Positions 1 through 61,837 of a stretch of DNA of 61,837 nucleotides are shown piece by piece. The stretch is from a virus (lineage: Duplodnaviria; Caudoviricetes), in the IMG/VR virus record IMGVR_UViG_3300028840_003061, positions 1-61,837 of that record. One strand, given 5' to 3'. The notes below the pieces were generated by a model, which searched no databases, was not told the origin of the DNA, and saw nothing but the letters and a program-made list of their open reading frames with translations. Every line of letters begins with the position of its first letter. The first letter of the stretch is position 1. The translations under genes were made by a program, and so were the position numbers.

Positions 1-99
1 ATAGAGCGGATAAAGGTTTTGGAGTTAAGACTTCAAGCAAAAGGAATGCGCAGGAGAAGTGACACGACCACAGGAAAAGGTATTGGTGAAGAGCGATGA
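1..99 (+). CDS. 3' end of a hypothetical protein (truncated by window)
   Basis: Open frame from position 1 to TGA at 97-99, which overlaps an ATG at 96. Confidence 0.4.
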   Translation: MERIKVLELRLQAKGMRRRSDTTTGKGIGEER

Positions 100-129
100 T
101 AAAAAAGATTGAGATCCCGTATTATTTAG

Positions 130-450
130 ATAACCCAATGCAAAAAGCGCCAAGTAACCGCTCGTATAGTTACTAAAGAAGGCTCTGAGGTTGCATATGG
201 ACGTAACCTAATTCGTAATATGGATGTTATGGAGTGTCCTAGGCTTCCTGGAGAGGGATATGAAAAGTGCGATAGTATATGCGGAATTACTGCTCATGCG
301 GAGATAAATGCTATAAAAATGGCTAAATCTTTCGGTATGGACTTAAAAGAGGCTACTCTTTACTTGACAGGACACGAAAAACCATGTTATGATTGTAAAT
401 GTGCATGTGATGCAGAAGGGATGCATATAATCGTATTGGAGGAAAAATGA
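130..450 (+). CDS. dCMP deaminase-like protein; start uncertain (ATA at 130, or frameshift from ATG 96)
   Basis: HAEINA and PCYDC zinc motifs; the in-frame sequence upstream of ATG 220 reads CKKRQVTARIV...GRN, matching the family N-terminal motif. Confidence 0.8.
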   Translation: MTQCKKRQVTARIVTKEGSEVAYGRNLIRNMDVMECPRLPGEGYEKCDSICGITAHAEINAIKMAKSFGMDLKEATLYLTGHEKPCYDCKCACDAEGMHIIVLEEK

Positions 451-767
451 TTTTAGGTATTGGTATTGTTATTATCGCTGCTCTCATTACTATGGCAGCC
501 ATCTATTTTTATGAGGACTATAGATTCCAAAAAGAATTTGAAAGTGCGTTTATTAAAGAGTTAGAAAAAGAAACCTTTATTGGAACAAAAATAGAGGTCC
601 CTAAAGTAAAGCAGAACCTTCCCCAAAAAGATACAGAGTTTTTTTGGTATGATTCAGAGTTTGATCTTGTTTTTATTCTTAAGGCTAATCAACACGACGA
701 TATACTGAACCAAAAAAATATTAACCAATCTGGCTGGAACGGGTTCGATTACATTGGTATAGTATAA
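447..767 (+). CDS. Membrane-anchored hypothetical protein
   Basis: N-terminal hydrophobic helix; GGAGG RBS; ATGA overlap. Confidence 0.65.
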   Translation: MILGIGIVIIAALITMAAIYFYEDYRFQKEFESAFIKELEKETFIGTKIEVPKVKQNLPQKDTEFFWYDSEFDLVFILKANQHDDILNQKNINQSGWNGFDYIGIV

Positions 768-1456
768 TGAATGGCATATTAGTAGAATTACAAGAGACAA
801 TGGGATCAGATACATCTATAGCAAATGCCGCTTGGTGTTCTACATACGACAAAGATAAAAGAGAAGGTAAATATGACGATCCGGACAAAGTTGCTGATCT
901 TGTTGAAAGATTGATTACTGATGGTCATGGAACTCCAGTAGAATCTGTGGTGTTTAGGTTCTGGATTAGAATGCCTATCTTTATTGACAGACAGCACGTT
1001 ACGCATAGATTAGCATCACACAACGGCCTTTCTGGTAGATATCGCACAATGCCCCACGATTGGTATAATGTACCAGAGGATGTAAAAGAAATACTAAATA
1101 AAGTAAACTGTCCAGGTTACATTGATGAATATGAAGTTAACTGTCATAAAGCATACGAAAGTTACAACTATCAGATTAAAAAACTTAAAGAAAAAGAAAA
1201 GGTCGGAGAATTAACAAACGCAGAGTTTAAGAGAGTTAGAGAAGTCATTAGAGGCCAATTACCTACCGCAGGATTTGTAGAAAGGACTACAGTAATGAAC
1301 TTAAGATCGTTTGCTAATTATATTAGACAAAGAACTGACTCTCATGCGCAAAAAGAAATTCAATTTGTCGCAAACGAGATGTTGAGAGCAGTTAAAGAAG
1401 CTAATGTGTGTCCAACAGCAATTGCTACCCTAGAAAAAACAGGGTGGGCTATCTAA
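767..1456 (+). CDS. thyX: FAD-dependent thymidylate synthase ThyX
   Basis: H-x-T-P-x-E, RQHVTHRLASHNGLSGRY (ThyX motif), MNLRSF, HAQKEI. Confidence 0.93.
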   Translation: MNGILVELQETMGSDTSIANAAWCSTYDKDKREGKYDDPDKVADLVERLITDGHGTPVESVVFRFWIRMPIFIDRQHVTHRLASHNGLSGRYRTMPHDWYNVPEDVKEILNKVNCPGYIDEYEVNCHKAYESYNYQIKKLKEKEKVGELTNAEFKRVREVIRGQLPTAGFVERTTVMNLRSFANYIRQRTDSHAQKEIQFVANEMLRAVKEANVCPTAIATLEKTGWAI

Positions 1457-2034
1457 TGAATAAATACTTACGTAAACTTCTCAATGGGGACAATCCAAAA
1501 TGGTATCATAAAATAACAGATCCAGTGCTAGATCTTTTATATGATATTAAAGTATATATAGTAACTTTTTTTACAAATATTAAAAGAGTAATTGACTATC
1601 TGCCCCTTATATGGAATGATAGGGATTGGGATCATTACTTTCTTATTAGTTTAATGCAATTTAAGCTTAAAAGAATGAAGTATTATTTCGATAACCACGG
1701 TATTGCAGATATGACAGAGAATAATGAACTAAAAGCTTTGGACTTTATTATAAAGATTGGAGATAGATATAGTTCTGCTGATGATGAAGAGAATTCACAT
1801 TTCTATAAGTTACATAATAAAAAATGGGGAGAGTTGGATATTAAGAGTAAAGATGCTGGAGAAGGTTTAAGTGAGTTAATTTTCTCCAGACCTAACGCAA
1901 ACACTGAAGAAGAAAAAGAACAAGAAAGAAAAGAGTTTCTAGAAAGTACGAAAGTTGACGAGAGAAGAAGGCAGAGATTAAAAAAGTACTATTTTTCTGC
2001 TTTAGATAAATACGTAGAATATTTTTGGGACTGA
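1456..2034 (+). CDS. Hypothetical phage protein
   Basis: Long ORF; ATG 1456 coupled to the thyX stop (TAATG); IWNDRDWD motif. Confidence 0.7.
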   Translation: MNKYLRKLLNGDNPKWYHKITDPVLDLLYDIKVYIVTFFTNIKRVIDYLPLIWNDRDWDHYFLISLMQFKLKRMKYYFDNHGIADMTENNELKALDFIIKIGDRYSSADDEENSHFYKLHNKKWGELDIKSKDAGEGLSELIFSRPNANTEEEKEQERKEFLESTKVDERRRQRLKKYYFSALDKYVEYFWD

Positions 2035-2038
2035 TTTT

Positions 2039-2185
2039 ATGTTAGAGTTTTTATGTACAATTGGATGGCATAACTGGACACCTTGGTACTACGTTGCTTT
2101 TGGCATGGCTAGAGCTAGAAAATGTAAAAGGTGTAAAAAGATAGAAAGAGAAACACTAAAAGAAGCAATGGTGAGGTGTAAATGA
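2039..2185 (+). CDS. Small Cys/His zinc-binding protein (48 aa, not in ORF track)
   Basis: MLEFLCTIGWHNW...KCKRCKK; fills the intergenic gap; stop overlaps the next ATG. Confidence 0.6.
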   Translation: MLEFLCTIGWHNWTPWYYVAFGMARARKCKRCKKIERETLKEAMVRCK

Positions 2186-3288
2186 GACTTTCACATAGCG
2201 CAATGGAAAAGTACAGAAGTTGTCCGGCTTCCTATAATCTACACTATAATGAAAAATTGAGAAGTCATAGAATACCGAGCCCATTTTTATTGGGTACAGC
2301 AACAGATGAGGCTTTTAATATTATCCTTTTAAGAAAAAAGGATAGCCTTACCGAGTCCGAAAAGAATAAGGTAGAGTTAGATCCGTATAAAATATTTGAT
2401 TATTATTTTACCAAAAGACAGGTAGGGGAGGAGTTATTAGACATAAGAACTTCTGAATTACCTGAATATTATAAGTCTGACTTCGATCCCTTTGTTTTAA
2501 AAGAAGAGGATTGGAAGACCTTGGAGATGTACATAAAAAATGCCGGGTATGACATAGAAGATCCTGAAGAGCTATATTATACTTTACAGGATACAGACAA
2601 AAAGGGCCTATCTTTTACTGATGCATGTTATATAAACTATTGTTGTTGGCTTTCTTTAAGAAGAAAGGGTCATTTAATGATAGATACTTATGTAAATGAA
2701 ATTATGCCTAAAATAAAGAAAGTACACAGCATCCAGAGGGAAGTTGATCTTCCGAATGATGATGGAGATCATATTTGCGGATTTATTGATTTTGAGGCAG
2801 AGTTAGAAGGCCATGAAGGAATTTATACTGTAGATAATAAAACATCTGGTCGTTCATATAAAAAAGACGCAGTTAATGAAAAAGAGCAGTTACTATTGTA
2901 TGACGAAGAGACTAATAACGGCAAAGCAGCGTATATTGTCCTGCTTAAGGACATAAAACATACAAAAGAATTAACGTGTGTAGAGTGCGGAAAAGTATAT
3001 AAAAGAGCAGTAAAGTCTTGTGGGAACACAATTGATGGTAAAAAATGTAATGGGGAACTAGAACTTAGTATAGTCGAATCTAAAGCCAAGCATCAAATAG
3101 TGGTAGATACTATAAATGAAGAAAAAAAAGATTTGCTATTTGAAGAAATAGATGATATACTCTTAAATATCAGAGAAGAGAAGTTTCCTCAAAATAGAGA
3201 TAACTGCTTTTCATACGGTAAAAAATGTATCTATTATGATGTTTGTAGAGACGGAAATCGAGAAGGTTTACACGTAAAAAGGAGATAG
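2182..3288 (+). CDS. PD-(D/E)XK exonuclease, Cas4/RecB-like, with zinc-ribbon insert
   Basis: LSHS...CP N-terminus; GFID...VDNKT...Q..LY; C-terminal C-x6-C-x5-C; internal CVECG...C...C. Confidence 0.85.
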   Translation: MRLSHSAMEKYRSCPASYNLHYNEKLRSHRIPSPFLLGTATDEAFNIILLRKKDSLTESEKNKVELDPYKIFDYYFTKRQVGEELLDIRTSELPEYYKSDFDPFVLKEEDWKTLEMYIKNAGYDIEDPEELYYTLQDTDKKGLSFTDACYINYCCWLSLRRKGHLMIDTYVNEIMPKIKKVHSIQREVDLPNDDGDHICGFIDFEAELEGHEGIYTVDNKTSGRSYKKDAVNEKEQLLLYDEETNNGKAAYIVLLKDIKHTKELTCVECGKVYKRAVKSCGNTIDGKKCNGELELSIVESKAKHQIVVDTINEEKKDLLFEEIDDILLNIREEKFPQNRDNCFSYGKKCIYYDVCRDGNREGLHVKRR

Positions 3289-3289
3289 A

Positions 3290-3595
3290 ATGCCACCAAA
3301 AACTAAGGCTCAGTTAGAAAAAGAAATTAAAGAGCTTAAATGTATCATAAGAGAATTACGCTCTGAAGTAAAAACAGAGGATGCTGAACTATCGGATATG
3401 GATAGCAAAGCCATTGGTGTATTTCTCGATGATGATAAAATTTATAATTTAGCAGAAATTAGCTTTTCTTCTACGAAAAAGTCTGCTATGATTACAGATG
3501 TAAAGAAAGTATCTAGAAATAAGATGGATACTTCATCTGCACTTAGAAAAGCAATTATTGATGAATTAATTAAAGTTTCAAAAGGAGGAAGATAG
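3290..3595 (+). CDS. Hypothetical protein
   Basis: AGGAG RBS; operonic position. Confidence 0.65.
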   Translation: MPPKTKAQLEKEIKELKCIIRELRSEVKTEDAELSDMDSKAIGVFLDDDKIYNLAEISFSSTKKSAMITDVKKVSRNKMDTSSALRKAIIDELIKVSKGGR

Positions 3596-4329
3596 TGGCA
3601 GAACAAGCCGAAGAAATGATGGAGATTCCAGTAGCAACAGTTGCTAATATGGAGCAAAATCAATCAGACCTAATGAGCGAAAACAAGCGTCTTCACGAAA
3701 AAATGGCAGAGTTGCAAAGGGGTAAATTAATTTACTCTAAGATGCTGGCAGTTAAAAAAGACATCGGATCTGTAGGAAAAGATCAGGAAAATACATCACA
3801 AGGTTGGTCTTTTCGTGGTATTGATCAGTTCGTAAATGCTCTGCATCCAATTCTAAATAAACATGGAGTAGGTGTTAGTATGGACGTTAAGCAGAATGCA
3901 GAGACGTTCCAAACTGCGAAACTCGCTAACGGAAAAGAACGAGTTACAAAGAATACTAGAATTATTATGGAATACACGTTCTTTGCTGAAGATGGATCTA
4001 GTATTAAATGCTCTGTTCCTGCTGAAGGAGTTGATCCTGGAGACAAAGGTACCAACAAAGCCCTATCTGCGGCTCTTAAGTATTGCTTAATTCAGACTTT
4101 CTTTGTTCCTACTGAAGATATGGCTGAGGGGGATAAGGACATTGTAACTGTAGACGGAGAAGCAGAATCTAAAGAACCCAAGCAAGCTAAAAGGACATTT
4201 GCTAGAAAAGCATCGGCTTCGGCAAAAAAAGCTGAAGAACAGGCTCCGGAAGCAAAAAAGAAACGGTCTTTTAGAAAAAGTATGGTTAAACCAGCAAGTG
4301 AGGAGGTAGAAGGTGTCACAGAACTCTGA
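3595..4329 (+). CDS. ERF-family ssDNA annealing protein
   Basis: VGKDQEN..QGWSFRGID, EGVDPGDKGTNKALSAALKY..IQTFFVPT. Confidence 0.88.
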   Translation: MAEQAEEMMEIPVATVANMEQNQSDLMSENKRLHEKMAELQRGKLIYSKMLAVKKDIGSVGKDQENTSQGWSFRGIDQFVNALHPILNKHGVGVSMDVKQNAETFQTAKLANGKERVTKNTRIIMEYTFFAEDGSSIKCSVPAEGVDPGDKGTNKALSAALKYCLIQTFFVPTEDMAEGDKDIVTVDGEAESKEPKQAKRTFARKASASAKKAEEQAPEAKKKRSFRKSMVKPASEEVEGVTEL

Positions 4330-4642
4330 TACAGATAAAATTGTAGAAGCTGCTCCAGAAGTTGCGGCAATTACTTTGGATCAAGCAGCGGGAGCTTTTG
4401 AGAAAGATTTGGACGATGCTTTTTCTATAATCAATAATTTGTCTAAAAACGAACTGCAGCGAGTAATGAAGAAGTTACTAGCACATCCGTTTCATGACGA
4501 TAGAGTTGATTTGGGAAAAGGGGCTCTAGAGAGACAAATTTACGATAGAGGACTAACTATTGCTGCATTTAAAATGTATATGACGTTAGAGCATTTAAAA
4601 ATGGAAGCAGATAAGCAAGAACAAGGAGAAGAAAGTGAGTAA
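4313..4642 (+). CDS. Hypothetical protein
   Basis: GGAGG RBS; GTG start. Confidence 0.65.
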   Translation: MSQNSDTDKIVEAAPEVAAITLDQAAGAFEKDLDDAFSIINNLSKNELQRVMKKLLAHPFHDDRVDLGKGALERQIYDRGLTIAAFKMYMTLEHLKMEADKQEQGEESE

Positions 4643-4871
4643 ATTTAAGAATCACCATGAGCGAAGAAAGGCGGCTATTGGAGGCTCTGAGGCCTCTTCT
4701 GAGAAGACTTCAGAACAGCCTAAGCTAGAGGTAGCTGTAGAAGAAAGCAGCCAACCAGAGGCTTCTACGGAGCTTGTGGGAGATGTAAATGGAGATGGTG
4801 CTGTAGATCAGCAAGATTTGGAACAATTAGAAGAAATTATTGAAGAAACAGAAGATAAAGGAGAATTATAA
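4635..4871 (+). CDS. Small acidic protein with EF-hand/dockerin-like loop
   Basis: GDVNGDGAVDQQDL. Confidence 0.6.
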   Translation: MSKFKNHHERRKAAIGGSEASSEKTSEQPKLEVAVEESSQPEASTELVGDVNGDGAVDQQDLEQLEEIIEETEDKGEL

Positions 4872-5195
4872 ATGGCATTTCTAGATGTAGGAGCAATTTT
4901 GCTTTCTAGCGGAAAAAACGGAAAACCAAAAAGATTGTTTATTAGTTTGGATAAACAGAGACAAAAAGACGGAACATATTCTACTAAAAATTTAGTAGTA
5001 TTAAGGGATGCTCTTACTGAGTATATAGAGAACCCCTCCGAGTATGGCGTATCCCTTATGATTGAGAAACCAGAAACAGAAATTCGTAGATTAGCAGATT
5101 TAGGTTATATAGAAGAAGAGGATGTAGAGAAACGAATAGAACAGCTACCAGAGTCCCTTAAATATAAAATCAAATATGTGCAAGATAGTAAATAA
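4872..5195 (+). CDS. Hypothetical protein
   Basis: AGGAG RBS; last gene before the terminator. Confidence 0.7.
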   Translation: MAFLDVGAILLSSGKNGKPKRLFISLDKQRQKDGTYSTKNLVVLRDALTEYIENPSEYGVSLMIEKPETEIRRLADLGYIEEEDVEKRIEQLPESLKYKIKYVQDSK

Positions 5196-5238
5196 TTGTA
5201 GCCAAGGTTGCTACTTTTCATGATGACCTCCTTAGTTT

Positions 5239-5264
5239 GGCCCGGTAGAAATACCGGGTTTTTT
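5239..5264 (+). terminator. Rho-independent terminator
   Basis: CCCGGTA-GAAA-TACCGGG followed by a T run. Confidence 0.88.
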
Positions 5265-5274
5265 GTTTTTATAG

Positions 5275-5304
5275 TTGACATACTGTGATGATAGTTGATA
5301 TATT
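5275..5304 (+). promoter_or_regulatory. Sigma-70 promoter upstream of ncRNA copy 1
   Basis: TTGACA, 18-nt spacer, extended -10 TGaTATATT; predicted start about 5310-5311. Confidence 0.75.
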
Positions 5305-5309
5305 ATATT

Positions 5310-5532
5310 TGTAGGACGGTGCTGGAAGCTGTGGTTTGCGCCCTTTGATTAGGTTTAAAAGTAGGACAATTTAGCGCACTTACTTTGTTGAATAAATAGG
5401 CTGTTACAGTCCAACAAAAGGCCACTGGAGAAGCACAGAAAGATTGGGCACAGTCAACCGAAGCCTAGGTAGTAGGGAAGACCTTTCGATAGCCGCCGAC
5501 TATCATTGCCAGAGTAGCGACTGGCTCCTACA
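5310..5532 (+). ncRNA. Structured ncRNA of unknown family, copy 1
   Basis: Closing stem TGTAGGA/TCCTACA; GTGCT/AGCAC; GTGGTT/GGCCAC; hairpin GCCAG-AGTAGCGA-CTGGC; homologous to 59987-60152. Confidence 0.75.
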
Positions 5533-5553
5533 CTTTTTATTAAGGGAGAGAGG

Positions 5554-5784
5554 GTGAAAAGAAGCGAGATGTTACATAAAATAAAAGAACATTATATGTT
5601 AGGAACGATTTACAAAACAGAGCCGGATAGATTCGCTGAAATTGTTTTAGATGCTATTGAGGAATCTGGTATGTTGCCCCCGTTAGCTAAAAACCCAAAT
5701 CCGACAGGAGGATGTTTATGTACTCTAAGGGAGTCTTGTTATAATTGCGGAGGCGGTAATGAATGGGAGCCTGAAGATGGTTAG
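5554..5784 (+). CDS. Small 'MKRSEM...GMLPP' protein, paralog 1
   Basis: Shares MKRSEM, DRFA, GMLPP and W..EDG with 59373-59657. Confidence 0.75.
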   Translation: MKRSEMLHKIKEHYMLGTIYKTEPDRFAEIVLDAIEESGMLPPLAKNPNPTGGCLCTLRESCYNCGGGNEWEPEDG

Positions 5785-5917
5785 TATGTTTTTTATGGTA
5801 TTAGGTACTTTCACTTCTTCAATAGTGATTACCGCTATTTTAGAGGAAGATCCGTGGTCTGCGTTTGCTTTTATTGTATTATCTGGTATACTGTTTTTTA
5901 TGGGATGTAACACATGA
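5777..5917 (+). CDS. Small membrane protein (46 aa)
   Basis: Two hydrophobic stretches; overlapping start and stop with neighbours. Confidence 0.5.
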   Translation: MVSMFFMVLGTFTSSIVITAILEEDPWSAFAFIVLSGILFFMGCNT

Positions 5918-6060
5918 AGCTAAATTTATTTTTTCTTTTAATTAATAGTATTTTCTTTTCTATTTTTTTAAGTTATGGTAGTATATTAGTTATACCTTAT
6001 GCGGTTATTATTTTTGTAATAATTAATGATATTGTTAATAAGTTGGAGGACAAGAGTTGA
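5914..6060 (+). CDS. Small membrane protein (48 aa)
   Basis: ATGA overlap; hydrophobic; stop overlaps the primase start. Confidence 0.5.
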   Translation: MKLNLFFLLINSIFFSIFLSYGSILVIPYAVIIFVIINDIVNKLEDKS

Positions 6061-8072
6061 TGTATAGAAGGCTGGTCAAAGGGTTAAATCAAAAAGGGGA
6101 ACTAATTCCGTATACTGATAATATATATGATCATGTTACTAATCTTAAAAAGGATCATTATTTAAGTGTGTGTCTGTATAATGAAAAGCAAAGAGAGCGC
6201 TTCTACACCCCTATTGAAAAAACTAATATAGATACCGGAGAGGTATATAAAACCATTAATGGTGCTGCCGGTATTGATGATGTTGTTACGGATAAGTTGG
6301 TATTTGATTTTGATGTGAAGGATGGTAACTTAGAAGCAGCTAGAAAAGATACCTTAGAGGTTATTGCTAGATTAAACTCATATGGCGTAGAGTCTGATGA
6401 CATTGAGATTACTTTTTCGGGAAATAAAGGCTTTGGTCTTGTTGTAAATCTAGATGAAAGTATTACTCCAGATGAGCATAAAGATATGGCACTTGGAATT
6501 GCTGGAGATTTAGATACAACGGATTTCGTAATATACAACCCCTCTAGGGTACTAAGAGTTCCTTGTACAAAACATCAAGATAGTAAACTATTCAAAACTT
6601 ACCTTAGTTCCGATGAACTGAAAACGGCATCTATAGATGACATTAAACAATGGTCAAAAGAAGAGTTTATTCCAGACGATGCAATAAGCTTTCCGAAAAT
6701 TAAATTGCCGAAAGAGATTAAGGCGTTTAAGAATAAAAAAGAAGTACCAAAAGAAACTGTGGAGTTTGGTACTGAAAATCTTTACGATAAGATATGTACA
6801 CTTGATTTTAGTAAAAAGCCTAAGTGGTTGTCGCATTGGAAATATGCGTTGAGTAATGGGTATTTCCCATCCGGCATGCGCAACTACTCTCTTTTAATTC
6901 TTGGGGCAACCTATGCTGGACAGGGGTTCAATAAAGCCACGACATATCGAATGCTAAAAGGAGCTGCAGAATTACAAAGCGAAAGGTTTGGCCAAGATAG
7001 ATTTCCCGATGAAGAGATCTGGAAAAATATTATCGGACAGATATATGGAGGTAGTTGGACTGGGGGAACATATTCCGAGGATAATTTTCCAGAAGAGCTT
7101 CAACAGTATCTAGACGATTTGGGAATCGAAAGAACCCCTTCTGATGACGATGATAATAGATTAGTTGAGGTATTGGGAGAAGGGTTTGATGTTTTTGCAG
7201 AATATGCAAGAACTATAAATGAACATACTATAAAAACTGGGATACATCCTCTAGACGAAAAACTAAAAATACGTGCAGGTCATTTAGTGTTTATCTTAGC
7301 ACCCCCTTCTGTGGGAAAGACAAGCGCGTTGGTATCTATATTAAACCATACTAGCAAAATGGGAATACAGTCATATTTCTCAAGTTTAGACATGTACAGA
7401 CTAGAAGTATATAAGAAATTAATACAAAAACATACCAGAATGTCCGAGGACCAAATATTTGATGCATTTGTTAAAGGGGATGTAGAATTAATCACTAGAT
7501 TTAGAAATATATTAAAAGAAGAGTATGAAAATGTTAACTTGTCTTATAAATCTGGAGAATCGGTTAGTGATATGAGGAGATCTATTGAAAGCATTGAAGC
7601 GAAGACTGGTAAAAAAATTGATTTGGTTGCGGTAGATTATTTAGAGTTGGTACTAACAGAAGCGGGAGATCCAACTGCAGCAACCGCAGAGGCGGCTCAG
7701 AAGCTAAGAGAGTTAGCAAATGAAGGTAGAGTTGTGATATGTCTACTTCAGCCCAATAAACATAACTCTCATCCAAATGAACCCATTACTAGCTTTAATG
7801 GAGCAAAAGGATCTTCAAGTATTGCACAAGCATGTTCCGCCTTCCTGACGTTGCATAGGCCAGGTATGGATTCAACTAACGATAACGTAGATGATAATTT
7901 TATGGGAATAAATTGTGTAAAAAATAGAAACGGTCCTTTGTTCAGTTTGGATTTAGCGTGGGATGGGAAAACACAAACTATTTCAGAGTTAGATGATTCT
8001 GGAAGAGCTGAATTAAAAAGACTAAGGCAGAGACAAAAGGAAGAAAAAGAACAAGATGATGGGTGGTTGTAA
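6057..8072 (+). CDS. AEP-type primase fused to DnaB-like helicase
   Basis: FDFD, FSGNKGF, D..IYNPSRVLRVP; Walker A APPSVGKT; VDYLE; KNRNG. Confidence 0.88.
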   Translation: MMYRRLVKGLNQKGELIPYTDNIYDHVTNLKKDHYLSVCLYNEKQRERFYTPIEKTNIDTGEVYKTINGAAGIDDVVTDKLVFDFDVKDGNLEAARKDTLEVIARLNSYGVESDDIEITFSGNKGFGLVVNLDESITPDEHKDMALGIAGDLDTTDFVIYNPSRVLRVPCTKHQDSKLFKTYLSSDELKTASIDDIKQWSKEEFIPDDAISFPKIKLPKEIKAFKNKKEVPKETVEFGTENLYDKICTLDFSKKPKWLSHWKYALSNGYFPSGMRNYSLLILGATYAGQGFNKATTYRMLKGAAELQSERFGQDRFPDEEIWKNIIGQIYGGSWTGGTYSEDNFPEELQQYLDDLGIERTPSDDDDNRLVEVLGEGFDVFAEYARTINEHTIKTGIHPLDEKLKIRAGHLVFILAPPSVGKTSALVSILNHTSKMGIQSYFSSLDMYRLEVYKKLIQKHTRMSEDQIFDAFVKGDVELITRFRNILKEEYENVNLSYKSGESVSDMRRSIESIEAKTGKKIDLVAVDYLELVLTEAGDPTAATAEAAQKLRELANEGRVVICLLQPNKHNSHPNEPITSFNGAKGSSSIAQACSAFLTLHRPGMDSTNDNVDDNFMGINCVKNRNGPLFSLDLAWDGKTQTISELDDSGRAELKRLRQRQKEEKEQDDGWL

Positions 8073-8521
8073 TGAAAAAAGTAGAATATACTAATTTCGG
8101 GAAAACAAAGTTAGTGCCGCATGTTACTTATACTGGAGGGGAAGTCGATAACCCACCTAAAGATAAGTGGGATGATGAATTATGGATAGGAAGAGGAGAA
8201 GATTGGTATGCTCTTTCGCATTATAGTCGAAATAATAAAACTGTTCTTATTGTAAAAAGGAACGATTTTATTGCAGCCGAAGAAACTAAAGATAGTAAAA
8301 TGGCTGGACTAGAAAAACGCCTGGAGGCCATTAATCGGAAAATAAAAAATGATAAATTTGATGTGGAGTTAGCTAGAAGAGAATGGCAAAAAGAACATGA
8401 ATATCTATTGGATAATAAATATGAAATAGAAAAAGAACTAAGAAAATTAAATGGCGATTTTGATAGAGTACTTGGTGACTTTGTTAACGAACTCACTAAA
8501 GAAGATGATTGGGACTTATAA
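8072..8521 (+). CDS. Hypothetical protein with coiled-coil C-terminus
   Basis: TAATG coupling. Confidence 0.65.
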   Translation: MKKVEYTNFGKTKLVPHVTYTGGEVDNPPKDKWDDELWIGRGEDWYALSHYSRNNKTVLIVKRNDFIAAEETKDSKMAGLEKRLEAINRKIKNDKFDVELARREWQKEHEYLLDNKYEIEKELRKLNGDFDRVLGDFVNELTKEDDWDL

Positions 8522-8760
8522 TGATTAATGAAAAAGCAACCAAGATGCTAAATGAATTACGTAAATCTCATGAATGGTGCTGTATTAAGTTAGTATCGGA
8601 TTATTGTTATGTATGGAATGTTGTGTTAACAAGAGGACATCCACATAATGATGATCATAAGCCCACAATATGGGGCATGTCTTGTGAAGATATTAATGAA
8701 GCAATAGAAAGTGCATATAATCAAGCTATAGAATATTTGGAGAAAGAAGATGAAAACTGA
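8521..8760 (+). CDS. Hypothetical protein
   Basis: TAATG coupling. Confidence 0.6.
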   Translation: MINEKATKMLNELRKSHEWCCIKLVSDYCYVWNVVLTRGHPHNDDHKPTIWGMSCEDINEAIESAYNQAIEYLEKEDEN

Positions 8761-8962
8761 AGAACAAGAAATCAAAGAAACAATCGAATTACTAAGAAAA
8801 AAGCCAAATAACCCAATCTTAATGGAGCTAGAAGATGGGGAATACATCTTATCTCCACGCAAAATATTTGATGATCTGGTAAGTGAAGTGAATGCCTCTC
8901 GTATTAAAAACATGGGAGAAACTGGTGAAGCTACGCTAATTACTATTGGAGAAGAAAGTTGA
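8750..8962 (+). CDS. Hypothetical protein
   Basis: GGAG RBS; operonic overlap. Confidence 0.6.
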   Translation: MKTEEQEIKETIELLRKKPNNPILMELEDGEYILSPRKIFDDLVSEVNASRIKNMGETGEATLITIGEES

Positions 8963-9249
8963 AAACATTGGAAGAATGTGTTAAGATATACCAAGAAACT
9001 GGTGTTTATATTCTGGATGCGTATATGCATGAAAATAAATATATACTAGAGAATATACAAGATATATTTGACGAATATGTAGAAGAAGCAGAAAATCACA
9101 GCACCCCCTTTTATCTACACGTTCTCCAGAGAATTAGCGATTGGCAAATAGATGTTGGGTTTGGAAAAGAAATAGAAGTAACAGAAGATATGTCTTTTGA
9201 AGATGTAATTGAGGTAATATTAGACGATGAAACTGAAGAATATCATTAA
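8959..9249 (+). CDS. Hypothetical acidic protein
   Basis: GGAG RBS; TTG start overlapping the upstream stop. Confidence 0.6.
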   Translation: MKTLEECVKIYQETGVYILDAYMHENKYILENIQDIFDEYVEEAENHSTPFYLHVLQRISDWQIDVGFGKEIEVTEDMSFEDVIEVILDDETEEYH

Positions 9250-9703
9250 ACTACTAGGCTATTTTGCTCAGGGATATTTACTGGCATTGGGCGTTTTTTA
9301 TGGAACAGGATGCAGTTCTGTACCAATTAAAACTGAGAGAACCTTCTATCCTTATATGATACAATTTGCTAATATAACTGGAGTAAATAAAACCAACCTA
9401 AAAGAAACAAAGATCCAGTTTAGACCAAGAGAAGGGGCGACTGTTGGTACTTGTAATTGGTTTCATAACTATATACTGGTTGACCCATTATACTGGTTTG
9501 ATCAAGCAACAGAGCCGGAAAGAGTGGCGCTTATGTGGCACGAGTTAGCCCATTGTGTGTGTTATGCTGGCCATAAAGAAGGACATTTTAGCGATGGGTG
9601 CCCTAGACACATAATGAATCCCATTTTACCTGGGGATAGTTGTATGAGAAAACACGAAGAAACGTACCGAGAAGAACTAAGGAACGCTTGTGCTGGGTAT
9701 TAA
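9227..9703 (+). CDS. Putative zinc metallopeptidase lipoprotein
   Basis: Signal peptide ending GTG-C; HELAHC...GH; Met-turn-like IMNP. Confidence 0.75.
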   Translation: MKLKNIIKLLGYFAQGYLLALGVFYGTGCSSVPIKTERTFYPYMIQFANITGVNKTNLKETKIQFRPREGATVGTCNWFHNYILVDPLYWFDQATEPERVALMWHELAHCVCYAGHKEGHFSDGCPRHIMNPILPGDSCMRKHEETYREELRNACAGY

Positions 9704-12581
9704 TCCTGATAAAGATGGTGTTGACCATATTAATGTTTACTCTAAAGGTAAAACAGAATTGGGCAGGTTACTGACCAATTTCGCTAAAACTCCATTTGTT
9801 CACCCCAAGTATGGAGAGTTTTCTTCAATAGAGGCATTGTGGTATTGGTTGTCATGTAAAGAAGATAAACTGAGACCACTACATGGATTCCAAGCAAAAA
9901 AAGTTGGTAGAGAATGTGGGGGCGAGGATTGGGTAGATGATGAGGAATTCAAAAAAACAATCATAGAAGGAATTGCTTGTAAATTAGAACAAAATCCCGA
10001 TATATTAAAACTATTAAAAAATAATACCTTACCATTAAAACATTATTATAATTACAACGGAAAAGTAGTTGAACCAAAAAACGGAAAATGGGTACTTGAT
10101 TACTTAGAAACCTATTGTGGAGATCCTGAAGAGTATATTATAGATTCTAAAGAATCAGCTGAGGAGTTTTTAGATTTTGCTAGTAGTATTCCAGTTAGCG
10201 AACAAGTAAGTCTAAAAGATAATGTTATTACTATCGGTAGTTATGGTAAGTTTGAGGTAGAGAAAGAGTATGGCTATGTGTTGGATAGGTGGAGGGACAC
10301 TTCTCCTATAAAAAAGAATTATAAAATAGTAACTAATATAGAGCTATTTAATGAATTTAATTCTTATATTGATAAGCATGGTCTATTAGCCTTTGATACA
10401 GAAACAACCGGGTTAAATGTTAGAAAAGACCGCGTAATAGGATTTTCTATATCTGGGAAATCTGGGGATGGGTATTACTATCCCATGTATACCTGGAACA
10501 AAGAAGAGCGGGCCCTAAATCCCGTAGAACCAAATCTAAGCAAAGCAAAATCAGTACTAAGTAAACTGTGTAACAAAAAATTAATTACTTGGAACGGATC
10601 ATTTGACACTAGAGTAGTTAAAAATAACTTAGGTATAAACTTAATAAATTCTATATATATTGACGGCATGTTATTAAAACACCTCCTACAAGAAGAGGGG
10701 CCTTTTGGACTAAAGCCCACAGGAATAGAACTTCAATCAGAAATAGGATTGGATGTAGAAGAAGAGGCTAATAAAGAGCAAATAGAACTTAAAGAAAACA
10801 TAGAAACCAATGGTGGATCTGCAACAAAAAGTAATTATGAAATGCATAAAGCAGATCTTGATGTTCTAGGAAAATACGCCGCAGCAGATGCAGACCTAAC
10901 TTATAGAATAGTAGAGTATTACACTAAAGAACTGGAGAGACAGGACTTAACAGAATTCTTTTTTGAAGAAGAAGTAATGCCGTTATATAAAGAAGTAACT
11001 ATACCAATGGAAGATAATGGAGTGTCTTTAGATATGCCGTTATTAGAGTCTACAAAAGAAGAAATAGAAAACGACATCAAAAAACTAGAGGGGTCTATAG
11101 TAGAGGAGCTTTTTAAACTAGATGATGTCTATGACTGGTATACTAATTCAGTAGAAGCTTCTATAGACGAGACGCCTAGAGGAAAATATGCCCAAGGAGT
11201 TGTAGAGTTTTTTAAATTGGATTTACCTAAAACAGCTTCTGGTAAATATAGTACGTCTAAAAAGAATATAGAACAGTTACAAGACAGTGAGGCCAAAGAG
11301 TTCTTCTTAGGGAACATAAATGGATTTAATCAGGAAGTCCAGTTTTCTATAAAAGAAAAGATATATCTAAAAGAGAACGAAGGAAAGAAGATAAATATAT
11401 CATCAAAAAAACAAATGTCAGAAGTAGTATTTGATTATATGGGAATCAAACCTTTATCTAAAACAGACAAAGGATCTCCTCAATTTAATGACAAAATGAT
11501 AGAGTGGTTAGAGGATAATGATCACAAGTGGGCCAAGTTACTTCATGATTATAATAAGCTAATAAAAATAAGAGGGGCATATGTAGATAGGTTTTTGGAT
11601 AATAACGAAGACGGTAAGTATTACTTTTCTTATAAACAGCATGGGACTATTAGCGGAAGATATGGTTCAGATGCCCAACAATTGCCACGCCCGTTAGAAG
11701 AAGGTCAGGAGTCGGAACTAGTAACTAAATATACTAATAGAATAAGAAGGTTTTTTATATCTGAAGAAGGTAGGATTTTTATAGACTCAGACTATGAGAG
11801 CTTAGAGCCTCATGTATTTGCGCATGTTTCAGGAGACCCTGGTTTAATATCCATTTTTAATAAAGGACATGATTTTTACTCAACTATCGCTATTGCTACT
11901 GAGAAGTTAGAGGGAGTTAGTGCTGATAAAAAAGCGGATAATTATCTAGGTAAGGTAGATAAGCAGAAAAGACAACTAGCAAAAGCATATGCCCTTGGCG
12001 TTCCATATGGGATGGGACCTTATGCGCTTGGAAAAACCTTGGGAATAGAGACAGAGGACGCAGAAGATTTGATAGATGGATATTTATCAGCTTATCCTAA
12101 GCTAAAAGAGTGGATGGATAGTTCCAAAGAAATGGCACAAAAAGAGGGTCATGTTAGATCTGAGGCCGGAAGAATAAGGCATTTGCCAAAAGTAAAAGAA
12201 ATTTACAAAAGGCATAAGGATAACTTGATGGATTTCAAATATCGTGCTAGGCTAAATAAGAAGTTCGGAAAAGAAGTAGTACTTGAAAAGTACAGGGATT
12301 ATAAAAACGGAATAAACAACAGCAGGAATTACCAAATACAATCAATGTCGTCAAGTATAGTAAATAGAGCAGCTATAGCAGTTAATAGAGAGTTTAAAAA
12401 AAGGGACATAGGTGGATGGTGTTGTGCCCAAATCCACGACCAGCTAATAGCAGATGTGCCCTTAGATAGATCTAAAGAGGCTAAGGAGATAATGAAGTAT
12501 TGCATGGAGAATACTACAAAATTATCATTAGACCTAAAAGCGCCACCAGAACTGGCTATTAATTGGAATGAGGGGCATTGA
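9690..12581 (+). CDS. polA: Family A DNA polymerase with 3'-5' exonuclease and N-terminal NADAR-like domain
   Basis: FDTETTGL; motif A DYESLE; motif B RQLAKAYALGVPYG; motif C QIHDQ; extra N-terminal domain of about 140 aa. Confidence 0.93.
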   Translation: MLGINPDKDGVDHINVYSKGKTELGRLLTNFAKTPFVHPKYGEFSSIEALWYWLSCKEDKLRPLHGFQAKKVGRECGGEDWVDDEEFKKTIIEGIACKLEQNPDILKLLKNNTLPLKHYYNYNGKVVEPKNGKWVLDYLETYCGDPEEYIIDSKESAEEFLDFASSIPVSEQVSLKDNVITIGSYGKFEVEKEYGYVLDRWRDTSPIKKNYKIVTNIELFNEFNSYIDKHGLLAFDTETTGLNVRKDRVIGFSISGKSGDGYYYPMYTWNKEERALNPVEPNLSKAKSVLSKLCNKKLITWNGSFDTRVVKNNLGINLINSIYIDGMLLKHLLQEEGPFGLKPTGIELQSEIGLDVEEEANKEQIELKENIETNGGSATKSNYEMHKADLDVLGKYAAADADLTYRIVEYYTKELERQDLTEFFFEEEVMPLYKEVTIPMEDNGVSLDMPLLESTKEEIENDIKKLEGSIVEELFKLDDVYDWYTNSVEASIDETPRGKYAQGVVEFFKLDLPKTASGKYSTSKKNIEQLQDSEAKEFFLGNINGFNQEVQFSIKEKIYLKENEGKKINISSKKQMSEVVFDYMGIKPLSKTDKGSPQFNDKMIEWLEDNDHKWAKLLHDYNKLIKIRGAYVDRFLDNNEDGKYYFSYKQHGTISGRYGSDAQQLPRPLEEGQESELVTKYTNRIRRFFISEEGRIFIDSDYESLEPHVFAHVSGDPGLISIFNKGHDFYSTIAIATEKLEGVSADKKADNYLGKVDKQKRQLAKAYALGVPYGMGPYALGKTLGIETEDAEDLIDGYLSAYPKLKEWMDSSKEMAQKEGHVRSEAGRIRHLPKVKEIYKRHKDNLMDFKYRARLNKKFGKEVVLEKYRDYKNGINNSRNYQIQSMSSSIVNRAAIAVNREFKKRDIGGWCCAQIHDQLIADVPLDRSKEAKEIMKYCMENTTKLSLDLKAPPELAINWNEGH

Positions 12582-12606
12582 CATTAAACTAAAAATATGA
12601 TAGTAT
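12578..12606 (+). promoter_or_regulatory. Sigma-70 promoter
   Basis: TTGACA-17 nt-TAGTAT with TG extension. Confidence 0.7.
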
Positions 12607-12624
12607 AAATAATTGGAGGAACAA

Positions 12625-12807
12625 GTGAGTAAATACAAAGATTTAACGGAAGTCCTGGAAGTAGGGAAGTCCAAATATTACGATGATGATGATGTTTTTG
12701 ATCTTAAAGAGCGCATAATCGAACTTGAAAATATTATCGAACAAGCAAAAGATGAGCTTCTTAAGTATGTAGATGAAGATGTTGTTGAGGAGATATTTGG
12801 TGAGTAA
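12625..12807 (+). CDS. Hypothetical protein
   Basis: GGAGG RBS before GTG at 12625. Confidence 0.55.
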   Translation: MSKYKDLTEVLEVGKSKYYDDDDVFDLKERIIELENIIEQAKDELLKYVDEDVVEEIFGE

Positions 12808-12970
12808 TGTTGAAAATTATCGTTCTATAATGCAAGAAAGGGACAGAGTTAGACTAGAAGAAGTCGCTCTACGAATCTATTGCGCAAAAGATTTGTCTAT
12901 TGAAGAAAGTATCATTGTGGCTAAAAAATTCATTCGTGCTATGGACGCAGAAAAGCGGGAGATAAAATGA
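12800..12970 (+). CDS. Hypothetical protein
   Basis: GAGGAG RBS before GTG at 12800. Confidence 0.55.
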   Translation: MSNVENYRSIMQERDRVRLEEVALRIYCAKDLSIEESIIVAKKFIRAMDAEKREIK

Positions 12971-14160
12971 GTTATACTGACGAACAGGTAAAATATATTA
13001 AAGAACTTCGTAATAGCGGATTAGAGTGGCAAGAAGTTGCGGATGCGTACAATGAACGGTATCCTACTATTGGAGATCCCAAGACACCTACCGCTATCCG
13101 AAAGACTTACTCTCGGTATAGAGATGATGATATTTCCGATGAGACTTTGGTTAAGAACATTACGACTACTTATAGCGCTAGAAAAGCGGCTAGTAAATTA
13201 CGTAAAGAAAATAAAGCTTTGATAGAAAGCGGCCTTATGGTTGAGCATTATATAACTGCAGTAAAAGAAGCAGTTAAAGATATTAAACCAATAAAGGTTA
13301 AAAAAAGAAAAAAAACAAAAGGTAAAAATATGACTATTGAACTTTTGTTTAGTGACATCCAGATAGGTAAAATCACACCTTCGTATAATTCCGAAGTAGC
13401 TCGTTTAAGGATAATCGAGTATGCTAGAGCCGTTATTTTTAAAATTGAACAACACATTGCTAGCGGTTATAACGTAGAAAAGATAGTACTTGCTATTTTA
13501 GGCGATATTATAGAAATGTCAGAAAAGCACTACGATTCTATGCGAGCAACAGATCACGGAACACCAGAACAAATCAGAATGGCTATTCAGTATATTCATA
13601 ACTATGTAATCATTCCTCTTGCTGAACTAGGAATTGATATGGATGTAGTTTGTATTACTGGTAATCATAGTAACGCCCAGGGCGGTATTAAATCTCATGA
13701 TCCTGGAAAAGAGCATTTATCATGGCCAATCTACCACGCTCTAGATATGTTAAGTAAATCTAGTGGCTTTAAGCATGTAAAATTTGATATCCCAATCGGA
13801 GCGTTTACTACTTATAAAATATATGGATCAACCATTTTATACGAACATGGGTGTGGTATTACTGTAACTGATTCAGGTATGAAAGCCCACGCATCAAAAC
13901 GATCGTTGCAGAGGGGCGAGTTTATTGATTTTATAAGAATCGGAGACAGGCATCAGATACAACAATTTTCTGGAGGAAGGTATATTGTTAACGGAGCTAT
14001 GTTTAGCGCTGACGGAGAAGGGCGGGAATATAGTAGTATAAAGGGATATTCTAGCTATGCAGAACAATTAATGCTTTGTTATGTAGAGAGAGAAGAGGGA
14101 GATCCTCGTTCCCCATTATATGATTCGTTTACGGTGCAACTAGAACACATCGGAGAATAG
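12967..14160 (+). CDS. Calcineurin-like metallophosphoesterase with N-terminal HTH-like region
   Basis: SDIQIG, LGDIIE, GNH, HG and GDRH motifs. Confidence 0.82.
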   Translation: MSYTDEQVKYIKELRNSGLEWQEVADAYNERYPTIGDPKTPTAIRKTYSRYRDDDISDETLVKNITTTYSARKAASKLRKENKALIESGLMVEHYITAVKEAVKDIKPIKVKKRKKTKGKNMTIELLFSDIQIGKITPSYNSEVARLRIIEYARAVIFKIEQHIASGYNVEKIVLAILGDIIEMSEKHYDSMRATDHGTPEQIRMAIQYIHNYVIIPLAELGIDMDVVCITGNHSNAQGGIKSHDPGKEHLSWPIYHALDMLSKSSGFKHVKFDIPIGAFTTYKIYGSTILYEHGCGITVTDSGMKAHASKRSLQRGEFIDFIRIGDRHQIQQFSGGRYIVNGAMFSADGEGREYSSIKGYSSYAEQLMLCYVEREEGDPRSPLYDSFTVQLEHIGE

Positions 14161-14161
14161 T

Positions 14162-14785
14162 GTGGCAAACGAACTTAAGGTTGATGATATATCGCACTTT
14201 CATGCGCACGATCTACATATACCAACTAGAACTCTCTGGATGGGAAGCCTAAGTGTAGACGAGGAAGGAAACCAAAGCGGTACGGATATTCATATGGCAG
14301 AGAGATTAGTAAAGAACTTGCACGTTCTTGAGATTGCCTCTGATAAGGCAGAGGACCCGATTGTAATCCTTATGGAGAACCCAGGAGGAAATTGGGATGC
14401 CGGAATGACAATTTATGATGCTATACATGCATGTAAGAATCATGTTACTATTGTTTGTTTTGGAGAGGTAATGAGCATGGGATCTATTATACTTCAGGCT
14501 GCAGACGAAAGGATTATGGCACCTAACTCTGAGATGATGATACATTATGGAGAGGACGGGTTCTTTGGAGATCCGAAATCCTTTATGAATTGGGCAAAAA
14601 GATCTGAAAGACTTCGTACTAAAATGGAAGATATCTACCTAGAAAAGATGAAAGAAAAGGATGGATCAAAGAATCGCAGACACATAAAAGCTCTGCTTGA
14701 TGAAGATACTATATTAACCCCAGAATTAGCAATTGAATTGGGGCTCGCGGATAAAATATTAGTAAATATAAAGGACATATACTAA
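14162..14785 (+). CDS. ClpP-like serine protease
   Basis: NPGG...GMTIYDAI, VMSMGS (catalytic Ser), MMIH (His), AIELGLADKI. Confidence 0.88.
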   Translation: MANELKVDDISHFHAHDLHIPTRTLWMGSLSVDEEGNQSGTDIHMAERLVKNLHVLEIASDKAEDPIVILMENPGGNWDAGMTIYDAIHACKNHVTIVCFGEVMSMGSIILQAADERIMAPNSEMMIHYGEDGFFGDPKSFMNWAKRSERLRTKMEDIYLEKMKEKDGSKNRRHIKALLDEDTILTPELAIELGLADKILVNIKDIY

Positions 14786-15027
14786 TGAATAATTTTATTC
14801 TTTGGGCTGGAGCATTATTGCTTTCATATTGCGGATTACCTCTACTTATCGAAACAATACACGATGGACATGCTGATGGGGTTTCCTTAAGCTTTTTGTT
14901 GATGTGGTATATTGGTGAAATTTTAATGCTAATAGGGACTTTCAAATTAAAAAATAAACCCTTGACTTTTAATTACGGATTGAATACTATAATGATAAGT
15001 ATTATTTTATGGTATAAGGTGTTTTAG
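14785..15027 (+). CDS. PQ-loop/SemiSWEET-like membrane protein
   Basis: Three hydrophobic segments; GLP...TI..GHADGVS. Confidence 0.7.
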   Translation: MNNFILWAGALLLSYCGLPLLIETIHDGHADGVSLSFLLMWYIGEILMLIGTFKLKNKPLTFNYGLNTIMISIILWYKVF

Positions 15028-15254
15028 TGAGTAGTTTACAAGAGTTTCATAAAATGTTAAAAAAAGAAAGGTCAAAGGTTCTAGATAAAGAGTATCCCGG
15101 TAGTATAGGAGATCTTCAAGATCAATTATCGGAGCTTAAAGAGCAGGTAGAGTCTATAGAAAAAAAGATAAGCGGTTTACGCCAAGTAGAAAAAGATCTA
15201 GATGCAGCAATAAAAGGAGCGGAGAGAATTCTTCATGAAAGGGGATTAAGTTAA
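15027..15254 (+). CDS. Coiled-coil hypothetical protein
   Basis: Heptad pattern; operonic. Confidence 0.6.
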   Translation: MSSLQEFHKMLKKERSKVLDKEYPGSIGDLQDQLSELKEQVESIEKKISGLRQVEKDLDAAIKGAERILHERGLS

Positions 15255-15814
15255 TGTTTAAAATAGATGATATTGTATATGACTCTAAGGATCGAGTTGG
15301 AGTTATCGTAAACAAAAATAATGATAATACTGTCTTTAGAGTTCAATATGACCCAGATACAATTGAACCGATGGGTATAGGGGATATTTGGGGCCATCAA
15401 ACATTAAATGATATTACCAAAGAAAGTAAACAAAAAGTTATCGACTCTATTTGTGGACCACTCAGAGTTGACCTAAGAACACCTTCTGAGAAGCCACCAG
15501 AGGCCCTTGGCACGAAGTTTAACCAAGGTAAGGCAATGCTCCATTTAGTACCAGAAGAGGCTATTATAGGGGCTGCTGAGGGCTTTATGTACGGTGCTGG
15601 TAAGTATGGGGCTTTTAACTATAAAAAAGGGCTAACGTATACGGATCTAACTGACTCATTAAGAAGACACACTTTGGCATTACTCATGGGAGAGGATATT
15701 GACGAAGAATCTGGACTACATCATACTAAGTTAATTTTAGCAAACGCTTCTATGCTTGAGTGGATGAGATGTAATAGACCAGATATGGATAACAGATGGA
15801 AGAAGGAGGAATAA
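15254..15814 (+). CDS. dATP/dGTP diphosphohydrolase-like (DUF5664) protein
   Basis: GTKFNQGK..LHLVP, YGAGKYG.FNYKKG, SLRRH, DEESGLHH. Confidence 0.85.
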   Translation: MFKIDDIVYDSKDRVGVIVNKNNDNTVFRVQYDPDTIEPMGIGDIWGHQTLNDITKESKQKVIDSICGPLRVDLRTPSEKPPEALGTKFNQGKAMLHLVPEEAIIGAAEGFMYGAGKYGAFNYKKGLTYTDLTDSLRRHTLALLMGEDIDEESGLHHTKLILANASMLEWMRCNRPDMDNRWKKEE

Positions 15815-16051
15815 TTGCCAGAATCAGTAATTAGACAACTTAAGAATGAGCTTGACAAGCTAGACCACGATGTGCTAGAATCTCCATTAGGTAAAGCTAG
15901 AGCAGATGTAGAAAAGTATGAAAAGTTTTTAAAAATAGCAAAAGAATCTGTTAGGAAATTAGAAGAAAGAAAAGAGTCATTGATTATGGCAATAAAAATT
16001 TTGGAGGAAACAAGTGAGTCAGAAGAAAGTAAAGATAAAGAAACTACATGA
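15815..16051 (+). CDS. Coiled-coil hypothetical protein
   Basis: AGGAGG RBS; TTG start. Confidence 0.55.
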   Translation: MPESVIRQLKNELDKLDHDVLESPLGKARADVEKYEKFLKIAKESVRKLEERKESLIMAIKILEETSESEESKDKETT

Positions 16052-16448
16052 AAACGCAGTAATTCCAGCTCAAGCTTATGAGGGGGATGCTGGGATTGAT
16101 TTAACTGCGGTTAGTTTTGAGAGAGACAGAACTGGGTCTTTAATGTATGGGACCGGGCTAGCTATCCAAGTTCCAGAAGGACACGTTGGTTTACTGTTTC
16201 CTAGAAGTAGTATTTATAAAAAAAGAGTATCTCTGTCCAATTCTGTAGGGGTTTTGGACTCTGGATACCAAGGAGAAGTTAAGTTTATTTTTAAACCAGG
16301 AACAGCTGGTTTAGGTAGGTATGAAATCGGAGATAGAATCGGACAACTTGTAATTGTAGAACTGCCTAAATATGAACTAGAAGAAGTTGAGGATTTTGGA
16401 GTAGGTACAGAAAGAGGCCAGGGTGGATTCGGTTCAAGCAACGGTTAG
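16014..16448 (+). CDS. dut: Trimeric dUTPase
   Basis: DAGIDL, PRSS, GVLDSGYQGE, RIGQL, RGQGGFGSS. Confidence 0.96.
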   Translation: MSQKKVKIKKLHENAVIPAQAYEGDAGIDLTAVSFERDRTGSLMYGTGLAIQVPEGHVGLLFPRSSIYKKRVSLSNSVGVLDSGYQGEVKFIFKPGTAGLGRYEIGDRIGQLVIVELPKYELEEVEDFGVGTERGQGGFGSSNG

Positions 16449-16449
16449 T

Positions 16450-16650
16450 ATGAATAAAACTCTACAAGCATTCGATTTTACTATACCAGATAAAGAGCTT
16501 AGGCTTAAAGATCTTCATAATGAAATTCGTATAGCTGCAGAGTTTTTAAGAGACCCAAGTATTAGGGAAAACGAAACAGTAGTTAAAGAGTTAGTAGATT
16601 ATATTAACAGATGCATGGATTTACTCAAAGAAAACGGTCTTGGGCAATAG
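16450..16650 (+). CDS. Hypothetical protein
   Basis: ATG immediately after the dut stop. Confidence 0.55.
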   Translation: MNKTLQAFDFTIPDKELRLKDLHNEIRIAAEFLRDPSIRENETVVKELVDYINRCMDLLKENGLGQ

Positions 16651-16658
16651 GAGATAGT

Positions 16659-16967
16659 ATGTGTTTAATATATAACGGAGTAAACACCGACAACATACCA
16701 AGCAGAGTATTAGATTTAATCATACATTTTCATCCTAGCGAAAATTGCGGATGGGATTTAAAAATATCGGAAAGTGATATAGATTTAATCATAAGGGAAT
16801 TTCCATATCTAGACACATACAAGAAAGATGAGCAACATATGGCTGAGATGAAAACTGAAATGTCACTAGAACACAGCCACATCTACTATAAGTATATGTA
16901 TGAAAACATAAAAGAAGAGAATGGCATTATGTATGATAAAATCCAAGAACTGGCGAGAAGTGTATGA
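16659..16967 (+). CDS. Hypothetical protein
   Basis: AGGAG RBS before ATG 16659. Confidence 0.6.
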   Translation: MCLIYNGVNTDNIPSRVLDLIIHFHPSENCGWDLKISESDIDLIIREFPYLDTYKKDEQHMAEMKTEMSLEHSHIYYKYMYENIKEENGIMYDKIQELARSV

Positions 16968-17272
16968 GTGACGATAACATTATAGATTTTTCTAAAATAA
17001 AAGAAGAGAATACTGATTTTGGAGACGATATTGAAGCTCGTATTATGTCATGCATCTATAAAGGAGAGTCTTGTCAATGTAAGTACTGTTCTTACAAAAA
17101 AGGAGCTGCAGAGATGGTGCTGGAGTTTCTAGCTAAAGATATGGCTATGTATACTAAACGCTTGGGAGGAGAGTTCGTTACATACGATGCCAAAGATATC
17201 CTATTTCGCAGTATAAGATTGGTTAAGGAAATGGAGAAAGAGAAGTTTGGCGACCCAGAAAAGAAGGACTAG
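16964..17272 (+). CDS. Hypothetical protein with Cys cluster
   Basis: C..CQCKYC; ATGA overlap. Confidence 0.6.
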   Translation: MSDDNIIDFSKIKEENTDFGDDIEARIMSCIYKGESCQCKYCSYKKGAAEMVLEFLAKDMAMYTKRLGGEFVTYDAKDILFRSIRLVKEMEKEKFGDPEKKD

Positions 17273-17492
17273 AAGAAGCTCTCTTGATGTCCAAAAAGAA
17301 AAAGTAAAAGAGCTTAGGGGTAAAAACAGCGAGCTAGAAAAACGAGTTAGGAATTTAGAGAAACGGATACTGACCTTAGAAAAGCGCATAGATAAGCTGG
17401 TTCCAAAAAAGACATATAAAACTAAAAAGGCAGAAGAGAGGGCCAAGATGCTTGAAAAGTTTCACCCTGATAATTATAAGGACGAGGTATGA
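17247..17492 (+). CDS. Basic coiled-coil protein
   Basis: Basic N-terminus followed by heptads. Confidence 0.55.
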   Translation: MATQKRRTRRSSLDVQKEKVKELRGKNSELEKRVRNLEKRILTLEKRIDKLVPKKTYKTKKAEERAKMLEKFHPDNYKDEV

Positions 17493-17884
17493 TCCATACA
17501 ATTTCAGTTCCTTTATATATAGAGCTTCCAAGAAAGACAATGGCCCCTAAACGATATCACTTAAACTTAAACGTATACCGAAATCTTCACTACCAAGTCA
17601 ACAATAACCTAAAGAAAGCTTATAAAAAAATAGTAGAGCCTATGTTAAAAGGTACTTGCTTTTCTACTCCTCTTAAGCTAACATTAGTATTATATCCACC
17701 AGATAAGCGTAGAAGAGATAGGTCTAATGTGCTTGTTGTTCAGGAAAAGTTCTTTATGGATGCGCTAGTAGAGCTTGGGCACATTCCAGATGATAACGAT
17801 AATTACGTAGTATCTACTACATATTTATCTGGTGAAGTAGACAAAGAGAATCCCAGAGTAGATATTATAATTGAGGAGATATAA
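17489..17884 (+). CDS. rusA: RusA-like Holliday junction resolvase
   Basis: PPDKRRRDRSN...K..MDAL...IPDDN; DKENPRV. Confidence 0.85.
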   Translation: MIHTISVPLYIELPRKTMAPKRYHLNLNVYRNLHYQVNNNLKKAYKKIVEPMLKGTCFSTPLKLTLVLYPPDKRRRDRSNVLVVQEKFFMDALVELGHIPDDNDNYVVSTTYLSGEVDKENPRVDIIIEEI

Positions 17885-18408
17885 TGCATTTAATGATTGA
17901 TTTAGAAACATTAGGAACTGCTCCAAATAGCCCAATACTTTCTCTAGGTGCTGTTTTATTTGACAAAACTGGGGTAAAAAGTACATACTATTTAGTATTT
18001 AATCTAGATGAACAATTAAATAATGGCAGAATTCCAAGCGCATCTACTATAAAATGGTGGATGTCACAATCCGCTTCTTCCCAGGAAGTCTTTGAAAATG
18101 ACGGAGATCCTTGTTCTGAAAAGATTTTGGACTTTGTTAATTGGCTGGAAGAAGAAGTTAGTGATCTAGGAACCATGAGAGTCTGGGGCAATGGCTCTAG
18201 CTTTGATGTCACAATATTAGAGCATATGATGGATCAGTACAATCTAACCCCTCCCTGGAAATTCTGGAATATTAGAGACTTCCGTACATTTAGAGAGTTT
18301 GTATACGATAATCCAGGTATTGAGCGCGTTGGAACATATCACAATGCGTTAGATGATGCTACTACTCAGGCCAATTTAATAATTGAATATTTACAAAAAA
18401 CTAAATAA
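17884..18408 (+). CDS. DEDDh 3'-5' exonuclease
   Basis: MIDLETLG, WGNGSSFD, RDFRT, HNALDDA. Confidence 0.9.
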   Translation: MHLMIDLETLGTAPNSPILSLGAVLFDKTGVKSTYYLVFNLDEQLNNGRIPSASTIKWWMSQSASSQEVFENDGDPCSEKILDFVNWLEEEVSDLGTMRVWGNGSSFDVTILEHMMDQYNLTPPWKFWNIRDFRTFREFVYDNPGIERVGTYHNALDDATTQANLIIEYLQKTK

Positions 18409-18432
18409 TTGTCTATTTTTTATACAATTTAC

Positions 18433-18462
18433 TTGACATATATTGTGCTGGTATGTTATATT
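18433..18462 (+). promoter_or_regulatory. Sigma-70 promoter
   Basis: TTGACA-18 nt-TATATT with TG extension. Confidence 0.65.
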
Positions 18463-18496
18463 GTTATTTATTAGCAATATTAACACAAGGGAAAAT

Positions 18497-19312
18497 ATGA
18501 AATACATCTTAAGTTTACTTCTTTTTATGGGCACCTTTGCTATGACAGCCAAGGAAAAAGCTGATATTGTTCTAACAAAAGACAATACCGTAGTTTTAAA
18601 CGATACAGTTAACTGGGATAGTATCTCAAAAGTGTCTATGGACTTACTCTTATTGTCTACTAGAGTTCCAGAGGATCAACCAATTTATTTATTCCTATCG
18701 ACTCCAGGAGGCTCAGTATTAGCTGGCTCTGCTTTTATTGAGGTATTAAAGCATATCCCCCAAGAAGTACATACAATCACCTCTTTTGCTGCTAGTATGG
18801 GTTTTTCTATTGTACAAGCATCTGATAAACGCATTATCCTAGAAACAGGAACTCTTATGTCCCACAGAGCATCTCTTGGTGGTCTAGAGGGCCAATTAGA
18901 TGGGGAAATCGAAACCAGAATTAGGTACTATAAAGATATTACTAATATCTTAAATAAAGAGGCGGCAAATAGAATGGGACTATCTCTCGGAAAGTACAAG
19001 AGATTGATAAACCGAGAATATTGGGCTGTAGGTAATAAAGCCGTATCTCAGGGTGCTGCGGATAAGGTTGCGTCTGTTACCTGCTCTTTGGACCTACTGA
19101 CTTCACATAATATTCAGAAAGTAAGAACTTTGTTTGGGGCTATAGAGCTTAAGTTCTCAAACTGCCCATTAATAGTCTCTCCTATTGAAGTAATCGAACC
19201 TACAGAGAAGAAAAAAACCAATAAACTTGCTAGAGACTATGTAAACCTACTATTTAACAACAAGACTACTTTCATTAATAGATACATCAAGACTGGCATT
19301 TTCAACAGATGA
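18497..19312 (+). CDS. Second ClpP-like protease, with signal peptide
   Basis: MKYILSLLLFMGTFAMTA; STPGGSV.AG, AASMG, LMSH, GAADKV. Confidence 0.8.
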   Translation: MKYILSLLLFMGTFAMTAKEKADIVLTKDNTVVLNDTVNWDSISKVSMDLLLLSTRVPEDQPIYLFLSTPGGSVLAGSAFIEVLKHIPQEVHTITSFAASMGFSIVQASDKRIILETGTLMSHRASLGGLEGQLDGEIETRIRYYKDITNILNKEAANRMGLSLGKYKRLINREYWAVGNKAVSQGAADKVASVTCSLDLLTSHNIQKVRTLFGAIELKFSNCPLIVSPIEVIEPTEKKKTNKLARDYVNLLFNNKTTFINRYIKTGIFNR

Positions 19313-19734
19313 AAAACACCAAGAATATGACAACAGAGGAGCTTTTGGAGTTAGTTGGTGATTGTGGCGTCACCGCTACTCCAGAGATCCCAGATATTAA
19401 ACCAAACAGAGTAGAGAGGTTCATTAAAGACTGGGGAATTACCGCTGGAAACGATCCAGTTCCTAATTACATCATATTCTACACATACTATAAAGTATAC
19501 GAACCAACATCAAGAAAAAAGCTTTCTAAAATTGACTTCTTTCGTAAATTCAATAAATACTTTACATCCGCAAGAACCGGAAAAGAAAGGAAATACTTAC
19601 TAGACAGCAAGGTATTCAGCAAGGATAAAAGCTTCTATGAAAAAGCAAAAGCGTACAACAAAAAATACAACAACAGAAAAAAAAGAGAAGCAGACCAGGA
19701 GAGACAAAGAAAAGCATCCAGCACTATCGAATAG
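19309..19734 (+). CDS. Hypothetical basic protein, possibly DNA-binding
   Basis: ATGA overlap; Lys/Arg-rich. Confidence 0.6.
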   Translation: MKNTKNMTTEELLELVGDCGVTATPEIPDIKPNRVERFIKDWGITAGNDPVPNYIIFYTYYKVYEPTSRKKLSKIDFFRKFNKYFTSARTGKERKYLLDSKVFSKDKSFYEKAKAYNKKYNNRKKREADQERQRKASSTIE

Positions 19735-20287
19735 ATTTAATCTTAAAATGAGATCAGATTATATTGATACTGATCATGTAGACGGTGTAAAGAATGAGGA
19801 TGGGGACTTAGTAATACGTGCTTTTACCAAAGAAGAAAAAGACTTCTATAATAAATTTTATGAAGAAGTAGTAAATGCCAATTTTCACCATGATAAAGAA
19901 GTAAAAAGACTTTATCGTAAGCTAAAAAGATTAGAGAAGAACACTAATCCTAGCGATGCGGATATCGAAGAATGGTCAGAAGTATATGCAGATTATCTAC
20001 AAAAGAAAGACGAATCCCTTTTATATAAGAATCCTAAAGAACAAAAAAAGTTGTATGGGGAAAATAACGCTAGAAACAGGTGCATTTACAATAGAAAGAA
20101 GGCATCTGGAGCGTTATTTCATATAGAAGATAACAGATACAATACTGAAGAAGATCAAACTACTACTTGTGAAGAAAGCGGCACTGTGTTACTGAAAGAC
20201 GACTTTGAGCATGGAAGAGAGGAAATAGTCTCTAATAGAAAGAAAAGAAGATCTGAATTACTTTTCGGAAAGAAGAAAAAAGATTAA
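19637..20287 (+). CDS. Hypothetical highly charged protein
   Basis: 216-aa ORF; last gene of the + strand block. Confidence 0.65.
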   Translation: MKKQKRTTKNTTTEKKEKQTRRDKEKHPALSNRFNLKMRSDYIDTDHVDGVKNEDGDLVIRAFTKEEKDFYNKFYEEVVNANFHHDKEVKRLYRKLKRLEKNTNPSDADIEEWSEVYADYLQKKDESLLYKNPKEQKKLYGENNARNRCIYNRKKASGALFHIEDNRYNTEEDQTTTCEESGTVLLKDDFEHGREEIVSNRKKRRSELLFGKKKKD

Positions 20288-20583
20288 GAAAAGAATAATT
20301 CCCATAACTTGTAGACACCATAACTAGAGCCACTGAGACCCCCGCTACCGAGCAATACTTTAAATATATAGTTTCGCACCATATGAGGCTTTTCAAGCAA
20401 TTCTAGGCGCTTCTGTGCGTTCTTAACGCCTAATATATGTTCTTCTAGGTCTTCAGTATTTTTACTCACATCTGACCCCAATTTAGTCAAGATAATACTA
20501 TGTTCATTTAGCTTCTCATTAGTTGCTTTCTGGTCCGATCTGACTTCTTTTAGCATATCAAGTATTATCTCTGTATCTTTCAT
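20284..20583 (-). CDS. Coiled-coil protein with C-terminal hydrophobic segment (holin-like?)
   Basis: Architecture; position at the end of the late operon. Confidence 0.5.
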   Translation of the reverse strand: MKDTEIILDMLKEVRSDQKATNEKLNEHSIILTKLGSDVSKNTEDLEEHILGVKNAQKRLELLEKPHMVRNYIFKVLLGSGGLSGSSYGVYKLWELFFS

Positions 20584-22835
20584 TTCTCTTCTTCCTCTGA
20601 CATAGTTTCTAACATCTCTCTAAAAGCTGGCTGTTGCATAAGACCGTACATGATGGCGTTTTTGGTTCTTTGGGGACTTTTTAGCGCTTTTTGTAAAGGT
20701 GCGATGAAGGTTTGATTGACGCCCTCTCCACCTTCTTTTAGCCTAGTAATAACACGTTGTATTTGTTCGGGGCTAGATTCGACTATATCTAGAGTTTTTC
20801 CCGCAAGGCTTTTTTGACCAGGTAATCTAGTGGTTACCGCTTGTTTAGGAGAAACGGCAGCTCTACCAACGGCATTAGTTAGTTTATTGATTATACCTCC
20901 GGCTGTACCCATTAGTGACCTAAAGCTGGCTGATTCTGGTACATGGTCTGCGGGTTTGTGTAATTGATGCGCCTTTCTGAGTTCAGCAATCTCTAGATCC
21001 ATTTGTTTAGCGAATTTAGGATCAACTCTTCTTAGGTAAGTCATAACCTGACCTTTATCTGATACCGGATTCTTATCTGATACGCCAGATATATACTTAG
21101 CCATATTTTTTATATTAGCTAATTTGTCTTTTTCTAACATAGCTTTAGTATTCATCCCCATAATATCAGTAGCGTCTAAAGCATTTGTTATTTTTTTGTT
21201 GACTTCATCTAATGGCTGTTTAATTTGTTTAGCTGCTCCAGATAGTTTATCTTTAATTGCCATAGATGCTCTAGTTGCCGCATCAGTAACTTCTTTTGGA
21301 AGGCTTTCTTTTTTAGCCAAAGCAGAATATGTCTTCATCATATCGGCCAGTCTTTTGGTTTGTCCTGTAGTCAATTTTTCTGCGTCTAAAGAAGACGGTA
21401 CTTCTGTGACAATTGTTTTAACTTGTCCAGTAGTTAAATCTTTCGCTGACACAATCTCTCTACCAGTAGCTTCATCTATACTTCTTTGTATTTTACTTGG
21501 ATTTGGACGACTGTACGGTTGAGCTTTTATTATAGTATCTATAACTTCTTCTCCTGTCTCAGGATCTATTTTAGCTACTGTATCTTGTCTAACCGCTGCC
21601 TCTATAGCATCGTCTCCTTCTGGAAGTACCTGTTTTCCTCTCACAGCAAGAGTTTGAGATTCTATAATATCATCAGAACTTTCTATAGACCTCTTTAGTG
21701 CATCTTTTTCTAATTTAGTTTTAGCTGCTGTATAAGGATCTTTTGTTTTACCTTTAATTATTTCTTTTTCTAATCTAGCAATAGCATTTTTAGTTGCTTT
21801 TCCATCCCCTAGATAGTCTTCCAAAACGTCTAGAAATTGTTGAGCCCTTTTTCTCTCTGTTTGACTATCAATACTCTTAACTAACTTTCTGGCTTCATCT
21901 AAGTCGGATTTAACATTTATGGTAATGCCTTGTTCGTCAATTAGATCCATTATCTTATGTTTCTCTTTTCCAAGCTTATTAAGCCTAGCATGCAAAGAGC
22001 TGACATATTTTTTAGCAGCATCTGATATTTTCTTATTTACAACATCTTCCTCAAGAGAGACTCCCTTTAAGCCTAAAGAAAAGCTATCTATTGCGTCTTG
22101 AACTCCGGGAACAGAACGTATAATAGAACCAGTTACGTGTGTACCACCAACTAATCCAGCAGCAGCGGCAGCCCCAAGAGTTCCCCCTTTTACTGCATCC
22201 TTGATGGTTCCTTTAACATCCCCCTCTAGTAGACTAGACTCCCCTGTAGTTAGGCCGGTTATCGCACCAGCTTTAGCCCCCTCTTTTGCTGCCATAGATA
22301 AAGATTTAGCTAATTGTGCTTTTTTTAGTTTATTATATAAATCTATCTTGCCAAGAACTTTTGCTTCTTTAGCTAACTTACCGGCCTTCACTATCTTCTC
22401 AGCACCTTTTGCGCTTGGTAATACTTTAGCTGCGGTAGCTCCCAGTTTTCCTGTTTTAGCTAAAATTGCTCCAGGAACAGGAGTTGCCAAACCCCCAGCA
22501 AGCATACCAGCTACTGACGCAGCGGGCTGATCTTCCATTGCTTTTTCTCTAGACTCTACTTCTCGCTGTTTACCTTCTTTATATGCAGCTAAAGCAGACT
22601 CTAAAGTTGGTTCTTTTCCGTGAATAAAAGGATCAGCAAGTATCTGACCTGCAGCAGCACCTATACCACCAACAATATCTGAGGCTCCCAGTGTTGCAGC
22701 AGAAATTGCCTGTCTTCCTGCGGCTTCTAGTTTGCTCATCTTCTCTGAATCCTCAGAAAGCGACTCGTCTATTGGAAGAGTTTCTTCAAAGTCAACTGGA
22801 GCGGTATCTTCAAATTTTGGAGTATCTTCAGCCAT
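20580..22835 (-). CDS. Putative internal virion / DNA ejection protein
   Basis: Ala/Gly-rich helical N-terminal half; distal position in the structural operon. Confidence 0.65.
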   Translation of the reverse strand: MAEDTPKFEDTAPVDFEETLPIDESLSEDSEKMSKLEAAGRQAISAATLGASDIVGGIGAAAGQILADPFIHGKEPTLESALAAYKEGKQREVESREKAMEDQPAASVAGMLAGGLATPVPGAILAKTGKLGATAAKVLPSAKGAEKIVKAGKLAKEAKVLGKIDLYNKLKKAQLAKSLSMAAKEGAKAGAITGLTTGESSLLEGDVKGTIKDAVKGGTLGAAAAAGLVGGTHVTGSIIRSVPGVQDAIDSFSLGLKGVSLEEDVVNKKISDAAKKYVSSLHARLNKLGKEKHKIMDLIDEQGITINVKSDLDEARKLVKSIDSQTERKRAQQFLDVLEDYLGDGKATKNAIARLEKEIIKGKTKDPYTAAKTKLEKDALKRSIESSDDIIESQTLAVRGKQVLPEGDDAIEAAVRQDTVAKIDPETGEEVIDTIIKAQPYSRPNPSKIQRSIDEATGREIVSAKDLTTGQVKTIVTEVPSSLDAEKLTTGQTKRLADMMKTYSALAKKESLPKEVTDAATRASMAIKDKLSGAAKQIKQPLDEVNKKITNALDATDIMGMNTKAMLEKDKLANIKNMAKYISGVSDKNPVSDKGQVMTYLRRVDPKFAKQMDLEIAELRKAHQLHKPADHVPESASFRSLMGTAGGIINKLTNAVGRAAVSPKQAVTTRLPGQKSLAGKTLDIVESSPEQIQRVITRLKEGGEGVNQTFIAPLQKALKSPQRTKNAIMYGLMQQPAFREMLETMSEEEEK

Positions 22836-22837
22836 TA

Positions 22838-24724
22838 TTAGTCCTCGTATCTAAGAAATTTCTTATTTTTATCGAAGATAGCAATTCTTCCGTCTTTAGT
22901 TTTTCTTCTAATCTCGCCATTTTCTACTTTTTTTGGTTCTCTTTTTGGAGTTCCTAATGCTGCATTTATGTAAGAATTATCTAACTCCGGATATATCGCT
23001 TTTATTCTAGATTGAGACAAGTCATATACTTTATCAATATCAGCTCCAAGCTTACCTTTTAGTGTCTTAAGGTTATCTTTTATGTCTTTTAATGTTTCTG
23101 GGGACAACTCTCCCTCGGCACCTTTTTTATACCAATCTTTTAACTTTCTACCCCAAGATGTACCTGTCATATATCTAACAACATCAGTATCAGTAAGAAC
23201 TCCAACTTCTCCCATTGCTCTAGCCATTTTAGTACCTAATGCAGCAATAGCTTGTTCATTACCACCTTCTGCACTTGCGATTAACTCACTAACTGCATCA
23301 AATTCCATATTCTGTTCCATAGCTTTTTTGAAACGCGGATCATCTTTAAGTATACCACGTATAGTAGATACTTGTCTATCTTTGGATATCCTCTTTTCTC
23401 TTTTTTCATCCATTTTAAGCTTGGCTAATCTATATTGCATCAAAGCATCTTTACTATCAGATTCTCTTGCTTTTCCTAAGTCAGCAACCTCTTCCCCAGT
23501 TTGACGATCAAATAACTTAACTCTTCCATCAACATCTTTTGCAAAAGTATCTCTTTTATCTTTTGCAGTCGCTGCTTGATATTGTCTTAACAAAGCCATG
23601 CGATCTTTTAGTATGTTGCGAGGTGTTCCTTTATATAACTCTCCCATTGTTGGTACATGTATACCAGCTTTTGGAGCTTTAACTTCAAATCCCCCAGCTT
23701 CGGCAACCCTACCAGCTTGATATTGCGCCCCAAACTTAGTCAATGCATCCAATATTTGTAGCTTGGCCCTATCTGATCTAGCGTCATCCATTTTAGATTT
23801 AGCATCTTTGTACTCATCCATAAGCCTGACGTACTCTGATTGTATGTCTATGGAAGGGGCTTTTCTGGCAGATTGGAGTAAGGTCTTTTCTTGTTTACCT
23901 AACTTTGCATCTTGAGATAATACTTTCTCTGTTTCAGTCTCTCCCGCATCGTCTTCTGGCTCTTCAATTGAGCTAACCATCTTAGGAGGTTCTGGTGATT
24001 GTTGTATTGATTGTGGATCTACTCCGTATGTTATTGGGGGGTTTATTTCGTCACTTTGCTCTTGGCGATATGGAATATCTGGAATTGGGTAAATACTGTC
24101 TACTACTCCACCATCCTGAAAACCCATAGTGCTAGCTACTTCCGGTTGCGTTTGTTTATCTAATTCATCTGGCATCATTGGTTTATTGTAATCTGGAACA
24201 ATAGAACTGTCTTCTCTTGGAGCAATCTCTTCTTTTAGTTGCTCAATTTCTGATTCTCGCTCTTCAATTGCAGAAAGATTTCCTTTTACTTTTCTTAGGT
24301 AATCGTCTACATCTCTTTGGGGTTGTTTTTTTCCTAGGATATCTCGGTCTCTTGTTCCGCCATGCCCTTGGTTATACGATCTTATAGTTAGTTCATCTAA
24401 ATGTTCTTCAGGAAAAGCTCCTTGACCTTTTAGATCTTTTCTTAACCTAGTTTTATCATCAACATATAACCTAACCATTGCTTTTTTATTAAATTCTGGG
24501 TCTAGTAGATGCTCTGTTACATTTTCTTTAGTTACGGGTTTGCCGTTCCACTCTACAGGTAACATCCCGCGCTCTACCATACGTTCGGCAGTTGCTCTTT
24601 TTATTTGCCCCAACCCGTAAGAAGGCCCACTTTCTATGTTCCTATCGCCAATAGCTTTAGGATTTCCGCTAGATTCCGTTTGGATAATAGCATCTAATAT
24701 TTTTTCGTCCATTTTTTCAGACAT
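22838..24724 (-). CDS. Ejection protein with N-terminal lytic transglycosylase domain
   Basis: IIQTESSGNP, YGLGQI...TA, SYNQG. Confidence 0.8.
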   Translation of the reverse strand: MSEKMDEKILDAIIQTESSGNPKAIGDRNIESGPSYGLGQIKRATAERMVERGMLPVEWNGKPVTKENVTEHLLDPEFNKKAMVRLYVDDKTRLRKDLKGQGAFPEEHLDELTIRSYNQGHGGTRDRDILGKKQPQRDVDDYLRKVKGNLSAIEERESEIEQLKEEIAPREDSSIVPDYNKPMMPDELDKQTQPEVASTMGFQDGGVVDSIYPIPDIPYRQEQSDEINPPITYGVDPQSIQQSPEPPKMVSSIEEPEDDAGETETEKVLSQDAKLGKQEKTLLQSARKAPSIDIQSEYVRLMDEYKDAKSKMDDARSDRAKLQILDALTKFGAQYQAGRVAEAGGFEVKAPKAGIHVPTMGELYKGTPRNILKDRMALLRQYQAATAKDKRDTFAKDVDGRVKLFDRQTGEEVADLGKARESDSKDALMQYRLAKLKMDEKREKRISKDRQVSTIRGILKDDPRFKKAMEQNMEFDAVSELIASAEGGNEQAIAALGTKMARAMGEVGVLTDTDVVRYMTGTSWGRKLKDWYKKGAEGELSPETLKDIKDNLKTLKGKLGADIDKVYDLSQSRIKAIYPELDNSYINAALGTPKREPKKVENGEIRRKTKDGRIAIFDKNKKFLRYED

Positions 24725-24726
24725 TA

Positions 24727-26406
24727 TTAACCCTTCATTAAAGTTTCTAAGGCTTTCATTCTTGCTTTAGTTCTTTTTTGAGCCTCTTTCATTTCCTTTT
24801 CTTGAGCTTCCATCTTAGAATACTCTTGGTGTAGTCCTTGAGCTAGCTGACCTTCTTCGGAACTAACTACCCCACCATCCTCATAGCCCTTTTTTACAAC
24901 TCCGCCACAAGCCATTTCTTCCTGGACTTCATCTGATTCCATCAGTATATCTTCATCACCTAATTCGGATAAATCTCGGTATCCTTTTAATAGTTCCATT
25001 AGTCTTTGTTGTTGAGGAAGGTTAATCCACATCTCTCCGGAGTTTACCTTAGCATCAACTCTATCACCAGCATATTCGTCCATAGGGACAATACCAGCTT
25101 CTTCATCCTGCATCCCTTCTACTTCTGGAACAGGAATACCACCACCAGCATACCCACCATTGCTATTCGGAGCTTCTATTTGTGGTCCTTGGGGAATTTC
25201 TTGAGGCTCTTCTTCAACTACACCACCGTTTGCATATCCACGTTCTTTCCGGACTTGTGCAAAAGTTTTACCTTCTGTAAAATCAGATACTGTTCTAGGA
25301 TTTGGGTCTTTTCTTATAACTCCCCCATCTGCAGCATATGTTCCGAATTTAGGATCTACTGTACCAGTAAAAGCTGTCGCGTCTTCACTAGGTTGGACTT
25401 GAGTTCGTACTGATGGGGACGATTTACTGCCATACTGTATCATGGCTCCGCCAATCCCTCCGGCAAGGTTACTAAAAGCGGCTCCTTGTTGTAAAGCTCC
25501 CTTTGCGGCGGCTTGTCCAGCAGATAAAGTATTACTGGCTTGTTGTTGTACGGTTTGTTGTTGTCCAGCTCTTGCGTTAGCAATTGCTTGTTGTCTAGCC
25601 AATCTGTTTTGGTAATCTTGTTGTATAAGAGCTTTGTTTGTCATTTCTTGTTGGTTAGCTAAGTCTGCCTCGGTATTATATTGTTGTTGTTGACGAGCCA
25701 GGTTAGACGCTTCTACGTTCATTCTATTGGCTAGATTAAATTGAGCAATACGATCTGCCGCACTAGCAACTTGAGCCTGGCGACCAAACTGCTCTTGTCC
25801 AATCTGACTAGCTAAACCAGCACCTTGACTCATTGCTTGTAATGCTCTTTGTTGTGCTTGACCGGATAACTGAGCTTGAGCTAATGCATCTCTTTCTGCT
25901 GCAGCTTGACTAGAGCTAAGTCTTGCGGCTAGTTCTGCTCCGCCTCCCCCGGCTCCCCGTTCTTCTGCACTTTGTAGTATAGATTTTTGGCGGGCTTGCT
26001 CTGCTCCAGCAGCTTGTCTCTGCATTAGAAGTTGTTGCGCTTTTTCTTCTTCGGTTAAGCCTGTTCTAGATAGATCTCCTAACTTCTGTAATGCGTCCAT
26101 TTGAGCTTTTTCTAGTCTAGGATCTACTTGTATATCTTCTAAAGCAGAAGGTCCTTGTTCTAAATATTGCTGTAATCCGGCAAACTCCGGTTTTTGTAAT
26201 ACGATTTTTTGGGCTTCAATAGTAGGAATTCCTAAAGCCTTCAATTCGTCCACAGACTCCTGGGCAAGGGCCATAGCTTGTCTCATCTGAGCATCTGCCT
26301 GTCCTTTAGCATCAGCAGCAATACCAGCAGCTTTGTCTCCGCTAATTATATTACCAACTGCACCGACTCCTCCGGCAACAAGTCCCATAGTTAATGGATC
26401 ACCCAT
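24727..26406 (-). CDS. Putative DNA ejection / pilot protein
   Basis: MGDPLTMGLVAGG N-terminus; Gln/Ala-rich coils; follows the GNAT gene. Confidence 0.7.
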   Translation of the reverse strand: MGDPLTMGLVAGGVGAVGNIISGDKAAGIAADAKGQADAQMRQAMALAQESVDELKALGIPTIEAQKIVLQKPEFAGLQQYLEQGPSALEDIQVDPRLEKAQMDALQKLGDLSRTGLTEEEKAQQLLMQRQAAGAEQARQKSILQSAEERGAGGGGAELAARLSSSQAAAERDALAQAQLSGQAQQRALQAMSQGAGLASQIGQEQFGRQAQVASAADRIAQFNLANRMNVEASNLARQQQQYNTEADLANQQEMTNKALIQQDYQNRLARQQAIANARAGQQQTVQQQASNTLSAGQAAAKGALQQGAAFSNLAGGIGGAMIQYGSKSSPSVRTQVQPSEDATAFTGTVDPKFGTYAADGGVIRKDPNPRTVSDFTEGKTFAQVRKERGYANGGVVEEEPQEIPQGPQIEAPNSNGGYAGGGIPVPEVEGMQDEEAGIVPMDEYAGDRVDAKVNSGEMWINLPQQQRLMELLKGYRDLSELGDEDILMESDEVQEEMACGGVVKKGYEDGGVVSSEEGQLAQGLHQEYSKMEAQEKEMKEAQKRTKARMKALETLMKG

Positions 26407-26407
26407 A

Positions 26408-26743
26408 TTATTCTCCTACCTTTTTTCTTAAATAAATAACACTATTTGTATTATAATAAAGTTCATATCCATGAGAAAGCATAATAGAGATTGAATACGT
26501 TGAATTAGACATACCAGGAACGACAGACCCAACGACATACTGATACCCCAATTCTTCGGCAATAGCACAAGCTAGTTTATCGTATTCTTTTGCAATGCCC
26601 TTTCCTCTAAACTCTTCTCTAACAAATATATCTGCAATATACAAACCACCAGGATTAGATTCATATGTGAAAAAACCATACTCGTCCTCATAAATATTTC
26701 GAGTAGACTTTTCTTCTAAATATAAGGCATAGTTTGATTTCAT
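26408..26743 (-). CDS. GNAT acetyltransferase
   Basis: YIADIFVREEFRGKGIA acetyl-CoA-binding motif. Confidence 0.85.
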   Translation of the reverse strand: MKSNYALYLEEKSTRNIYEDEYGFFTYESNPGGLYIADIFVREEFRGKGIAKEYDKLACAIAEELGYQYVVGSVVPGMSNSTYSISIMLSHGYELYYNTNSVIYLRKKVGE

Positions 26744-26744
26744 A

Positions 26745-28403
26745 TTAACCTTTTGTTGGGATATACTTTAAACCGCCACCACCTGGAGGAGGGAGATATT
26801 TGCCTCCTTGGGTCGGATCTACTTCTTTAGATACAGGAGGTACTACACCATGTCTAGCATCTATTGTAGACAGGCCTTGTTCTATGTCAGCTATTCCTTT
26901 GCTTGCAGCATGTGCTGCCTCTATTTGTTGCATCTTTGCATCAAGTTGTCTCATTGCTTCAGCATATTGATCTTGTAGAGATGTTTGACTATTCATAGTA
27001 TTCATTTGAGATAGGTAATAAGCCCTCCATTGCTCTCTTTGAGATTCAGCAACTTGTTTAGACTCGTTTCTTATCTGTTCTGCTTGTCCCTCTAATTGAC
27101 TTTTCTCTAAATCATACGCGGCCTTTTTGTCGCCGATTGTTTTTATATAATCCTGGGCACCTGTAGCAATTTGACCGGAACCAGCTTGCAAATCTCCAGC
27201 AGGTTGACCAGCTAATTGTCTAAGAGCGTTTAATTGCGCAGCTTGTTCTGCTGCCCTAACATCCCCTTCTGCGATATTTCCAAAGTGTACATAATCAGAA
27301 AGCTTTTGACCAAAAGTCTGATCCAATAAACCTTTTTGTATCGACTCTGGGTCTGCTCCTAGTTTTGCCATTTCTTCTGGAGATAAATGCTGCCCGCTTT
27401 CCACTTTTGCTCTAAGTGCTGCTTGTTCTGCTTGAGCTTGTTCTAATTGAGATGCAACATCAGATTGTATACCTTGTTGTTTTGCGGCAAGTTGTTCAGT
27501 GGCGGTTCTAGCAATATCCCCTCTTTGTCTTTGTTGTTCCGCTAGTTTACTTCTAATATCTCCTTCTAAGGAAGAGGTTTGTTTATCCAAACCACTAACA
27601 TCTCTTTGAAGTCCTCTAGAGTCTACAGCTTGCGCTCCCCGTTTACCAGAAATAAGAAGAGCATCTAATGCTCTCTGTCCACCAGTATATGTTGGAGATT
27701 GTTTACCGACCGCTCTAGAAAGCTCTGCAACTCTTCCTCTAGAAGATAATAGCTCTGCGGCTCTTCTTTTTAGATCTGCAGCTTTACCTGCTTCTTTATA
27801 TAAGTTAGGACCAGTTCCAGTATCAATAGAGGTAGTACCTTCTCTGATCGCTTTAAAACGCTTTAAATCTTCTTCAGATGGGCCTGTTGCTCCGGCTTGG
27901 TCTATAAGTCCAGAAGCAAATTGACCAGCAGAGTCAAGTCTTTGTTGTTCTTGAGATATCTTAGATCCAGCACCTAGGGACTTTTCTCTCTTTTTAGCTA
28001 TATCTTGTTCTAAACTAGACTTTTCTCCTCTAATACCGGAAGAAATACGAGATCCTATTTGTTGAGCTTTAGGTTGGTTGGCGTCAATGTATTTTTTAAG
28101 GTTAGTATATGTACCAGATCCACTCCGGCTTTCTGGTCTTTTGGCTGTGAAATCTTTACCAGTTTTCTCGGCTGTCATACCCATAAGACGTTCACCGGCT
28201 TTTTCACGCTCTACAAGGCCTCCAGCAACGAATTTCTGAGGCTCTTTAGTCTGACCAGCCATACGAGCTAGAGCAGCTCTCTTGGGGCTCATAGAGGCTG
28301 AGAGAGGGGCTGAACTATTGACACCAGGTTTAGATGCGTTATCCTCTTCTAATACACCCATACCTGGCTTAGATCCCTCTTCTTTTCCTATAATATATGC
28401 CAA
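26745..28403 (-). CDS. Putative internal virion protein
   Basis: Helical and Gln/Ala-rich; SGTYTNLKKYIDANQ; structural operon. Confidence 0.6.
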   Translation of the reverse strand: MAYIIGKEEGSKPGMGVLEEDNASKPGVNSSAPLSASMSPKRAALARMAGQTKEPQKFVAGGLVEREKAGERLMGMTAEKTGKDFTAKRPESRSGSGTYTNLKKYIDANQPKAQQIGSRISSGIRGEKSSLEQDIAKKREKSLGAGSKISQEQQRLDSAGQFASGLIDQAGATGPSEEDLKRFKAIREGTTSIDTGTGPNLYKEAGKAADLKRRAAELLSSRGRVAELSRAVGKQSPTYTGGQRALDALLISGKRGAQAVDSRGLQRDVSGLDKQTSSLEGDIRSKLAEQQRQRGDIARTATEQLAAKQQGIQSDVASQLEQAQAEQAALRAKVESGQHLSPEEMAKLGADPESIQKGLLDQTFGQKLSDYVHFGNIAEGDVRAAEQAAQLNALRQLAGQPAGDLQAGSGQIATGAQDYIKTIGDKKAAYDLEKSQLEGQAEQIRNESKQVAESQREQWRAYYLSQMNTMNSQTSLQDQYAEAMRQLDAKMQQIEAAHAASKGIADIEQGLSTIDARHGVVPPVSKEVDPTQGGKYLPPPGGGGLKYIPTKG

Positions 28404-28437
28404 TTTACTAGTCTCCTACTATAGTTTGCTTCTTTAT

Positions 28438-28447
28438 TAGTTGTTAA
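28438..28447 (-). promoter_or_regulatory. TTAACAACTA candidate late promoter
   Basis: Exact copy upstream of the 28403 start. Confidence 0.55.
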
Positions 28448-28863
28448 TTGCCTATAACTTGTATAGTTAGTTCGTACTCGTTATTTTCCTGTAACCCAGT
28501 TATGTTTAGTATTTTTATGATTTGTCCAGTATTACCACTGTAAGTAAATGAGATAAAAGGCTGTCCTTCTGGATAAGTATTTGAATTTGTTAGATTTCTA
28601 GCAGAAAGTACTATAAATCCTCTGGCTCGATTTGTACCAATCCTGAACAATCCATTAGTAATGGGAACCCCCGTGCTGTCCACTTCTATAGAAAATGTCA
28701 GTATTTCTTGGTTTAAGTTATCAAAATCTAAATTTCCGTTAACCGTATCTACTACATCATCCATAAACTTATTAATAACATCCCCAAGCCTACCGACTAG
28801 CTCCCTATATTCCGGATCGTAATCATCACTTAAAATACGTCTTACATTATCTAGCTGTGCGAT
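28444..28863 (-). CDS. Tail-associated protein; probable ATC start
   Basis: Frame open 33 codons upstream of ATG 28764, to an ATC overlapping the previous TAA (TAATC); GGGGGA RBS. Confidence 0.65.
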   Translation of the reverse strand: MAQLDNVRRILSDDYDPEYRELVGRLGDVINKFMDDVVDTVNGNLDFDNLNQEILTFSIEVDSTGVPITNGLFRIGTNRARGFIVLSARNLTNSNTYPEGQPFISFTYSGNTGQIIKILNITGLQENNEYELTIQVIGN

Positions 28864-31800
28864 TATATCCCCCTATACGCCCTGGTAGACAGTGGCCTAA
28901 CATTGAGAGAAAATCCTAATAAACTAAATGATTCTCTTGCATTGCGGTGCGTAAATTTAACAGTAATATACCTACATCTTTGCTTGTTTCGTGGTATAAG
29001 TGTCCTGTAAGGAACATCAGTACCTTCTCCTCCCCAAGCATTTTCGCTCCATACCCAACCGCCCCAGAAGCCAACACCTCGCCCGGTAAACTTTTTACTT
29101 TCAAAATCCATACTGGCGTCAGTAGCAAAGGCAAGCTCTGCAGTTACAAAGTTATTTCCATCAAAGATTGCGGTTCCTTCTGGTATTTGTTTTAATATTG
29201 AAGGATCTCCAAAATGCTGTGGAGCCCACTCTATCTCAGACACAATCCCTTTGTAGTACGTTACTGGTCCAGCAATAAAGGGCATCTGGTACTCAAAAGA
29301 AACAAGACTCTTAGAAGTATTTTTATCTAGGATAATTGCCTCAAACTCAGTTGTTTCATCTACAGTTTTATAATTAGAGTATCCGGTTCCCACAGATGAG
29401 TTTAGTTCTCCAATAAGAACATTGTACTCGTCCTTAAGCTGTTCAAATGTTACTCCAGTAGGAACTGTGTATGTCTGTAGTGGATCGTCTGCAGCTACCT
29501 TAGCAACTAAAGCAATTAGTTGGTCTTGTAACTCTGCTCCCACAGTTAGAGATAAAGAGCTTTCATAATCTGTGTCATCCAATATTACATCAGCATCTAG
29601 CTTTCTGAGAAGCCGATTAAACTTTGCTATAGTTACCCACTGTGTTTGAAGTATGACATCCCCTTGATCCACTTCCAAAACGCTACTTAATTCCACTTGT
29701 AATTCTGTAGCATCTGCTGGCTGTTCAGCAATAGAAAGATCTCCTTCGGAATCAGCAAAGTCTTTTCTTCCATCCCCTTTACGTTCTTTTCTGATAAACC
29801 CGGTATCTCCAGAAGAAAGGTATAACTTATCATCAGACTCATTTACAACTGCACTAGTTGCATTTAACCCTGTCCATCTAACCCATGAAGTATTAAAAGT
29901 ATTGTATCTATATACCTGAGTCCCGGTTGTATCGGTAGTTTCGGTAGGCATCCAAATTAAATAAGACCTATCTGTCTCGTACCCTACTCCAAAAGCTGAA
30001 GTTCTAATATTAAAATCAGAACCGCTTACATCAAATATGCGATCTTCTATTTTTCTAGAAATTACACCAACTCCGCCATCCGAAATAGTCGCAATTCCTT
30101 GAGTAGATAACATATATATCTGGTTATTTAATATTGCCGCACTATCTGGTGCAATTATGGACACAGAGTTATCTAACAGTTTTACGCCAAATGTAGAAGG
30201 AGAGCTACCCGTTATAATGTAAACTCCGTCTGTTTTCATAACAAACAAATTGTCTCTTAAGGCAACGATTCTTTCTATTGGGTCGTCCTTTCCACCAACA
30301 TCCAAGTAATTAACTAAAGGAACCGCTTCTGGTTGAGATGTTTTAGAAAAATAAACTCTATTAGGATTATCTTCATTATCTGATACTTGAGAACCAAGAA
30401 TAACTCTACCAGTGGTGTCTGACACAAAGGTTGCCTGTATTACAAAACTATTTGTTGTAGTACTTTGTATTTCATAAGATCCAACTAGATCGTTATTGTA
30501 TATATAAACGGTATCTCCTGTAGAATATCCGTGAGACGCAACCGTTACCTCAACAGTATCTGGATCTGTTGCTAGATCTACAATATTTGTAATTGATTGA
30601 GCGTTTGGCATAACTGGACTAAATTGACCAGTGATGTCCACTCCATCATCCTGTACCCCTATATAAAATTCGGAATCAGATAGATTCTTTGAACGGAGAA
30701 GGATTACGCCAGGAAGATCATCTTCTCCAGATAAATAAAAAGCACTTACTGGAGACTCGTATGTCCCATGCTGCGTTATATTAAACGTATAGCTTGTATC
30801 AACATCTGCTGCGTCTGTGGCTGGTCCAATATCTACGTTTTCAACAAATACTGTAGAAGTCGATATTACAGTGTTAAAGGAGCCTCCGCTATTGTAACCA
30901 CCAATTTCGTTCCCTGTAGTTAGAGCAACATCATCTGCTGTAGTATCTCCAGATATATCTATTCTGTGTAGAGTATATCCAGACTCCGCAGTAGGCACCG
31001 TTGCATTTGCTCCAGTTGTGTCATAATAAAATTGAACTTTATTGGCATCTAGCGCATCACTAAACAAAAACGACTCGCCGTCTGTTAGAGACGCTTTAGC
31101 TAAACAGTCAAAGTTTGTTGCCTCTCTAGTATCAATATCGCTATTTATTATACGAACCAATGATCTAGCCGTCTCATCTATTGATTGACCAGCAGATATT
31201 AAGTTAGAAAGAGTTACATCTCCGCCATCTTCGGTATTTGCCTGTTCCCCGTCCCCTTGCGTGTTGAAACTAAAAGAAAAAGATGTTCCAGTAATACCAT
31301 CTGTAGCATCATCAGAGTCTCCGTTTTTTGCATTAATTACTGTAACTACATTAGATGCTTCTGAAGCACTAAAGTCAGTTTGGTCATCTATAGAAGTTGC
31401 AAGAGCTGTTGCTACGTCTGCTGCGGTATCTCCTGGATCAAGAACCACTTTTATAGCTATTCTACCTTCGGTATCTGTGTCTGAGGGTTCAACGGTAGAT
31501 CCGGTTGTATCAAACCAGAAAAAATAACCCCTTTCATTGGATGCTGAATTTAGTAAAAAGTATGTTCCATCTAAAGATGCTGCAGCAGTTGTGGTTATTT
31601 CAGTTTCTTCTGTTGCACCGATAAAAGTATACTCTTTGCTAATACTGGAATTCCCAAGTACAAACTTAGATGTCCCAGAAACAAAGTTAGCTGCACTTAA
31701 CATACTAAACTGAAGAAAGTGTCTCGTACTAGTATTTGCGTAGAATGTTGAGTTCCTGAATATTGTTATGTCAGCAGCTTTGGGCGGTTTTTCATTAGAC

Positions 31801-33077
31801 TGGAGAATTCCTTCTCCGCTAACTGGGTTAGTGTACAACAAAGTACCTGATACTCTAAAGCTTTCTGGTATTTCATCTTTTACTGTTATTTCACCAGAAG
31901 CAATATCCGCTGCAGTAAGGTTGGCTTCGTAAACCAAGTTCATTTCATCGCCTGGCTCTAAATCGGCTAAATTATCTTCAATTGTTGTTGTGGTAACTCC
32001 AGTTCTGTATAGTTGAAATAGATAGTCTGTAGTATCCGCGTCTGATGGGATGTTAAAAGTCAAGTTAACGCTAGCAGATTTACCAGTAGAGTTAGATCCT
32101 TGAACTACAGTTGTAAAAACAAACCCAGTTAAGGCTCCAGCGCCATCGGCAACATCAGTTACGTCAGAGCCGCTATTATTAGTAATAGTTATTACATCTC
32201 CGGAAACTTCCACCGATACGTTTGCTATAGAATTTAATATAGCACTAGCAGTTCTAGCGGCCACGGTTCCAGAGGTATCTCCGGTTACAACAGCAACTTC
32301 TATCTCAATTCTATTAACGGTCTCACTAGTTGATGGTTTTGTTGAAGAACCATCTAAATTATACCATACGTAGAAATTAGACCCGTCTCCATCGGACATT
32401 AGAAAGTAATCTGCATCTAGTGCAGTTGCAAGTACTCCATTTGTATCTACAGTCGATACCTCATTTGTTTCTTTGTTACTATCAGTATTTGTTGCTATTG
32501 TTCTAGAACTGACTGCTCCAGTAATTAAATTATTGTTGGAGTCTCTATATCCCCATAATGCTCTGTATGCTGTTTTGCTTAGTGGAGGAAGAAAACCCCC
32601 ATCTTCATATACTAAAGTAGCTTTGATATCTAAGGCTGCAGGACCACCAGCATCTTTAATAAATTTGTCCTGAGTTGTAAAATTTGTCACATTATTTGAT
32701 ATTGTTCCGGAGATCTTCTTTACGCCGTCAGAAGTAGTAAAATATAAGTTACCACTAGCCTCAACGTACTTCATTCTTATACCCGACTCTACTTCGTCAT
32801 ATGTACCACTAAAAGTAGAGAATGTACCATCTTCAGCATCGCTATCGTATTGCAGACTGGAGCCTACATGTCTAATTATTCTATCTTTGTAATTTATTAA
32901 GGTTTTTATTACTTGGCTAGAAGGAGACTCATCTCCATAGTCCGAAAACCCTCTTCTAGGTCTGGCCGTATCGTTTCTATCTATTACAATATTGTTAGCA
33001 GATAGCAAAGACCCCTCGGGAAGCCCCAAAGGATTGTGGTACGTTGATAAGGTTTTTATACTTAGAAGGGATGGGAT
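28863..33077 (-). CDS. Tail nozzle / tubular protein (P22 gp10 or T7 gp12-like) with inserted repeats; probable ATC start
   Basis: N-terminal ANNIVID...RPRRGF; beta-propeller-like NRVYFS..QPEAVP; adjacent to the adaptor; AAGGAGG-5 nt-ATC. Confidence 0.7.
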   Translation of the reverse strand: MPSLLSIKTLSTYHNPLGLPEGSLLSANNIVIDRNDTARPRRGFSDYGDESPSSQVIKTLINYKDRIIRHVGSSLQYDSDAEDGTFSTFSGTYDEVESGIRMKYVEASGNLYFTTSDGVKKISGTISNNVTNFTTQDKFIKDAGGPAALDIKATLVYEDGGFLPPLSKTAYRALWGYRDSNNNLITGAVSSRTIATNTDSNKETNEVSTVDTNGVLATALDADYFLMSDGDGSNFYVWYNLDGSSTKPSTSETVNRIEIEVAVVTGDTSGTVAARTASAILNSIANVSVEVSGDVITITNNSGSDVTDVADGAGALTGFVFTTVVQGSNSTGKSASVNLTFNIPSDADTTDYLFQLYRTGVTTTTIEDNLADLEPGDEMNLVYEANLTAADIASGEITVKDEIPESFRVSGTLLYTNPVSGEGILQSNEKPPKAADITIFRNSTFYANTSTRHFLQFSMLSAANFVSGTSKFVLGNSSISKEYTFIGATEETEITTTAAASLDGTYFLLNSASNERGYFFWFDTTGSTVEPSDTDTEGRIAIKVVLDPGDTAADVATALATSIDDQTDFSASEASNVVTVINAKNGDSDDATDGITGTSFSFSFNTQGDGEQANTEDGGDVTLSNLISAGQSIDETARSLVRIINSDIDTREATNFDCLAKASLTDGESFLFSDALDANKVQFYYDTTGANATVPTAESGYTLHRIDISGDTTADDVALTTGNEIGGYNSGGSFNTVISTSTVFVENVDIGPATDAADVDTSYTFNITQHGTYESPVSAFYLSGEDDLPGVILLRSKNLSDSEFYIGVQDDGVDITGQFSPVMPNAQSITNIVDLATDPDTVEVTVASHGYSTGDTVYIYNNDLVGSYEIQSTTTNSFVIQATFVSDTTGRVILGSQVSDNEDNPNRVYFSKTSQPEAVPLVNYLDVGGKDDPIERIVALRDNLFVMKTDGVYIITGSSPSTFGVKLLDNSVSIIAPDSAAILNNQIYMLSTQGIATISDGGVGVISRKIEDRIFDVSGSDFNIRTSAFGVGYETDRSYLIWMPTETTDTTGTQVYRYNTFNTSWVRWTGLNATSAVVNESDDKLYLSSGDTGFIRKERKGDGRKDFADSEGDLSIAEQPADATELQVELSSVLEVDQGDVILQTQWVTIAKFNRLLRKLDADVILDDTDYESSLSLTVGAELQDQLIALVAKVAADDPLQTYTVPTGVTFEQLKDEYNVLIGELNSSVGTGYSNYKTVDETTEFEAIILDKNTSKSLVSFEYQMPFIAGPVTYYKGIVSEIEWAPQHFGDPSILKQIPEGTAIFDGNNFVTAELAFATDASMDFESKKFTGRGVGFWGGWVWSENAWGGEGTDVPYRTLIPRNKQRCRYITVKFTHRNARESFSLLGFSLNVRPLSTRAYRGI

Positions 33078-33089
33078 GGTATCCTCCTT

Positions 33090-34052
33090 TTAGTAGCCGC
33101 GTCTGCGTCTTCTAGATCGAACACTTTGAGATAGAGTGCTGTGTGTGTTTTTTACCTTTAGTGTAGACCCTTCTGCACGATTATCAATTAGAGTCATAGA
33201 ATTATATTCCATTCTCTCTAATTCTCTTTGAGCATTGTTCATACCTTCGGTATCACCAAGCGCCTCTAGCATCTTGACCGCAGCTCTTTGTGCTAATATT
33301 GGATGAAGCTCTGTAGGAAGTTGCGGTACGATTGATTCTTCTGCTTGAGTTATGATATCTCCAGCCACCAAACTAGAGTCGATGTCCTCTATAGTAGTAA
33401 AAGTTACGGTTTGTGCATTTGCATCAACAGATAAAATAGTACGATCAAATGTTATTATATTATTCGGAGACTTTCCTTGAACTATATCAAAAAGAGTTAT
33501 TGTTGAAAAATGCTCCGGAAAGGTAGACATGGTAATGGTAGTTTCGCCTGGGACAGTAGCAGTATCTATATCCGTTATAACACCACCACGATCATTTTCA
33601 ACTAGTTCGCTCGGTCTCAAGTAATAACTAAACCTCAATGATCCGCTCTGTGCTGTTTCATTTATTAAAACAACACTATCTCCTTTGAGATAAAATGCAT
33701 ATACTCGGTTAGTACTGTAATGGCCTTTGTATTGAGGTACATCTTCTATTGTTACTCTAGTCATCTCATATACTGCTCCATTTGAGTCAACATATGAAAT
33801 CTCCCGTATCTTATTGCCAATAGCTCTGTATGGTATTTTATAGCTAGTCTTGTTGGATACTAAAGCAACGTCCTCACTAACAACATAAAACTCTTCGTGT
33901 GCCTTTAGGACATTTGGTACAACGTGTATTCCGAATTCTTCGTTTAATATGTCCTGAACATCGTCTGATGTAAATGTTGATTGGTTCTCAGGAATCATAG
34001 CCCGACGAAGAGCCGTATTAACTAATCTGTCTGTTGTTAATACTTTGGCCAT
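33090..34052 (-). CDS. Head-tail adaptor (P22 gp4 or T7 gp11-like)
   Basis: LVNTALRRA...ILNEE; PQLPTELHPIL; synteny. Confidence 0.65.
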   Translation of the reverse strand: MAKVLTTDRLVNTALRRAMIPENQSTFTSDDVQDILNEEFGIHVVPNVLKAHEEFYVVSEDVALVSNKTSYKIPYRAIGNKIREISYVDSNGAVYEMTRVTIEDVPQYKGHYSTNRVYAFYLKGDSVVLINETAQSGSLRFSYYLRPSELVENDRGGVITDIDTATVPGETTITMSTFPEHFSTITLFDIVQGKSPNNIITFDRTILSVDANAQTVTFTTIEDIDSSLVAGDIITQAEESIVPQLPTELHPILAQRAAVKMLEALGDTEGMNNAQRELERMEYNSMTLIDNRAEGSTLKVKNTHSTLSQSVRSRRRRRGY

Positions 34053-34062
34053 ATAGCTCTCC

Positions 34063-34323
34063 TTAGCTCATTTTTTTCTTAAGCATCTCAATTAATTCTT
34101 CTCTAGATAATCCTTCTAAATCAGGCATCATATCTTCTTTGGCTTCAAGAATCTCTTTAGCTTTCTCTAACCCTTCTTCTAGACCCTCTTCATCTTTAGC
34201 AATAACCGTTGCTTTGATTGCTTTGGGATCACCTAAACGACCGGCCATACCTTCAGATAAAGCGCGTTTCATTTTCATTAATGCTTTTCTTTTAGCACCT
34301 GTTTTCATCTCTTCTTTGCCCAT
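34063..34323 (-). CDS. Hypothetical charged protein
   Basis: GGAG RBS; preceded by TTAACAACTA. Confidence 0.65.
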   Translation of the reverse strand: MGKEEMKTGAKRKALMKMKRALSEGMAGRLGDPKAIKATVIAKDEEGLEEGLEKAKEILEAKEDMMPDLEGLSREELIEMLKKKMS

Positions 34324-34338
34324 AAAATCTCCATATAA

Positions 34339-34348
34339 TAGTTGTTAA
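34339..34348 (-). promoter_or_regulatory. TTAACAACTA candidate late promoter
   Basis: Exact intergenic copy. Confidence 0.6.
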
Positions 34349-34375
34349 ATTAAAAATATTAAAAAAATCAAATAT

Positions 34376-34861
34376 TTAGCTATTTCTAAACTCACTTAAA
34401 AGCTCTACTGGGGCTTTCATGCTATACTTACCCTGCCCCGTCAGTTTTCCAACCGCTTCCGAACAAAAATATTTATCATTAGATTCCCATCTATTCATCG
34501 GAGAGATCTCTTTATCAAAATACTTATTTAGGGCAATTTGACCACCGAAATAAAGGATTCCTGGCCAATCGTATTTCTTATCTCTGATGTCTTTGTAAAT
34601 CGCTTTTATCTCAGAATACTCTCTTACTCTATTATCACAAGGAACTTTGGCTACTTCTTGATTAATCTTCAACCATTCTTTATAACTAATGACTCTAATT
34701 CCTGTACTTAGTGTAGATTCAAATACATATCTATTATTAATTAGTACTGCAATGTGACTAGGAGTAGTGGGTTCATCAGACATATGTTCAGTGCCCCAAG
34801 ATATAAACCTTGAGCCAATTTTATTATTTTTACTAAATAAATAATCTACAGTTACCTGCAT
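34376..34861 (-). CDS. Permuted papain-like NlpC/P60 (YiiX/YaeF-like) protein
   Basis: SHIAV...FES...G, KYDW, YFCSE (His precedes Cys). Confidence 0.8.
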   Translation of the reverse strand: MQVTVDYLFSKNNKIGSRFISWGTEHMSDEPTTPSHIAVLINNRYVFESTLSTGIRVISYKEWLKINQEVAKVPCDNRVREYSEIKAIYKDIRDKKYDWPGILYFGGQIALNKYFDKEISPMNRWESNDKYFCSEAVGKLTGQGKYSMKAPVELLSEFRNS

Positions 34862-35283
34862 TACCAGTCTTCCCCTTGCTGACCCATTAACGGGTTAACA
34901 CTTTCAAGATCAGCGAACTTAATAAAGTTAACTATAAATTTAACGTCAGTATTGCCTTTATTTTCATATTTCATTCTAGCTCTTAATCCTGCTCTAGGTT
35001 TGGCTGGAAACAAAACAATACTTTGAAGTGTATTTGGTAGGACATTCCAATTCTTACCGAACTTTTTATATCTATACCAAACTCCAGGGATAGCTTCATA
35101 TTCAATAGAGAAGTCTATGTTATCCCCAGGGTTTGAATCCCACGCATATATTTCAAGGCCATTAAAAAGACAATTGTGACTAAAAGTAAAATAGTGGTCC
35201 GTTGTAGAATTAGCAGTTGCCGTAAATAGATCAGAACCCTCAAGTCTAGCATCTAAATTTGGATTATCGAAACTTATACTCAT
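34861..35283 (-). CDS. Putative virion protein
   Basis: Beta-rich; coupled within the late operon. Confidence 0.55.
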   Translation of the reverse strand: MSISFDNPNLDARLEGSDLFTATANSTTDHYFTFSHNCLFNGLEIYAWDSNPGDNIDFSIEYEAIPGVWYRYKKFGKNWNVLPNTLQSIVLFPAKPRAGLRARMKYENKGNTDVKFIVNFIKFADLESVNPLMGQQGEDW

Positions 35284-36761
35284 TATCTATACTCCCTATA
35301 ACTACCGCTAAATAACACGTTACCCGTTCCTGATACTGTCTCAACGACCAGGATTAAGCTTATCTCATTGCCGTCGCAGTCTCTCCCTAAATAAACATCG
35401 CTATCCACTTCAGCATTGAGGTTTGTAACTGTCTTGTTTTTATTTCTGAGCTGTATAAACCCACTCTCTAAAACGCTACCACCACTATAGCTAGGGTTAT
35501 TAGTAAGAACATCTGCAATCCCTTCGCTATTAGCCGTCCATGTAGGGCTTGTTAAAGATGCCCCAACTATTACCTGATAGTAGGCAAAGTTATTACCCGA
35601 TGTTGGGATGAGTGAAAAATGAATCGGCTTTATGGAGCCATTAACGTAGTCAGTGTAATTTAACCTGATGCCTGCAACTACTTTAGGGTTTGTGTTTATG
35701 CTTACAGCAGAAGTGCCAGTATCTACTACTCTAACAACCCCTATGTTGACATCACTTCCTTCTGACTTAACCGATGAGCAGATGAACTTTAATGAGCTGC
35801 TAGAGGCTACCGTTCCAGTGTTTAAGATCTCTGCGCGTATCGGTGCCATGCCTGAGTCCATGTAGACATCATCTAAAAGATTTGAAAACTCCATCTTATG
35901 AACTAGGACTAGATCTTCTCCGATACCTACGTAAAACCTCACCGACTTAACACCGAGCCAAAGAAAATCTATTCCATAGACAGTAGCCTTTGTGGGATCA
36001 AACTCTATCCCGCTCGGGTTATTCGCATCACCGCTGCCGTCTAAAGTGTCTACGTTCCAGCTATCTTGATCCACTTCATTATCAATAGCACTACCAGTAG
36101 AAACAGATTCACGCCTTACTACTTGAAAAGTAGTCCCCTTGGCTTGAAAGAAAAGACCGTGAAGGTTGCAGTAGTAACCAACCCTTTGAGTCAGGTTTGC
36201 CTTCGGCGTATCAAAAGCAGCAGTCATCAGGATTAGCTGAGAGTGACCTTTGTTGTATTCCACTCTTCTATAGGTTTGAATATTACATCTATCTCCACTC
36301 GCTGTGGTTGTCGATAGCACTCTAGCAGGTTCATCGTTAGCAGCAGCAGCTTGAGAACCAGAGCCAGCAGTAGTAACAGCCCAATATCTTGTAGTATCAA
36401 ATGGAGTACCGCCAGTTATCTCAAATATAGTCTTATGGTCACTGACTCTTAAACGCCCTTGCTGATCGAAGTTTGTTTCAGGTAAGCTCACAATTGCAGG
36501 ACTATTATTGCTGCTATTAATAGCAACTGTTGTTGGAAATATGCCTTTTATTAAATCAATTCCATCAGATATACTTAAATCATTTGAACCATCATTAACG
36601 GTTAAAGTTGAATTTCCAACTAAAGTTACAACATCATCTGATGCTGCATATAATAAATAATCTTGAGAAGCAATAGTTATTTGACTACTTGCTGGAACCG
36701 TTTGACCAACATCACTAATTGAAACTGGGTTAGCTGTATTATTTTTTAATATCTTACTCAT
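35283..36761 (-). CDS. Putative tail / receptor-binding protein
   Basis: DQQGRLRVS, QDSWNVDTLDGSG..NPSG, DFLWLGV; beta-rich. Confidence 0.6.
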   Translation of the reverse strand: MSKILKNNTANPVSISDVGQTVPASSQITIASQDYLLYAASDDVVTLVGNSTLTVNDGSNDLSISDGIDLIKGIFPTTVAINSSNNSPAIVSLPETNFDQQGRLRVSDHKTIFEITGGTPFDTTRYWAVTTAGSGSQAAAANDEPARVLSTTTASGDRCNIQTYRRVEYNKGHSQLILMTAAFDTPKANLTQRVGYYCNLHGLFFQAKGTTFQVVRRESVSTGSAIDNEVDQDSWNVDTLDGSGDANNPSGIEFDPTKATVYGIDFLWLGVKSVRFYVGIGEDLVLVHKMEFSNLLDDVYMDSGMAPIRAEILNTGTVASSSSLKFICSSVKSEGSDVNIGVVRVVDTGTSAVSINTNPKVVAGIRLNYTDYVNGSIKPIHFSLIPTSGNNFAYYQVIVGASLTSPTWTANSEGIADVLTNNPSYSGGSVLESGFIQLRNKNKTVTNLNAEVDSDVYLGRDCDGNEISLILVVETVSGTGNVLFSGSYREYR

Positions 36762-37213
36762 TAATTACTTCCAGATAATTCAAGTCCACATACTATATTT
36801 CTGGCAGAACCAGAACTTAATTTTAAAGCTAATTGTTTATTAGTAGGCACAGATTGTCCAACTGTAAAAGATCCGCCTCTAGCAGAGGTAATACTTACAG
36901 TATCTATCAGTGTTAAATTAACCCCATCCCCCTCATGATGGTAAATCTCTACGTCGAAAGTTGCTATGTTTTCGTTGGATATAAATATAGTCTCAACTAC
37001 AGCATTATTTATGTAAACAAATCTTCCCGCTTTATTACTAGGTACTGTTTCACATTGTAGCCATGTGCCGCTATTTACATTAGATGCTTTACCAAAACTA
37101 AAACCTGGCGATGCCGATGTCGCGACCTGATTGAGTTCGTATTGAACTGACTCTCCGCTCTCTGTGGGGATACTTGATGCTACTTGAGTAGGAGATCCTC
37201 TACGGCTGCTCAT
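36761..37213 (-). CDS. Putative virion protein
   Basis: Beta-rich; TAATG coupling. Confidence 0.55.
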   Translation of the reverse strand: MSSRRGSPTQVASSIPTESGESVQYELNQVATSASPGFSFGKASNVNSGTWLQCETVPSNKAGRFVYINNAVVETIFISNENIATFDVEIYHHEGDGVNLTLIDTVSITSARGGSFTVGQSVPTNKQLALKLSSGSARNIVCGLELSGSN

Positions 37214-37500
37214 TATCCAACCTCCGTTATTCTAACGTCTACTGTACCAGAGGCCGCTACTACATACACAGCTAGAGAATCGGCAGCTTCTAACGGAAAA
37301 TATTGTCCTTGAAAAATCTTGGTTCCAGTAGAAGAGGTTAAAGTTCCACTGTTATATCCAAAATAAATATCCCCATCCAGAGGTTGTATAGTTATAACAG
37401 TCCTTTGATCTAACCTACTAGCACCAACCTTAACCTCTTGCGGAGAGGTTGATACAGATAAATTTGTTTGATCTCCTGGACCGTTAATTGGTATAAACAT
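37213..37500 (-). CDS. Small beta-rich virion protein
   Basis: Resembles the C-termini of 37790-38659 and 38698-39735. Confidence 0.55.
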   Translation of the reverse strand: MFIPINGPGDQTNLSVSTSPQEVKVGASRLDQRTVITIQPLDGDIYFGYNSGTLTSSTGTKIFQGQYFPLEAADSLAVYVVAASGTVDVRITEVG

Positions 37501-37727
37501 TATAATTCCTCAGTAGATTGTTCTTGAGGCTTTTCTATAACCCGTTTCACCTCAAATATGTGTTTTTCTATCTTAGGAAGTATTTCTTTTTGTACTTTTC
37601 CTAAAAGTTTAACAAGTAATATACTATCTTGTATAGACATATCACTAAACTTTGCTTTTTTTGATATAAAATTAAAAAAATCAACAAGGTTCTCTTGATC
37701 TTTTTCTGTAAACGAGTATTCAGTCAT
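37500..37727 (-). CDS. Hypothetical protein
   Basis: AGGA RBS; coupled. Confidence 0.55.
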   Translation of the reverse strand: MTEYSFTEKDQENLVDFFNFISKKAKFSDMSIQDSILLVKLLGKVQKEILPKIEKHIFEVKRVIEKPQEQSTEEL

Positions 37728-37789
37728 GTTGTATTCCTATGATGGTTAAATAAGGAAGGGGTTTATCCCCTCCCCATAACATAAAGCGA

Positions 37790-38659
37790 TTAACTAAGTT
37801 CCATAGTTCTGATTTCTGGAGTTTGTCCAGTAGAGCCAACAAACTCGATGTCTATAGATGCTCCGGCTCTTAACTCAACTGTTGCTCCTGGAGATACAGG
37901 AAAACCGTTTGCTACAGTAACTCCAGTTGGACCAATGTAAGCATTCTTGTTGTCCATATTTCTAACCCACAAATACTTTCTACTAGCAAGTGGAGAAGTG
38001 ATGATGTCCTCAGCAGTATTAGCTGCAGCAAGAGTTTTAGCCGCAGTAGCAATAGCGGTGTCAGCTAAAGCCGCGTCTTGGATAGATGCTATGTTTACGT
38101 TAATAGAACCATCCGCCTCAACAGCTAAAAGATCAGTACCATCTCCAATTTGAATTGAATCTGTGGTATGAGAAAGATCTCTGATATCTAGATCAGTAGC
38201 ATCTACAGTAATAGAATTTCCGCCATCTTGGATATTTACGGCAGAAGCTCCACCGGCATTGTTGATAGTTACATCACCGATGTCTACTCCGTCATTAGCC
38301 CCAAGAGTACTTCCAGATACATCCACAGAATCTGTAGCGAATGCCAAGTCTCTGATATCTAAATCGGTAGCAGTAACAGCGATTGATGCGTTAATAAGAT
38401 TAACGTCTAGACCGTGATCAGCTCCAACAGTTGTTCCGGTGTACAATGTAGTACCGTCACCCAAGCTTACTGAATCATCTACATGAGATAAATCTACCTC
38501 TACATTAACACCCTCTGCTAGCCTTACATCTAGGGCCTTCTTACCACCAACATCGGTGTGTGTAAGAAGAGTTCCATCGCTAGCTATTAGATACGCACCT
38601 ACATTATCACTATGAGCAATTGACGTAGCGTCCGTGGTATCGAAAACTAATTGTTTCAT
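37790..38659 (-). CDS. Fibre-like virion protein with ATDLDIRDL repeats
   Basis: Internal repeats; AGGAGG RBS. Confidence 0.6.
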   Translation of the reverse strand: MKQLVFDTTDATSIAHSDNVGAYLIASDGTLLTHTDVGGKKALDVRLAEGVNVEVDLSHVDDSVSLGDGTTLYTGTTVGADHGLDVNLINASIAVTATDLDIRDLAFATDSVDVSGSTLGANDGVDIGDVTINNAGGASAVNIQDGGNSITVDATDLDIRDLSHTTDSIQIGDGTDLLAVEADGSINVNIASIQDAALADTAIATAAKTLAAANTAEDIITSPLASRKYLWVRNMDNKNAYIGPTGVTVANGFPVSPGATVELRAGASIDIEFVGSTGQTPEIRTMELS

Positions 38660-38697
38660 TATTCCTCCTTGTTATTAAAAAACCTCTACTATATTTG

Positions 38698-39735
38698 TTA
38701 AATTACATATAAAATTTCTAAAGTATCTGAATCTTTTGTTGACTGTAAATACACTGTTAATGTTGATGTTGTATTTAATTCAGTTAATTCGTACCTTTCT
38801 CCGGGTAATATAGTCATATAATTTATTCCACTTTGTCCACTAGTGTACGAAAATTTAATAACTCCCTTTTCTCTGGACTTTAACTGTATCTTTTTTGTAT
38901 TGGCTGGAAATGTATAATCATATTCGGTTCCTGATACCGCCATAGCCAAGTTGTCTACTTCATGAGTAGTTGTTGTGGCTTGGCTGGTTCCTATTGATCC
39001 GTCTGGTTGTATATCTAATTCATGGCCATCTGAATCTTTTATACTAATGTTATCTCTAAGGTAGTTAATATTTCTTATATTTTTTGATGGCTCTAATATA
39101 ATGTTTTCGCCACTATCTGATGTAATTTCTGTTACATTACCGTTTGCATCGTATGTAAAGTTTACGATATCTACAGTTTCAGTCAATCCTTGGGTTTCTG
39201 TAGAAATAGTAAACCCGGTGTCAATATCAGAAGAATCTGTAGTTTCTCCCTTTAACTGAGCAGTAATTTGTAATGTAGAACTAAGCGTACTGGCTTCTAA
39301 ATCTACACTACCTGTAATATGAGAACTTATGGCATTTTTTGTTGCAAGAGCTACTACTGGCGCAAGGTCGTTTGGTAGTAGATTTACTTGTATATATTTT
39401 ACGGTAGGAGTGTCTGCTGGAGGGGGAGTACCTATACCAACCGTATACCAAATTCTATATTCTAACGCATCTTTACCAGAAAAAACACTAAAACTTTTAC
39501 CGTCTAATGAACTTGCTACATCTGCTGAGGTTAGTATCGTGGTTACTTCGCATTCACTATCATATAAGTATTCTATTGATGCTAAAGAACCGTTTCCATT
39601 ATACGTATAGTTGACTTGATTATAGTCAACATTAACTGGAAACATTCTGTGGGCATTATAGTTTGGATCATATGCACTTCTATGCTGCTGCGACCAATCT
39701 TGCCATCTATAGTTCTTGTCGTCATTAGTTGCCAT
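38698..39735 (-). CDS. Putative virion protein sharing a module with the nozzle
   Basis: ADVASSLDGKSF...YRIWY..G...P...ND.APVVA. Confidence 0.55.
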   Translation of the reverse strand: MATNDDKNYRWQDWSQQHRSAYDPNYNAHRMFPVNVDYNQVNYTYNGNGSLASIEYLYDSECEVTTILTSADVASSLDGKSFSVFSGKDALEYRIWYTVGIGTPPPADTPTVKYIQVNLLPNDLAPVVALATKNAISSHITGSVDLEASTLSSTLQITAQLKGETTDSSDIDTGFTISTETQGLTETVDIVNFTYDANGNVTEITSDSGENIILEPSKNIRNINYLRDNISIKDSDGHELDIQPDGSIGTSQATTTTHEVDNLAMAVSGTEYDYTFPANTKKIQLKSREKGVIKFSYTSGQSGINYMTILPGERYELTELNTTSTLTVYLQSTKDSDTLEILYVI

Positions 39736-39743
39736 TAATTACC

Positions 39744-40145
39744 TTATTCTGGCTTTGGGTATTTTGCTTTCACTTCTGCGATTTTAGCGGCAATTGCGTC
39801 ATATTCGGTAGAATCTCCCAAATGTTCTTTTTTATATAAAGCATCTAGTTGATCTCCAACAGGAGGATACTCTAATTGTCTTTTTCTTATATACTCAGTA
39901 GCAAGCTCTATGTTTTGTTGTATTAGTTTTTGCTTCTCTATATATGATAAAACCTCTTCTGGTAGCTCGAAAGAATCGCTCCACGTTATATCAGCATCCA
40001 CATGAGTAATTTCAAACTTTCTGGAGATATCCCAGTAAGGCCTGGTTTTTTCTTCAGTTAACCACTTTTCTAAGTCTTTTATGTCGTTGGAATACTCTGT
40101 CCAATATAAAGAAGAATCTTGGTTTAGTATATCAAGTTTATACAT
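39744..40145 (-). CDS. Tail fibre assembly chaperone-like protein
   Basis: RQLEYPPVGDQLDALY...IAEVKAKYPKP; directly after the fibre gene. Confidence 0.65.
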   Translation of the reverse strand: MYKLDILNQDSSLYWTEYSNDIKDLEKWLTEEKTRPYWDISRKFEITHVDADITWSDSFELPEEVLSYIEKQKLIQQNIELATEYIRKRQLEYPPVGDQLDALYKKEHLGDSTEYDAIAAKIAEVKAKYPKPE

Positions 40146-43100
40146 TAGTAATGCTCCTCAACAATAATTAATCCGCTTCCACCAGGTCCCCCTCCTTGAC
40201 CACCTGTGCCAGCGCTCCCTGCTGCTCCACCAGAACCAACTGCATAGCTATAGGTGGAGTCTGGGGATACTATAATAGCTTCAAAGTGACCGGCTCCTCC
40301 GCCTCCGCCGCCAGGACGCACAGAGGTATTTCCACCAGCCCCTCCTCCACCAGACCCAGTAGTAGATGGTGCCGTTGTGCCAGCGTTTCCTATAAGCCCT
40401 TCAGCAGTACCGCCGAATCTACTAGCACCTCCAGTTCCTCCGTAAAATCTATCATTTGCTCCAGTAGAAGGTCCTCCCCTAAAACCAGACCAGGCATGAC
40501 CAATTGCTCCAGATGGAAGGATAGCAGATCCAGGATTTCCACCAAACCCTCCTCCCCCTCCTCCGGAAGGTCCACCGGCACCGGCACCAGCAGTACCTGT
40601 TCCAAAAGTCGTGCTGCCTCCAGATCCTCCAGATGTTCCGCTGGTATCTGTAGAGGAACTTCCTCCACCTCCGCCTCCTCCGATTGCAATGACCCTGATC
40701 CATTTAACTCCAGTTGGGGTAGTATAGGTTCCAGATCCGGAGGTAAACTTTTGAATAGTTATTGTGTCTTCACTAAAGGCCGAGAAAACGGAAAAGTCTG
40801 GCTGTCTTTGAAATTCTACGTAGTTTCCTGAAGCACTACCATCCAACGCTGTAGATACGTCATTATATGCCCGGATATCAATTGTATCTCCGTAGTTTAG
40901 GCCGGTTAGGATTGCCTCTCCGTTTATAGATACGGTTTGGGTTGATGCCGAATCAACAGTGTTTCTTGCTATTATTTTAGCCTGAACTCCATTTACGAAT
41001 ATATACAGCTCTTGGACATCTCCCGCAGAGTATGTTTGCGAATTAAATCGCAAAGCTGCTCTTACTTTATAATCGCCGCCTAGGGGTACTGTATATACCC
41101 CGGTCCCGGTATTATACGAACCAGTTGTATCTTTGTCTTCTGTGCCGTTTATTACAATTGGAGTTGATGTTGTTATTGTGGTTGCTGCAGTACTAGCTAA
41201 TGCAATAGCTGTTGTTATTGATGCTTCTGTTGTAGAAAGCATTGCTCCGGAAGACCAACCAACGATAGGAACGGTAAACATCATTCCTAAAGAGTCATTT
41301 ACTGCCCATGTAAATGGATTGCTTGACTTCCATCCATCTGTTGCACTATCTGATGTTACTTGAACATAGCTTGCGCTCTTATATAGAACATGTCCATCTT
41401 TAAACGCAGTTCCAGAATCTAAACTATTTGCTGTTCCTAGAGATGTGTGATTATTGCTTGCTGTTCCTGGTATTTTTGTAGAATCAATTTGATGACCATC
41501 GGGCAGACCAAACCACCATTGACCTGTCCCAAATGTTGTAGACCCGCCCATTGTTAGTTGAATCTGTACTTGCATTGAATCACCAATGCGTCTCCACTTA
41601 CCAGCAATAGTCCCATCATTAAGATTTGGTGATGAAGTACTAGCGGTCCACTCTGGAGTATAGTCTTTCCATTCGGTAATTATAGCACCTGGAGCTAGTT
41701 GTTCTGGGGCCAGTTTAGCATCATCCACATAAACACTTACCGCACTACCAGTTTCGCTATCCGAAGCTAAATGAAGGGAAACATTGATTGTGGAATCAGT
41801 ATCTGAGTTTGTCTGAAAGTATCCATAAACCTTAGTTTTGTGCGCAGGAAGAGTTCCATCATCATTAAACCCAGAGATAGGAACAAATGTAAGTTCAGTG
41901 GCGTCAGTACCGCTTGAATACCCATGAATCTTATAGTCGCCATCGGTATAGTTAGCGTCTGTTCCGTCCCACTCAAAAGATAAATAAAGGTTGCGACCTC
42001 TATCTGCTCTATCAATAGTATCCGTAAGAAGCGTTACCCCTTCTCCAGATCCATCACTTGCAGATTTTGTAATCTTTAAATCATTGCTTCCGGCTAATGG
42101 CGTAGAGGCGTTTTGGGATATTGTAATAACCGAAGGAGAACCGCCAGTGCCATCAACATACGCCCCACCATCGTCATAAGTAGACGCAAGGGATATACCG
42201 GACTCGAAATCTCCGCCGTCAAAGTAGTTCTTCCCTCCCCCAGAACCCCCTGTTCCAGAGACTTGATCCCATCCAGATCCATCATTTACCACAATTGAAG
42301 CCAGGTCTGTATCATATGCAATTAAAGCTTCTTTATCAGTAAGTGCGTCTAATCCAGCGGTAGTTCCTTTTGGTAGGGCGATTCTATTTGTATTAGTCGC
42401 TGTTCCGCCATCAATGTCTTTATTAGTGATTACTTGCGCATCTGAAGTACCAACTATGTCCCCAGTAGTGCCGTGTGTTGTGGTGTCTGCAATATGAGTT
42501 GTAAGCGCAGATTCTTCTGTATCTAGTCTACCTTCAACTTCATCAATAGCGGCTTGAACATTACCGGCGGTTAACCCAGAGGTAGAATTATCATATGTAA
42601 TAGAAGAACCCGCATGAGGACTTTCTGTATCATTAATGTGAGCAGTTAAATCTGCATCCGTTGCTCTAGTATCAATATCAGTTTGAAGTTCTGCAAGAGC
42701 AGCATTTAGTTCTGTAGAAGTTAAATTTCCAGAAGCAGCAGTAGTAATTGTGTTGCTGGCTACAACTACTGTTTTATTAGTCAGAGACTGAGCCGTACTT
42801 TCATCCACTACTGGTGCCGATGCTCCAGTGTCCCCGACTTTCCATTTGGTAGCAGAAGTGCTATCATATCCAATAAGAGCATCTGTTGCATCAGACATCT
42901 CCACAGTAAGTCCAGCATCTGCTAAATCTGCAGAAGCCTGATCCCCACCTCTATTTACTGTAATATTGGCATCTTCAACTTCTAGATTATCAGTATTAAC
43001 AGAAGTAGTTGTTCCTTGTACAGTAAGGTCTCCAGAAACGGTCATATTGCCGGAATCATCAATAGTTACTCCGGAATCTTGAACCAACTTTCCAGTAGTA

Positions 43101-43969
43101 CCATCGTATCTTGCGATAGCATTGTCTGTTGCGCTTGCCGGTCCCTGGACTGCTCCGGATAGAGTTGTTTCTGCAGTATCAAGCCTTCCCTCAACCTCGT
43201 CGATAGCGGCTTGAGTATCGGTAGCTGTTAGTCCGGAAGTTGCGTTATTATATGTAATATCATCTGCATCTGCAGAGATCGTATTTGTGCCAGTAGCGGT
43301 TGTCCCATCTATAGTTTTGTTAGTAAGTACTTGTGCATCGGAGTCTCCTACAATATTCCCTGTGGTACCATGCGTAGTAGTATCTGCTATATGTGTAGAT
43401 AAACCAGACTCTACCGTATCTACTCTTCCTTCTACTTCATCAATAGCAGTTTGTACGTTTGATGCGGTTAGTCCAGATGTTGTATTGTCATAGGTATTAT
43501 CAACAGCATCCATTGTAATAGTATTCGATCCTGTTGCTGCAGTAGCGTCTATAGTTTTATTAGTTAAAGCGTCAGTTGTTGCTTTACCTACTAGAGTATC
43601 TGTTGCGTCTGGTAAAGTAAGAGTCTTATCTGTGGTTGTTTGGCTAGATTGTAGAATGGTCTTTGTGCCAGCATCCCCTGCCGCATCAAAAGTTATTTGT
43701 TTTGTTGGGTCGGTAGCATCTTGGATTGCGAAAGCATCATCTTGAGCATTTATAGTGTTTGTATCACCGATTGTTTTATTAGTTAGAGTTTGAGTTTGAT
43801 CTTCTGTTACTAATACTCTTTTTGCTGCCTCAATAAACGCTTTTATTTTATCTTGATAAGCATAGATATGACCTTCTGTCGCTACTGCAGTATCGTCTCC
43901 GGCATTAGGGCCGCTATCTAGTGGTTTGGTTACAATTCCCTGATCGAATCTTTTTGGATCATTGGCCAT
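40145..43969 (-). CDS. Long tail fibre
   Basis: LTNKT repeats; three Y(D/N)N..SGLTA...Q.AIDEVEGR repeats; Gly-rich C-terminus ending GGSGLIIVEEHY. Confidence 0.85.
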   Translation of the reverse strand: MANDPKRFDQGIVTKPLDSGPNAGDDTAVATEGHIYAYQDKIKAFIEAAKRVLVTEDQTQTLTNKTIGDTNTINAQDDAFAIQDATDPTKQITFDAAGDAGTKTILQSSQTTTDKTLTLPDATDTLVGKATTDALTNKTIDATAATGSNTITMDAVDNTYDNTTSGLTASNVQTAIDEVEGRVDTVESGLSTHIADTTTHGTTGNIVGDSDAQVLTNKTIDGTTATGTNTISADADDITYNNATSGLTATDTQAAIDEVEGRLDTAETTLSGAVQGPASATDNAIARYDGTTGKLVQDSGVTIDDSGNMTVSGDLTVQGTTTSVNTDNLEVEDANITVNRGGDQASADLADAGLTVEMSDATDALIGYDSTSATKWKVGDTGASAPVVDESTAQSLTNKTVVVASNTITTAASGNLTSTELNAALAELQTDIDTRATDADLTAHINDTESPHAGSSITYDNSTSGLTAGNVQAAIDEVEGRLDTEESALTTHIADTTTHGTTGDIVGTSDAQVITNKDIDGGTATNTNRIALPKGTTAGLDALTDKEALIAYDTDLASIVVNDGSGWDQVSGTGGSGGGKNYFDGGDFESGISLASTYDDGGAYVDGTGGSPSVITISQNASTPLAGSNDLKITKSASDGSGEGVTLLTDTIDRADRGRNLYLSFEWDGTDANYTDGDYKIHGYSSGTDATELTFVPISGFNDDGTLPAHKTKVYGYFQTNSDTDSTINVSLHLASDSETGSAVSVYVDDAKLAPEQLAPGAIITEWKDYTPEWTASTSSPNLNDGTIAGKWRRIGDSMQVQIQLTMGGSTTFGTGQWWFGLPDGHQIDSTKIPGTASNNHTSLGTANSLDSGTAFKDGHVLYKSASYVQVTSDSATDGWKSSNPFTWAVNDSLGMMFTVPIVGWSSGAMLSTTEASITTAIALASTAATTITTSTPIVINGTEDKDTTGSYNTGTGVYTVPLGGDYKVRAALRFNSQTYSAGDVQELYIFVNGVQAKIIARNTVDSASTQTVSINGEAILTGLNYGDTIDIRAYNDVSTALDGSASGNYVEFQRQPDFSVFSAFSEDTITIQKFTSGSGTYTTPTGVKWIRVIAIGGGGGGGSSSTDTSGTSGGSGGSTTFGTGTAGAGAGGPSGGGGGGFGGNPGSAILPSGAIGHAWSGFRGGPSTGANDRFYGGTGGASRFGGTAEGLIGNAGTTAPSTTGSGGGGAGGNTSVRPGGGGGGAGHFEAIIVSPDSTYSYAVGSGGAAGSAGTGGQGGGPGGSGLIIVEEHY

Positions 43970-43982
43970 TATATATTACCCT

Positions 43983-44447
43983 CTATTGTTGTTTGGCTTT
44001 AGCCGAATATGTTATAGTTCCATCACCTTTTCCACTATCAGAGAAATACTGAATAACACCAAGGGAGCTTATTTGAAATGCCATACCTGCATCTCCAACG
44101 CTTTCTACTTGCAATGTCCAGTTTGTTCCATCATAATGTCCAGACATGGTGCCTCTTTCTACGTATGTAGAAACATTTACTCTAGTAACAACATAATCTA
44201 CTTCAAAGGATCGTACAGTAGCACTTGAAAACTTCAAGGCACTTGAGCCAGATCCAACAGTTTGAGCTGTAGATTGATTATCTAGAATTACTCCGTTTGT
44301 ATTTGCTATATCATCTGGACCAAAAAGGGTACCTACTACGTCATTAATCGCTTCTGCCCAATCTGTGGCCTCTTCGCCCCAACCTGCGTTGGTTCCTTGA
44401 ACTGGATATAGATACGTCTCTGATCCCACCGTTAATGACTTAGAAAT
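43983..44447 (-). CDS. Tail-associated protein; probable ATT start
   Basis: AAGGAG-7 nt-ATT, in frame 6 codons upstream of the called GTG. Confidence 0.65.
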   Translation of the reverse strand: MSKSLTVGSETYLYPVQGTNAGWGEEATDWAEAINDVVGTLFGPDDIANTNGVILDNQSTAQTVGSGSSALKFSSATVRSFEVDYVVTRVNVSTYVERGTMSGHYDGTNWTLQVESVGDAGMAFQISSLGVIQYFSDSGKGDGTITYSAKAKQQ

Positions 44448-44483
44448 GGTATCTCTCCTTGTATAGGTTTTTTGAATACAATA

Positions 44484-44493
44484 TAGTTGTTAA
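44484..44493 (-). promoter_or_regulatory. TTAACAACTA candidate late promoter
   Basis: Exact copy just downstream of the capsid terminator. Confidence 0.6.
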
Positions 44494-44521
44494 ACTTGGG
44501 ATTTAATACACTTTAGGCATT

Positions 44522-44551
44522 AAAAAAGGGGATAACAAAAGCTATCCCCTT
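44522..44551 (-). terminator. Terminator after major capsid gene
   Basis: AGGGGATAGC-TTTT-GTTATCCCCT plus T run on the minus strand. Confidence 0.85.
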
Positions 44552-44574
44552 CATATTATTGATGAATATTAACC

Positions 44575-45633
44575 TTATGGAGTTGGAACTTCAAGGTTAG
44601 TAAGAACTCCGTTGCGTCCTGGAGCAGAACAGAAAAGAGCTTGATCAGTGTAAGCACGTAGCTCGTATCCGTTAGCATCGTTAAGAAGTCGGAAAAATTC
44701 GCCTTCAAAACCAGGTTGCTCGAAAGTAACATCGGCAGAACCGACTCTCATGAACTCTTCTGCACAGATGATGTGAGCATCACCGATTTTGCAGTAGATA
44801 GAAGGAACAATCTTGATCATTCCGTTTTGAGAATGGAACTCGATTTCTTTAGAACCAGACTTAGACTTATCTGCGCTGTAAGAAGAATCGTACATGCGTT
44901 TAGCGTCTTGCTCGGCAATAAGAACGTCAAATTGAGCAGGGTTAACCAAGCAAACTAGGTCTTGGTCAGTAAGGCCTTTCTCAACTAGTCGAGTAACGGT
45001 TTTAGCGATAAGGGTGAAACTGATAGCAGCATCGGCAGCATCAATTACATTACCTTTCCAGAGGTTGTAAGAAGCAGCAGAAATACCGAAAAGAGTTCCA
45101 GTATTACGAACGATCTGGTCAATACCAGGGAATTCGTTACCGTTAGCGCCTTTGTAGAAAAGAACGTCAGTATCTAAAACAACACCGTCTGCACCAGAAG
45201 TCATTGTGATAGAACGTGCTTCAAAATCAACAGAAGCGATCTCAAGGTTAGCTACGCGAAGAGTAGTAAGGTCAGCTTGATATACATCAATAAGCATAGT
45301 CTCACCACCAGCCCAGATACCAGGAGCCCATGATTTATCGGTGATTTCAATTACTTCGTCACCAACAACAGCGCCATCAACAATACCTAGTCCACGTTGA
45401 CCGTGAAGAAGTTGAACTTCCAAACGACGAGTGAAAGAGCGAAGCATGTTAGCTACTAGATGTTTAGTGGACTTTTCAAAAGCCGCACCAGAAGCAAGTG
45501 AACGAGAAGCAGCACCAACAGAAAGAACAGAGCGGAGAACCATCTCATATCCTTGAACTGTAGCGTCTTTCATTACACCAGCTACTGCTGATTCTAGAGC
45601 GAAAGCATCACCATTAGGGCCACCGTAAGTTAC
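44575..45633 (-). CDS. Major capsid protein, exon 2 (spliced product 412 aa)
   Basis: Begins VTYGG after the intron omega-G; downstream of scaffold and portal; followed by a terminator. Confidence 0.85.
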   Translation of the reverse strand, partial: VTYGGPNGDAFALESAVAGVMKDATVQGYEMVLRSVLSVGAASRSLASGAAFEKSTKHLVANMLRSFTRRLEVQLLHGQRGLGIVDGAVVGDEVIEITDKSWAPGIWAGGETMLIDVYQADLTTLRVANLEIASVDFEARSITMTSGADGVVLDTDVLFYKGANGNEFPGIDQIVRNTGTLFGISAASYNLWKGNVIDAADAAISFTLIAKTVTRLVEKGLTDQDLVCLVNPAQFDVLIAEQDAKRMYDSSYSADKSKSGSKEIEFHSQNGMIKIVPSIYCKIGDAHIICAEEFMRVGSADVTFEQPGFEGEFFRLLNDANGYELRAYTDQALFCSAPGRNGVLTNLEVPTP

Positions 45634-45808
45634 CGAAATCACTAGGTTTTTTAATTTACCTTAGTGATCTTTTGTTACCGTAAAGGCTTTTTATCCTCTA
45701 CTTCTTATAGTTTCCTATAAGTCCAGCATACATTTTCACCCTCTATTTGAGGGGTTCCACACTCTTGGAGAAATTATATTCTACTTTTGTAGGTTCATTC
45801 TCTATGCG

Positions 45809-46438
45809 TTACGGAGTTACAGAGTTTTTACTCTCTGTAGTTTCCTCGGTATTAGCATCGTCGATGTATTTAAAGATATGATTTTTGTGTCGGGGTCTTT
45901 TACCTTTTATAACTGCACAAATTAAAGAGGGGTTAAACCCAAGCTCTTTTCCTTGAGTTGGATAATCTAAATAAAAGACATTTCCGGTCTTTTCGTTAGT
46001 ACACTCAACTTTTTTTGCTCCTAGTGTTCGAGATATTTTAATACGTTGTTCTTTAGAAATATGCCTTCCGTGTAGTTTTGGAATAACAGCACCCGTCTTG
46101 GTTTTACTGATTTTTTGACGTATTTCCTCTGACATATTAACGATACCTCCGCCGCCTTCCGTAAGATTGTAACCAAGTCCGAGATACGTATTGTATTTTT
46201 TTATGTACATACGTTCTTTGTTGAATAAATCTTCTTCTGATACAGCAGTATCTATCTCAATAATAGTAAAATTATCCTTACCGTACTTATGGATTGCTTT
46301 TTGTATAGCAGAGCGTTCTTTGTTAGCTCTATTTATATGACCATTAAAACGCTCTTCCAACGTCTTAGTTGTAACCCCAATATATTTTTTATTATTGATG
46401 TTATTTGTTATCATATATATTAAACCATACTTTTCCAT
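45809..46438 (-). CDS. Intron-encoded GIY-YIG homing endonuclease
   Basis: GLIYMITN..N.KKYIG...ERF..H; GYNLTEGG; NUMOD3-like repeats. Confidence 0.92.
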   Translation of the reverse strand: MEKYGLIYMITNNINNKKYIGVTTKTLEERFNGHINRANKERSAIQKAIHKYGKDNFTIIEIDTAVSEEDLFNKERMYIKKYNTYLGLGYNLTEGGGGIVNMSEEIRQKISKTKTGAVIPKLHGRHISKEQRIKISRTLGAKKVECTNEKTGNVFYLDYPTQGKELGFNPSLICAVIKGKRPRHKNHIFKYIDDANTEETTESKNSVTP

Positions 46439-46444
46439 ATTATC

Positions 46445-46473
46445 ATTATACCTTAAAATATTTACAAAATCAA
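46445..46473 (-). promoter_or_regulatory. Intron-internal sigma-70 promoter for the endonuclease
   Basis: TTGATT-17 nt-TATAAT, then 6 nt to the ATG at 46438. Confidence 0.65.
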
Positions 46474-46548
46474 CATTAGCCTTCACCGATTTTGCGGAAT
46501 TTTCTTATACCCTGTTACCAGGATATCATGGCATAACTTTTAGTGTCT

Positions 46549-46728
46549 ACCATGCTCTAATTGAAGAACAACAGGTTGGTGGTATTGGTTGCCCAATCGT
46601 TTATCTTCTCCCCCAAAAGGAATCATGTTATAAAGCTTGACTCCATCAGGGATAATGTTTTGAATTTTACCGGCGTATTTTTCTTTAAACATGCCGTTTA
46701 AAGTTGACACCGTATTAGCAGTTGCCAT
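46549..46728 (-). CDS. Major capsid protein, exon 1 (60 codons)
   Basis: AAGGA RBS; MATANTVSTLNGMFKEKY...QPVVLQLEHG ends at the splice site. Confidence 0.85.
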
Positions 46729-46869
46729 TATTTATCCTTTTGTTAGAATTGTTATTAAAGTAATTATTTGCAAATGATCACATTTATAACTTTCCTACCG
46801 CATTGATACTTGCTGATCCGAGGGTACAGCGAGGTCTTTGGAGTGTACTAATTATGCGTAATCTGTATG

Positions 46870-46879
46870 TAGTTGTTAA
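46870..46879 (-). promoter_or_regulatory. TTAACAACTA candidate late promoter for the capsid gene
   Basis: Exact intergenic copy. Confidence 0.6.
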
Positions 46880-46909
46880 AATCGGCCCATTTCTGGACCG
46901 AATAGTGTA

Positions 46910-47893
46910 TTATCTAATTCCGTTCTTAAGAAAATCTTTAATAGATTGCTTCTTTGTTGGTTCGTCGGCCTTTGCAGTAACCTTACCAGTTTCTTTGGTT
47001 GCAGCAGTCTTAGGCATCTTCTTAAGTCTTTGTTTTCTCAAACGATCTACCGTTTTCTTGCCCAAAAATTGAATAAGATCATCATCAGACAATGAGTCTA
47101 AAAGCAATTGCTGCTCTTCCCGAATCTCTTTTTCTACGATAGGGACAACATCTTCCGCAGTAATATCCTCATACCCATTATCCATGAAACTAAGCATAGT
47201 GTTAGCGACTCTAGTTTGAACATACTCAGATTTAGGCAATTTAGTAGTTGCAGATAGTGCTTTATTGATAGAATCTTTAAGCTCAGACTCTGCCTCACGC
47301 TCTAAACGCTCCATCTCTAAGCGTTCCTGCTCTTCTTCCCGCTTTTTAAGCTCATCTCTTAGTTTTTGAAGTTCAGTATCCTTTTTCTCTTGCTCAATCT
47401 GTTCTGGAGACTTCTGCATTTCCTCGATTGCTCTTTGGATACGTTGTTCAGCAAGTTCATCGGGATTTAACCCCAACTCTTCTAAAACTTCCCAAGGATT
47501 ATCAGTTAAACGACTGATTTCTCTATCAAACACTTTTTCAAGTTCTGCAGACTTTTTCATAGCCTCTTGGCTAGCTTCCGCTAACTGCAACCTACGAATA
47601 ATATCATCTTTATTATTCCAATCCAAAGTAACTTCTTTTTCTTTTCCGTTAACTTTTAGCTTGAAAGTTTCAATAAGCTCTCTGACTTCTTCTTCTGAAG
47701 CCCCATCTTCGATAGCATCGCCAACAGCATCAGCAAGTTCTTCTTCTTGCTCTGCGCTCAATTCAGCGCCTTCTGCTGACTCTTCATCAGACAGCTCTTC
47801 GGACTCTGCTACTTCTTCTTGGATTTCCTGAGACTCTTCAGGTGATACGACTTTTTCTACTGCTTCTTCAGCAGCAACTTCTTCTGCACTCAT
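46910..47893 (-). CDS. Capsid scaffolding protein
   Basis: Acidic N-terminus; FKLKVNGKEKEVTL; coiled coil; basic C-terminus; between portal and capsid. Confidence 0.8.
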   Translation of the reverse strand: MSAEEVAAEEAVEKVVSPEESQEIQEEVAESEELSDEESAEGAELSAEQEEELADAVGDAIEDGASEEEVRELIETFKLKVNGKEKEVTLDWNNKDDIIRRLQLAEASQEAMKKSAELEKVFDREISRLTDNPWEVLEELGLNPDELAEQRIQRAIEEMQKSPEQIEQEKKDTELQKLRDELKKREEEQERLEMERLEREAESELKDSINKALSATTKLPKSEYVQTRVANTMLSFMDNGYEDITAEDVVPIVEKEIREEQQLLLDSLSDDDLIQFLGKKTVDRLRKQRLKKMPKTAATKETGKVTAKADEPTKKQSIKDFLKNGIR

Positions 47894-47942
47894 TTTTTCT
47901 CCTATGCATCGCCTTTTGGTAGATGCTATTAGTTGTCATCCC

Positions 47943-48254
47943 TTACGGGGTAGACTGTTTATATGAACAATTTACTCCAACTTTACGAGAGCTGTTGTCT
48001 CGTATTTCTTTTATAAACTCAACTCCTAGCGACTCAAGCCGACCTTTTATGTTTCTCTTAAGAACGTGAAGGTTATTTACCCCTTCTCCGCCAGTATAAA
48101 CTCGTTCGCTAGTTATGTTTTTAATCTTATACGTACAATCTTCGGTATTTATAAAAACCTTATACTTGGCTCCGTGTACAGAGCTTGTTAGATCTTTGAC
48201 AGATACTAAGATATTTGCGTCTTCTGTTTTCTTATATCTTATTCTAGTATTCAT
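47943..48254 (-). CDS. Hypothetical protein
   Basis: TAATG coupling to the portal gene. Confidence 0.6.
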   Translation of the reverse strand: MNTRIRYKKTEDANILVSVKDLTSSVHGAKYKVFINTEDCTYKIKNITSERVYTGGEGVNNLHVLKRNIKGRLESLGVEFIKEIRDNSSRKVGVNCSYKQSTP

Positions 48255-50335
48255 TACTGCCCGAACCTTTCTGTGGCAGTTAGGGGCATTCCATCTGGGC
48301 TTTCTGGAAGTCCTGCTGGTTGAGGTAGACTAGACTTTGGTGTTGCTTGAAGAGCGCCAGATTCTTCTGGCATAGGCATGGGAGCCCCTTCTCCTGGAGG
48401 TGGTGCCTGTCCTGCCCCTTGTGAAATAGTTTCCTGACTAGGAGGAGATCCTGCAGGAGGTCCCAAAGGTTGTTGCTGCATCATAGCAAGAGTACCAGGA
48501 TCAGTTGTTCTAAGTAAGTCGATGTGTTCTTGAATATGAGATAACACTCGGTCCACTAATTCAGGATCTTGTCTTAATTCTGGATCAGCTAAAACATTTC
48601 TATGCTCATTAATGTGATACTGATGATCATCGGTCATTATAGCGATAACACTAGTGGCTCCTGATGCCAGGGCTTCGTTTTCTGACCGGATTAACATCCC
48701 TTGATCGGCCATACCTTCAGTCATATTCTCAAGTCTACCCGTCTCCATCACGTTAACATATTGCTGAGGAGATAGCTTGTCTCCATACATCTGTAACATT
48801 TGTTCAGCCATTTGTACTCTACCCGCAGTAGAATTGGAGAGTGGGTTGCCAACATCGACTAATACTCTGTTTACTGTACTTAAGTCGTCTCCAGTAAACT
48901 CTTGTAGCTCAGTTCGGTTTGTTTTACCAACAATCGCCGCAACTCTGGGTACTGCAGCAAAATCTCTTAGCATATTAATAAGGCCCGTACCAACGTCTTC
49001 TATTAACTGTATGTATTGTTGTTGAAAACCAGATACAAATTGTAGTGCTTGTGCTTGAATAAGGGCTAATGCGTTACCAGAAGAAAGACTAGCTTCAGGG
49101 TTTCCTCTAGCAACAGAGTTAACGCCAGTTAAAGTCTCACCGATTTGTTCCAGCATCTGCATGAAATCAAAAATCTCTTTAGGAGTACTAGTAAGATTTA
49201 AAGATTCTGGTTTACCTGCTTGAGAGTTATAGTCAATTATATTCATTCCACCACTTAATTGATTTACATTAATATCGCAACCACGGGGATTTAGAATACT
49301 CTGTACTCCATGTGCGTTTTGGTTAGTCAATACAGTAGAGTATAAACTATTAATCGCATCTTGTACGGGAAGGAAGTCAAACATATTAGTATACCCATAT
49401 GGAGTTCCTAGTATGTCTCCAGGAGAGATTCTATATACTGGTAAATCTCTGTATGGCATGGGAGAGTCTGAAAGAGGGATATCATCATCTAAATAGATAA
49501 GATGTCTACCTTCTGGCATAGACTCGGTTCTTTTGTGAAAAAATTCGTACACAGGAATATCAACAGTTTCGTCGAAATTTGTACCGATTAGTTTGAACTT
49601 AGATAAATCGCTTTTTGTTTTAAGGTTAACAATTTCTTCTTCTAGCTCAGGGTATTTTGCTGCCAAATCAAACTTATTTTTCCAAGTTCTGGTAATAATC
49701 CAGTCAATATCTTTAATATCTTCTTTAGAGCTATCAAATACTACATCAAATACACTAAGATTATAAAACTTAACATCTCCTTCATATATAGGAGTTCCGG
49801 TTTCTTCATTGAAGTCGTACAACTCTCCTGAAGTTGCATTCCACTCCATCTTAATGTAACCAGAGCCCATAACAATTGCATACTCTGCAGCTCTATGGAG
49901 ATATTTCTCTAACCTATTTTCTCGCATATAATACTCTAAGAGTCCATTTGCAAGCTTGGTTTGTACTAAAGATTTATAGTCTGTGTTTGTTGACCTAGCC
50001 CGAAAGCTAGGTCGATTTGATGTGACCATCACCAAAATATGTTGTGCTAAGTTTCTAAAGTGATTAATTGGCAACTCTACGAGTTCACCCTGCTCACCTC
50101 CAAACGTAATCGAATGACCGCCACCAACATCATCATAATACGCACCATGATGTGCAAGCCAGCATCTTTTAACCTTTTCGAGGTAATTATTATTAGTAAG
50201 AGTATCGAACCATGCATCAGATTTTTGTTTTAAAATCTTAGCCGCTTCTTTAGCCTCTTTTTGTGCAAAATATTCTGTAGTATCTTGGTCTGTTAGTGGG
50301 TTAGTTCCAACAGACATCCCTAAATTATCAGCCAT
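48254..50335 (-). CDS. Portal protein (P22-like)
   Basis: 693 aa, directly after terminase; ETLTGVNSVARG; SGNAL; Pro-rich C-terminus. Confidence 0.88.
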   Translation of the reverse strand: MADNLGMSVGTNPLTDQDTTEYFAQKEAKEAAKILKQKSDAWFDTLTNNNYLEKVKRCWLAHHGAYYDDVGGGHSITFGGEQGELVELPINHFRNLAQHILVMVTSNRPSFRARSTNTDYKSLVQTKLANGLLEYYMRENRLEKYLHRAAEYAIVMGSGYIKMEWNATSGELYDFNEETGTPIYEGDVKFYNLSVFDVVFDSSKEDIKDIDWIITRTWKNKFDLAAKYPELEEEIVNLKTKSDLSKFKLIGTNFDETVDIPVYEFFHKRTESMPEGRHLIYLDDDIPLSDSPMPYRDLPVYRISPGDILGTPYGYTNMFDFLPVQDAINSLYSTVLTNQNAHGVQSILNPRGCDINVNQLSGGMNIIDYNSQAGKPESLNLTSTPKEIFDFMQMLEQIGETLTGVNSVARGNPEASLSSGNALALIQAQALQFVSGFQQQYIQLIEDVGTGLINMLRDFAAVPRVAAIVGKTNRTELQEFTGDDLSTVNRVLVDVGNPLSNSTAGRVQMAEQMLQMYGDKLSPQQYVNVMETGRLENMTEGMADQGMLIRSENEALASGATSVIAIMTDDHQYHINEHRNVLADPELRQDPELVDRVLSHIQEHIDLLRTTDPGTLAMMQQQPLGPPAGSPPSQETISQGAGQAPPPGEGAPMPMPEESGALQATPKSSLPQPAGLPESPDGMPLTATERFGQ

Positions 50336-50350
50336 TATTACCTCTTGATA

Positions 50351-50360
50351 TAGTTGTTAA
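50351..50360 (-). promoter_or_regulatory. TTAACAACTA candidate late promoter for the portal gene
   Basis: Exact copy overlapping the terminase stop. Confidence 0.55.
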
Positions 50361-51814
50361 TTCTTAATATTCATTATTTTTCTAAACATAGACTCAATTC
50401 CGCCTTCAGCTTTTTTGCTTATTTTAGACGCAAATACGTTCCCTCCGGATTTTGCTCCCCAATTCTCCGGATAAGGGTTGTGAGAACGGACCAAATTACG
50501 CACTAAATAAATAAGCGCATCAAGGGCATCTGCGTGTCCTCCTCTAACTGTCATATCTGCAGAATCAGCCATTCTAGCAAACTCTTTGTGGTTTTTATCC
50601 CAAGACCCATTAGCTACGTGGTATATTAAATGTTTACACCGAGGATTAATTATAATTTGATTATTACTAATCATCATACGTACTTGGTTTATCTGAGCTT
50701 CTTTATTATCTTTAGCCGTTGCCAGGAAGTTAAGTCCATGAAGCCTCTGTAAATCATTTACCATAATTAAGTTATTATCCATAACCCGCATATACACAGG
50801 TAAAGGGTATCCACTGTCATCTGAAAAATGTTCGGATTCTTTTTTATATATGTTATTAGCTAGAGCCTCAGTTGTCATACTAGGGCCATTCATAACTAGT
50901 TCATCTTCTATAACCAACTTGGCGTTTAAAAAATCCCAGTAAGCAAATAAATAAATAGTTAGATCTTTAAACCCTACATCCCCTGCTGTATATATATCGT
51001 AAAATGCCGGTCTATCCCATTCACGGATTAATTCCTGTTGCCTCTCTTCCGTAAATTCTGGTATCACTACTGATTCGTCATCTTGTATTATTTCGCAAAG
51101 GTATTCTCTTTTAAACTGAGGATCTTCTTTTCCTGTTGGAAATCTTGCTGCAATCCCTTCTATCTTTCTCTCGCTTAACATTGGGTTGTCATATATGTTT
51201 AAAACCAGAAGAGAGTCTGCAGCTTTCGCTGGTCTTATAAACTTAGTGATAAAATCGTGGTTAGCACTTTTAGATGGGGTTGATATTAATACGATCTTAC
51301 CATCAGTAGTATCTGTAGTTGGAGCAAGAATAGAATTTACAACATACTCTAAGTGGTCACAGAAACCGGCCTCATCTACTATGCATAGATGTGATGCGCC
51401 CCCTCTAAGATTCTCATGGGAACCATTATCTGTTCCCGCAAATTGTATTTGAGAACCGTTCGGAAAAACGTACATCTTGTCATTTTCTTTCCATTCCGGT
51501 CTTAGATCCCTAGGACAATCTTCTAGTATGACTCTCATGTTTGGTTGAACAATTGTCTTTACCATCTTTAAACGAGGACAAACATATTTTACAATTGCGT
51601 TGGGAGTAGTCATACAAAGCTCGACAGCTTCTACAGTCATCTCAAAACTTTTTCCCAACCGTCTAGATGCTAGTATAGGGATTATATCCCGTTTATCTTT
51701 TAATATATAGTCTCGCATTTTGAGCTGGCCATCATGTCTCTTATAACTAAGATCTCCCCTTGACCATATCTCTCTTAATGCTTCTCTTTTTGAGACTTTT
51801 CTGCGTCTAGCCAC
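50357..51814 (-). CDS. terL: Terminase large subunit
   Basis: Walker A SRRLGKS; Walker B IVDEAG; ISTP; FKREYLCE; nuclease GD.G and HADALDALIY. Confidence 0.95.
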   Translation of the reverse strand: MARRRKVSKREALREIWSRGDLSYKRHDGQLKMRDYILKDKRDIIPILASRRLGKSFEMTVEAVELCMTTPNAIVKYVCPRLKMVKTIVQPNMRVILEDCPRDLRPEWKENDKMYVFPNGSQIQFAGTDNGSHENLRGGASHLCIVDEAGFCDHLEYVVNSILAPTTDTTDGKIVLISTPSKSANHDFITKFIRPAKAADSLLVLNIYDNPMLSERKIEGIAARFPTGKEDPQFKREYLCEIIQDDESVVIPEFTEERQQELIREWDRPAFYDIYTAGDVGFKDLTIYLFAYWDFLNAKLVIEDELVMNGPSMTTEALANNIYKKESEHFSDDSGYPLPVYMRVMDNNLIMVNDLQRLHGLNFLATAKDNKEAQINQVRMMISNNQIIINPRCKHLIYHVANGSWDKNHKEFARMADSADMTVRGGHADALDALIYLVRNLVRSHNPYPENWGAKSGGNVFASKISKKAEGGIESMFRKIMNIKN

Positions 51815-51816
51815 AT

Positions 51817-52167
51817 CTATCCTTTGAGTATGTCTTCTAGTTCTTTAGTTGACATTTTTTTAGCCTTACCTTTTGGCTTGACCCGGATATCTTCGCCCCT
51901 TGCTATTTTTAGATTTTTATGTAATATATCTAAAGTCTTAACCTCATCCTGAGTTAACTCTCGTTTTGAAGAGTGTTCTTTTAGTATCTCTAGTTGTTTT
52001 ACGCAAATAATTTCAGCATCAGTTACGCTATCAGAAGATGCCGACTCGTCTATCTCCTTTAATAGGAGCTTTAGCTTACTTACTTCCAATTCAAGCTCTT
52101 TTATTCTTTTACGTAAAGCAGACTTTTCTGCTTGTTCCTCTAAAGATATTAGTGTTTTATCATCCAT
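51817..52167 (-). CDS. Hypothetical protein, possible terminase small subunit
   Basis: Immediately upstream of terL; C-terminal MSTKELEDIL. Confidence 0.5.
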   Translation of the reverse strand: MDDKTLISLEEQAEKSALRKRIKELELEVSKLKLLLKEIDESASSDSVTDAEIICVKQLEILKEHSSKRELTQDEVKTLDILHKNLKIARGEDIRVKPKGKAKKMSTKELEDILKG

Positions 52168-52170
52168 GTA

Positions 52171-52470
52171 TTACCACCCAAACTTTTGTCCATCTACCCT
52201 AGGTTTAGATTGACTTAATAGAACGCTAGATACTTTTGCGTCTAGTTTATTATAAACTTCCCGGTTATTCTTCTCATAAGTCTCTAACTTTCTTACGAAT
52301 TCGTCAGACGGATCGTCAATTTCATTGTGATCAAGATATACCAAAAACCCAAATAGGACGCTAGATGACACAAATGCGGCAACTTCAAACGACCCTCCAC
52401 CAAAAATAAGACTCTTTGTTGATATAATTAAAATAAGAAAAAACAAGATGTTAGATTTATTAATTGACAT
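52171..52470 (-). CDS. Membrane protein with two TM segments
   Basis: Hydrophobic N-terminal half; GGGAG RBS. Confidence 0.6.
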   Translation of the reverse strand: MSINKSNILFFLILIISTKSLIFGGGSFEVAAFVSSSVLFGFLVYLDHNEIDDPSDEFVRKLETYEKNNREVYNKLDAKVSSVLLSQSKPRVDGQKFGW

Positions 52471-52504
52471 TATTTAGTCTCCCAAGGTGTATTAAAGTAT
52501 AAAT

Positions 52505-52514
52505 TAGTTGTTAA
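52505..52514 (-). promoter_or_regulatory. TTAACAACTA candidate late promoter at the head of the morphogenesis operon
   Basis: Exact copy in the divergent intergenic region. Confidence 0.6.
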
Positions 52515-52582
52515 ATTAATTTATTATTGTACTTTGATGCCTTTTGTGTTATATTAATAAGAATTAACCGAAAAGAGGGTAT

Positions 52583-53029
52583 ATGTCAGAAAATGGTATG
52601 GGGTCTAAGGAGATTGTCGTAAAGTTATATTATGATATAACTATGTGTAATAATGAACTAGATCTACTTAAAGTCAATTCTAAGATAAGACAGCATATAG
52701 AAGGAGATGATTCAATTGGGGAGATTGAGACCATGATACTTCTAAGTGCAATCAAAATGAAGAGCAACGAGATAGCTCTTTATAATATAATGGATACTAT
52801 GGATACGCTGCTTCTTGCCAACGATATATCAGTTGTTATGTCCGATGAGAATTTTGACATAGAAGAAGAGGCAATTAAACAAAGTATGACGGATGAACTA
52901 AGTGTAGTCAAAGAAGGCAACATAATGTCTATAAGTGACGTATACTCTCGTAAGAATGGTGGCGATGATCTAGAAGAATCGTCGGGCGAAGATGATGAAA
53001 ATGCACCAGTTGACAGTGGTGACGAATAG
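52583..53029 (+). CDS. Hypothetical acidic protein
   Basis: GAGG RBS; TTGTAC-17 nt-TATATT upstream. Confidence 0.65.
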   Translation: MSENGMGSKEIVVKLYYDITMCNNELDLLKVNSKIRQHIEGDDSIGEIETMILLSAIKMKSNEIALYNIMDTMDTLLLANDISVVMSDENFDIEEEAIKQSMTDELSVVKEGNIMSISDVYSRKNGGDDLEESSGEDDENAPVDSGDE

Positions 53030-53038
53030 TGCTATGAT
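53010..53038 (+). promoter_or_regulatory. Sigma-70 promoter upstream of lysis genes
   Basis: TTGACA-17 nt-TATGAT with TG extension. Confidence 0.7.
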
Positions 53039-53165
53039 AGTTATGGATTTATTGCCCCTTTTGTCACTATAGTTGAGGTGTGGGTAGTAAAAAGCCACAA
53101 ATATAGAAAATGTGATAATTAAGCGTCACATAGGAACTAATATAATAATAGTAGAGGAGTAAAAG

Positions 53166-53561
53166 TTGGGACTTTTTGATTTTATTGGAAATATTTTTAA
53201 GCCAGCCTCAGATTTAGTAGATTCATTACATACTAGCGATGAGGAAAGGTTAAAATTGGAAAATGAGTTAGCTAAGATAAAAGAAGCGGCTCTAGAAAAA
53301 ATGACAGAATTAGAAAAGGCTCGACTAGATGCCCTAAGTAAGGTGCAGGTGGCAGAGGCTAATTCTAAACATACAATTGTTGCTATCTGGAGGCCAGTAT
53401 CGTCTCTGTCGATGGTTGCGATTATAGTTGCAGCTAGTTTTAATTTAATCCCTACCCCAAGCCAAGAGTTTTATGAATTAGCTCAAATATTCTTAGGGGC
53501 TTACGTTTCTTCGAGGGGAATTGAGAAAGTTGCCGCAAGCATTGGGGGGTTGAGGAAATGA
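53166..53561 (+). CDS. Putative holin (GTA 3TM holin-like)
   Basis: LVDSLHTSDEE, AEANSKH..VAIWRP, LGAY..SRGIEK. Confidence 0.75.
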   Translation: MGLFDFIGNIFKPASDLVDSLHTSDEERLKLENELAKIKEAALEKMTELEKARLDALSKVQVAEANSKHTIVAIWRPVSSLSMVAIIVAASFNLIPTPSQEFYELAQIFLGAYVSSRGIEKVAASIGGLRK

Positions 53562-53812
53562 AATACATAACAGAGGTACTACTGGTTGCTAATTTATTGA
53601 TATGCGGATACGCTTATTATAAAGTATATAGTGTATTAAATGTTGTGGATATGGTTACTAAGCAAATAATTGCTGTTGATAACTCGACTAAAGATATTAA
53701 GGATAAGCTAAAAGCTGCGGAAAAATCATCTCAGGAAGCAAAGGACGGAATAAAGAGGGTAGAAACTACTATAGATGAAATTAAGCGTAAACTGGATAAA
53801 TTGCCGTTATGA
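53558..53812 (+). CDS. Membrane-anchored coiled-coil protein (spanin-like?)
   Basis: N-terminal TM plus coiled coil, between holin and peptidase. Confidence 0.45.
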   Translation: MKYITEVLLVANLLICGYAYYKVYSVLNVVDMVTKQIIAVDNSTKDIKDKLKAAEKSSQEAKDGIKRVETTIDEIKRKLDKLPL

Positions 53813-54156
53813 TTAGGATATTATTTACTGCATTACTATTATATGGGTACTTGTCTTATGCTACTCCTGTAGATATTGATAATACTGTAAAGGAACTAGA
53901 ATCCCTTTCAGGATGCGAATTGGTCATTACATCCGGATTTAGGACTCCTGAACATAATAAACGAGTGGGAGGGGCTCCTAACAGCTATCATCTATATAAT
54001 AGAGCTAGAGATGTGGTACCAAAAGACAAAAAATGTATAAGTATTAAAGAGTTAGGGAAGATTGCATGTAAAATAACCTCCTCTATCATATACAAAAAAC
54101 ACATCCATCTCGATAACCGTAAGAATCCTATATGTATTAAAGGTAGATATAAATGA
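53809..54156 (+). CDS. Peptidase M15-family endolysin with signal peptide
   Basis: ITSGFRTPEHNKRVGGAPNSYHL...A.D...HIHLD.R. Confidence 0.88.
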   Translation: MIRILFTALLLYGYLSYATPVDIDNTVKELESLSGCELVITSGFRTPEHNKRVGGAPNSYHLYNRARDVVPKDKKCISIKELGKIACKITSSIIYKKHIHLDNRKNPICIKGRYK

Positions 54157-54656
54157 CTAAATACGTAATAACGGCAAATAGCCGAAGATTTGATAATTTC
54201 AAAAGTAAAAACAAGGGATATGAGCATATTATATGTATACGAGATGTAGTATTACTCAGAGGCTTGCAGTTTAATCCTGAAACGGAAAAAATTATATTTC
54301 TTAGTGATTTTGATAAAATATACGGCTCAGAGAATCTTGAGGCCACTCTCCGTAGCATAGGGTATGACGGGAGAATACCTCCGCTAAGTTTGCCGGATTA
54401 CTCTGTAACCAGTGTTAATATTGAGCCGAGCCCTTTTACTTTAGATATACATAACCTTTCGACAAATACAGCATATATAGGGAGTGATTCATATTACAAT
54501 ACAACCGTAGAAATCCCCCTATACTATGAAATATTGCGAAGTGAGGTCAATAACTTACGTCAACAGATTATAGAAATGCAGCAATCACAAGCAATTTCGC
54601 CCTTAGTTATAGAGAGCCCCTTTATGCCAACATCCGGCGAGTCTGATGAGGAATAA
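54153..54656 (+). CDS. Hypothetical protein
   Basis: ATGA overlap. Confidence 0.55.
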   Translation: MTKYVITANSRRFDNFKSKNKGYEHIICIRDVVLLRGLQFNPETEKIIFLSDFDKIYGSENLEATLRSIGYDGRIPPLSLPDYSVTSVNIEPSPFTLDIHNLSTNTAYIGSDSYYNTTVEIPLYYEILRSEVNNLRQQIIEMQQSQAISPLVIESPFMPTSGESDEE

Positions 54657-54680
54657 AAAAAAATGGGAGCTTGCGCTCCC
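54655..54680 (-). terminator. Terminator between convergent genes
   Basis: GGGAGC-GCAA-GCTCCC plus T run on the minus strand. Confidence 0.8.
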
Positions 54681-54730
54681 TTAAAAGTATGTGGTCGGAC
54701 GACCATGCGAATGCTAACATACTAGAACTA

Positions 54731-55099
54731 TTAATATTTTTTATAACCAGACATATCTTCGTCTTTGGCTATTCCTTTTCCAATTTTAATTTTCTTTAAA
54801 GCGCGTTTTCTAGCTTCAGCGCGTTTACGCTTCTCCTCTTTTTCCTTTTCTTCGCGTTCTTTTCTTTTAGCTTCTGCTTTTTCTACATAGGCTTTCCTGA
54901 CAGAATCTTCTCTCGCGAGACGGCTCTCGCTAGTTTTGTAGCTAGTCTTTACCCCTGGGCGCATCTCTTTTTCTACCGCTTCATCGCCAGATTTAGGATT
55001 AACTAAACGCCTCTCTCTACTAGCTTTAACCTCTTCTAGAGCCCTATCATATTGATAATCTTCGCCTTTTTTTGGTCTTTTTCGTCCGTATCTACCCAC
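54731..55099 (-). CDS. Highly charged basic hypothetical protein
   Basis: GAGGG RBS; GTG start. Confidence 0.6.
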   Translation of the reverse strand: MGRYGRKRPKKGEDYQYDRALEEVKASRERRLVNPKSGDEAVEKEMRPGVKTSYKTSESRLAREDSVRKAYVEKAEAKRKEREEKEKEEKRKRAEARKRALKKIKIGKGIAKDEDMSGYKKY

Positions 55100-55110
55100 T
55101 TATTACCCTC

Positions 55111-55410
55111 TTAAAAGTTTATTTTTATAACCACTAATACTTCATTTCCTGATACGTTTACAGTACTCACTGAGCCATACATGGAGAAATCGTACTGTAA
55201 CCTTCCGCTAGATATAATATCGACTAAACTATAAGTATAAGCAGCATATTCTTTGTTAATACCAGTAATTCTTAGTATTTTCTCTGCTTTTTTTTCTGCC
55301 TTATCCGCAATCTTAGTCTTAGATAGGCCCTCATATAGTTTATCAAGTGCTTCATCAGCAAAAGCTATATTAGTTGTTAATAGAAGGGCAATGGGGAGTA
55401 AATACCTCAT
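55111..55410 (-). CDS. Exported hypothetical protein
   Basis: MRYLLPIALLLTTNIAFA signal peptide; ATG 55410 overlaps the upstream stop. Confidence 0.6.
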   Translation of the reverse strand: MRYLLPIALLLTTNIAFADEALDKLYEGLSKTKIADKAEKKAEKILRITGINKEYAAYTYSLVDIISSGRLQYDFSMYGSVSTVNVSGNEVLVVIKINF

Positions 55411-55634
55411 TTTTCTTCGTCCTTCAGAATATAGTCCCCATGTTTTGGGCAATCGTGATCGTGTAAGTTATTAGGAATACCGAACACAGAGTCCGATCCG
55501 CATATACATTTCTTCTCCCAAGGCTGAATTTGACGCATCTTAACCTTCTCCCCTAGATACCCAGGAGGAAGTTCTACGTTATCGTCATCATCGTACCATA
55601 CTCTCTGATTTACATTTCCAAATATACTAGGCAT
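55407..55634 (-). CDS. Small Cys/His protein
   Basis: CICG...HDHDCP. Confidence 0.6.
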   Translation of the reverse strand: MPSIFGNVNQRVWYDDDDNVELPPGYLGEKVKMRQIQPWEKKCICGSDSVFGIPNNLHDHDCPKHGDYILKDEEK

Positions 55635-55720
55635 AATTACTACCTTACCATAAAAAAAGTTAAAATACTACCTTGTACTAGTTGTTTTTCTGTGGTAGTG
55701 TATTATTTATTGGAGGAAAA

Positions 55721-55879
55721 ATGAATAGATTAACTGTAAACGCATTATTGACAATAGCTGCTATTTTCTCAGCAGACCTACTTTTCTTTTTTATGGGGCT
55801 ATCAGTTCCCGGACCGCTTTTTCAATTACTAATGTTTGTTGGGCTGGTCAGTGTATTACAATTTATGGAGCTGTCATGA
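55721..55879 (+). CDS. Small membrane protein
   Basis: GGAGG RBS; two hydrophobic segments. Confidence 0.55.
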   Translation: MNRLTVNALLTIAAIFSADLLFFFMGLSVPGPLFQLLMFVGLVSVLQFMELS

Positions 55880-56097
55880 AATTTTTAGTATTTTCTCTTT
55901 CTTTACTTCTGGTTGGCTGTGGCCCGAAATTTAGCGTGGGCGACAGGGTTTATTTCTTCAGTAGCTGCACCGGCATAGTAAAAGAAGTTATCCAGTGGTC
56001 CGAGGCAGTCTCATATAGGCTGGACCCCGCAATATGCGACCTAGAGCCGATTAAACCCGTAGTTATGCCCCAAAAAGCCCTGAGGGGCTCACAGTGA
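55876..56097 (+). CDS. Small lipoprotein
   Basis: Lipobox LVGC; KFSVGD.V...CTG.V. Confidence 0.7.
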   Translation: MKFLVFSLSLLLVGCGPKFSVGDRVYFFSSCTGIVKEVIQWSEAVSYRLDPAICDLEPIKPVVMPQKALRGSQ

Positions 56098-56360
56098 GGT
56101 TTTTACAGTTAGGTGCTGTCTTTCTATGGCCAATCATCTTGGGCTGCTCTACGGCTCCCACAGGACCTTATACTAACCATAAGTTCACGACTGGTGATGT
56201 TATAACTAACGGATTCTGCACAGGAACCGTTGTAGATATCTTTAATTTCAGTGTCTTAGACGAAAATAGATACAAGGTAAAAGACGTTAAGTGTACTAAC
56301 GGAAAGGAGTATTATTATGCAATTTTCGGAGAAAACGGATTTAGAAGAGTTAGCCGATAA
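56094..56360 (+). CDS. Small lipoprotein, paralog of the previous gene
   Basis: Lipobox ILGC; KFTTGD.I...CTGTV. Confidence 0.7.
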   Translation: MRFLQLGAVFLWPIILGCSTAPTGPYTNHKFTTGDVITNGFCTGTVVDIFNFSVLDENRYKVKDVKCTNGKEYYYAIFGENGFRRVSR

Positions 56361-56541
56361 TATACGCAACTATCTAGAATCTTTAGAACATTCTGAAATA
56401 GAACATCTCCTTGCTGCTTTAATTTCTGGTCATGGAGTGCCATATAAAGCCAGAGGCTTAGGTATTATGGCGGCAGATGTTGATTTTTATTTAAGAACTG
56501 GATATATAAACCCTAACCAAATGGAGATTATTAAGAAATGA
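56317..56541 (+). CDS. Hypothetical protein
   Basis: AAGGAG RBS. Confidence 0.55.
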   Translation: MQFSEKTDLEELADNIRNYLESLEHSEIEHLLAALISGHGVPYKARGLGIMAADVDFYLRTGYINPNQMEIIKK

Positions 56542-56831
56542 ATGCGGAAGAGGCCAGAAATAACGTGGCGACTTATATGAGAGCCCAAGAAAAGGAATTA
56601 GATACCAGAAAGAAACAAATGTTGGTTGCTATTTTGGATATTATTTCTAATAAATCTTGCAATGGGTATAGTATTATCACCTATGTTATAGACGATAAAA
56701 TGAAAACATTTTCTAAAAAACATAAGAAACTCGCTATTGATTTTTTAGAACATAACCTAAACGGCTTAGGTTTTACTGTAAAATGTCAACTTTCTATTAA
56801 CAAAGATAATGTCTTGGTCATTGAGTGGTAA
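56538..56831 (+). CDS. Hypothetical protein
   Basis: MNAEEAR...LGF.V...VIEW pattern. Confidence 0.6.
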   Translation: MNAEEARNNVATYMRAQEKELDTRKKQMLVAILDIISNKSCNGYSIITYVIDDKMKTFSKKHKKLAIDFLEHNLNGLGFTVKCQLSINKDNVLVIEW

Positions 56832-57207
56832 ATATGGAATGGTACTACGAAAAGGTAACACTCAAGTATGCATAGATACTAGAATTATAACAATGTCTCC
56901 ATGCTCAAAAAGAAACTATCGACTATTCCTATCATATTTGTTCCACGAATTAGCTCACATTACCTGCGCAGACTCTGGACTTTATCATAACTACCACAAT
57001 GTAGAACCAACCAATTCTAAAGAATTACAGACATTTAGACGAGTAGCTTTTAAAGCGGAAAGGTTTGTAGACAAGAAAGCAGAGGAATTAATGTCCGTAT
57101 ATTTCCCGGATATCCCGTTTAGAGAGAATTATACCGAAGACGATAAGTCTTGGTTTTATATGATGTTTTTAGATAAATATTACAAAAAGGATAAATTCAA
57201 TGCATAA
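56809..57207 (+). CDS. HExxH metallopeptidase-like protein; start uncertain
   Basis: LFHELAH...AERFVDKKA. Confidence 0.55.
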   Translation: MSWSLSGKYGMVLRKGNTQVCIDTRIITMSPCSKRNYRLFLSYLFHELAHITCADSGLYHNYHNVEPTNSKELQTFRRVAFKAERFVDKKAEELMSVYFPDIPFRENYTEDDKSWFYMMFLDKYYKKDKFNA

Positions 57208-57715
57208 AGATAGAAACATCAAGTTAACCCCTATACCAGGTTTTGAGAAGGAGTATGCTATTACTAAATGTGGTCAGATATGGTCATATTTTAAAAATGA
57301 CTGGAAAATGTTAGAGAATCTGAATGGTTATCGTAGAGTCGGTTTGCACAAGAATGGTAAATTACATCGTATTTTAGTACATCGCTTAGTTATGTTGACT
57401 TTTGTTGGAGCGTCTAATTTACAGGTTAATCATATAAACGGCATTAAAAATGATAATAGACTAGAAAATTTAGAATACGTTACTATATCCGAAAACTTAA
57501 AACATGCGCACCGCATAGGGTTGCGGATTAATAGAAAAGGAGAACTTAATGGTGGGCACGTATTAAAGGAGCAGCAAGTATATAAAATAAGGTTCGAAGA
57601 AACATCTTCATTAAATTCTATTGCAAAAAAGTACGGTGTCAGTAAAAAACTTATATTTAATATAAAACATGGTAAGGCATGGACTCATATAACAGAGGAT
57701 TTCTATGATAACTAA
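57200..57715 (+). CDS. NUMOD4-type HNH homing endonuclease
   Basis: IPGFE..Y, VHRLV, VNHINGIKNDNRLENLEYVT..EN..HA. Confidence 0.92.
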   Translation: MHKDRNIKLTPIPGFEKEYAITKCGQIWSYFKNDWKMLENLNGYRRVGLHKNGKLHRILVHRLVMLTFVGASNLQVNHINGIKNDNRLENLEYVTISENLKHAHRIGLRINRKGELNGGHVLKEQQVYKIRFEETSSLNSIAKKYGVSKKLIFNIKHGKAWTHITEDFYDN

Positions 57716-58436
57716 AGATAAATATGGGGCGTTGTCCCAAATTCAGCCAGACGGGACCTTGGAAGGGGGGGATTCTGCTGTGTGGACAGGGCACTACCTA
57801 TACCTCACTGGTGAGAAGTACCCCTTCGTAGAGACTTTTGAAGTAAAACCAGGGGCTTATGTGCGCCACCCCGATCCTAAAATGACCAATAACGGCTTTG
57901 GTGCATATTACAAGCATCCTTGGGCTGGGTGTATCTCCCGCGACCAGCTAACAGGCATCATCGCCGGTTTAATAAGCCAAAAGAAGCGCCTATCCCTGTT
58001 AAGGCTGATTATACATCACGGGTTTAGGTTATTTTTATTTTCATATAACACTATAGATAACGGAAAAGACCCAGACACCGCTGCCTGGAAATTTCCAGAT
58101 TTAACTCTTTTTGATATATGGTCAATGTATTTACGAGGTTTTGGTATTCTTTCTTTTTTATTTTGGCCAATTTTATGCGTCCTAGACCTTCATCTACTGT
58201 TAAACACGATACATGTAAATAGAGACGGTGATGATGACCAAATTAACTATGCGATAAAACTCTTTATTGCTGTAGAACACGTTCCGACTCCAACAAGTAA
58301 ACTATCTTTTAGTTTACTAAATAAGTCCTCTCTTTTAAAAAAAATACATAATTACTGGTGTGGGTGGAGGAATAACTGCGACATGTACTATTTATACTTT
58401 AATAAATTCAAGGAGTTGCGTAATGTCAGCAAGTAA
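57705..58436 (+). CDS. Hypothetical protein
   Basis: 243-aa ORF with GAGG RBS; YVRHP and SRDQ motifs. Confidence 0.7.
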   Translation: MITKDKYGALSQIQPDGTLEGGDSAVWTGHYLYLTGEKYPFVETFEVKPGAYVRHPDPKMTNNGFGAYYKHPWAGCISRDQLTGIIAGLISQKKRLSLLRLIIHHGFRLFLFSYNTIDNGKDPDTAAWKFPDLTLFDIWSMYLRGFGILSFLFWPILCVLDLHLLLNTIHVNRDGDDDQINYAIKLFIAVEHVPTPTSKLSFSLLNKSSLLKKIHNYWCGWRNNCDMYYLYFNKFKELRNVSK

Positions 58437-58875
58437 AAAAGAGGAGAAACGAGATTCTAAAGGTAGGATTCTTAAAAAAAAGAAGTGTATTAAATGCGGA
58501 AATATATTTGAAGCTCCTGCTGGAGGCAGGAATAGTTGTTGTTTGAGAACTAAAGAAAGCAAGACCCGTCCTAAAATAAAAGAGGCTCACAGTAGACATT
58601 TAATATACAAAAGAGACGGGTATTTGTGCTATTATTGCGGCATTCACCTCTTTAATGTGAACTCATCTCAAATAACCCTAGATCATGTTTATCCGCAATA
58701 TTTAGGCGGAAGACATACTGCCAGCAATTTAGTAACATCGTGTCTTGCTTGTAATAATAAGAAGCAGGCTACAATTGATGTCGATCGTATAAACGAAACG
58801 CTAGAGGACGTAAACCGAAGAAATGAGACTTTTGGGATTCCTTCTAATAAGAAGATAAATACTACAAGCTCCTGA
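58423..58875 (+). CDS. Zinc-finger HNH endonuclease
   Basis: RDGYLCYYCG, TLDHVYP..LGG, NLVTSCLACNNKK; AGGAG RBS before ATG 58423. Confidence 0.9.
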   Translation: MSASKKEEKRDSKGRILKKKKCIKCGNIFEAPAGGRNSCCLRTKESKTRPKIKEAHSRHLIYKRDGYLCYYCGIHLFNVNSSQITLDHVYPQYLGGRHTASNLVTSCLACNNKKQATIDVDRINETLEDVNRRNETFGIPSNKKINTTSS

Positions 58876-59139
58876 GAGGCCGCAGAATGAGCTTTTATAT
58901 AAACTGCATGTCTTGGTATACATTTAGTAAAAAAAACCATTGTGCGCCTGCTCAGGGCGCGAGAAACAGTAGTGTATGTAGTGTCTTGTGTGTTTTTTAT
59001 ATAAAAAAACTCCCCTGAGTGTATTATCTTGTAGACTTTTAAATAAAAATAAACTAAAGTGTGATATAAGAGAGTACTGGAGCGGTTGGAGGCAGCAGCC
59101 TGGTATGGTTAAGTTTTATCATGAAAGGATAGATAAGTT

Positions 59140-59376
59140 ATGAATAATACTAAAATTACTGGAAAAGTAACAATAGATGTGGAAGATTTTGATAGACTAA
59201 GAGATGCCTCAAAGAAACTAGATCGTATATACGAGGTGGCTGAATGCATAAAAATAAAGCATACTGAAACTTATAGAGAACCAACGACTGCCGGATTTGC
59301 CGGAGGCGAGCCGTATGTTGCAAACGAGGACCACGAAAAAAATAATATTATTTTGAATATTAAGAGGATTCTATGA
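59140..59376 (+). CDS. Hypothetical protein
   Basis: AAGGA RBS. Confidence 0.55.
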   Translation: MNNTKITGKVTIDVEDFDRLRDASKKLDRIYEVAECIKIKHTETYREPTTAGFAGGEPYVANEDHEKNNIILNIKRIL

Positions 59377-59657
59377 AAAGAAGTGAGATGGTAGGACATA
59401 TTGCCGCAGAATTAGAGGAGATGCTTTCTACCTTAGAAGCTAGGCCTAAAACTAGGCCGTATATTACCGACAGGTTTGCTAATAATCTTTTAGATATGCT
59501 GGAGGGGTTTGGTATGTTGCCTCCAGTAGAAGATCCGGCACATAGACACGATTTATCTCGATATATATGGGATTATGAAGATGGTAGTTTTAATCAACTT
59601 GTGAACGAGTTTTTAGAAGAAAACGAAGAACTTATGGAGATGTTGGGAGACGAATAG
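59373..59657 (+). CDS. Small 'MKRSEM...GMLPP' protein, paralog 2
   Basis: Shared motifs with 5554-5784. Confidence 0.75.
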   Translation: MKRSEMVGHIAAELEEMLSTLEARPKTRPYITDRFANNLLDMLEGFGMLPPVEDPAHRHDLSRYIWDYEDGSFNQLVNEFLEENEELMEMLGDE

Positions 59658-59671
59658 GAGTGTATTAACTC

Positions 59672-59896
59672 TTAGATTGGTTTTTTAAATATATGCAGCG
59701 GGGTTTTATCTAACCTGTAATACTGTATCATCCTTTTTAAAGCCCTACGCGGGTTTCTAAGCGTATTTGATAGCAAAAAGGTATACTGACCCTCCTCCAA
59801 ATAGATCATGCCGTACAGGCCCTCTGGGAGGCTTTCAGAGATTACTCTAACTGTTCCGATTGTTTTATTCATTGATTTCCTATCTGAGATATACAT
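59672..59896 (-). CDS. Hypothetical protein
   Basis: 74-aa ORF downstream of ncRNA copy 2; weak RBS. Confidence 0.45.
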   Translation of the reverse strand: MYISDRKSMNKTIGTVRVISESLPEGLYGMIYLEEGQYTFLLSNTLRNPRRALKRMIQYYRLDKTPLHIFKKPI

Positions 59897-59902
59897 TTAA
59901 GT

Positions 59903-59985
59903 AAAAAATAGCTATCACCAGGCCCCCAACGATCTGGGATTTGAGGTAACATGCCTTATCCTGCATACCTACCTGGTAATAACTA
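59903..59985 (-). other. Three-way-junction RNA element or terminator at the 3' end of ncRNA copy 2
   Basis: 14-bp stem TAGTTATTACCAGG/CCTGGTGATAGCTA enclosing two hairpins, then T6. Confidence 0.55.
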
Positions 59986-59986
59986 A

Positions 59987-60152
59987 GTCTACGAAACCAG
60001 TCGCTACTCTGGCACATGCGAGGTATTCTTGCCCTTATTCGCTCTGCTGACACGTTTGACTCTATGTCTGTGCGTTCTAGTATCCCCTATCAAGGTCTTA
60101 GCTATTATAACTAAGCTTGGCTTTGGCTACAGCTTCCGCACCTTTCGTAGAC
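59987..60152 (-). ncRNA. Structured ncRNA of unknown family, copy 2
   Basis: Closing stem GTCTACGAAA/TTTCGTAGAC; GTGCG/CGCAC; TGCCAGAGTAGCGACTGG identical to copy 1. Confidence 0.75.
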
Positions 60153-60156
60153 ATAT

Positions 60157-60185
60157 AGTATACTAAATGTAGTGTATTAAGTCAA
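60157..60185 (-). promoter_or_regulatory. Sigma-70 promoter upstream of ncRNA copy 2
   Basis: TTGACT-17 nt-TATACT immediately before the closing stem. Confidence 0.8.
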
Positions 60186-60203
60186 GTGTATTATTTTTTA
60201 AAA

Positions 60204-60746
60204 TTACTCGTCTTTCCAGGAGCGGTTATTTACAATGTCTGCTATGGTAGCTTTTGATACTCCGTACTTTTCTGCTAACTCCCCATAAGTAGAGCCACCT
60301 TTTTTCTCTTCTCGGATACTTCTAGCCTTGTTTATGTTGAGTTTTGAGCGTCGAACTTTTTTTACTGTCCCCAAAACCTCCACCGAATGTCGGTAGTTTT
60401 CTTTCTGCGTCACTAACTCTAGGTTAGATATATGGTTGTTTAAGGTGTCCCCGTCTATGTGGTTTATAACCAAGTCTTTCTTTAAGTCTCCTTTGAATTT
60501 CTGATAAACAACCCTATGTAACGTTAATTTCTTATATTTATACTGCACATGAACACGAGTTCTCGGGTCTTTCTTAGTCTTTTTTAAATGGTGAGTTAGC
60601 TTTCTCCAAAACCCTTTGGTGCTTCTCTTACCTGTACGCTGGATAATTGTGTATATAGTTCCGTCTTCTTGTATATGGTAGTCTGGGTCCTGGCATAACT
60701 GCCGCACTAAGTCGTCGTTTGTTGCAATCAATTTACCTGATCTCAT
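60204..60746 (-). CDS. HNH homing endonuclease with C-terminal HTH
   Basis: LHRVV, INHIDGDTLNNHISNLELVTQKEN.RH; LAEKYGVS; AGGAGG RBS. Confidence 0.9.
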   Translation of the reverse strand: MRSGKLIATNDDLVRQLCQDPDYHIQEDGTIYTIIQRTGKRSTKGFWRKLTHHLKKTKKDPRTRVHVQYKYKKLTLHRVVYQKFKGDLKKDLVINHIDGDTLNNHISNLELVTQKENYRHSVEVLGTVKKVRRSKLNINKARSIREEKKGGSTYGELAEKYGVSKATIADIVNNRSWKDE

Positions 60747-60922
60747 AATAACCTCCTTTTTAGGTAGTTTATCACATTGGTGTATTAAATGCTAGTGTAT
60801 TATCTTATTATATTCTTTTTTAAAAATTTGTATATTATAGAGTGTATAATGTTAATGATTTCAAGCACATACGCTCTGGGTGTCCGGAGCCGAGTTCTTC
60901 TTTTTTTTAGGGGTACCCCCCC

Positions 60923-61021
60923 TGGCACGCTTCTTGCAATAGCAAAATCCATACCAAAACCGTTGGCACAAAAAATGCAATAGCAAAATCCATACCAAAA
61001 ATCTCTGGCACAGAAATTGCA
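60923..61021. repeat. Tandem 41-42 bp repeat made of five sigma-54-like -24/-12 sites
   Basis: Three TGGCAC-N5-(T/A)TGCA on + and two TGGTAT-N5-TTGCT on -. Confidence 0.75.
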
Positions 61022-61197
61022 ATCCTATTTAATACTCCACAGATCTCCACCACCGTCTAGGCTCTAAACACTGACCAAAAGTTCAACACCTACTTAACTT
61101 CCCGGAACCACTAAACAATTCTCACATTCTCATTTTGCTATACAGAAGTTCGACAGTCTTCAGTACTCTTCAGTAAGTGATTCCAGTTACTTACGTT

Positions 61198-61213
61198 TGG
61201 CACATCGAATGCA
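61198..61213 (+). promoter_or_regulatory. Sigma-54-like promoter upstream of gene 61273
   Basis: TGGCAC-ATCGA-ATGCA, about 60 nt upstream of the ATG. Confidence 0.6.
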
Positions 61214-61272
61214 ACAAGTTAAGGCAACACTTAACAGAGGGGCTCTCAGAGCTTCTCAAGGGAGATTGAACC

Positions 61273-61647
61273 ATGTATACAATTAAAGAACTAAAACAAG
61301 AGATCAAGTCAAGCCGTCAGGATGCCTTAGAGGCTCGTCAAGCGATTAAAGCAATCGAATCAATGCAAGAGTCAAGAACTAAGAAAAGTCTCCTTAGAGA
61401 CGCTACTAGACGCTTAGAGAGAGCGTTAAGAGACTTAAAGAGCTTTAAGGAAGAGTTAGCAGCTCTAAAACAGGAAAATGTATACAAGCCAGACTTCGAC
61501 CTTTGCTATAACTCCAGGAAGTCTTTAAAAGTTCACTTGTCCAACTTAGTTGCCACATTCGGAGAAGAGTTAGTCCGAGACATGATAAAGGAAGTCAAAC
61601 TCCATCGTAAACCTAGAACTAATAAACCCCAAACAAAGGCGGCCTAA
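61273..61647 (+). CDS. Coiled-coil hypothetical protein (probably early)
   Basis: AGGGGAG RBS. Confidence 0.7.
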   Translation: MYTIKELKQEIKSSRQDALEARQAIKAIESMQESRTKKSLLRDATRRLERALRDLKSFKEELAALKQENVYKPDFDLCYNSRKSLKVHLSNLVATFGEELVRDMIKEVKLHRKPRTNKPQTKAA

Positions 61648-61648
61648 T

Positions 61649-61837
61649 ATGCCAGTAGAGCAAATAGAATATTATAAACTACGCATTATCGCATTGATGG
61701 ACCGAATCGAGGATGAAACCGGAAATCTCTTAAGTGAGATTCCGGGACTTGACTCCATTGAGGATAGATTCTGGACTTCACTAGATAGAGGCTACGAACA
61801 AGCCTTAATGTGCATCCACAATGAATTATGTAAAATA
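61649..61837 (+). CDS. Hypothetical protein (truncated by window)
   Basis: ATG just after the previous stop; open to the window end. Confidence 0.5.
   Translation, partial: MPVEQIEYYKLRIIALMDRIEDETGNLLSEIPGLDSIEDRFWTSLDRGYEQALMCIHNELCKI

What the first reader, a model, noticed from the sequence alone, without database searches (positions are those of the whole stretch)
5275..5532. Two homologous, independently promoted structured ncRNAs of a family I do not recognise (5310-5532 + and 59987-60152 -)
Seen: two non-coding segments about 54.5 kb apart, on opposite strands, share three blocks in the same order: GGTGC(T)GGAAGCTGT, GCACAGA and an identical 18-mer TGCCAGAGTAGCGACTGG (a hairpin with the loop AGUAGCGA). 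Pairing is kept while the sequence changes. The closing stems are UGUAGGA/UCCUACA versus GUCUACGAAA/UUUCGUAGAC. The next helix is GUGCU/AGCAC versus GUGCG/CGCAC, and the third starts GUG/CAC versus GUA/UAC with the same adjacent U. The peripheral arms differ completely (223 versus 166 nt) but each forms hairpins. Each copy starts a few nt after its own sigma-70 -10 box. Inference: this is a multi-junction RNA with a conserved core and variable arms, such as a protein sponge or anti-defence decoy, a ribozyme or a guide scaffold. Loop UAGC could pair with core GCUG as a pseudoknot. It does not look like a tRNA, tmRNA, hammerhead or intron to me.
Basis: partly seen in the sequence, partly recalled or inferred. 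Interest (0 to 1): 0.88.

Follow-up and report, generated by a model that had tools for sequence, protein, structure and literature searches.

The report
New phage structured RNA family
The two segments are diverged copies of a conserved, cloverleaf-like folded RNA found in many unrelated phages and absent from the RNA family catalogue, so it is a fresh candidate for a new functional RNA class whose job is still unknown.

Summary
Window 5310-5532 (+) and 60152-59987 (-) are two copies of one structured RNA.

- **Membership.** A covariance model built from 13 other phage sequences, with neither window copy in the seed, finds exactly these two places (73.5 bits, E 2.9e-19; 36 bits, E 1.1e-8).
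- **Spread.** Pattern scans plus the model gave 50 non-redundant members in viral and metagenome contigs. They are 136-276 nt long, from loci with 36-61% GC.
- **Fold.** A four-way junction: closing helix P1, P2, invariant internal loop (G)GAAGCU/URGAGA, P3 arm, variable P4 region, and a 5-bp P5 hairpin with loop AGUMGCGM abutting P1.
- **Covariation.** It is strong: 97.4% of cells pair versus 75% in shuffles (0 of 500), and 15 of 22 pairs show double changes.
- **Known families.** Rfam 15 has no match for the window or for the 12 other member loci searched (two of them also at E up to 10).
- **Context.** 23 of 23 other phage records carry one clear copy. No neighbouring or genome-wide protein family travels with it.
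- **Window copies.** Each has its own sigma-70-type promoter and a terminator-like end.

The function is not shown. My best reading (about 0.4) is an autonomous, stable RNA acting on a conserved host target. The rivals are a ribozyme, an attenuator, a put-like antiterminator and an ssDNA signal.

The parts
5239..5270 (+). Intrinsic-terminator-like hairpin plus T-run that ends the upstream transcription unit, just before promoter A
   Evidence: 9-bp stem with 5 GC pairs at 5239-5260, followed by TTTTGTTTTT. The weak Rfam matches (RybB, anti-hemB) cover only this terminator.
5275..5304 (+). Promoter A: -35 TTGACA (5275-5280), 18-nt spacer with TG, -10 TATATT (5299-5304)
   Evidence: 11 of 12 matches, TG before the -10. 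The -10 ends 5 nt before the first base of P1.
5310..5532 (+). RNA copy A, 223 nt. P1 5310-5316/5526-5532; J1/2 CG 5317-5318; P2 5319-5323/5432-5436; bulged G 5324; internal loop GAAGCU 5325-5330 / UGGAGA 5426-5431; P3 base 5331-5334/5422-5425 with an 87-nt arm; variable P4 region 5437-5507; P5 5508-5512/5521-5525 with loop AGUAGCGA 5513-5520
   Evidence: Sequence. Model R1, built without this copy, gives 73.5 bits and E 2.9e-19 over all 166 model positions. Helices are supported by covariation in relatives.
5534..5538 (+). U5 run, 1 nt after P1 of copy A. It is a possible 3' end or attenuation point, and it lies just before the ribosome-binding site of ORF 5554-5784
   Evidence: A T4+ run starts within 8 nt after P1 in 21 of 50 family members, against a 5% genome background.
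60157..60185 (-). Promoter B: -35 TTGACT (60185-60180), 17-nt spacer, -10 TATACT (60162-60157)
   Evidence: 10 of 12 matches. The -10 ends 4 nt before P1.
59987..60152 (-). RNA copy B, 166 nt and divergent. P1 60152-60144/59995-59987; P2 GUGCG 60141-60137 / CGCAC 60074-60070; internal loop GAAGCU 60136-60131 / UAGAA 60079-60075; P3 base GUA 60130-60128 / UAC 60082-60080; P5 60013-60009/60000-59996 with loop AGUAGCGA 60008-60001
   Evidence: Sequence. Model R1 gives 36 bits and E 1.1e-8 over the full model. MFE z-score is -2.91.
59903..59985 (-). Extra branched hairpin (59985-59909) followed directly by U6 (59908-59903). This is the likely terminator of the copy B transcript
   Evidence: -33.2 kcal/mol, z -2.99, and 0 of 200 shuffles fold as well.

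Best explanation
**Shown**
- Both segments encode members of one uncatalogued family of phage RNAs that fold into a four-way junction.
- P1 joins the 5' and 3' ends.
- P2 leads through an invariant internal loop, (G)GAAGCU opposite URGAGA, into the P3 arm.
- A variable P4 region follows.
- A 5-bp P5 hairpin with the near-invariant loop AGUMGCGM abuts the 3' strand of P1 with no spacer.

**Inferred**
- The RNA is an autonomous module, not a regulator of a particular neighbouring gene.
- In this window each copy is its own small gene. A strong promoter places +1 at the foot of P1, and a terminator-like U-run ends it: at 5534-5538 for A, and after an extra hairpin at 59908-59903 for B.
- Transcription would give an abundant early RNA with paired ends.
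- P5 probably stacks on P1 (median 7 + 5 bp, the geometry of a tRNA acceptor/T-arm helix).
- The P5 loop probably docks on the P2/P3 internal loop. This would make one compact conserved core while the arms vary freely.

**Most likely mechanism, about 0.4**
- That core is recognised in trans by a component conserved across very different hosts.
- The RNA would then act as a stable tRNA-like mimic or decoy, or as a modulator of an RNA-handling enzyme, the polymerase or the ribosome.

That this is a real RNA family absent from Rfam 15 is near certain (above 0.95). The target and effect are not shown.
For: **Membership and structure**
- An independent model hits both copies.
- RNAalifold on 23 sequences predicts 22 pairs, and 15 of them show compensatory changes.
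- Pair counts on the MAFFT alignment: 97.4% of cells paired versus 75.0% in shuffles (0 of 500). With partners slid by 1-3 columns, 28-41% pair.
- In P5, G-U pairs number 11 against 1 A-C, so the fold belongs to this strand.

**Autonomy**
- 23 of 23 other phage records carry one clear copy.
- Within 4 kb of 27 loci, no protein family is shared by more than 4 loci.
- Among 16 genomes the largest shared families are terminase-sized (9 of 16), portal or capsid-sized, and HNH (7 of 16). No candidate partner protein emerges.
- The element is co-oriented with its neighbours: 36 versus 12 upstream, 36 versus 10 downstream.
- It sits as a leader, between cistrons, or as the last element before convergent genes (10 cases).

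**Discrete transcript**
- Correctly placed sigma-70-like promoters occur in 4 of 50 members, including both window copies, against a 1% background.
- A T-run follows P1 in 21 of 50.
- Copy B has its own terminator hairpin.

**Universal target**
- Roughly 25 core nucleotides are held across loci of 36-61% GC.
Against: - No expression data exist. No RNA run holds the locus.
- No host factor was tested, and the tRNA-like geometry is an analogy only. The P5 loop has 8 nt and lacks the UUCRA T-loop signature, P1 ranges from 5 to 18 bp, and ARAGORN calls none of the copies in the window. Among 48 member loci it makes one call that lies inside the element, in L232, resting on a T-arm look-alike in the variable P4 region.
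- Such strict conservation of about 25 nucleotides is more typical of ribozymes and ligand-binding aptamers than of protein-bound RNAs.
- For copy A the promoter at 5275 looks like the only promoter in front of the replication genes. The RNA plus U-run there could therefore equally be a regulated leader.
- Only 4 of 50 members have a recognisable promoter of their own. Most are embedded in operons.
Confidence: 0.4

Rival explanations
1. A new class of self-cleaving (or otherwise catalytic) ribozyme. The conserved internal loop and P5 loop would form an active site. Cleavage near one end of P1 would process polycistronic early transcripts or define RNA ends.
For: - Conservation is very high in an internal loop plus a hairpin loop, while the arms are free to vary.
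- The element is co-oriented inside operons with no gene association.
- It is confined to phage-like contigs: 0 true hits in 1,203 sampled bacterial genomes.
- These are the contexts in which I recall twister, pistol, hatchet and twister-sister ribozymes being found.
Against: - No Rfam ribozyme family matches, even at E up to 10.
- At 136-276 nt it is larger than most small ribozymes.
- P1 always closes both ends.
- No cleavage site can be inferred from sequence.
Confidence: 0.2
2. A cis-acting transcription attenuator or riboswitch-like leader. When the core folds, perhaps on binding a ligand or factor, P1 forms next to the U-run and transcription stops. Otherwise polymerase reads into the next gene.
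For: - A T4+ run starts within 8 nt after P1 in 21 of 50 members. Background is 5% genome-wide, and the upstream controls give 6 of 50 and 10 of 50.
- In many members the order is P1, U-run, Shine-Dalgarno, start codon. A same-strand ORF of at least 60 aa starts within 45 nt in 17 of 50.
- Copy A lies between a terminator-promoter pair and the replication genes: primase/helicase 6057-8072 and DNA polymerase A 9690-12581.
- Conservation is at aptamer level.
Against: - The downstream genes are unrelated to one another.
- In 10 of 46 cases the next gene is convergent, so nothing lies downstream to regulate. Copy B is such a case, with its own separate terminator.
- No conserved alternative (antiterminator) pairing was seen.
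- 29 of 50 members have no U-run.
- The U-run may simply be an A/U-rich translation enhancer.
Confidence: 0.18
3. A processive antitermination RNA like HK022 put. The nascent RNA would bind the transcribing polymerase and make it read through terminators downstream.
For: - Two homologous copies each sit directly after a strong promoter, on opposite strands. As I recall, this is the layout of putL and putR.
- The target, RNA polymerase, is universal, which fits the conservation across hosts.
- Copy A heads a roughly 15-kb co-directional gene block.
Against: - Only 4 of 50 members are promoter-proximal by the scan.
- Several members end operons.
- Copy B heads at most one 74-aa ORF and is followed by a terminator.
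- A U-run directly after the element is odd for an antiterminator.
- As recalled, put is two simple stem-loops of about 70 nt, not a four-way junction. No put sequence was compared here.
Confidence: 0.07
4. A DNA-level signal read in single-stranded form, namely a lagging-strand or single-strand initiation site like plasmid ssoA. The folded strand would recruit RNA polymerase or primase.
For: - Strand-specific folding would also hold for ssDNA.
- 15 of 50 P5 loops contain TAGCG, and the CS-6 loop motif of ssoA is TAGCGT (PMC4598088, passage).
- Copy A lies beside the replication module.
Against: - 33 of 50 loops read TCGCG instead.
- Nothing in the element resembles the RSB sequence quoted in PMC4598088.
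- The carriers are tailed dsDNA phages, not rolling-circle plasmids.
- Orientation follows transcription.
- A promoter placing +1 at P1 and U-runs at the 3' end are RNA features.
Confidence: 0.04

Closest known systems
tRNA cloverleaf and tRNA-like domains (tmRNA TLD, bacterial Y-RNA-like YrlA); geometry recalled, not taken from a call
   Same: Both are four-way junctions. The closing helix has a median of 7 bp. A 2-nt linker leads to the next helix. A 5-bp hairpin with a G-C closing pair abuts the 3' strand of the closing helix, giving a roughly 12-bp stack. A short U-rich linker of 2-4 nt precedes that hairpin.
   Different: The loop has 8 nt (AGUMGCGM), with no UUCRA T-loop. The D-arm position carries a long P2-loop-P3 extension. 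P4 is not an anticodon-arm-like hairpin, and there is no CCA end. ARAGORN and the Rfam tRNA, tmRNA and YrlA models do not match the element.
HK022 putL/putR processive antiterminator RNAs (recalled)
   Same: In the window, two homologous structured RNAs lie just downstream of two strong promoters on opposite strands, and they would act without a phage protein.
   Different: The fold and size differ. Most family members are single-copy and not promoter-proximal. A U-run follows many of them.
Small self-cleaving ribozymes common in phage-like DNA (twister-sister, hatchet, pistol; Rfam families)
   Same: These are orphan, gene-independent, co-oriented elements in phage contigs. They have strictly conserved loop nucleotides and free arms, and twister-sister can also be a four-way junction.
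   Different: No model matches at E up to 10. The element is larger. Catalysis is untested.
Candidate structured RNAs catalogued from IMG/VR (Fremin, Bhatt and Kyrpides 2023, PMC10690425)
   Same: The data source (IMG/VR intergenic regions) and the type of evidence (covariation) are the same. Parts of this element could be among their 8,495 unnamed DNA-virus candidates.
   Different: Their candidates are 29-151 nt long with a mean of 67 (results section part 1). This element is 136-276 nt. I could not see their supplementary lists, so overlap is unknown.
ssoA single-strand origins of rolling-circle plasmids
   Same: Both are structured, orientation-specific elements of about 160 nt with a TAGCG-type hairpin loop.
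   Different: There is no RSB-like block. The majority loop is UCGCG. The carriers are dsDNA tailed phages, and the transcription signals are of RNA type.

Membership tests
The new phage four-way-junction RNA family (defined here by model R1) | A full-length match to a covariance model built without the window copies | tested here: met
   Copy A: 73.5 bits, E 2.9e-19, model positions 1-166. Copy B: 36 bits, E 1.1e-8, positions 1-166. There are no other hits in the window at E up to 10.
The new phage four-way-junction RNA family (defined here by model R1) | P1, P2 and P5 kept by compensatory changes; the internal loop (G)GAAGCU/URGAGA; the P5 loop AGUMGCGM directly abutting P1 | tested here: met
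   Copy A is canonical. Copy B keeps P1, P2, GAAGCU and the P5 hairpin, but has UAGAA and a 3-bp P3 base.
Any Rfam 15 family (4,227 models) | A score at or above the family's gathering threshold | tested here: not met
   (whole window, 0 hits). (12 other member loci, only tRNAs elsewhere). At E up to 10 only chance matches appear.
tRNA / tmRNA | A cloverleaf with a 7-nt T-loop (UUCRA), an anticodon arm, and detection by ARAGORN | tested here: not met
   0 genes in the window; in 48 member loci the only call overlapping the element is in L232. It rests on a T-arm look-alike inside the variable P4 region. T-arm look-alikes occur in 4 of 50 members, against 5 in the reversed control.
Known self-cleaving ribozyme classes (hammerhead, hairpin, HDV-like, twister, twister-sister, pistol, hatchet) | A match to the class consensus, and site-specific self-cleavage | tested here: not met
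   The consensus is not met. Cleavage cannot be tested with these tools.
Riboswitch / attenuator | A consistent downstream gene class, and an expression platform with mutually exclusive pairings | tested here: not met
   No shared downstream family. 10 of 46 downstream neighbours are convergent. A U-run after P1 in 21 of 50 is the only platform-like feature. Ligand binding is not testable here.
put-like processive antiterminator | A promoter-proximal position at the head of operons that contain terminators, and read-through activity | tested here: inconclusive
   The position is met for both window copies, but for only 4 of 50 in the family. Activity is not testable. No put sequence was available for comparison.
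ssoA-type single-strand origin | An RSB block plus a CS-6 (TAGCGT) terminal loop on a rolling-circle replicon | tested here: not met
   A CS-6-like pentamer occurs in 15 of 50 loops. There is no RSB-like block (sequences against the PMC4598088 passage). The carriers are tailed phages with terminase-sized and portal-sized genes.
Antisense immunity RNAs (P1 c4 / P4 CI type; concept recalled) | Loops complementary to targets in the same operon | tested here: not met
   The longest complementary run to +/-4 kb of flank averages 9.68 nt, against 9.54 nt for the reversed control (41 loci). Rfam's C4 family also gives no match.

The most novel reading that the evidence does not exclude
The element is a new catalytic or ligand-sensing RNA class carried by phages. 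It would be either a self-cleaving ribozyme, or an aptamer whose folding closes P1 next to a U-run and so couples a universal cellular signal to early phage transcription. Its active pocket would be built by docking of the AGUMGCGM loop onto the GAAGCU/URGAGA internal loop.
Probability: 0.3. Interest if true: 0.9.

Novelty: categorically new. Interest (0 to 1): 0.72.

Why it matters
- RNAs with about 25 invariant core nucleotides, four covarying helices and a spread across unrelated phages of very different base composition have usually turned out to be ribozymes, riboswitches or partners of central cell machinery.
- This one is absent from Rfam 15, and my text searches found no description of it. 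It has no protein partner in its genomes, and in this window it is expressed from two strong promoters.
- It therefore offers a well-defined, compact, testable new RNA fold.
- Whichever function is found, it would add a new RNA tool to phage biology: host take-over, anti-defence mimicry, transcript processing or signal sensing.
- The 50-member alignment already gives the mutants needed to test it.

Tried and rejected
**Searches and tests that led nowhere**
- **Rfam.** No family matches at gathering score or at E up to 10. The one search hits to RybB and anti-hemB are the upstream terminator.
- **ARAGORN.** Nothing in the window.
- **Cultured phages.**
  - blastn of both copies found no match.
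  - blastn of member L028 at E up to 10 gave one 27-nt hit in an Erwinia phage. It lies in a region that the model rejects, so it is chance.
  - This route is insensitive, so absence from cultured phages is not shown.
- **Genome-contig scan with the 16-mer of the P5 hairpin.** It gave 82 loci, none with the 5' motif.
- **Sampled bacterial genomes.** The pattern found 0 of 401, 1 of 401 and 1 of 401 in three phylum samples, plus 0 of 5. Both hits cover only the pattern (model positions 18-77) and are chance. The reversed-pattern control also hit once in each of two sets. The finding is 'not found in those searched', not 'absent'.
- **Conserved neighbour or partner protein.** None found.
- **Antisense targets in the flanks.** No excess.
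- **T-loop hairpins as a family feature.** Rejected: 4 of 50 against 5 in the control.
Not supported.
- **Sequencing runs.** No RNA holder is listed. Two DNA holders may be the source samples.
- **Literature.**
  - Motif-string search gave only unrelated primers.
  - Topic searches found no description of this element.
  - Two 2026 preprints were read as passages only and deal with other elements.
- **Weak third hit.** The hit in L177 (13 bits) was judged unconvincing.

Full report
**What is in the window**

I read both segments. Copy A runs from 5310 to 5532 on the + strand, and copy B from 60152 to 59987 on the - strand.
- They share GGUGC(U)GGAAGCUGU, GCACAGA and the exact 18-mer UGCCAGAGUAGCGACUGG.
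- That 18-mer occurs nowhere else in the window, even with 3 mismatches allowed, and 0 of 100 shuffles gave two matches.
- Copy A is preceded by a terminator-like hairpin at 5239-5260 and a near-consensus promoter at 5275-5304.
- Copy B is preceded by a promoter at 60185-60157.
- In both copies the -10 box ends 4-5 nt before the first base of the closing helix.
- Copy A is followed after one base by U5 (5534-5538).
- Copy B is followed by an extra branched hairpin (59985-59909) and U6 (59908-59903, z -2.99).
- Minimum-free-energy folding alone is uninformative for A (z +0.35) and moderate for B (z -2.91).

**Relatives**

Exact and gapped motif scans recovered relatives, which I then scored with a covariance model.
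- The 18-mer scan of the viral collection gave 4 loci.
- GAAGCTGTGG N25-55 CCACTGGAGA gave 31 loci. The model later confirmed 28 as full-length members. L015, L021 and L020 match only the pattern.
- CGGCGTGGGAAGCTGTGG gave 19 new loci. Of these, 13 have model hits and 6 are chance matches inside coding sequence.
- A 23-base gapped pattern in metagenome contigs gave 47 loci, 45 with full model hits.
- Model R1 was built from 13 short members, with neither window copy in the seed. In the window it finds only copy A (73.5 bits, E 2.9e-19) and copy B (36 bits, E 1.1e-8), each across all 166 model positions.
- A descriptor script found 78 instances in all, 53 distinct sequences and 50 non-redundant representatives.
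- The window itself is an IMG/VR virus record, linear and estimated 71% complete.

**Structure**

RNAalifold on a MAFFT alignment of 23 sequences predicts 22 pairs in four helices, and 15 of them show compensatory double changes. Counting those pairs on the same alignment, which was not fitted to the structure, gives the following.
- 97.4% of cells are paired, against 75.0% in column shuffles (0 of 500 reach the observed value).
- With partners slid by 1-3 columns, 28-41% pair.
- All 7 P1 pairs, 3 of 5 P2 pairs and all 5 P5 pairs change on both sides.
- The P3 base does not vary, but the search patterns fixed it.

In P5, G-U pairs outnumber A-C pairs 11 to 1, so the fold belongs to the strand given.

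| Element | Description |
|---|---|
| P1 | 5-18 bp, median 7 |
| Linker | CG |
| P2 | GCGUG/CACGC, which covaries |
| Bulge | An optional bulged G |
| Internal loop | GAAGCU opposite URGAGA (UGGAGA 37, UAGAGA 9, other 4 of 50) |
| P3 | GUGG/CCAC, opening into a variable arm with an A-rich 3' side |
| P4 region | Variable, 43-168 nt among the 27 members tabulated |
| Linker | 2-4 nt, U-rich |
| P5 | 5 bp, closed by G-C, loop AGUMGCGM (U3, G5 and G7 invariant; C6 in 49 of 50) |
| Junction with P1 | The 3' strand of P1 follows P5 with no spacer |

- I infer that the U of GAAGCU pairs with the R of URGAGA and the C with the following G. This would leave tandem G-A/A-G next to P2. It is inference, not shown.
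- Total length is 136-276 nt (median 174).
- RNA GC is 47-64%, in loci of 36-61% GC.

**Variants**
- Copy B is a divergent member, with UAGAA and a 3-bp P3 base.
- L147 lacks P4 and P5.
- L149 has a second, more divergent copy at 2446-2608 (E 5e-5).
- L005 has one at 4665-4822 (E 0.045), with its own compensating P1.
- A second diverged copy is therefore not unique to this window. Even so, at E up to 0.01, 23 of 23 other phage records show one copy.

**Context**
- Copy A lies upstream of small ORFs, a primase/helicase (6057-8072) and a family A DNA polymerase (9690-12581).
- Copy B lies just downstream of an HNH endonuclease gene (60746-60204).
- Across 27 loci, no protein family within 4 kb is shared by more than 4.
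- The neighbours that could be named are early-region genes: HNH endonucleases, Erf recombinase, integrases, a metallophosphoesterase and a PAPS reductase.
- I compared 15 near-complete carrier genomes plus the window, spanning 36-58% GC. The most widely shared families are terminase-sized (9 of 16), portal-sized and capsid-sized (7 of 16) and HNH (7 of 16). Nothing qualifies as a dedicated partner.
- The element is co-oriented with its neighbours: 36 versus 12 upstream (p 7e-4) and 36 versus 10 downstream (p 2e-4).
- It occurs after divergent junctions, between cistrons (often 2-25 nt after a stop codon and about 20 nt before the next start), and as the last element before convergent genes (10 cases).
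- A correctly placed sigma-70-like promoter is found in 4 of 50 members: window A, window B, L004 and L006. Background is 1% (p 0.002). Hosts with other promoter types are not covered by this scan.
- A run of at least four T starts within 8 nt after P1 in 21 of 50. Genome background is 5% (p 9e-15). The local controls are 6 of 50 for the mirror image upstream and 10 of 50 for TTTT upstream.
- The run starts within 3 nt in 14 of 50.

**Comparison with what is known**
- Rfam 15 has no match at gathering score in the window or in 12 other member loci. Only chance matches appear at E up to 10.
- ARAGORN finds nothing in the window.
- In 48 member loci, ARAGORN's only overlapping call is in L232, where the variable P4 region contains a T-arm look-alike. 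Such look-alikes are no more frequent than in reversed controls.
- The topology does recall a cloverleaf: a 7-bp closing helix, a 2-nt linker, and a 5-bp G-C-closed hairpin stacked on the closing helix. The defining T-loop and anticodon arm are missing.
- The put RNAs of HK022 (recalled) share the 'one copy behind each early promoter' layout of this window, but not the fold or the family-wide position.
- The TAGCG of 15 of 50 P5 loops resembles the CS-6 motif of plasmid ssoA origins (passages of PMC4598088 and PMC5703833). The majority loop is UCGCG, however, and there is no RSB block.
- The IMG/VR catalogue of Fremin et al. lists unnamed candidates of 29-151 nt (abstract and results part 1). 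Its supplements were closed, so I cannot say whether fragments of this element are listed.
- Motif-string and topic searches of the paper library found no description.

**Interpretation**

One reading fits all contexts (leader, intercistronic, operon end, stand-alone gene): the RNA is an autonomous module whose function lies in its invariant core.
- I rank first (about 0.4) a stable, trans-acting RNA recognised by a host component that is conserved across phyla.
  - Both window copies are complete small genes with a promoter and a terminator-like end.
  - The ends are paired.
  - No phage protein co-occurs with the element.
- A new ribozyme (0.2) and a ligand- or factor-controlled attenuator using P1 plus the U-run (0.18) are serious rivals. 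The degree of nucleotide conservation and the P1, U-run, Shine-Dalgarno order favour them.
- A put-like antiterminator (0.07) and an ssDNA initiation signal (0.04) are less likely.
- No expression data could be obtained, and none of these functions is shown.

**Verdict**

This is a real, strongly supported and apparently undescribed family of phage RNAs.

Noticed in passing
window 5554-5784 (+) and 59373-59657 (+): Two small ORFs, of 76 and 94 aa, are paralogs (48% identity over 52 aa, E 8e-9). One starts 21 nt after copy A on the same strand. The other lies convergent to copy B, about 250 nt beyond its terminator. Neither matches any Pfam or PHROG family.
   Followed up: partly
window 60204-60746 (-): An HNH_3 homing-endonuclease-like gene with a C-terminal HTH lies directly upstream of copy B. 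Another HNH family recurs within 4 kb of the RNA in L004, L018, L026 and L028. This may hint that the RNA moves as part of mobile cassettes.
   Followed up: partly
L147 585-698 (-); L149 2446-2608 (+); L005 4665-4822 (+): There is a minimal form lacking P4 and P5 and ending in U6 (L147). Two other phages carry second, strongly diverged copies (L149, L005). The family may therefore have subtypes that the present model barely detects.
   Followed up: partly
L232 2233-2323 (-); L157 P3 arm: Perfect T-arm look-alikes sit inside variable arms: UCGG-UUCAAGU-CCGA in L232 and CCAG-UUCGAAU-CUGG in L157. ARAGORN calls a 91-nt tRNA-Leu inside the L232 element. This is not a family feature.
   Followed up: yes
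L005 7252-7492, L009 6847-7099, L014 2147-1694 (-): In three loci, shortly downstream of the RNA, there are simple repeats open in several frames. They encode Gly-Ser-Trp or Gly-Tyr-Gly-Asn type repeats. Each is preceded by an ORF of about 100-113 aa.
   Followed up: no
window 50357-51814 (-): The terminase-sized ORF has only distant relatives among cultured phages. The best is 30% identical, in a phage of Silvanigrella, followed by Vibrio phages at about 24%. The host of the window's phage is unknown.
   Followed up: partly
carrier records G001, G003, G009, G014, G016, G012, G017 and the window: The RNA often lies within about 1-5 kb of a contig end (positions). Both window copies do, and both point inward. 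By my hand count, not made by any tool, 10 of 25 copies lie within 10% of the record length from an end. Contig ends may be arbitrary, so this was not pursued.
   Followed up: no
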